Shown here: positions 1 through 22,870 of the stretch, in pieces
Position numbering within the stretch: position 1 is the first letter of the stretch
Layout of the letters: each line of letters starts with the position of its first letter
Source of the DNA: Candidatus Bathyarchaeia archaeon
Lineage (GTDB): Archaea > Thermoproteota > Bathyarchaeia > Bathyarchaeales > Bathycorpusculaceae
Reading direction: 5' to 3'
DNA length: 22,870 nt
NCBI GenBank assembly: GCA_038883855.1
Contig: JAVZLH010000016.1
Span: 1 to 22,870 of the forward strand
Made by a program: the position numbers and the translations under genes
Notes under the pieces: model-generated
What the model saw: only the letters and a program-made list of their open reading frames with translations
Told to the model about the DNA's origin: nothing
The model's database searches: none

Positions 1-180
1 CACACACTCCAAATAGCCCACAAAGAAGGGATAACCTTCTACGACGCCTCATACATAGCAACAGCTAGAAACGCGGAAGCCACCCTAGTAACAGAAGACG
101 AAAAACTAAAGAAAACAGCAAGCAAACTCATAAAAACAATAACATATTCAGACCTCGAAAGCAAACTGACTCAAACCTAA
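1..180 (+). CDS. PIN-domain (VapC-like) toxin/ribonuclease, C-terminal part (gene starts before the window)
   Basis: Manual frame-1 translation HTLQIAHKEGITFYDASYIATARNAEATLVTEDEKLKKTASKLIKTITYSDLESKLTQT*. The YDASYIA...LVTED motif is typical of archaeal PIN domains. Not in the ORF track. Confidence 0.85.
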   Translation, partial: HTLQIAHKEGITFYDASYIATARNAEATLVTEDEKLKKTASKLIKTITYSDLESKLTQT

Positions 181-231
181 CAGCAAAATGAAAGTGTATC
201 TGAAAACGCGCGATACCATAGATATAAGTTC

Positions 232-269
232 GGATAGGATTTTTCCTATCCATGCTAGACTACGGGCCC
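232..269 (-). other. tRNA 5'-half-like fragment (Arg-like) ending in a perfect palindrome; putative att site
   Basis: Minus strand 269->244 reads GGGCCCG TA GTCT AGCATGGATA GGA (acceptor 5' strand, U8A9, D-arm). It then breaks into GGATAGGA-AAAA-TCCTATCC (8-bp inverted repeat, 232-251). It lies immediately downstream of the integrase relic. Confidence 0.6.
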
Positions 270-309
270 AGCTCAAACTACGGCTATCTGAGCTTGAGTT
301 TAATAGTGT

Positions 310-905
310 TTTTCGCTTCTTAAACAATTTCCCGCTCTCTGTGTATTCGCCAATGGCATATGTATTGGTTGTCATAGTCTTTAAAGATCGAGCTGACAAG
401 CTGTATGTATGTTAGCGTATTTTCGGTTTTTCTGGGGCTGATGAATTGCGTTTCGTGGGAAATGTCTCTGGTGCGGTAGTACCCCACGGTGGCTTATTCT
501 CGCAGTTTCTTTTCCAGGTCTAGATTCGTCCATTTTAGGTTCCACACTTCCCTTGGTCTTACCCTTTTTCCTTTAGTGGCTGAAGGAAAACCGCGGTTTT
601 CTGGCCACAATTTGCTATTAGCGCATCTAATTCTATTCTGTGGGGGGTGGAGGGTGATTTTCTAACCATTTTGTATCTGGGCGTATTCCAAGTGCCACCA
701 TGTATTTTCAAGAAAAGCCGCGTTTAGTTGGGATTTTCAAAAACTTGTTCTGCCAACTGTTCTGAGTTCCACGTAGCCATGCTTTTTATTCAAGCGTGCT
801 CTAAGATTTTCCTTTGACGTCCGCTGTTGTTGTTTCTGTGGACCCGGCGCCCCGCTCATTGCAGTTCTGCGACCAAGTTTTTGTCTCCGCCAAGGAGACG
901 CATGT
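310..905 (-). pseudogene. Tyrosine recombinase/integrase pseudogene (frameshifts, stops, internal deletions)
   Basis: Manual minus-strand segments: ADVKGK(I)LEHA*IKKHGY; FLKIHGGTWNTPRYKMVRK...ELDALIANCGQKTAVFLQPLKEKG; VRPREVWNLKWTNLDLE (catalytic Arg box); ATVGYYRTRDISHETQFISPRKTENTLTYIQLV (degenerate H/Y box); GKLFKKRK. ORF 148..399 carries the tail frame. Confidence 0.8.
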
Positions 906-1003
906 TCTTTTCAAACACCTTGCCATGTTGTTCTCGGTAAGTAATGTCCCTATGCAGTTTTGCAGATCTAAAAATAAAGAAAAATTTTCTAGTTTTTGGG
1001 GGT

Positions 1004-1052
1004 AAAATATATTAAAACCGCTAACTTGACAATACGCAGAGTGCTGTGGTGA
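1004..1052 (+). promoter_or_regulatory. TATA-like box (TATATTAA, 1008-1015) and GGTGA ribosome-binding site (1048-1052) for the 1057 gene
   Basis: Sequence and spacing match archaeal promoter and Shine-Dalgarno consensus. Confidence 0.5.
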
Positions 1053-1056
1053 TTAA

Positions 1057-1857
1057 ATGATCACACCTGAAATGTTTTGGTCAGCGCCTTTTACAAAATC
1101 AGGTAAATCAGCTTTGGTGATTAGAGGTCCGTGGGTATATGCTATGAGTGGTATAGGTGCGCTTTATAAAGCAGATCCTAAATTGCTTAAAGATGTCACT
1201 CCTAAGCCGTTAGAAGTTGCTGACGGTGAGGTATTTGCATACCTGGTTGACATTATTTCTTGGAGCTCTAACGCTGCTGAATTAGTTGTTGAAGCTCCAG
1301 ATTTAATTCAGTATATGGAAGGGGCTTTTTTCGTTAAAGTAATTTACAATAATAAAAAGTACCTATACTGTCCATATATGTGGGTTGACAACGACTTACC
1401 GTTTCTTAGAGGTTTATTAGTTGGCTGGCCTAAGAAGTTAGCTAAGATTGCTATTACTAGACTTCACCCCTTACTTGAACATTTAGATAAGCCTAGAAAA
1501 GGTATTAAGTTAGGGGGTTATTTAACTAGAGCGGGTTCCATGTTATATAGGATCAAAGTAGAATTACTTACGGACTCACCAATTAATAAGATACCTCTAC
1601 TTACTGAATATCCATTCTTATTGCCCAGATATTTTGCTGGAGTAGCGCCTGGATTAGGAGCGATTAATGAGTTAATTGAATTTAATGGTGAGACTAATGC
1701 CATGGCTTGGGAGGGTATTGGTAAGTTAGAAATACTTGGCAGCGTTAATGATGAGTTAGAATCATTTAAACCTTTAAGTGATGTTAAAGGGTATTACTTC
1801 CTCCAATCGCTTAGTGTTAAAGGTTTAAAGAATGTTGGTAAGTTAGATGGGTTTTAA
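1057..1857 (+). CDS. Acetoacetate decarboxylase (ADC) family protein
   Basis: N-terminal P..GKS.L...PW.Y; Y.EG...V.V; YCPYMWVDND...RG...GWPKK motif carrying the Schiff-base Lys. AT-rich, with many T/A-ending codons. Confidence 0.85.
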   Translation: MITPEMFWSAPFTKSGKSALVIRGPWVYAMSGIGALYKADPKLLKDVTPKPLEVADGEVFAYLVDIISWSSNAAELVVEAPDLIQYMEGAFFVKVIYNNKKYLYCPYMWVDNDLPFLRGLLVGWPKKLAKIAITRLHPLLEHLDKPRKGIKLGGYLTRAGSMLYRIKVELLTDSPINKIPLLTEYPFLLPRYFAGVAPGLGAINELIEFNGETNAMAWEGIGKLEILGSVNDELESFKPLSDVKGYYFLQSLSVKGLKNVGKLDGF

Positions 1858-1879
1858 GCCATTATTTTACGGTCTGCTG

Positions 1880-2044
1880 CTATTCCCTTTTTCTGAAGAA
1901 TTTGACGCCGTTGTGTTCGAAGCTTTGTTCTATTAATTCGTCTTCTTCTTCAAGGTTAACCAGCTGCGCGTATACTAGCGTGTTTTTGATGTTTTTATGC
2001 CCAGGCAGATTTATTACGCATAAGATGTTAGCTTCTAAAAACAT
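1880..2044 (-). pseudogene. Integrase C-terminal relic (second copy)
   Basis: Manual translation MFLEANILCVINLPGHKNIKNTLVYAQLVNLEEEDELIEQSFEHNGVKFFRKRE*. This is the tyrosine-recombinase GH...NTL.Y box plus FRKR tail, with internal deletions. Confidence 0.8.
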
Positions 2045-2405
2045 GTTAAGTGGCCAAAGACTTCTAGAGAAACTATGGGACTTTTCCTTTTAACCACCAC
2101 GCTGAACAGTCAAAGTCAAACAACATCATAAAGTGGGTAAGACATCGTAAGAACAAGACGCCAAAATAAAATAACAAGTTTAACCTAATTACAATGTCTC
2201 TAAGCAGACAAAAGTTACATCCTTTGGCATAAATTCGAAAACGTTGATGTAATGTTTCCAGAGTTTTCGTCTTTCATTTAGACTACGTAGGTTAATGCGC
2301 GCTTACCTCAAATAACAAAAGCTTTATTTTTCTAGAATTTAAGCTGAAAATATGTTTGTTATGCCTAAAAATGGAGAATGACGCGTTAATGTTCGGGGAT
2401 TAGTT

Positions 2406-3395
2406 TTGAGAAAGAATTTTCTTTTGTTGGTTTGTTCCGTTGTTTACGCAGTGTTTATGATTGGTTATTTACTTTTCTTGACATTGTTATTACCGTCGAT
2501 GTCAGCTTATGAACCTGACTGGGTCGCTGAAGGAGTTTACGCTGAATATAATGTGGAAGAATACTTAGCCACTAGTTTGGCTGAAAAGGGTACATACGTT
2601 TGGAGAATTGTCTCCATACATGCGGGCTACAATGGAAAGGTCATAGCGAGGATTAATGAAACATATGATCTTGAATGGAAAACAGATGGATGGTATTCTT
2701 TTTGGGCAACAGAAATTCAGCCAACAGGGAGGATATGGGACATCGACATAAAAAACGGGATTATAAACTCGAGACCCCTATGGTTCAATCGGTATTTTAA
2801 CAGATACTTGCTAGACTTAAGCGATTTCAAGATAGGCAACGAAACCTTTGACGGAGAGTGTCTGGAAGAGATTTCAGTTCAAGGTGAAGTTTTCACGAGT
2901 ATAAGGCTTACGCGGCAGCTGCCTACATACTACAGAGTGGATGCTTACTGGTTTGATAAGGACACGGGGCTTCTTTTGAAGTATGCCCATGGCTTCAGAG
3001 ATAGGGCAACTCAAATGATTCTAAAGAGCACGAACATTAGTAGTAAAATAACGGGGAGTGAGGCGTTAACCGACCTACTTCTTCTCTTCCCACTCTTTAT
3101 TGTACCAATTGCCGGAGCGTTCACTGGGCTAATAATCATTGATAAAAGAAGATACAAAATCGACCAAAAATCATGGTTTTTATTTATTTTCTTTAACGGA
3201 ATAGTGTTGGCATTTGTTGCCAACTGGCCTTTTAGAATTCCATTAGGAAGACTTTCTTTAGGCATCTTTTATACGCCCACAATCATCTACAAGATAGCGG
3301 TGAATGCCTCACTATGGATGGGCACACTCGCTTTAGCTATTTTTTTCATCGATCGTTTCGCTTTTCCCATAATACAGCATTCGAACAAGAACTAG
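2406..3395 (+). CDS. Hypothetical membrane protein: N-terminal TM/signal, beta-rich external domain, about 3 C-terminal TM helices
   Basis: 329-aa ORF with a hydrophobic N-terminus, W...G.YAEY and YWFDKDTGLLLK motifs of archaeal surface proteins, and hydrophobic C-terminal segments. Confidence 0.7.
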   Translation: MRKNFLLLVCSVVYAVFMIGYLLFLTLLLPSMSAYEPDWVAEGVYAEYNVEEYLATSLAEKGTYVWRIVSIHAGYNGKVIARINETYDLEWKTDGWYSFWATEIQPTGRIWDIDIKNGIINSRPLWFNRYFNRYLLDLSDFKIGNETFDGECLEEISVQGEVFTSIRLTRQLPTYYRVDAYWFDKDTGLLLKYAHGFRDRATQMILKSTNISSKITGSEALTDLLLLFPLFIVPIAGAFTGLIIIDKRRYKIDQKSWFLFIFFNGIVLAFVANWPFRIPLGRLSLGIFYTPTIIYKIAVNASLWMGTLALAIFFIDRFAFPIIQHSNKN

Positions 3396-3663
3396 ATGCG
3401 TGCAGAACTTTCAAAATCATCAAAGAAAATAGTGTCTTCGCAATATTTCGATCTAAAATTTCACTTATAAACAAATAGCAAAAACCCTGATTTTCACGTT
3501 CTTTTAACGTTTATTAATTCTAATCAGTTTTGAAAGGAACGCAGTTTTCCACCTAAAAAGGAAGCATAGAGGTTTGAACTTGCAAAGACTCCTGAAACCG
3601 CAGCACAAAAGTAAACCTAAAAAACTTAACCAGCTACTTGGTGTGGCTTAATGTGGAGTGGGT

Positions 3664-4929
3664 TTAGTTGGCTTGTTCTTTCAGTCTTTTGATTTCTTCT
3701 GCGAGTAGTGGCAGGAATGTGCCTACGTCTGTGATTACGCCTATTGCTTGAGTTGAGCCTCTGTCGAGAAGTTTTGTAACCGCTGCAGGGTTTATGTCGA
3801 TACACACCAGTTTGACGGTTGAGGGAAGCATTTTTCCAACAGCTATGGCGTGCAATGTTGAAGCAAGCATTATAATCATCTTGACGTCTTTTAGCTGTTC
3901 TTTGTATTTTTGTTGGGCCACCACAGTGTCGGTTATAACGTCTGGTAGAGGGCCATCATCTCTGATTGAGCCAGCGAGGATGAAGGGTATGTCCTTTCTA
4001 ACACATTCATAGATTATTCCACTTTTCAGTATGCCTTTTTCCACGGCTTTTCTGAGATTTCCTGCTTTGTAAATGGTGTTTATGACTACAAGGTGGTGCC
4101 GACATCTCCCAACGGCTGTAGTGCCCTCTTGAAGCGAAACTCCTAAGGATGTTTTAAGCAAGGCAGCTTCTACATCATGGACTGCCAACGCATTACCTGA
4201 CAAAAGCGTGTCAACATAGCCTTCGCGTATGAGCGTGGCGAGAGCTGACGCTGCGCCTGTATGGACTACTGCGGGGCCAGCTACCACAGCAATTTTTCCG
4301 CCTGATTTTTTGATGTTATAGATGTCACGGGCTATTTGACGTATTATCACGGTTGCAGGTTTTTCGCTTGAGGCACCGCTGCTCATGAACTTGAACACAC
4401 CTGTGCTTTCACGGGGACGTTCCGGAGGCTTTACACGTATTCCTTCCTCGCCTGTAACGATTAAGTCTCCCTTTTTAATTTCTCGAATGGCTTTGCAGAC
4501 TGCTTTCTTGGCGACAGGTTCGATTACTATAACTTTATCCATTATGATGTTTTCAACGTTGACCCACTCACCTTTGTAATAAATTTGAGTTGGGTTATTT
4601 GTTGTAGAGTAGAAGTTGTCTGGAAACACCATGTCTGCTGGTGCAGGGGCAACCGTGACTTCATCCGTGCGATATGGAACAGCTCCAAGATGGTAAATTT
4701 CCTTCAATATGCTTTCCAGATGCTGCGGCGTTTTTCCTTTAACAAGAATGCGTGCGTAACTGGTGTCAGTTTTATGTTTTTCAGCCCTGAATTCTAGGGT
4801 TTCAAAGTCTCCGCCGAGTTCAATTATACGATCCCATATTCGCGTAAGTATCATAGAGTCTATTAAGTGGCCTTCAACTTCAATTTCCCTTCCGCTTTGA
4901 TGGGTATCGGCTTTTTCCGTCTGCGGCAT
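3664..4929 (-). CDS. TIGR00300-family protein (LOR/SDH bifunctional domain; ArgZ/AgrE C-terminal-like ornithine cyclodeaminase)
   Basis: EGHLIDSMIL, FYSTTN, GPAVVHTG, GNALAVHD, LAGSIRDDGPLPD, CIDINP and TKLLDRGS motifs. Confidence 0.9.
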   Translation of the reverse strand: MPQTEKADTHQSGREIEVEGHLIDSMILTRIWDRIIELGGDFETLEFRAEKHKTDTSYARILVKGKTPQHLESILKEIYHLGAVPYRTDEVTVAPAPADMVFPDNFYSTTNNPTQIYYKGEWVNVENIIMDKVIVIEPVAKKAVCKAIREIKKGDLIVTGEEGIRVKPPERPRESTGVFKFMSSGASSEKPATVIIRQIARDIYNIKKSGGKIAVVAGPAVVHTGAASALATLIREGYVDTLLSGNALAVHDVEAALLKTSLGVSLQEGTTAVGRCRHHLVVINTIYKAGNLRKAVEKGILKSGIIYECVRKDIPFILAGSIRDDGPLPDVITDTVVAQQKYKEQLKDVKMIIMLASTLHAIAVGKMLPSTVKLVCIDINPAAVTKLLDRGSTQAIGVITDVGTFLPLLAEEIKRLKEQAN

Positions 4930-5555
4930 TATCTACGTCTCCATATTATAGGCTATTTTGGTTACATCTCATTTAAAAGGAGTTTGAGTGCCGTTTTCCC
5001 AATACTGTTGAACTTACAGCCTAGCCTCTAAACCACACCAAAATGTTTGACGGGTAATCTTTTTTAATCTGAGGGTTGACCTTATAATTGCCGTTTGTGT
5101 TGTTGTTATTTACAAGGGAACAAGTTGCAACAACGTTCAAAGTTTGGATGACTTAAAGTTATTTTGTAGAAAAATGTGCTCGTGTAGCTTTTCATAATTT
5201 CAACTGTCGCTGGCGCAAAATAGGATTGTTCATGGCACTTAAACTGGTCAAGTTTAACTAAGAAGGCGTAATGTTCACTTGCCACTTGCCTACGGTCTCT
5301 CTGTACTAATATGGTCGCTTCTTGTTTTATCCGGGCTTCTTCATAAACGTTTCATCAATATTCACCGATGACCATGCAAGCCCACTTGCGTCTAAAACGT
5401 AGAAGATTGCGTTAATTAACTCTTCAACCTTTTACAAAAATTTGATGCGCGTCCTTTTTCGCAACCAAATTAAATTCTCAAAATCCCATAGGGAAAGACT
5501 GTTTTCTCTATGAAGTGCCAGGAGTTAATGAAATTATGTTTAGGCTGTGCGTCAA

Positions 5556-7163
5556 TCAACTTTGAGATCCTATAGCTCTTTTTAGCGCGTTAATTACGTT
5601 TTGCTTTCCCATGGCGAGGATGTATGGGCCCAGTCTTGGCCCTTGAGGTGCTCCTATAAGAATCGTGTATAGGGTTCCGAAGAATTTCTGTGGTTGTAAA
5701 CCGTGTTTTTTAGCTGTATTGAATATGGCGTTTTGTATTTTTTCCGCTTCTTCCTCCATCTTCAAGATTTCGATCAGCTCGATTATGGCGTTTTTCTCCT
5801 CTTTCTCTAGGCTTACCGGTGTTTCCTTTATTTCCTCAAATTCTTTTACCCAATTTAGAGCGTACTCAACCCTTTTCTTCAGGTCTTCGTCGAGCGGCTG
5901 ATTTTTCTGTAAATAGCCGTAGCTTTGAAGTTTCTCGGTTATAAACTCCATTTCTCTGCCTTTCGGCGCCATCTTAGCCAAAAAAGTTAACATGTTGTAG
6001 GGCACATGGACACTAGGCTTAGCCGGGGGTTTCAAAACCCAACAGTATTCATATAAGCCCTTCAATTTTGCCAGTTCTTTTTTGTCCGGCAACGTTTTTC
6101 TCCCGAAGTATAAGTCTTCAAGATAGTCGATTTCGTTCATGTAGAATGGGATGTCCGTAACATCTAAAGTGCGTGTTCCAACAAATCTTTTCAGCATAAG
6201 CAACAACAGCGATTGCGGCGAGCCATATTTAAACCAGACTTGAGGTGTGAAAACGTTTCCTGTGGATTTTGAAATTTTTCTTCCGCTCTTATCCAGAAAC
6301 ATCTCGTATTTCGCGTGGGAAGGTGGTTCATAGTTGAGTATTTCGCGGCAGATTCTGTCGTTGACGCGAACTGAGTCTGCTATGTCTTTGCCGTAAGCTT
6401 CAAATCTTATGTCGAGAGCTCTCCACCTAGCCGCAAACTCGCCTTTCCATGTTAGTTTTCCTTCGCCTTTCGCTACATTAGCTTCTCCTTTATAGCCGCA
6501 ACCTTCAATCCATCTTCCCTTAATCTCCATTCCCTCGCAGACATAGAGAACTTTGTCTTCTTTTGGTAAGTATTCTGTGGCTTTTGTTGTGTATATGCGC
6601 CCGCAGTTCCCGCAGACTGGGAAGTATGGAAGAACTTCCATATACCTTTCTTGTCCAACTTCTTCCTTGACGATTTCTCCGACTTTTTTTGCGTTTAGGA
6701 GTAATGTTCGTACTTCGTTGTTTAGCATTCCCTTTTCATATGCCTCTTTAGCGGATATGTAGCAGTATTCTATACCGCATTTGTCTAATGCCTCAAGCAG
6801 CAGCGAGCTCATATGCTTACCATAACTTTCGTGGCAGCCAAAAGGGTCTGGGATGCTGGAAACGGGGAATCCCAAAAATTTTTCCAGAGATTTCGGTAGT
6901 CCAGCGGGGACTCTCCGTAACCCGTCCTTGTCATCGCAAAAGGCAATAAGTTCAGAGCGGTAGCCTTGTTCTCTTAAAGCCAAGGTCACAGCGTAAGAGC
7001 GGGCAGCATCGCCTAAACTTCCAATGTGAGGAAAGCCCGAGGCGCCGAGACCCATTTCCGTTCTTATCATTTCTAGGCTTCTGCCAAGCTTCCGCTCTCG
7101 CTCGATTATTTTTTCAGCCATTTTGTCGTACCATGTGCCTCTGCCGATAATTTTCTTGCTCAT
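5556..7163 (-). CDS. lysS: Lysine--tRNA ligase, class I
   Basis: GASGFPHIGS (HIGH), Zn-binding CxxC, GKLTWK, EAYGKD, KISKSTGN (KMSKS) and GPRLG anticodon-domain motif. Likely start is MSKKIIG at 7163; the ORF track extends to 7199. Confidence 0.97.
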   Translation of the reverse strand: MSKKIIGRGTWYDKMAEKIIERERKLGRSLEMIRTEMGLGASGFPHIGSLGDAARSYAVTLALREQGYRSELIAFCDDKDGLRRVPAGLPKSLEKFLGFPVSSIPDPFGCHESYGKHMSSLLLEALDKCGIEYCYISAKEAYEKGMLNNEVRTLLLNAKKVGEIVKEEVGQERYMEVLPYFPVCGNCGRIYTTKATEYLPKEDKVLYVCEGMEIKGRWIEGCGYKGEANVAKGEGKLTWKGEFAARWRALDIRFEAYGKDIADSVRVNDRICREILNYEPPSHAKYEMFLDKSGRKISKSTGNVFTPQVWFKYGSPQSLLLLMLKRFVGTRTLDVTDIPFYMNEIDYLEDLYFGRKTLPDKKELAKLKGLYEYCWVLKPPAKPSVHVPYNMLTFLAKMAPKGREMEFITEKLQSYGYLQKNQPLDEDLKKRVEYALNWVKEFEEIKETPVSLEKEEKNAIIELIEILKMEEEAEKIQNAIFNTAKKHGLQPQKFFGTLYTILIGAPQGPRLGPYILAMGKQNVINALKRAIGSQS

Positions 7164-7299
7164 TATCGTCATGCTCCTTATAGGATAATTAATAAGCAAA
7201 TAAAAACGTTACAGAAAATAGCACATTGGCGTTTTCTTTAAAATCTGTAATTAACTAAACAGTAGGCAAAATGGAATAAAAGATAAAAATGTTGTGGGG

Positions 7300-8337
7300 T
7301 TATTGCTCGAGTTTTGCTCCGCAGTTGGGGCAGAACTTAACTCCAGCTTGGATTTCGCTGTTGCATTTTGGACATTTAATGGTGGCTTGTAACGGTGTTC
7401 CGCAGTTGCCGCAGAATTTTGTTCCAGCGGGGTTTGATGTGCCGCATTTTAGGCAAGTGATGCCGGCTGCTTGTAGTGGTGCGCCACAGTTGCTACAGAA
7501 TTTTGCCGTTTGCGGATTTTGGAAGTTGCATTTTGGACATAATACCATTGTTTGTGTAGGTGCTGGTGCTGCTGGTTGTTGAAACAGAGGCGGAATTATG
7601 GCTACTCCAGCTCCGACGGCTGCTCCGGGGCTTTTTGATAGGCTTTCTGCTGATTTTTGAACTGTTTCCATTCTTAGAACTTCTGTTGCACCAACTCCAG
7701 TTTTTATGTAGAATAATCTGTCTCTCCACTCTGGGGTTGTGTCGATTCCTTCAAATTTCACATCGATTAATTCAAGACCTATCCGTGAAAAGGCGTCGAA
7801 GAGCACGTTTTTTGCGAGAAGGCTTGTTTCGTCAAGTTTGCCGTATACGTCTGCCAGCGAATATTGGCTTAAAGTGTCAATGAGCCTTTCATTAAAGTAT
7901 CCTCTGAGAAAGTTTTGCAGTCCATCTGTGGTGAAAGCTCCTTGCCCGCCTACAACTTCGTTGACAAAGAGGTTTGGTTCTTCAACTCTGAACCAGAAAC
8001 CGCCAAAGAACTTAAGCGGTGCAAGCTCTTTGGTTTGTCCTTGCGCTCCAAACTTTCCTTGGAACTGTTTTAAAGAGACAAAGATGACGGTTGCTCTGAA
8101 AGGAACTTTGTCGAACCCAGCGATTTTTGAAATTATTTTTGTTAGTAATGGGAGGTTTGCTGTTGTCAAGACATGGCGTCCAGCTCTGAAAACGTCGTAG
8201 GCCTTTCCGTCTCTGAAGAAAACCGCGGCTTCATATTCGTGGACGACGAGGTTGTCTCCCCACACAATTTCTTCGACGGGGTATCTCCAAACGATGTCTC
8301 CTTCTCTTGCTCCAACCCACTCAATGACTTTTGGCAC
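7300..8337 (-). CDS. SPFH (Band_7_1) domain protein with three C-terminal double-zinc-ribbon units; YdjI-like
   Basis: VIEW...IVWRYP...LVVHEYEAAVFFRDGK...G.H.LTT.NLP SPFH N-terminus, a Pro/Ala/Gln linker, and three C-x2-C...KFC-x2-CG units. GTG start. Confidence 0.9.
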   Translation of the reverse strand: MPKVIEWVGAREGDIVWRYPVEEIVWGDNLVVHEYEAAVFFRDGKAYDVFRAGRHVLTTANLPLLTKIISKIAGFDKVPFRATVIFVSLKQFQGKFGAQGQTKELAPLKFFGGFWFRVEEPNLFVNEVVGGQGAFTTDGLQNFLRGYFNERLIDTLSQYSLADVYGKLDETSLLAKNVLFDAFSRIGLELIDVKFEGIDTTPEWRDRLFYIKTGVGATEVLRMETVQKSAESLSKSPGAAVGAGVAIIPPLFQQPAAPAPTQTMVLCPKCNFQNPQTAKFCSNCGAPLQAAGITCLKCGTSNPAGTKFCGNCGTPLQATIKCPKCNSEIQAGVKFCPNCGAKLEQ

Positions 8338-8354
8338 TCCAATTTCACCTCCTT

Positions 8355-9551
8355 TTAAATCACTCCTTTAGGAATCCAAGGTCTTTGTCCAGCTATGACG
8401 CTTCCGGTACATGCGTCAACTATCACGGAAAATGATTTGCCGCCCATTCTATATTCTATAAACCACCAAGGCGCATACACCAGTTCAGTTTCTTCCATGG
8501 GATAAGCTTCAACATTAAACCGTGAAACAAAAGTGTATCTTGACCTTAACTCTTGCAGAGCCAGTCCTTTTGCTTTTTCCTTAGCCTCTTGAGAGCTTAT
8601 TTCAACGTTAAGCGTTTCTTCTTCTGTTTTCTTGAACGGTTCTTTCCTATCAAGAGGGTTTTTGTAAGCGCCAACATCGGGTTGATATTGGGCTGCTTTA
8701 CGTGCCACAACAAAAACGTCCATTGCTTCACTGACGGCAACTCTTTCCTTTCTATCCGCTAAAGCCTTTCCCGCTCCCTTTCCAACTCCGCCGAAAATGC
8801 TTCCCAAGGCTCCTCCTAAGGCCTGCATTGCAACTTCTTGGGCAATCTGTCCCTTTGCATCTTTCGTTTTTACCAGTGCCTTTTTGCCTTCAAGGTCTCC
8901 TTCAAGTTGAACGGTTACAGCCCAATTTGGAACATATCTGAGAATTATGGCGCCCCATTCAGCGCGTTCAGCCATGCCTCTAGTGACAAGGATTCCTTTT
9001 GCAGCGTGGGTTTTTGCTGTTTCCAACGCTTGAGAACCAGTAAGTAGGATTGGTAGCATGCTGCATCTTGGAGGCTGTTCGCCAGTTGTGTTGTTAACGT
9101 ATCCGCAGTAGTTGCATATTACCAGAATTTCCTCTGGATTATATGTTAAAGGAGCACCGCAGTGAATGCATGCCTCAAGTTTAGGTTTCGGCGTTGGCGG
9201 CGGTTGCGGTTGAACTGGGGTTGGTGCAGCAGTTGACGCCGTTGGCAAAACTGCTCCTAAGCTCTTAGCCATTTCTATGGCTTCTTGTTTCTTTTGCTCC
9301 TTCCATCCAATTAAATTGCTTGGGTTATCGCATGAGTTTGCAAGAGCCTGTTCCACAACATCCATTAAATCGGCTGGCCCATCAACTTCGACATATACAT
9401 CTTCTGGTACTCCTCTAACCTTAACCATTGCCTTGTCAAAAAATCCTTTTTTCAGTTCAAGCATGAAGCTTTTTTCGCCTGAAATAACCTTCTTTGTGCT
9501 CCACCCGATTTGCTTAAGGTATTCTGGCAAAACCTGTTGAAAGTTTCCCAT
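8355..9551 (-). CDS. YdjG-like zinc-ribbon protein with extra N-terminal domain and Gly-rich insert
   Basis: CIHCGAPL...CNYCG; YVPNW; YAPWWFIEY..G.....VDACTG.V..G.RP C-terminus similar to B. subtilis YdjG; Pro-rich linker. Likely start MGNFQQ (9551); the ORF track gives 9587. Confidence 0.75.
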   Translation of the reverse strand: MGNFQQVLPEYLKQIGWSTKKVISGEKSFMLELKKGFFDKAMVKVRGVPEDVYVEVDGPADLMDVVEQALANSCDNPSNLIGWKEQKKQEAIEMAKSLGAVLPTASTAAPTPVQPQPPPTPKPKLEACIHCGAPLTYNPEEILVICNYCGYVNNTTGEQPPRCSMLPILLTGSQALETAKTHAAKGILVTRGMAERAEWGAIILRYVPNWAVTVQLEGDLEGKKALVKTKDAKGQIAQEVAMQALGGALGSIFGGVGKGAGKALADRKERVAVSEAMDVFVVARKAAQYQPDVGAYKNPLDRKEPFKKTEEETLNVEISSQEAKEKAKGLALQELRSRYTFVSRFNVEAYPMEETELVYAPWWFIEYRMGGKSFSVIVDACTGSVIAGQRPWIPKGVI

Positions 9552-9583
9552 TTTTGCTCCTATTTGGCGGTAACAGGCTGAGG

Positions 9584-10120
9584 TCATCCTCCCAATCCTC
9601 TAAGAATCTCCGACCTCTTATCCACAAGTCCATCAAGCTCTTCAACCTTTGATATTAACTCGTCCATCGCTGTTCTCCACTCGTCTTTTCCGGGTTCAAG
9701 TTCGTTTACCCTTTCAACGTTGGTTTTTATGGCTTCGGCTTTTTCTATTAGGCTTAAGTCATAGTCAATAACTGTGTCAAGCTTGTCTTCCTTAACCTTA
9801 ATAGCGTCGAACATTTCAGCATACCCAGCGACTGCCCTGTCTATGCGTTGGGTGACTCTGTCGATTCTGGCTGTAAGCGTGTCAAACATAAAAGTGTCTT
9901 CGCTTGAAAGCTTCTGAACAAGTAGGGGATTTGCAAATTTCCTTCTAAAAGCGGTTTTCGCAGCCTTAAGCCTATTCACAACTTCCATCCTAACAAGACG
10001 GTCGCTTTCTCTTCTAAGCTCCTTCTCTTTGTAGCCTCTATATCTAGGGATGTAACTCATTATTTTCTCGAGAAGACTTCGTTCTTTTCGAACTTTTTCC
10101 AAGTAGTCTTTTTCACTCAT
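9584..10120 (-). CDS. Conserved all-alpha/coiled-coil hypothetical protein (178 aa)
   Basis: MSEKDYLEKVR...IPRYRGYKEKELRRESDRLVR...AGYAEMFDAIKV...YDLSL. Its ATG overlaps the upstream TAA (TAATG at 10118-10122), so the 10330 extension in the ORF track is spurious. Confidence 0.8.
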   Translation of the reverse strand: MSEKDYLEKVRKERSLLEKIMSYIPRYRGYKEKELRRESDRLVRMEVVNRLKAAKTAFRRKFANPLLVQKLSSEDTFMFDTLTARIDRVTQRIDRAVAGYAEMFDAIKVKEDKLDTVIDYDLSLIEKAEAIKTNVERVNELEPGKDEWRTAMDELISKVEELDGLVDKRSEILRGLGG

Positions 10121-10458
10121 TATTTGCTCCTCCAGTATGCGACTATGCCTATAACTGCAATAGCAATTAAAAGTATGCCTAAAACAACGAATATGCTTAA
10201 CACGCTGTAGAAGGCTGAAGCTATTGCAATGGTGAGCATTATGATGCCCCAAACCAAGTGGTACGTTATTTCTTTTGAGGCTGTAAATGAAAAGATTATG
10301 GTGTAAACTCCGAGAGGACCGAATAGCCAAGCGAGAATGTTGAATATATTAAGGGGAATTATGTTTGCGCCGTAGATCACCGCTGCTAATCCTGTTGAGA
10401 TGACGAGAATAACGATGGCGCCTATATTGTAATCGAATACTTTACTTTCTGCGTCCAT
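10120..10458 (-). CDS. Small four-TM membrane protein
   Basis: Four hydrophobic segments; translationally coupled to the next gene. Start MDAESK at 10458 (or 10470). Confidence 0.8.
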   Translation of the reverse strand: MDAESKVFDYNIGAIVILVISTGLAAVIYGANIIPLNIFNILAWLFGPLGVYTIIFSFTASKEITYHLVWGIIMLTIAIASAFYSVLSIFVVLGILLIAIAVIGIVAYWRSK

Positions 10459-10499
10459 CTTATTCCTCACGATATGCTTAACCTATTATTTGTGATGGA

Positions 10500-10515
10500 T
10501 TCATTTAAAGTTTCG
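10500..10515 (-). promoter_or_regulatory. BRE/TATA-like promoter (GAAAC-TTTAAAT) for the 4TM-helical-YdjG-SPFH genes
   Basis: Minus strand reads cgaaactttaaatga, about 45-50 nt upstream of the 4TM start. Confidence 0.45.
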
Positions 10516-11267
10516 TCACAATATTCCAAAACCAGCAGCGGGTATGTCGCCTTTGATGACGGTCCCTTCTGCTCCGTCTATTATTAATTGGTAAGTCTTA
10601 CTCTTATATTCACATTTTATAAACCATATGGGTGCATGTAAGTAAACCGCTTGACTAACAATTATTTCCTTTTTGATTTCAATTACCTTGTCCACATCTT
10701 GCTGAGCCAAATATTTATGGTGTTCTTCAATTTCTTCTTTTGCCCGTTCCAAAGCTTCGTCTCTGTCTATTTCGCTGTTTAGCGTCTTAGCGTAGTCTTC
10801 AATTTTTCTAAAGTCATATGGGACTTTGCCTCTAAAGGCACATCATATTCTCTTGTTGGGAACTCGGTTGCTTTTCTCGCCAAAATCAGCCAATTGTATT
10901 TTTTCTTTATCAACCCTTCTTTAACGACGGCTGGGGTTATGCGTTCAAAAATTCCTTTGTAGGTTGTTTCCGCTTCCGCTGTTACAATCCAAAAAGGTAC
11001 GTAAATCAGAAATTTTTCAATAATTTTTGATTTTTTGGCAAGGTCTGGAGGCTTTAGAAAACCCGATTGCATCCAGCTTTTTGCAAGTTCTTCAATCTGC
11101 GTTGGGTCATATTTGTTCAGTAGCATGGAGTGCTCGAAGGTGAAGGCTTTTCCAGTTTCTATTACGGTTGTGTAACCGCAGTATTTGCATGTTGCCACCA
11201 TCTCTCCGGGTTCAAAAGGCAATGGTGCTCCGCAATGTGAACATTTTATTTCGTGCACTATCGCCAT
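10516..11267 (-). pseudogene. YdjG-like zinc-ribbon protein split by a single-base frameshift (about 250 aa if restored)
   Basis: ORFs 10779..11267 and 10516..10752 join if one G is restored in GAG-G(G)C at about 10829-10830, giving EYDVPLEGKVPYDFRKIEDYAKTLNSEIDRDEALERAKEE. The joined protein is collinear with paralogue 8355..9551. Confidence 0.85.
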
Positions 11268-11273
11268 TTGCCC

Positions 11274-12656
11274 TTACCCTTTGTTTTTCTCCCTTCTTAT
11301 GATTTCCCGTGCAACAATAAGCCCTGAAGCCGATGCTTGTATTAATCCTCTGGTTACTCCAGCGCCGTCGCCTATGGTAAACAAATTGTGTATTTTTGTT
11401 TCGAGGTTGTTGCTTAACTGAAGCCTCGAAGAGTAAAATTTCACTTCAATGCCATAAAGAAGTGTGTCTCTCGAATTTATACCAGGCGCAATTTTATCAA
11501 GCGCTTCGAGCATTTCTCTTATGTCAGCCAGATAGCGATAAGGCAAAACGAAGCTTAAGTCGCCTGGAGTTGCGTTTTTTAGGGTTGGCTTGACTACGCT
11601 GCGGGCTATTCGCTCTGGGGTTGACCTTCGCCCAGACTGTAAATCGCCTAAGCGCTGTATCATTACGCCTCCGCTTAATAGGTTCGAGAGCCTGGCGAGG
11701 TATTTTCCATAAGCTATGGGTTCTTTGAAAGGTTCGGTGAAGGATGTGCTTACGAGAATGGCGAAGTTTGTGTTTTCTGTTTTTCTCTCCGCGTAGCTTT
11801 GACCATTAACTGTTAAAACTCCATTGTATGATTCAGTTATTACCTCACCGTAAGGCGCAACGCAGAAGGTGCGAACTTGGTCGTCGAAGGACTTTGAGTA
11901 ATAAATAAATTTAGGCTCGTAAAGTGTGCTTGTCAGTTCTTCCATTACTGAAGCCAAAACCTCAACTCTGATTCCCACATCAACGGGGTTGTTAAGCGTC
12001 TTTAATCCTAAAGCTTGGGCTTCGGTTTGAAGCCACTCAGCACCGCTTCTTCCAGGCGCAACAATGACATATTTTCCAAAGAATTTCTCGCCGTTTACAG
12101 TTTCAACACCTTCAATGGTGTCACCTTTCACTATAAGACCTTTTATGTCAGTTTTCGGTCTAAAATCAACTTTGCCGTTTAATTCTTGCCGCATTTTTTT
12201 AAGGGTTTGAGCACATCTTTCTGTGCCCATGTGGCGGATTTTTTGGCGGATAAGCTTTAACCCTGCCAAAGAAGCCTTTCGTTCGATTTCGTCAATTTTT
12301 TCAAGGTCTTCGCCGTAAGAGTGTTCAGTTGCTCCAAACTTCAGATAGATTTCATCAACATGTTTCACAAGCTTTTCAAGCTCTTCTTGAGAAACATACT
12401 GGTTAAGCCAGCCGCCCACCTCCGTGGACAATGTAAGTTTTCCGTCGCTGAATGCTCCCGCCCCACCCCAACCGCTGAGGAGCAAGCACGGTTCGCAGTT
12501 GACGCATTCGAATCCTCGGCTAGCTGGGCATTTACGTTGGTGAATGTCTGGTCCCCTGTCAAGCATGAGAACGCTAAGTTTGGTTTTCTCCGTAATTTCA
12601 AGCGCCGAAAATATTCCTGCGGGTCCCGCACCGACAATTATCACATCATACTTCAA
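11274..12656 (-). CDS. NAD(P)/FAD-dependent oxidoreductase (COG2509-type uncharacterised FAD-dependent dehydrogenase)
   Basis: YDVIIVGAGPAG Rossmann motif, Cys cluster, GWGGAGAFSDGKL, VRTFC..PYG.V, EVKFYS and GDGAGVTRG. Confidence 0.9.
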   Translation of the reverse strand: MKYDVIIVGAGPAGIFSALEITEKTKLSVLMLDRGPDIHQRKCPASRGFECVNCEPCLLLSGWGGAGAFSDGKLTLSTEVGGWLNQYVSQEELEKLVKHVDEIYLKFGATEHSYGEDLEKIDEIERKASLAGLKLIRQKIRHMGTERCAQTLKKMRQELNGKVDFRPKTDIKGLIVKGDTIEGVETVNGEKFFGKYVIVAPGRSGAEWLQTEAQALGLKTLNNPVDVGIRVEVLASVMEELTSTLYEPKFIYYSKSFDDQVRTFCVAPYGEVITESYNGVLTVNGQSYAERKTENTNFAILVSTSFTEPFKEPIAYGKYLARLSNLLSGGVMIQRLGDLQSGRRSTPERIARSVVKPTLKNATPGDLSFVLPYRYLADIREMLEALDKIAPGINSRDTLLYGIEVKFYSSRLQLSNNLETKIHNLFTIGDGAGVTRGLIQASASGLIVAREIIRREKNKG

Positions 12657-12751
12657 AGTATCTAACCCTCTTGAAACCCAAAACTACATGTAGCAACTAG
12701 CATATATTTTTAGCGAGTAAGTGGATGTTCATCAAAAAGCTTTGAGCATCT

Positions 12752-13093
12752 TCACTTTTTGTGAGGAACAAGGCATAGGAACTTCAAAGGCTTTTTGCCG
12801 TTGTTTTTAAACTGGTGCTGTTCATTCGGAGGAACAAAAACGACGTCGCCAGCACCTATTTTATTCTCTCCCTTCTCACTTACAACGATTCCTTCTCCTT
12901 CAAGGATAAATACTTCATGCTCCCAAGCATGCGAATGCAGCGGACTGTAACCTCCAGGTTCCACCTCAAAAAGTCTCATGGCAAAGTTTGGCGCTCCTAA
13001 ATCTTTTGTTATGAGCCATCGCACTTTAACTTTTGAAGCTCCCTCTTCTTCCGCTTCTTCCGCTTTAACTTTGCTGTAATGAAAAACCTTCAA
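12752..13093 (-). CDS. Cupin domain protein
   Basis: NFAMRLF.VEPGG.SP.HSH.WEHE.FIL.GEG...VFVPPNEQHQF metal-binding cupin motifs. Confidence 0.92.
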   Translation of the reverse strand: MKVFHYSKVKAEEAEEEGASKVKVRWLITKDLGAPNFAMRLFEVEPGGYSPLHSHAWEHEVFILEGEGIVVSEKGENKIGAGDVVFVPPNEQHQFKNNGKKPLKFLCLVPHKK

Positions 13094-13185
13094 CTTGTCA
13101 CCCTTCTAGCTTACAATGTTACGCCTAATATCATTTATCTTTTATGTTTCCTTGGTTTTCAACTTTACTGTTTACTTTGAAAATT

Positions 13186-13199
13186 AGTTCAAACAAAAA
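13186..13199 (+). repeat. 14-bp direct repeat copy 1 (AGTTCAAACAAAAA)
   Basis: Identical to 15942-15955. Confidence 0.7.
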
Positions 13200-13376
13200 C
13201 ACCTAAGTAAAGACCCTAAAGGCGATTTCAAGAACTTCCTAAAACATCGGTATTTTCTTTGCTGTGCCATTTGGAATTAAAATGCACTCTTTGAGCTTAG
13301 CCCCAGCGTTTGGCAACAGTACCTTCATTCCTTTTTTAGATTGCTTTAAAGCATCTTGAATTTAGTTTTCTAACAT

Positions 13377-13391
13377 GGAAAAACTTATTAA
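13377..13391 (+). promoter_or_regulatory. BRE/TATA (GGAAAAAC-TTATTAA) for acs-satP, probably leaderless
   Basis: TTATTAA at 13385-13391 ends about 24 nt before the ATG at 13415, with no Shine-Dalgarno. Confidence 0.55.
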
Positions 13392-13414
13392 TTGAAAATG
13401 AAATTTTTCGGGTC

Positions 13415-15349
13415 ATGTTTGCTTTCAAAGCTCCAGAGAGATATTACGAACTTTGGAGGCGCTCAATAGAAGAACCGGCAGATTTTTGGAATGAGCATGC
13501 TGAAAAGGCCATGGGTGACATTTACTGGTTCAAGAAATGGGATAAAACCTTTGAGTGGTCTTATCCTTCTTTTAAATGGTACGTCGGTGGACTAACAAAC
13601 GCCAGTTATAACTGCGTAGATTATAAAGTTTCTAGATATCATGATAAGGTAGCCTATATTCATGAAGCACCAGAACTAGGGATTTCGCGGAAAATAACCT
13701 ACGGCGAACTATATAAAAAGGTAAAGAGGTGGTCTGCTGCACTTAGAAACTTAGGCGTCCAAAAAGGCGATCGCATACTGCTCTATATTCCCAACAGCAT
13801 AGAGGCTATAACCATGATACATGCCGCTTGTAGAATAGGTGCAATACCTTGCGCTGTCTTCGCAGGTTTTTCGCCAGGAGCTGTGGCTGACCGCATGGAA
13901 TTGACTAGGCCAAAAGTAATAATGACCCAAGATATTACTGTCAGAAGGGGAAAGGAGATAAGGCTGAAGGAAATGTTGTACGAGGCCTTTAAATTATGTC
14001 CTTCTGAAATAGTTAAGCAAATAGAACACGTTATAATTAACCGCGTAAGTGATACGGAACTTACTCTTACTAAAAATGATAGTTTACTTGAGGAGTTTGA
14101 AGAAGAAGGAGAGTGGGGTGATGAAGGGTACATCCCTCTCGAAGCAAATGAACCGTTGTTCATACTGTGCACTTCAGGTACAACGGCAAAACCGAAACCA
14201 ACGGTTCACGTTCATGGGGGTTTCCAAATCTGGACTTATTGGACCGCAAAATGGGTTTATGGTCTTAATCCACAAGATGTCTTATTCAATACAACCGACA
14301 TAGGTTGGATCGTCGGTCATAGTTATATAACGTTTGCGCCCTTGCTTACAGGGTGCACCGCCATCATCTATGAAGGGGTCCCTGACTATCCTAAACCTGA
14401 TCAATGGTGGGAAGTAATGGAAAAGCACAAGGCGACCATAGCTTGGATTTCGCCAACTGGTGTCAGAATACTGCGCAAGCTAGGAATAGAGCATGCGGAA
14501 AGACATGATCTCAACTCGTTACAGAGAATAGTTTGCGCTGGAGAGGTTCTTAATCCAGAAGTTTTATTCTGGATTCGTGATGAAGTTTTTAAAGGAAGGA
14601 TACCGGTTATCGACCACATGTGGCAGACAGAAGTTGCTGGTGCGATGTTCGGTTATCCTTATGGAGTCGAATTACCCGAGATAAGACCTGGGTCGGCAGG
14701 TTTTCCAATGCCTGGTGTGATTCCGGAAATATTTGATGAAATCAGAGGTGAACCTTGCAAACCTGGAGAAAAAGGCATACTTTTACTTAAAAAACCGGTT
14801 CCAGGCATGACGCCAATGCTATGGAATGATCCTGAGAGATATCAAAGGGAGTATTGGGAACATACTTTCCTCACCAGTGGTAGATATTATACAGGTGATT
14901 CTGCGTATTTTGATGACGATGGGTACATATGGTTCTGCGGAAGAGCCGATGAAGTGATAAAGATATCCGGGCATAGGATAGGTACGATAGAAATAGAAAA
15001 TGCAATTATATCGCATCCAGCTGTTGCAGAAGCAGGTGTTTGCGGTGTTCCAGATGAACTTAGAGGGGAAGTTGCAGCTGCTTTTGTTGTGCTCAAGCCG
15101 GGCCATCAGCCTTCAGAGGAATTGAAGAACGAAATAATCCAGCATGTTAGGAAAACTTTCGGCCCTCTTGTTGTTTTCAAAGGGATAGAGTTTGTTAACA
15201 TGCTTCCAAAAACAAAGAGCGGTAAGATAATGAGGAGAGTCATGAAAAAACTTTGGACAGGAGAAACGTTAGGTGACCTTTCCACATTGGAAGCCGAGGC
15301 CTCTGTTGATGAAATTAAGGAAGCTGTGTCAAAACTCAAGCGTATTTAA
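13415..15349 (+). CDS. acs: AMP-forming acetate/propionate--CoA ligase (Acs/PrpE family)
   Basis: W.VGG.TN.SYNCVD, TSGTTAKPK P-loop, DIGWIVGHSY, WQTE, YYTGD, GRADEVIKISGHRIG and LPKTKSGKIMRR. Confidence 0.9.
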   Translation: MFAFKAPERYYELWRRSIEEPADFWNEHAEKAMGDIYWFKKWDKTFEWSYPSFKWYVGGLTNASYNCVDYKVSRYHDKVAYIHEAPELGISRKITYGELYKKVKRWSAALRNLGVQKGDRILLYIPNSIEAITMIHAACRIGAIPCAVFAGFSPGAVADRMELTRPKVIMTQDITVRRGKEIRLKEMLYEAFKLCPSEIVKQIEHVIINRVSDTELTLTKNDSLLEEFEEEGEWGDEGYIPLEANEPLFILCTSGTTAKPKPTVHVHGGFQIWTYWTAKWVYGLNPQDVLFNTTDIGWIVGHSYITFAPLLTGCTAIIYEGVPDYPKPDQWWEVMEKHKATIAWISPTGVRILRKLGIEHAERHDLNSLQRIVCAGEVLNPEVLFWIRDEVFKGRIPVIDHMWQTEVAGAMFGYPYGVELPEIRPGSAGFPMPGVIPEIFDEIRGEPCKPGEKGILLLKKPVPGMTPMLWNDPERYQREYWEHTFLTSGRYYTGDSAYFDDDGYIWFCGRADEVIKISGHRIGTIEIENAIISHPAVAEAGVCGVPDELRGEVAAAFVVLKPGHQPSEELKNEIIQHVRKTFGPLVVFKGIEFVNMLPKTKSGKIMRRVMKKLWTGETLGDLSTLEAEASVDEIKEAVSKLKRI

Positions 15350-15364
15350 CAGGAGAGTTTGAAT

Positions 15365-15937
15365 ATGACCGAAAAAATAGCAAACCCTGCAGCTTTAGGC
15401 CTAGCTTGTTTTGCGCTAACGACATTTCTGTTAAGTGTACTTAATGCTGGTCTTGCCTCAAAAGAGCTCCTAGGCCTTATTGTGTCATGTGCATTAATTT
15501 ACGGGGGGATGGTGCAAATAATTGCTGGTGTGCTGGATACCAGAGTTGGGTCAACATTTGGCGGAACGGCTTTTAGTTCTTATGGAGGTTTTTGGATATG
15601 TTTAGGGTTGGCCTTTCTTTTGGAATTCTTGGGAGTTTGGGTTCTAACGCAAGATGCTATTGGTATATTTCTCTTGGCATGGACGTTATTCACGTTTTAC
15701 ATGTGGGTAGGATCTTTCAGGCTTAACTGGGCGCTGGCATCGACATTTACATTGTTACTGGTGACTTTCATATTGTTAGATATAGGACACTTGGCTAACG
15801 TATCTACAGCTAATGTTGCTGGAGGCTACGTTGGAATAATATGCGCCTTTAATGCATGGTACGTTTCTGCAGCCATAATACTGAACGAGTTATTTAAAAA
15901 AGAAGTATTGCCACTTAGCCACAGTAAAAGAAATTAA
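15365..15937 (+). CDS. satP: Acetate/short-chain carboxylate uptake transporter, Gpr1/Fun34/YaaH (SatP/AceP) family
   Basis: ANPAALGL signature, YGG..Q..AG, TFGGTAFSSYGGFW, about 6 TM helices, AGGAG RBS at 15351-15355. Confidence 0.93.
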   Translation: MTEKIANPAALGLACFALTTFLLSVLNAGLASKELLGLIVSCALIYGGMVQIIAGVLDTRVGSTFGGTAFSSYGGFWICLGLAFLLEFLGVWVLTQDAIGIFLLAWTLFTFYMWVGSFRLNWALASTFTLLLVTFILLDIGHLANVSTANVAGGYVGIICAFNAWYVSAAIILNELFKKEVLPLSHSKRN

Positions 15938-15941
15938 TTCA

Positions 15942-15955
15942 AGTTCAAACAAAAA
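15942..15955 (+). repeat. 14-bp direct repeat copy 2 (AGTTCAAACAAAAA)
   Basis: Identical to 13186-13199; begins 5 nt after the end of the satP stop codon. Confidence 0.7.
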
Positions 15956-16097
15956 GCTTTAAAAAGGACGTGATAAAACCGTCCAACACACCCAATGGAA
16001 AACCTCAAACCCTCAAATTCTCGCCATCATCCAAAGCAAACCCCACACAAACTTTTAAAACACACACAGCAATAAAACACGTCTTTAGCGCAGCTTC

Positions 16098-16154
16098 AAA
16101 AACTTAACTATGGTTGTAGTCGCATCATTGTTCTATTAGCGACGTTAAGTTTTT
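16098..16154. repeat. Inverted repeat / hairpin between convergent satP and uxaA-like genes
   Basis: AAAAACTTAAC (16098-16108) pairs with GTTAAGTTTTT (16144-16154); inner GTCGC/GCGAC (16119-16123, 16139-16143). Confidence 0.55.
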
Positions 16155-16244
16155 ACAACTAAATTTGAAATATGTTATTTAGACAACAAAACTCATCCCC
16201 TAATTAAAATACGTATAAATTTTGCTTAGAACCACGAGCTGATT

Positions 16245-17405
16245 TTATAAGCTTAACCCAATTCTCCATATTGCCATCTCATAATGCCTGTGACGTTCTG
16301 CTTTGGTTAATTTACCTGAAGCTACGGAAATAATTTCTCTAAATATTTTTTGTCCCATGTCTCTAATTGATAAACCATGTGAAAGAATTTTTCCAGCGTT
16401 TATATCGATGTCATCTTTCATTTTTTCAAAGGTCAAAGGATTACCTGTTACTTTGATAATTGGGGCTATAGGGTTTCCAGTGGCAGTTCCTCTACCAGTA
16501 GTAAAAATTATAAGTTGTGCACCTCCAGCAACCATCCCGGTAAGAGATTCAACATCACATCCTGGAGTATTCATTATCATAAGTCCCTTTTTGTTTACTC
16601 TTTCTCCATAATCAACTACATCAACAATTTTTGAACTGCCAGCCTTATAAATGGCTCCTAACGATTTTTCCTCTAACGTAGTTATTCCTCCAGCTATGTT
16701 TCCTGGCGTTGGTTGTCCCTCCCTTATACTTCCACCCAACAGTCTTATCTGCTCTTCATAATTCATGATGATCTCCAAGATCTTTTTCTTTACCTTCTCA
16801 CTAACAGCTCTCTTAGTCAAAATATGCTCAGCTCCAATGAGCTCGGTAGTTTCAGATAAAATCACGGTCCCTCCCTTTTTCACTATTAAATCCGAAGCAA
16901 AACCAACTGCAGGATTAGCAGCTATGCCTGAAGTCCAATCCGAACCTCCACATTCCGTGCCAACAATCAATTCAGATAAACTTGTTGTCTTCCTCCTTTG
17001 TCTCTGAGCCTCTTCTGACAATTTTTTTACGATTTTAACACCTTTTTTAATAGACTTTACACTTCCATTTTTATCCTGAATGTTGAAATGGTATACGGAT
17101 TTTCCAGACTTTGAAATTTCATCTGCTAACTTCTCTCCAGAAACAGCTTCGCATCCTAGTCCAACAACAAGTGCACCATAAACGTTAGAATTTAAACCAA
17201 GTCCCACGAGAGTCCTAAAGGTTTGATTCAAATCTTTCTCTATTTGACAGCAACCGCATGAATGAGATAATGCAATAACTCCGTTTACCTTTGATGCTAT
17301 TTCTTCCGCAACCTTATTCGCACAGATAACTGTTGGAATAATTGCAATGTAATTTCTAGTACCGTAAGATCCATCTGGACGTTCATAACCTGAGAAATAA
17401 TCCAA
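16245..17405 (-). CDS. UxaA/GarD/SuyB-family dehydratase large subunit (no SAF domain)
   Basis: GY.RPDG..G.RN, H..GC, GLGCE, ECGGSD.TSG..ANP..G, SETTE.IGAE, PTPGN..GG.TT.EEKSLG, FTTGRG and DIDINAG. TTG start with GGTGA RBS. Confidence 0.92.
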   Translation of the reverse strand: MDYFSGYERPDGSYGTRNYIAIIPTVICANKVAEEIASKVNGVIALSHSCGCCQIEKDLNQTFRTLVGLGLNSNVYGALVVGLGCEAVSGEKLADEISKSGKSVYHFNIQDKNGSVKSIKKGVKIVKKLSEEAQRQRRKTTSLSELIVGTECGGSDWTSGIAANPAVGFASDLIVKKGGTVILSETTELIGAEHILTKRAVSEKVKKKILEIIMNYEEQIRLLGGSIREGQPTPGNIAGGITTLEEKSLGAIYKAGSSKIVDVVDYGERVNKKGLMIMNTPGCDVESLTGMVAGGAQLIIFTTGRGTATGNPIAPIIKVTGNPLTFEKMKDDIDINAGKILSHGLSIRDMGQKIFREIISVASGKLTKAERHRHYEMAIWRIGLSL

Positions 17406-17492
17406 TAATCACCCATCCTACTTCTCTACATCATCTTCTCGAATTCTCGATTCTTTTAATATGTATACAAAAATAAAAATCTTATATTTCTG

Positions 17493-17647
17493 GTCCTGCG
17501 CGTGCAACGACTGCTTGGACATAGAGACTTGAGAAACACTTTGATTTACATCGCCCACAGCTTAGACGAAGCTTGCAGTTGCTTGAGGTAGGCTTTGAGT
17601 ACGTAACAGGCATGGATGGAGCCGCAATCTTCAGAAAACGGAAGTAG
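17493..17647 (+). pseudogene. Integrase C-terminal relic (third copy)
   Basis: Manual translation VLRVQRLLGHRDLRNTLIYIAHSLDEAC, then a frameshift, then LLEVGFEYVTGMDGAAIFRKRK*. Confidence 0.85.
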
Positions 17648-17663
17648 TCTTTTATGCTCGGAG

Positions 17664-17942
17664 TTAATCTTTTATGTCTTCTAGTAAACTCATTACGTTC
17701 CAAAGTTTTACCCGCGTGTAGGGTGGCATATTTGGATCCTGTAAAATCTCGTCTAATATTGATATGGCGTTTGAAGCTCTAACAGCGGGTGTGTATTCTG
17801 TTGTCTGCAAGGCGTCCATTGAATCTTTAGCAGCACGTCTAATGTTTCTGGGTGTTGTTGTGTCCTCGGATACTGCTCCCAAAACGGTTAACGCCTGTTT
17901 TATTCTTTCCTCATATTCTTGCATTTTCTTTTTCCTAACCAT
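17664..17942 (-). CDS. UPF0147 family protein
   Basis: D.T.PRNIRRAA, RA.NAISILDEI..DPNMP...R..LW motifs. Confidence 0.92.
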   Translation of the reverse strand: MVRKKKMQEYEERIKQALTVLGAVSEDTTTPRNIRRAAKDSMDALQTTEYTPAVRASNAISILDEILQDPNMPPYTRVKLWNVMSLLEDIKD

Positions 17943-18018
17943 GTCCGCACCCCTTTTGTTAAATCGTAGTAATCTTGTTATATAGGCTTTTATACCTATC
18001 TAGTTTGAGGTTTTAAAC

Positions 18019-18384
18019 TTGCCACGAAACAAAGTTGAAGAAGAACATATTAAACGAATGGCTGACCTGCTACGGCAAGGTTCAACACTAACAGAACTTG
18101 CGTGTCCGGCGTGTGCCTCACCGCTTTTTCGTCTAAAGGATGGAACATTATGGTGTGCGAAATGCGAGAAAAAAGTTATTGTCGTAAGGGAAGGAGAGGA
18201 GCCTGCAAAAATAACAAGCGCCCTAGCCCTTGACACCCTTGAAGCAACGCTTTTGGCAAAAATTAAAGAAATACAAACAAAAATGCAGAACAAGGAAAAC
18301 GTGGAGGAACTGCAGAAACTCAGTACCACCCTCTCTGGGCTTCTTGAAAACTTAGAAAAAATAAGAAAAATGAAGAGAGTTTAA
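18019..18384 (+). CDS. UPF0148 / Sjogren's syndrome-scleroderma autoantigen 1 (p27) family Zn-finger protein
   Basis: MADLLRQG.TL....CP.C.SPLF.LKDG..WC..C plus a C-terminal coiled coil; divergent from UPF0147. Confidence 0.88.
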   Translation: MPRNKVEEEHIKRMADLLRQGSTLTELACPACASPLFRLKDGTLWCAKCEKKVIVVREGEEPAKITSALALDTLEATLLAKIKEIQTKMQNKENVEELQKLSTTLSGLLENLEKIRKMKRV

Positions 18385-18388
18385 GGAA

Positions 18389-18898
18389 ATGCTTGGTTTC
18401 TACGAAGGTTTTCCAACAAGCGTTCACAAAACAGCAGTTTTCACCACTTTGGTTTCAAGCAAGAGACTGCAAGAACAGGTGATAAGGCTTTTTCACGAAT
18501 TGAACATCAACACCTTTAACTTAGAAGATGTCGCTGTTCCTTCAATACCTCAATGCATCCTAATTTTCGAGTTCGGAATAGCAGAAATTAACAACTTTAA
18601 TTACCTCGACGATGAAGAAATTACGAAAGTGTTAAAGGCTATACGTAAAAAACCACTGCAAACAATGGATTTCTTCTGTGCAATTCGCTATTACAAAAAA
18701 ACGGCGGAGAAAAAGAAACCTCTAAAATTTGATTACTACATGCTTCGCTTCTTATTCAACAAAAAAACTGTTGAAATTCTGGTTTTTCATGGAAAAGGGC
18801 CAAGATATCTCTCACCAGAAGACCTCATCACCTTTTTAACAAAGAAGATTAACGGGACGTCTCCAAGGAAGATATTAAAGATGTTGGAGTCTTCTTAG
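18389..18898 (+). CDS. Conserved hypothetical protein (169 aa)
   Basis: Starts right after the upstream gene with host-like codon usage. Motifs FEFGIAE, DFFCAIRYY, PLKFDYY and GPRY.SPEDL. No family recognised. Confidence 0.7.
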   Translation: MLGFYEGFPTSVHKTAVFTTLVSSKRLQEQVIRLFHELNINTFNLEDVAVPSIPQCILIFEFGIAEINNFNYLDDEEITKVLKAIRKKPLQTMDFFCAIRYYKKTAEKKKPLKFDYYMLRFLFNKKTVEILVFHGKGPRYLSPEDLITFLTKKINGTSPRKILKMLESS

Positions 18899-19494
18899 CG
18901 GTTTTTCTCCAAAAATCCTAGAACAACCTCTAAAATTTCATTTGCAACTTCCTTTATAGATTTGTTTCCGTTTACCATCACGAGTTCTCCATTCTCAACG
19001 AACTTCATGTAAACTTCCCGCACCTTACGCTGTGTTTCCAAATCTTCCATTACAGATCTTTTTTGTTTAAGTCTTTTAACCACTGTTCTTGGTTCTACAT
19101 CGATGAAAATCGCGAGGTCTGGGCGTATTGCATACTCATTTATCTTTTTAATCCATTCTAGGCTAAGTTCTGTTGCCCCTTGATAAGCCAGAGAAGAATA
19201 GACATAACGATCTGAAACAACTATTTTTCCCATTTTCAAGGCTGGTCGAATTGTGTTTTCAACATGTTCAAATCTGTCTGCGGCGAAAAGTAAAGCCTCA
19301 ACTACGCTTGAAACGCGTTTCTTGCGCTGTAAGCAGTATTTTTTGATAAACGTACCAATTTTGCCTCGGCTTGGCTCCGCAGTGTAAACAGCATTGTATT
19401 TTTTCCTAAGGTTCTTTACAAGCAATTTTGCTTGAGTTGTCTTTCCGCATCCATCCAGCCCCTCGAGGCATATGAAAAAGCCTGTTCCGCTCAT
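18895..19494 (-). CDS. tmk: Thymidylate kinase
   Basis: FICLEGLDGCGKTTQ P-loop, ALLFAADR..H, VVSDRY..SSLAYQG and PDL.IF.DV. Confidence 0.96.
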   Translation of the reverse strand: MSGTGFFICLEGLDGCGKTTQAKLLVKNLRKKYNAVYTAEPSRGKIGTFIKKYCLQRKKRVSSVVEALLFAADRFEHVENTIRPALKMGKIVVSDRYVYSSLAYQGATELSLEWIKKINEYAIRPDLAIFIDVEPRTVVKRLKQKRSVMEDLETQRKVREVYMKFVENGELVMVNGNKSIKEVANEILEVVLGFLEKNR

Positions 19495-19580
19495 GTTTTC
19501 AACCCATGATCTTTTACTGCATAAATGTAATAATATGTGTGTGCATAAAATAATTGTCTAACGCAAATGGAGAGTCGCTT

Positions 19581-20861
19581 ATGCCAACGAACTATTGGGG
19601 TGAAATAAAGGATCCGGTTCACGGCTACGTTTACATAACTGAGAAGGAAAAAGCGGTTATAGATTCATATCCAGTTCAGAGACTTCGAAGACTAAGGCAG
19701 CTTGCGGGTTCCGAGTATGTTTATCCAGGGGCGAACCACACGCGGTTTGAACATTCTGTTGGCGTTATGTATTTAGCTGGTAAGGTTGTGGAGAACCCTA
19801 ACATTTCGCGACGCATAAGCGGAGAAGAAGCGGAAATGGTTAGAATTGCGGCTTTGCTCCATGATGTGGGGCACGGCCCCTTCTCACATGTTTTTGAGCA
19901 CTTGCTGATTAAGGAGCTTGGCAAGACTCATGAGGACCTTACCTCATGGATCGTTGAAAGAAGCGAGCTAGCAGACATATTAATCAATATAGGCTTTGAA
20001 CCGAAAGAGGTTAGTAAACTGGCTGTTGGGAAACTTCACAAGCCTGAAAAAGCGTTCTTGGACCAGATAATTAGCAGCGCTATCGACGTGGACAAGCAAG
20101 ACTTTATTGTGCGAGATACACATCACACAGGGGCAGAATATGGCTTTATCGACATTTTTCGAATAATTCACGCACTAGATGTTTTAGGCGAAAACCTCGC
20201 GGTGGATTTAGGCGCTTTGTCAGCCCTTGAATCTTTTATAATAGCTCGTATAGAATCATTCAAAAGCATATACTTCCACCGTGTTGGAAGAGCAGCGCAA
20301 ATAATGCTTGCAATAGCTATGGAAAAGGCGAATAAAGAGCTTGGGCTAACAGATTTTAAAACTCCAGAGGAGTATTTGGCTATGGACGACTACACTGTTT
20401 GGGCGGCTTTAAAGAAATGTAAGGAATCAAGCAAGATAATAGGCGACCTTGAAAGGCGAAGGATACTGAAATGCGCTTATGAAAAGACCTTTTACGAAAA
20501 GGACGCTATGATTTCAAACATCTTCAGCCGTGCAGTTCACAGAGAACAACTGCAAAGAGAAATAGCCGAAGAAGCAAAAGTGAATACGGAAGCAATCATA
20601 ATAGATGTTCCAACAGTTCCGTCAGTGCCATATCACCACTCCGTTCTTATGGAGTCCATGGAAATTCCAGTATTTCAAAAGTTGGCAAATGGCAGAAAAG
20701 TTCCGCAAAAACTAAGCGAATTCTCAAAAATCTTTGAAACCCTCAAGGGTTTTATTAATATATTGCGCGTTTATACTTTTGAGGAAAACCGTGTGAAAGT
20801 TGGTAACGCAGCAGCGAAGATTTTAGGGAGAATCCCTTCAACAGCGAAAGTATCCTACTGA
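19581..20861 (+). CDS. HD-domain phosphohydrolase (SAMHD1/dNTP triphosphohydrolase-like)
   Basis: IKDPVHGY, QRLRRLRQL, YPGANHTRFEHS.G, AALLHDVGHGPFSH.FE, DVDKQD..VRD and IYFHR. Start 19581 (or 19554). Confidence 0.92.
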   Translation: MPTNYWGEIKDPVHGYVYITEKEKAVIDSYPVQRLRRLRQLAGSEYVYPGANHTRFEHSVGVMYLAGKVVENPNISRRISGEEAEMVRIAALLHDVGHGPFSHVFEHLLIKELGKTHEDLTSWIVERSELADILINIGFEPKEVSKLAVGKLHKPEKAFLDQIISSAIDVDKQDFIVRDTHHTGAEYGFIDIFRIIHALDVLGENLAVDLGALSALESFIIARIESFKSIYFHRVGRAAQIMLAIAMEKANKELGLTDFKTPEEYLAMDDYTVWAALKKCKESSKIIGDLERRRILKCAYEKTFYEKDAMISNIFSRAVHREQLQREIAEEAKVNTEAIIIDVPTVPSVPYHHSVLMESMEIPVFQKLANGRKVPQKLSEFSKIFETLKGFINILRVYTFEENRVKVGNAAAKILGRIPSTAKVSY

Positions 20862-20871
20862 AGTGTCCAAA

Positions 20872-21285
20872 ATGCGCGAACATGAAATAAAGTTAGTGGG
20901 GCGGGGAATAGTTGAAGGAAGATGTGTGGCAGAGGCTCTTGTATCCGCTAAACCTATTAGCTTTCTAGGAGGCGTCGACCCTGCCGACGGCAAAATAGTT
21001 GAGAGAAGTCACGATTTATGCGGCGAGTGCATCAAAGACAAGATTTTATGCTTTCCCCATGGACATGGCTCCACAGTCGGCAGCTACGTTCTATATGCCT
21101 TAGCTAAGAGAAAGCTTGCGCCAAAGGCAATAGTCAATAAAACCGCTGACCCTGTTGTCGTTGTAGGCGCCATAATGGCCAACATCCCGATGGTGGACCA
21201 AATAGACGTTAAAAAGCTTAGAACAGGTGATTTGCTTGAGGTTGACGCCTACGAAGGGTTGGTAAAAATTTTGAGAAGAAAATGA
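20872..21285 (+). CDS. Aconitase X swivel subunit (DUF126); probable phosphomevalonate dehydratase small subunit
   Basis: GR.IV.G...AEALVS..PISFLGGVDP..G and GSTVGSYVLY motifs. Start 20872 (or 20863). Confidence 0.92.
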   Translation: MREHEIKLVGRGIVEGRCVAEALVSAKPISFLGGVDPADGKIVERSHDLCGECIKDKILCFPHGHGSTVGSYVLYALAKRKLAPKAIVNKTADPVVVVGAIMANIPMVDQIDVKKLRTGDLLEVDAYEGLVKILRRK

Positions 21286-21300
21286 AGGGAGTTGAACTGC

Positions 21301-22476
21301 ATGTATTTGACAAAGGAAGAAGAGCGTATTCTTGACGGAGAGCATGGTTGGGTAAACCAAATATGCATGAAAATCCTCGTTAAACTAGGCGAACTTTTTA
21401 ATGCAACAAAACTCATCCGCATAAATTCAGCCCATGTTTCAGGGGTTTCCTACAAAACCCTCGGTGATGCACCAGTTGAGTTTTTAGAAGCCTTAGCGAA
21501 TTCTGGTGGGAAAGTGAAAGTTAAAGCAACTCTAAACCCCCATAGCCTCGACATGGAATACTTTCGTAAAAGATTAGGTGAAGACTTATGGCTGAAACAG
21601 TTAAAGGTTCTTAACATTTTTGAAAAAATGGGTTTCCAACGGTCTTTCACGTGCACACCTTACTATTTGAAAAAACCTAGGCGAGGTTCGCACTTGGCAT
21701 GGGCTGAATCCTCTGCTGTGGTCTACGCTAACTCGGTTCTTGAGGCGTGGACAAACCGCGAGGGGGGACCAAGCGCGCTGGCGGCAGCAATAATTGGGAA
21801 AACGCCAAACTATGGTGTGCACAAGCCAGAAAACCGCCGCCCAACAGTTTTGGTGAAGCTTGAAACACAGCTTAAAAATGAAATAGAATTTGGAGCTTTA
21901 GGAATTTTTTTAGGTAAAGCCTTAAGAGAAGAAATCCCCGCAATTTTGGACCTAGAAAACGCTTCCAAAGAAAATTTGAAGCAACTTGGAGCCGCTTTGG
22001 CTTCCGCTGGTATGGCGAACATGTTCCACTTTGGCGAAAAATTAGGGGATGCGCGTAAACTTGAAAAAATAACCGTAGAAACCGCAGACATAAAAAACAC
22101 GATAGAAAGTTTGACAACATTTTCCGAGGCAAAACCCGACCTAGTTTTCATAGGGTGCCCCCACTGCTCCATTAAAGAAATCATAAAGATTTCAAACATG
22201 CTTGGCAAAAGAAAAGTTAGAGGAGAAATGGAACTTTGGGTTTGCACTTCCCGCTTTGTCAAAGAAAAAGCAAAGAAACATGTGGAAAAACTTGAAAAGA
22301 GCGGATGCCACGTGATAACAGATACATGTGCAGTCGTAACATGGACGGAAAAGCTTGGAATAAAAACAATAATGACTAACTCCGCCAAAACAGCCTACTA
22401 CGCTCCAACCCTAAACAAAGCGGAAACCGCACTCGCCCCGTTTGAAAAATGCTTAAACACAGCCCTAAAAGGATAA
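21301..22476 (+). CDS. Aconitase X catalytic subunit (DUF521); probable phosphomevalonate dehydratase large subunit
   Basis: MYLTKEEE..L.GE.G, H.SGVSYKT.GD, TLNP, TCTPY, AWAESSAV.YANSV...RTN-like REGGPSALAAA, GCPHCS, DTC.VV and TNSAK.A.Y. Confidence 0.93.
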   Translation: MYLTKEEERILDGEHGWVNQICMKILVKLGELFNATKLIRINSAHVSGVSYKTLGDAPVEFLEALANSGGKVKVKATLNPHSLDMEYFRKRLGEDLWLKQLKVLNIFEKMGFQRSFTCTPYYLKKPRRGSHLAWAESSAVVYANSVLEAWTNREGGPSALAAAIIGKTPNYGVHKPENRRPTVLVKLETQLKNEIEFGALGIFLGKALREEIPAILDLENASKENLKQLGAALASAGMANMFHFGEKLGDARKLEKITVETADIKNTIESLTTFSEAKPDLVFIGCPHCSIKEIIKISNMLGKRKVRGEMELWVCTSRFVKEKAKKHVEKLEKSGCHVITDTCAVVTWTEKLGIKTIMTNSAKTAYYAPTLNKAETALAPFEKCLNTALKG

Positions 22477-22526
22477 GGTTTATTCGAACGGAAAACATTT
22501 TCCATGATGCCTCTTCAGCAAAAAGT

Positions 22527-22601
22527 GCTCCGGTAGTATAGTCCGGTCAAGTATTCCGGCCTTTCGAGCCGGAGACGCGGGTCCGAATCCCGCCCGGAGC
22601 A
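22527..22601 (+). tRNA. tRNA-Glu(TTC), intronless, CCA not encoded
   Basis: Acceptor GCTCCGG/CCGGAGC+A; anticodon arm CCGGC-CTTTCGA-GCCGG; T arm GCGGG-TCCGAAT-CCCGC. Confidence 0.95.
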
Positions 22602-22870
22602 TTAAATTTTAAGCTCATTTTAGGCTTATTTTAACTAAAAAAGACTTATTTGAGTCATTTTAGAAATTTCATTTCCAACACCTATTGTTAAATCGATTGT
22701 CGTGGTCACCCGTAAACTCGCAGCAGTCCAAGACAAATAAGCATGCGCTCTTTAACTGCTGGTTTGTGGGTTATCTCTTAAATTCTCAATTGACCTCAGC
22801 GCTGTTGCCGGAATCAAATCAAGAACCGATTTCAATAATAAACGAGTAGCGCATATGAAGTATTTTAGAG

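Follow-up and report, generated by a model that had tools for sequence, protein, structure and literature searches.

The ORF map of the window, the whole stretch of 22,870 nucleotides that was analysed, showed a cluster of five genes, A, 4TM, HEL, B and SPFH, all carried by the minus strand at the coordinates of the original prediction (Table 1). The source archaeon of this five-gene cluster is a hot-spring dweller. The intergenic spacing from A to SPFH was 45, −1, −4 and 17 nt. The 4TM stop codon and the HEL ATG share a TAATG overlap, by which the two genes are translationally coupled, and the HEL/B junction is an ATGA overlap. A begins 6 nt past the stop codon of a FAD-dependent oxidoreductase gene (FADox), and this pairing was retained in relatives even with HEL-SPFH located elsewhere (loci L020 and L021). 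FADox is treated here as the upstream neighbour of the cluster, probably co-transcribed with it. Pfam annotation showed metabolic genes flanking the cluster in the window, and the FADox ... LysRS synteny was constant throughout the family in the relatives' regions.

Table 1. Coordinates and properties of the cluster genes and of the gene preceding them.
Feature	Position	Strand	Properties and basis
FAD-dependent oxidoreductase (FADox)	11274..12656	-	Pfam FAD-depend_C, Pyr_redox_2, DAO
YdjG-like A, N-terminal part	10779..11267	-	162 aa ORF; one zinc ribbon, helical stretch, YxPFW strand
YdjG-like A, C-terminal part	10516..10830	-	-1 frame, after one-base deletion
4TM, small membrane protein with four TM segments	10120..10470	-	116 aa; hydropathy
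HEL, four-helix-bundle protein	9584..10120	-	178 aa; AF2 model
YdjG-like B	8355..9587	-	410 aa; hhalign to YdjG, AF2 model
SPFH, soluble YdjI-type (Band_7_1)	7300..8337	-	345 aa; Pfam PF13421, three C-terminal zinc ribbons

The SPFH product matched Band_7_1 (PF13421) with an E-value of 1.5e-27. Three stretches of the protein matched Zn_Ribbon_1, DZR was also matched, and no TM segment was found by hydropathy. By sequence, SPFH is a soluble member of Band_7_1 that carries zinc ribbons. BLASTP aligned it with YdjI of Bacillus spizizenii (E 2e-11), which has the same architecture of Band_7_1 plus zinc ribbon.

The proposed homology of the cluster to YdjG and YdjI was borne out by profile comparison as well as by BLASTP. 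The N-terminal part of A matched B. spizizenii YdjG in BLASTP (E 2e-8). In hhalign, the A-type profile aligned with the YdjG profile over 230 columns (99.9%, E 3.2e-31), and B aligned over 247 columns (99.9%, E 2.4e-31). A phmmer search with B gave 145 matches at E ≤1e-3 among 1.84 billion representative proteins, 39 of which were also found with B. spizizenii YdjG (E ≤4.4e-25). These alignments establish genuine homology of A and B to the core of YdjG. B comprises an extra N-terminal alpha/beta domain (1-111), a Pro-rich linker, one zinc ribbon and the YdjG core, which bears a Gly-rich helical insert. In the AF2 model of B (pLDDT 84.9), the core showed weak PepSY-type fold matches to 4exr (Z 6.2), YpeB 5boi (Z 5.7) and YpmB 2gu3 (Z 5.5). 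Among the matches listed, B was 67-94% identical to 119 other proteins, and the B-type was rare, being full-length in 5 of 301 Thermoproteota genomes. Neither A nor B has a TM anchor by hydropathy, as had been predicted for their C-termini.

The frameshift noticed earlier in A was confirmed as a single-base deletion: compared with two same-genus genomes, one base is missing at about 10828-10831. A is whole (247-258 aa) in 17/17 other loci that carry it. Contigs of other runs carried intact alleles of A; one of them (depth 4.3) was the same over 10740-10905 save one extra base at the break, and the frame is restored in it. The intact copies and this contig indicate that the break is an artefact of assembly or arose very recently.

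HEL matched no family of Pfam even with the E-value limit relaxed to 1. It aligned full length to NCBIfam NF047596, the 'LIMLP_15305 family', a narrow Leptospira model of a HEL-related protein (E 1.6e-13). At 50.9 bits, the alignment fell far short of the cut-off of 210, so HEL was rejected as an equivalog of that family. The AF2 model of HEL (pLDDT 75.4, pTM 0.70) has four long helices. Its fold matches were generic helical bundles, uninformative on function, and the best of them (Z 11.3) was under the value of about 13 needed for helical proteins. No PspA-like fold was found among the matches listed, and the family and fold searches gave no sign of HEL as a PspA relative. The suggested substitution of HEL for PspA as effector is thus far conjectural. 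HEL is an undescribed family, and the HEL-Band_7_1 pair is unnamed in the literature searched.

Of the 301 Thermoproteota genomes searched, 152 carried HEL, and these fall into 65 of the 123 genera. Among the 148 genomes with HEL in the matches listed, a co-directional Band_7_1 gene lay 3' of HEL, within 300 nt in 123, within 3 kb in 138 and within 5 kb in 142. Where a relative's region held both genes, HEL was 5' of SPFH and co-directional with it (14/14). HEL relatives also occurred in records labelled by NCBI as Acidobacteriota (Pyrinomonadaceae) and Chloroflexota. Seeding with bacterial HEL gave 80 metagenome loci, in which SPFH followed within 300 nt in 66 and after an insert of 1.3-1.7 kb in 4; the contig ended first in 8, and 2 had room but no SPFH. 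SPFH was downstream of HEL in 70 of the 72 informative loci. Gene order in the Thermoproteota and in these metagenome loci marks HEL as a near-constant upstream neighbour of the Band_7_1 type of SPFH. The source locus likewise has HEL upstream of SPFH on the same strand and differs in the 1.2 kb B gene inserted between them; among the matches listed, only G246, G205 and G212 in the Thermoproteota had B in this place.

This gene-neighbourhood survey of archaeal and bacterial loci confirmed that the genes co-occur in other genomes. A distinct, archaeal module, as originally proposed, did not hold up against HEL-SPFH in half of the Thermoproteota genomes and HEL relatives in bacteria. Judged by gene content, the constant core is HEL followed by SPFH, rather than the YdjG pair. 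YdjG-like genes were absent from entire HEL-bearing families (f33 0/10, f35 0/10, f30 0/4; HEL itself was in 10/10 of f33). Because whole families retain HEL-SPFH without them, the YdjG-like genes are regarded as accessory to the core.

4TM is the sole integral membrane product of the operon by hydropathy, with a maximum 19-residue Kyte-Doolittle mean of 3.29 compared with ≤1.17 in the others. It had no Pfam or NCBIfam family. The 4TM profile found the protein in 55 of 301 Thermoproteota genomes, and in 50 of the 55 the gene was on the strand of HEL, directly upstream (≤100 nt) in 24 and downstream within 4 kb in 26. Its placement identifies 4TM as a recurrent third partner of HEL-SPFH. The suggestion that 4TM replaces the YdjG anchor was right about a real, recurrent partner but not about a simple stand-in: 4TM lies beside TM-bearing YdjG-like genes at L053 and occurs without any YdjG-like gene at L054. 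Six relatives with A-HEL-SPFH (G005, G024, G018, G015, G003 and G026) lack a 4TM gene, and their A has no TM segment; G019, with A about 2.7 kb from HEL, is also without a 4TM gene. Anchoring by 4TM therefore cannot be general.

PspA was found in 0/6 genomes and TPM/YdjH in 0/5 genomes (the source and close relatives), with the positive controls detected. The locus was correctly predicted to have no PspA or TPM gene, and the search elsewhere in the genome was also negative. The locus also has no ESCRT-III gene, as expected, but ESCRT-III genes are present elsewhere in the genome, where a Cdv locus on contig C5 contains Snf7, CdvA, a second Snf7 and a Vps4-type MIT+AAA ATPase.

The cluster was compared with the pspA-ydjG-ydjH-ydjI (pspA-samGHI) operon of Bacillus subtilis. 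Both are tight co-directional operons, and each encodes a soluble SPFH protein of the Band_7_1 type with C-terminal zinc ribbons, three in the archaeal protein and one in YdjI. Both also have a YdjG-type protein with zinc ribbon and YpeB/PepSY-related core, as Ravi et al. (PMC11237479) describe for this protein type. The archaeal locus, in contrast, has genes for neither PspA nor YdjH, the TPM protein. Its two paralogous YdjG-like proteins, one of them extended by an N-terminal domain, have one zinc ribbon (YdjG has two) and no TM anchor. It further contains HEL and 4TM; HEL was found in 0/201 Bacillota genomes sampled, B. spizizenii among them. The stomatin/NfeD and flotillin/YuaF-YqiJ operons, as presented by Hinderhofer et al. 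(2009, PMC2636767), also pair an SPFH scaffold with a small partner gene, whereas in the archaeal locus an NfeD-type partner is missing, and SPFH, itself free of TM segments, is paired with a soluble helical bundle. In the part of that 2009 survey on soluble subfamilies, SPFH8 and SPFH9 are without documented members.

The membership of A in the cluster is looser than its position suggests, since A is apart from HEL-SPFH in three relatives. In G010 and G008, A is kept between FADox and LysRS, and the B'-HEL'-SPFH' cluster is elsewhere (L018-L021). In G014, HEL and SPFH are on a separate contig, and FADox and LysRS are the sole flanks of A, as they also are in G006 (L022, L023). Together with the close spacing of FADox and A and the broken A of the source genome, this would fit two units, in which the real module is 4TM-HEL-B-SPFH and A goes with FADox or acts alone. 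We consider such a division possible but unlikely. A, like B, is a YdjG homologue, its break is not conserved, and in 12/17 relatives it is no more than 3 kb away from the HEL cluster. Moreover, 10 of 20 divergent Thermoproteota loci have YdjG-like genes adjoining HEL-SPFH, 6 of them as tandem pairs. A different question is raised by the conservation of HEL. Nine residues (G29, Y30, R37, D40, R44, G99, L114, D121 and R169) are invariant in 140/140 archaeal and bacterial HEL sequences, and source HEL has all nine. Five are charged (R37, D40, R44, D121 and R169), and a G-Y pair and G99 are also among them. Two motifs, PGYxGYxxKExRR[DE]xD and GYAGFFDA, are common to the sequences of both domains. 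Conservation as strict as this is unusual in a structural helical bundle, and HEL could bind a ligand as a sensor or act as a small enzyme, controlling SPFH assembly through its invariant charged site. This seems improbable to us, as no enzyme or ligand-binding family was matched and the charged residues could equally well belong to an SPFH interface or an internal salt-bridge network. The first motif also lies partly in a low-confidence region of the model (residues 25-31, pLDDT <50).

The Cdv locus of the source genome allows a further reading, in which SPFH/HEL recruits the Cdv ESCRT-III in trans, as YdjI does PspA, and the N-terminal domain of B is an adaptor similar to the methanogen adaptin-appendage/TBP-domain proteins. 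Meth_adaptin ESCRT loci, as reported by Makarova et al. (2024, PMC10936438), include a zinc-ribbon SPFH and appendage/TBP-domain proteins, one with a zinc ribbon. The likeness to the archaeal locus is a zinc-ribbon SPFH near zinc-ribbon proteins with small alpha/beta (TBP-like) domains, and B 1-99 weakly matched adaptin appendage, KA1 and TBP-like folds (Z 6.0-7.6; Foldseek E 0.03-0.1), although these matches are at background level (Z <8). The archaeal locus has no Vps4, ESCRT-III or adaptin IG-like domain, no Cdv gene was linked in the window or in any locus examined, and the B-type is rare, as noted above. We judge recruitment in trans to be a doubtful explanation. Proteins with SPFH domains or zinc ribbons occur in some defence systems, and the operon had also been proposed as an anti-virus system. 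PADLOC gave rows for HEL only (E 0.003-0.015), in which coiled regions of DrmD, DruC and LmuB were matched. These rows are weak and partial, and the other 5 of 6 products had no PADLOC family. HEL had no relative among 50,697 phage records or in the viral contig collection, and mobile or defence genes were not found in the window. The locus has a fixed chromosomal place among housekeeping genes across the family and was found in half of the phylum sample. An antiviral role was thus given no support by PADLOC, the phage records or the viral contigs, and we regard it as highly improbable.

We interpret the locus as a YdjI/YdjG-type SPFH membrane-scaffold module with a partner set unlike that of Bacillus pspA-ydjGHI (samGHI), with a probability of approximately 0.7. 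Soluble SPFH would assemble on the cytoplasmic side of the membrane. HEL would bind SPFH as a fixed adaptor or regulatory subunit, in the place held by YdjH/PspA beside YdjI in Bacillus. In the source lineage, 4TM would attach the module to the membrane. A and B, zinc-ribbon proteins without an anchor, may be exchangeable adaptors, with B contributing its extra N-terminal domain. B. subtilis YdjI is described as cytosolic, reaching the membrane only with YdjG and YdjH and recruiting PspA (PMC8581546). A 2026 study of the Bacillus operon reports that developmental effects independent of PspA were also found. Three bacterial-type loci have, between HEL and SPFH, a gene whose product combines a zinc ribbon, a predicted TM stretch and a Toastrack (DUF4097) domain, identified by Pfam at L066 and L068 and by a near-identical ORF at L069. 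Toastrack is tied to Psp/Lia systems in the account of Ravi et al. (PMC11237479). The membrane-stress role is borrowed by analogy from Bacillus, and the module would probably have a housekeeping role, monitoring or organising the membrane under stress, rather than a role in defence.

The part of the interpretation that we regard as solid is that the locus encodes an SPFH module of the YdjI/YdjG type with an invariant core of two genes, HEL (a 178-aa helical protein) and SPFH (a 345-aa YdjI-type Band_7_1 protein). The membrane protein 4TM and the YdjG-like proteins A and B are lineage-specific additions, and PspA and YdjH are missing. The window corresponds to contig C16 of a genome of 1.11 Mb in 24 contigs (85% complete). 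Among proteins with 86–92% identity to B, NCBI names such as Candidatus Bathyarchaeales and Bathycorpusculaceae are found, and runs labelled hot springs metagenome contain DNA nearly identical to the window (contigs of four runs were compared). Three runs with an RNA label contained a small share of the window, 0.05–0.15 of the words sampled. The five genes A, 4TM, HEL, B and SPFH lie in one direction on the minus strand between 7300 and 11267, as originally predicted, and the intergenic gaps in this order are 45, −1 (TAATG), −4 (ATGA) and 17 nt. The neighbours are metabolic or housekeeping genes: class I lysyl-tRNA synthetase (LysRS), FAD-dependent oxidoreductase (FADox), cupin, acetyl-CoA-synthetase-like enzyme, thymidylate kinase and aconitase X. 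Hydropathy of TM grade was limited to the 116-aa 4TM protein (KD19 maximum 3.29 versus at most 1.17 in the other products). Bacterial-type scans of the window stayed at chance level, with 10 promoter sites versus 8.0 ± 2.6 expected (a promoter type that is wrong for an archaeon) and 8 terminator sites versus 7.6 ± 2.6 expected.

Coordinates of the features of the window, of the modelled B protein and of related loci
Feature	Location	Strand	Remark
SPFH	7300–8337	−	window
B	8355–9587	−	window; 410 aa
HEL	9584–10120	−	window
4TM	10120–10470	−	window
FADox	11274–12656	−	window; stop 6 nt (11268–11273) upstream of A
B, N-terminal alpha/beta domain	residues 1–111		AF2, confidently modelled; additional to the YdjG-type parts
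B, Gly-rich helical insert	residues 240–280		AF2, low confidence; not present in A-type proteins
B, remainder			AF2; disordered Pro-rich linker, zinc ribbon, core with long beta-hairpin
Cdv-type locus	G000 (genome of the window) contig C5, about 54239–59026 (L038, L041)	one strand	
Genes of the Cdv-type locus			Snf7-like; CdvA-like; second Snf7 with TrmB-like winged-helix tail; MIT+AAA (Vps4-type) ATPase
Zinc-ribbon/TM/Toastrack gene	L066:1369–2619		Pfam
Zinc-ribbon/TM/Toastrack gene	L068:1613–2785		Pfam
Zinc-ribbon/TM/Toastrack gene	L069:2536–3708		near-identical ORF
Zinc-ribbon/DUF4178 protein	L097:5885–8185		about 750 aa; several zinc ribbons, two DUF4178 stretches
Zinc-ribbon/DUF4178 protein	L130:2750–5005		about 750 aa; several zinc ribbons, two DUF4178 stretches

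The HEL profile matched 152 of the 301 sampled Thermoproteota genomes and 65 of 123 genera, and the Band_7_1 profile matched 222 of the 301. HEL matches were listed for 148 genomes, and a Band_7_1 match followed HEL on its strand at a distance of up to 300 nt in 123 of them, up to 3 kb in 138 and up to 5 kb in 142. The remaining six had no SPFH match on the same contig among the 150 matches listed. The window has the order HEL, B, SPFH on the same strand, with the HEL and SPFH matches 1.3 kb apart. Both genes are present in 14 of the 17 relatives' regions, and in each of these 14 HEL precedes SPFH on the same strand. SPFH lay within the fetched 14-kb stretch at all 20 divergent Thermoproteota loci examined, and at 17 of them it was co-directional and at most 500 nt away. 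Ten of the 20 loci had YdjG-like genes, in six cases as tandem pairs. A metagenome scan seeded with bacterial-type HEL gave 80 loci. SPFH followed within 300 nt downstream at 66 of them and after an insert of 1.3–1.7 kb at four, the contig ended first at eight, and two had room downstream but no SPFH. The expectation that the cluster genes co-occur in other genomes was thus borne out.

HEL has no Pfam family (rows to E 1). Its only family match was the NCBIfam equivalog NF047596 (LIMLP_15305 family; 50.9 bits, E 1.6e-13, profile positions 5–172 of 175), which lies below the curated cut-off of 210 bits. The AF2 model (pLDDT 75.4, pTM 0.70) showed a compact bundle with four helices of 23–30 residues and a poorly modelled N-terminus. 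Nine residues (G29, Y30, R37, D40, R44, G99, L114, D121 and R169) were invariant in 140/140 archaeal and bacterial HEL proteins. The window HEL has all nine, as well as both motifs that are common to archaea and bacteria. Named relatives come from Pyrobaculum arsenaticum, P. ferrireducens and P. islandicum, and further ones from records with the labels Pyrinomonadaceae, Anaerolineae and Caldilineae (Acidobacteriota and Chloroflexota). A search of 201 sampled Bacillota genomes, among them B. spizizenii, found no HEL. A search of the ESM Atlas with HEL gave unnamed clusters only. Neither the HEL family nor its pairing with SPFH was described in the literature compared, which includes parts of PMC8581546, PMC9239133, PMC11237479, PMC2636767, PMC10936438 and PMC13713150. 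LIMLP_15305 appeared in one paper, as a locus tag in a table only, and nothing was found on COG4260.

The window SPFH protein matches PF13421 (Band_7_1; E 1.5e-27), has three zinc-ribbon stretches and no TM segment. YdjI of B. spizizenii matched the same family at 1.4e-42 and also carries a zinc ribbon (Pfam), and the two proteins matched each other at E 2e-11 in pairwise BLASTP, so that the proposed YdjI homology was confirmed. A soluble Band_7_1 SPFH protein with a C-terminal zinc ribbon is a feature of YdjI in the B. subtilis PspA-YdjGHI (SamGHI) system, and the window has it too. Three zinc ribbons also end the bacterial-type SPFH protein of locus L065. Contigs of related strains from three runs carry an in-frame insertion of three bases (CGT, plus strand) at window position 7572, within the low-complexity linker that joins the SPFH domain to the first zinc ribbon.

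The Bacillus pspA-ydjG-ydjH-ydjI locus was fetched for four species via a published primer, and the reference genes were taken from B. spizizenii. Pfam assigned PspA_IM30 to PspA, two zinc ribbons to YdjG, TPM to YdjH, and Band_7_1 with a zinc ribbon to YdjI. Pairwise BLASTP gave E values against YdjG of 1e-6 for B and 2e-8 for the N-terminal part of A. When 1.84 billion representative proteins were searched with B (phmmer), 145 matched at E ≤ 1e-3, and 39 of these were also matched by YdjG at E 4.4e-25 or better. In hhalign, the archaeal A-type alignment matched the YdjG-family alignment at 99.9% (E 3.2e-31, 230 columns), and the joint alignment of A- and B-type proteins did so at 99.9% (E 2.4e-31, 247 columns); the matched span on YdjG ran from the second zinc ribbon to the end of the core. 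These profile–profile comparisons show that A and B are YdjG homologues. The YdjG-type zinc ribbon followed by a YpeB-related core of the B. subtilis system is also present in A and B. YdjG carries two zinc ribbons at its N-terminus and a TM anchor at its C-terminus, whereas A and B each contain a single CxxC...CxxC pair and lack a hydrophobic segment (KD19 maximum 1.08–1.09), in agreement with the prediction that the anchor is lacking. The YdjG-like proteins of other Thermoproteota have 1–2 C-terminal TM segments.

B was modelled by AF2 with a pLDDT of 84.9. In fold comparison, its core weakly resembled PepSY-type domains including YpeB and YpmB (Z 5.5–6.2), which agrees with the label YpeB-related given to the YdjG domain in the sections of Ravi et al. 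(PMC11237479) used here. The assignments of B residues 1–111 to Flpp3, KA1 (a membrane-binding domain), the adaptin-appendage platform or a TBP-like fold were rejected, their Z of 6.0–7.6 being background, and the best ESM Atlas score for residues 1–115 (0.79) was at chance level.

YdjG-like profiles matched 122 of 301 Thermoproteota genomes, with none in three HEL-bearing families (0/10 in f33, 0/10 in f35 and 0/4 in f30). Full-length B-type matches came from five genomes only, among the matches listed for the 301 searched. In the 17 relatives' regions, B lies between HEL and SPFH in three, and a divergent copy B' lies upstream of HEL in two. Between HEL and SPFH of genome G012 there is a gap of 606 nt with no called homologue (L029:8423–9028), which may be the remnant of a lost B gene. 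ORFs of 104–128 aa lie on the opposite strand beside clusters of divergent B', HEL' and SPFH' copies (L018:10066–10380, L019:3201–3587 and L052:4559–4906), and their sole similarity is to the zinc-ribbon tail of the SPFH protein.

Gene A is split in the window, one base being missing at about 10828–10831 relative to two genomes of the same genus. Since A is unbroken (247–258 aa) in 17/17 other loci, and an extra base is present at the break site in contigs of other runs, one of which is otherwise identical across 10740–10905, the break is local and reflects either an error of assembly or a mutation that is very recent. In 12 of the 17 relatives, at most 3 kb separates A from the HEL cluster. 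The order FADox–A ... LysRS was kept across the family, even where HEL–SPFH lies elsewhere (loci L020–L023). This order and the stop–start gap of 6 nt suggest that A may be co-transcribed with FADox or functionally tied to it.

The 4TM profile matched 55 of 301 Thermoproteota genomes. In 24 of the 55 the gene was directly upstream of HEL, and in 26 it followed at up to 4 kb on HEL's strand, after SPFH; one lay 174 nt upstream and four had no listed HEL on the contig. The gene was present in 5 of the 17 relatives' regions. 4TM had been proposed to replace the missing YdjG anchor. It stands as a recurrent HEL–SPFH partner and not as a strict substitute for the lost anchor, because it occurs beside TM-bearing YdjG-like genes at locus L053 and without any YdjG-like gene at L054. 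A–HEL–SPFH occurs without any TM protein in six relatives. Other third partners were found as well. At three Acidobacteriota-like metagenome loci, the product of the gene inserted between HEL and SPFH combines a zinc ribbon and a Toastrack (DUF4097) domain with a predicted TM stretch; B has this insert position in the window. Zinc-ribbon/DUF4178 proteins lie directly downstream of HEL–SPFH at two loci (Pfam). The third partners vary, yet all have zinc ribbons, which suggests a modular adaptor logic. At another metagenome locus (L086:5492–7083), the insert between HEL and SPFH encodes two proteins, one of the SRPBCC type (polyketide-cyclase-like) and one PsbP-like with a hydrophobic N-terminus.

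The B. subtilis operon contains PspA and the TPM-domain membrane protein YdjH, and the window locus lacks both. PspA_IM30 (PF04012) was not matched by profile search in the window's own genome (85% complete) or in five relatives (93–100% complete), and the control matched it in 9/14 known genomes. TPM (PF04536) was not matched in five genomes (the own genome and four relatives that are 93–100% complete; control 8/14), and no product of the locus matches it. Snf7 was found in 5/5 genomes. The original prediction that PspA/ESCRT-III and TPM are missing therefore holds for the locus, and for PspA and TPM it extends to the genome-wide searches; the genome as a whole does encode ESCRT-III, in the Snf7/Cdv-type locus on contig C5. 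HEL was also considered as a hidden PspA or ESCRT-III protein, and no sign of this was found in its sequence: neither PF04012 nor PF03357 (Snf7) was among its Pfam rows at E up to 1, and the best match in a sequence profile search of the PDB was an unrelated copper regulator (E 0.0047). For the long helical-hairpin fold of PspA/ESCRT-III, comparison with the four-helix HEL model gave no Foldseek match at E ≤ 1e-3 and only generic helical bundles in VIA-align (best Z 11.3 among the rows listed, beyond which further families may lie). An antiviral complex had also been suggested, and it gained no support. PADLOC-DB 2.0 gave no family for five of six products and only weak partial rows for HEL (E 0.003–0.015), tblastn of HEL against phage records gave nothing, and neither did a scan of viral contigs.

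In B. subtilis, PspA-YdjGHI is induced by envelope stress through sigma-W, and its SPFH protein is recruited to the membrane. According to parts of PMC8581546, YdjI resides in the cytosol, depends on YdjG and YdjH for its arrival at the membrane, and recruits PspA. On the model of Bacillus YdjI, we propose that the window's SPFH protein would assemble beneath the membrane, with HEL as a putative fixed adaptor or regulator of the assembly. 4TM may provide membrane attachment in the window's lineage, and the zinc-ribbon proteins would be exchangeable adaptors. The presence of Toastrack beside HEL and SPFH at bacterial-type loci is consistent with an envelope-stress setting, as far as sections of PMC11237479 describe it. 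The mechanism should be read with caution, because of the six relatives with A–HEL–SPFH and no TM protein and because A remains beside FADox when HEL–SPFH lies elsewhere. The abstract of a Bacillus study of 2026 (PMC13713150) reports roles beyond membrane repair, a further reason for caution. A bolder possibility, which we hold to be tentative and rather unlikely, is that soluble SPFH assemblies with HEL form a second class, present in archaea and bacteria and independent of PspA. Its four-helix subunit with an invariant R-D-R-D-R site would cap or gate the oligomer and couple it to interchangeable zinc-ribbon membrane adaptors (YdjG-like, zinc-ribbon/TM/Toastrack, zinc-ribbon/DUF4178 and 4TM), and Bacillus YdjGHI/PspA would be a derived special case and not the prototype.

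SPFH scaffolds are universal, and the soluble YdjI type is understood through one Bacillus operon only, where it is tied to PspA. The window has a YdjI-type scaffold and a YdjG-type adaptor without PspA, beside the strictly conserved, Pfam-less HEL. Because half of the sampled Thermoproteota, cultured Pyrobaculum species among them, contain it and it has relatives labelled Acidobacteriota and Chloroflexota, HEL is a testable candidate for the partner that may explain what YdjI-type SPFH proteins do when PspA is absent.
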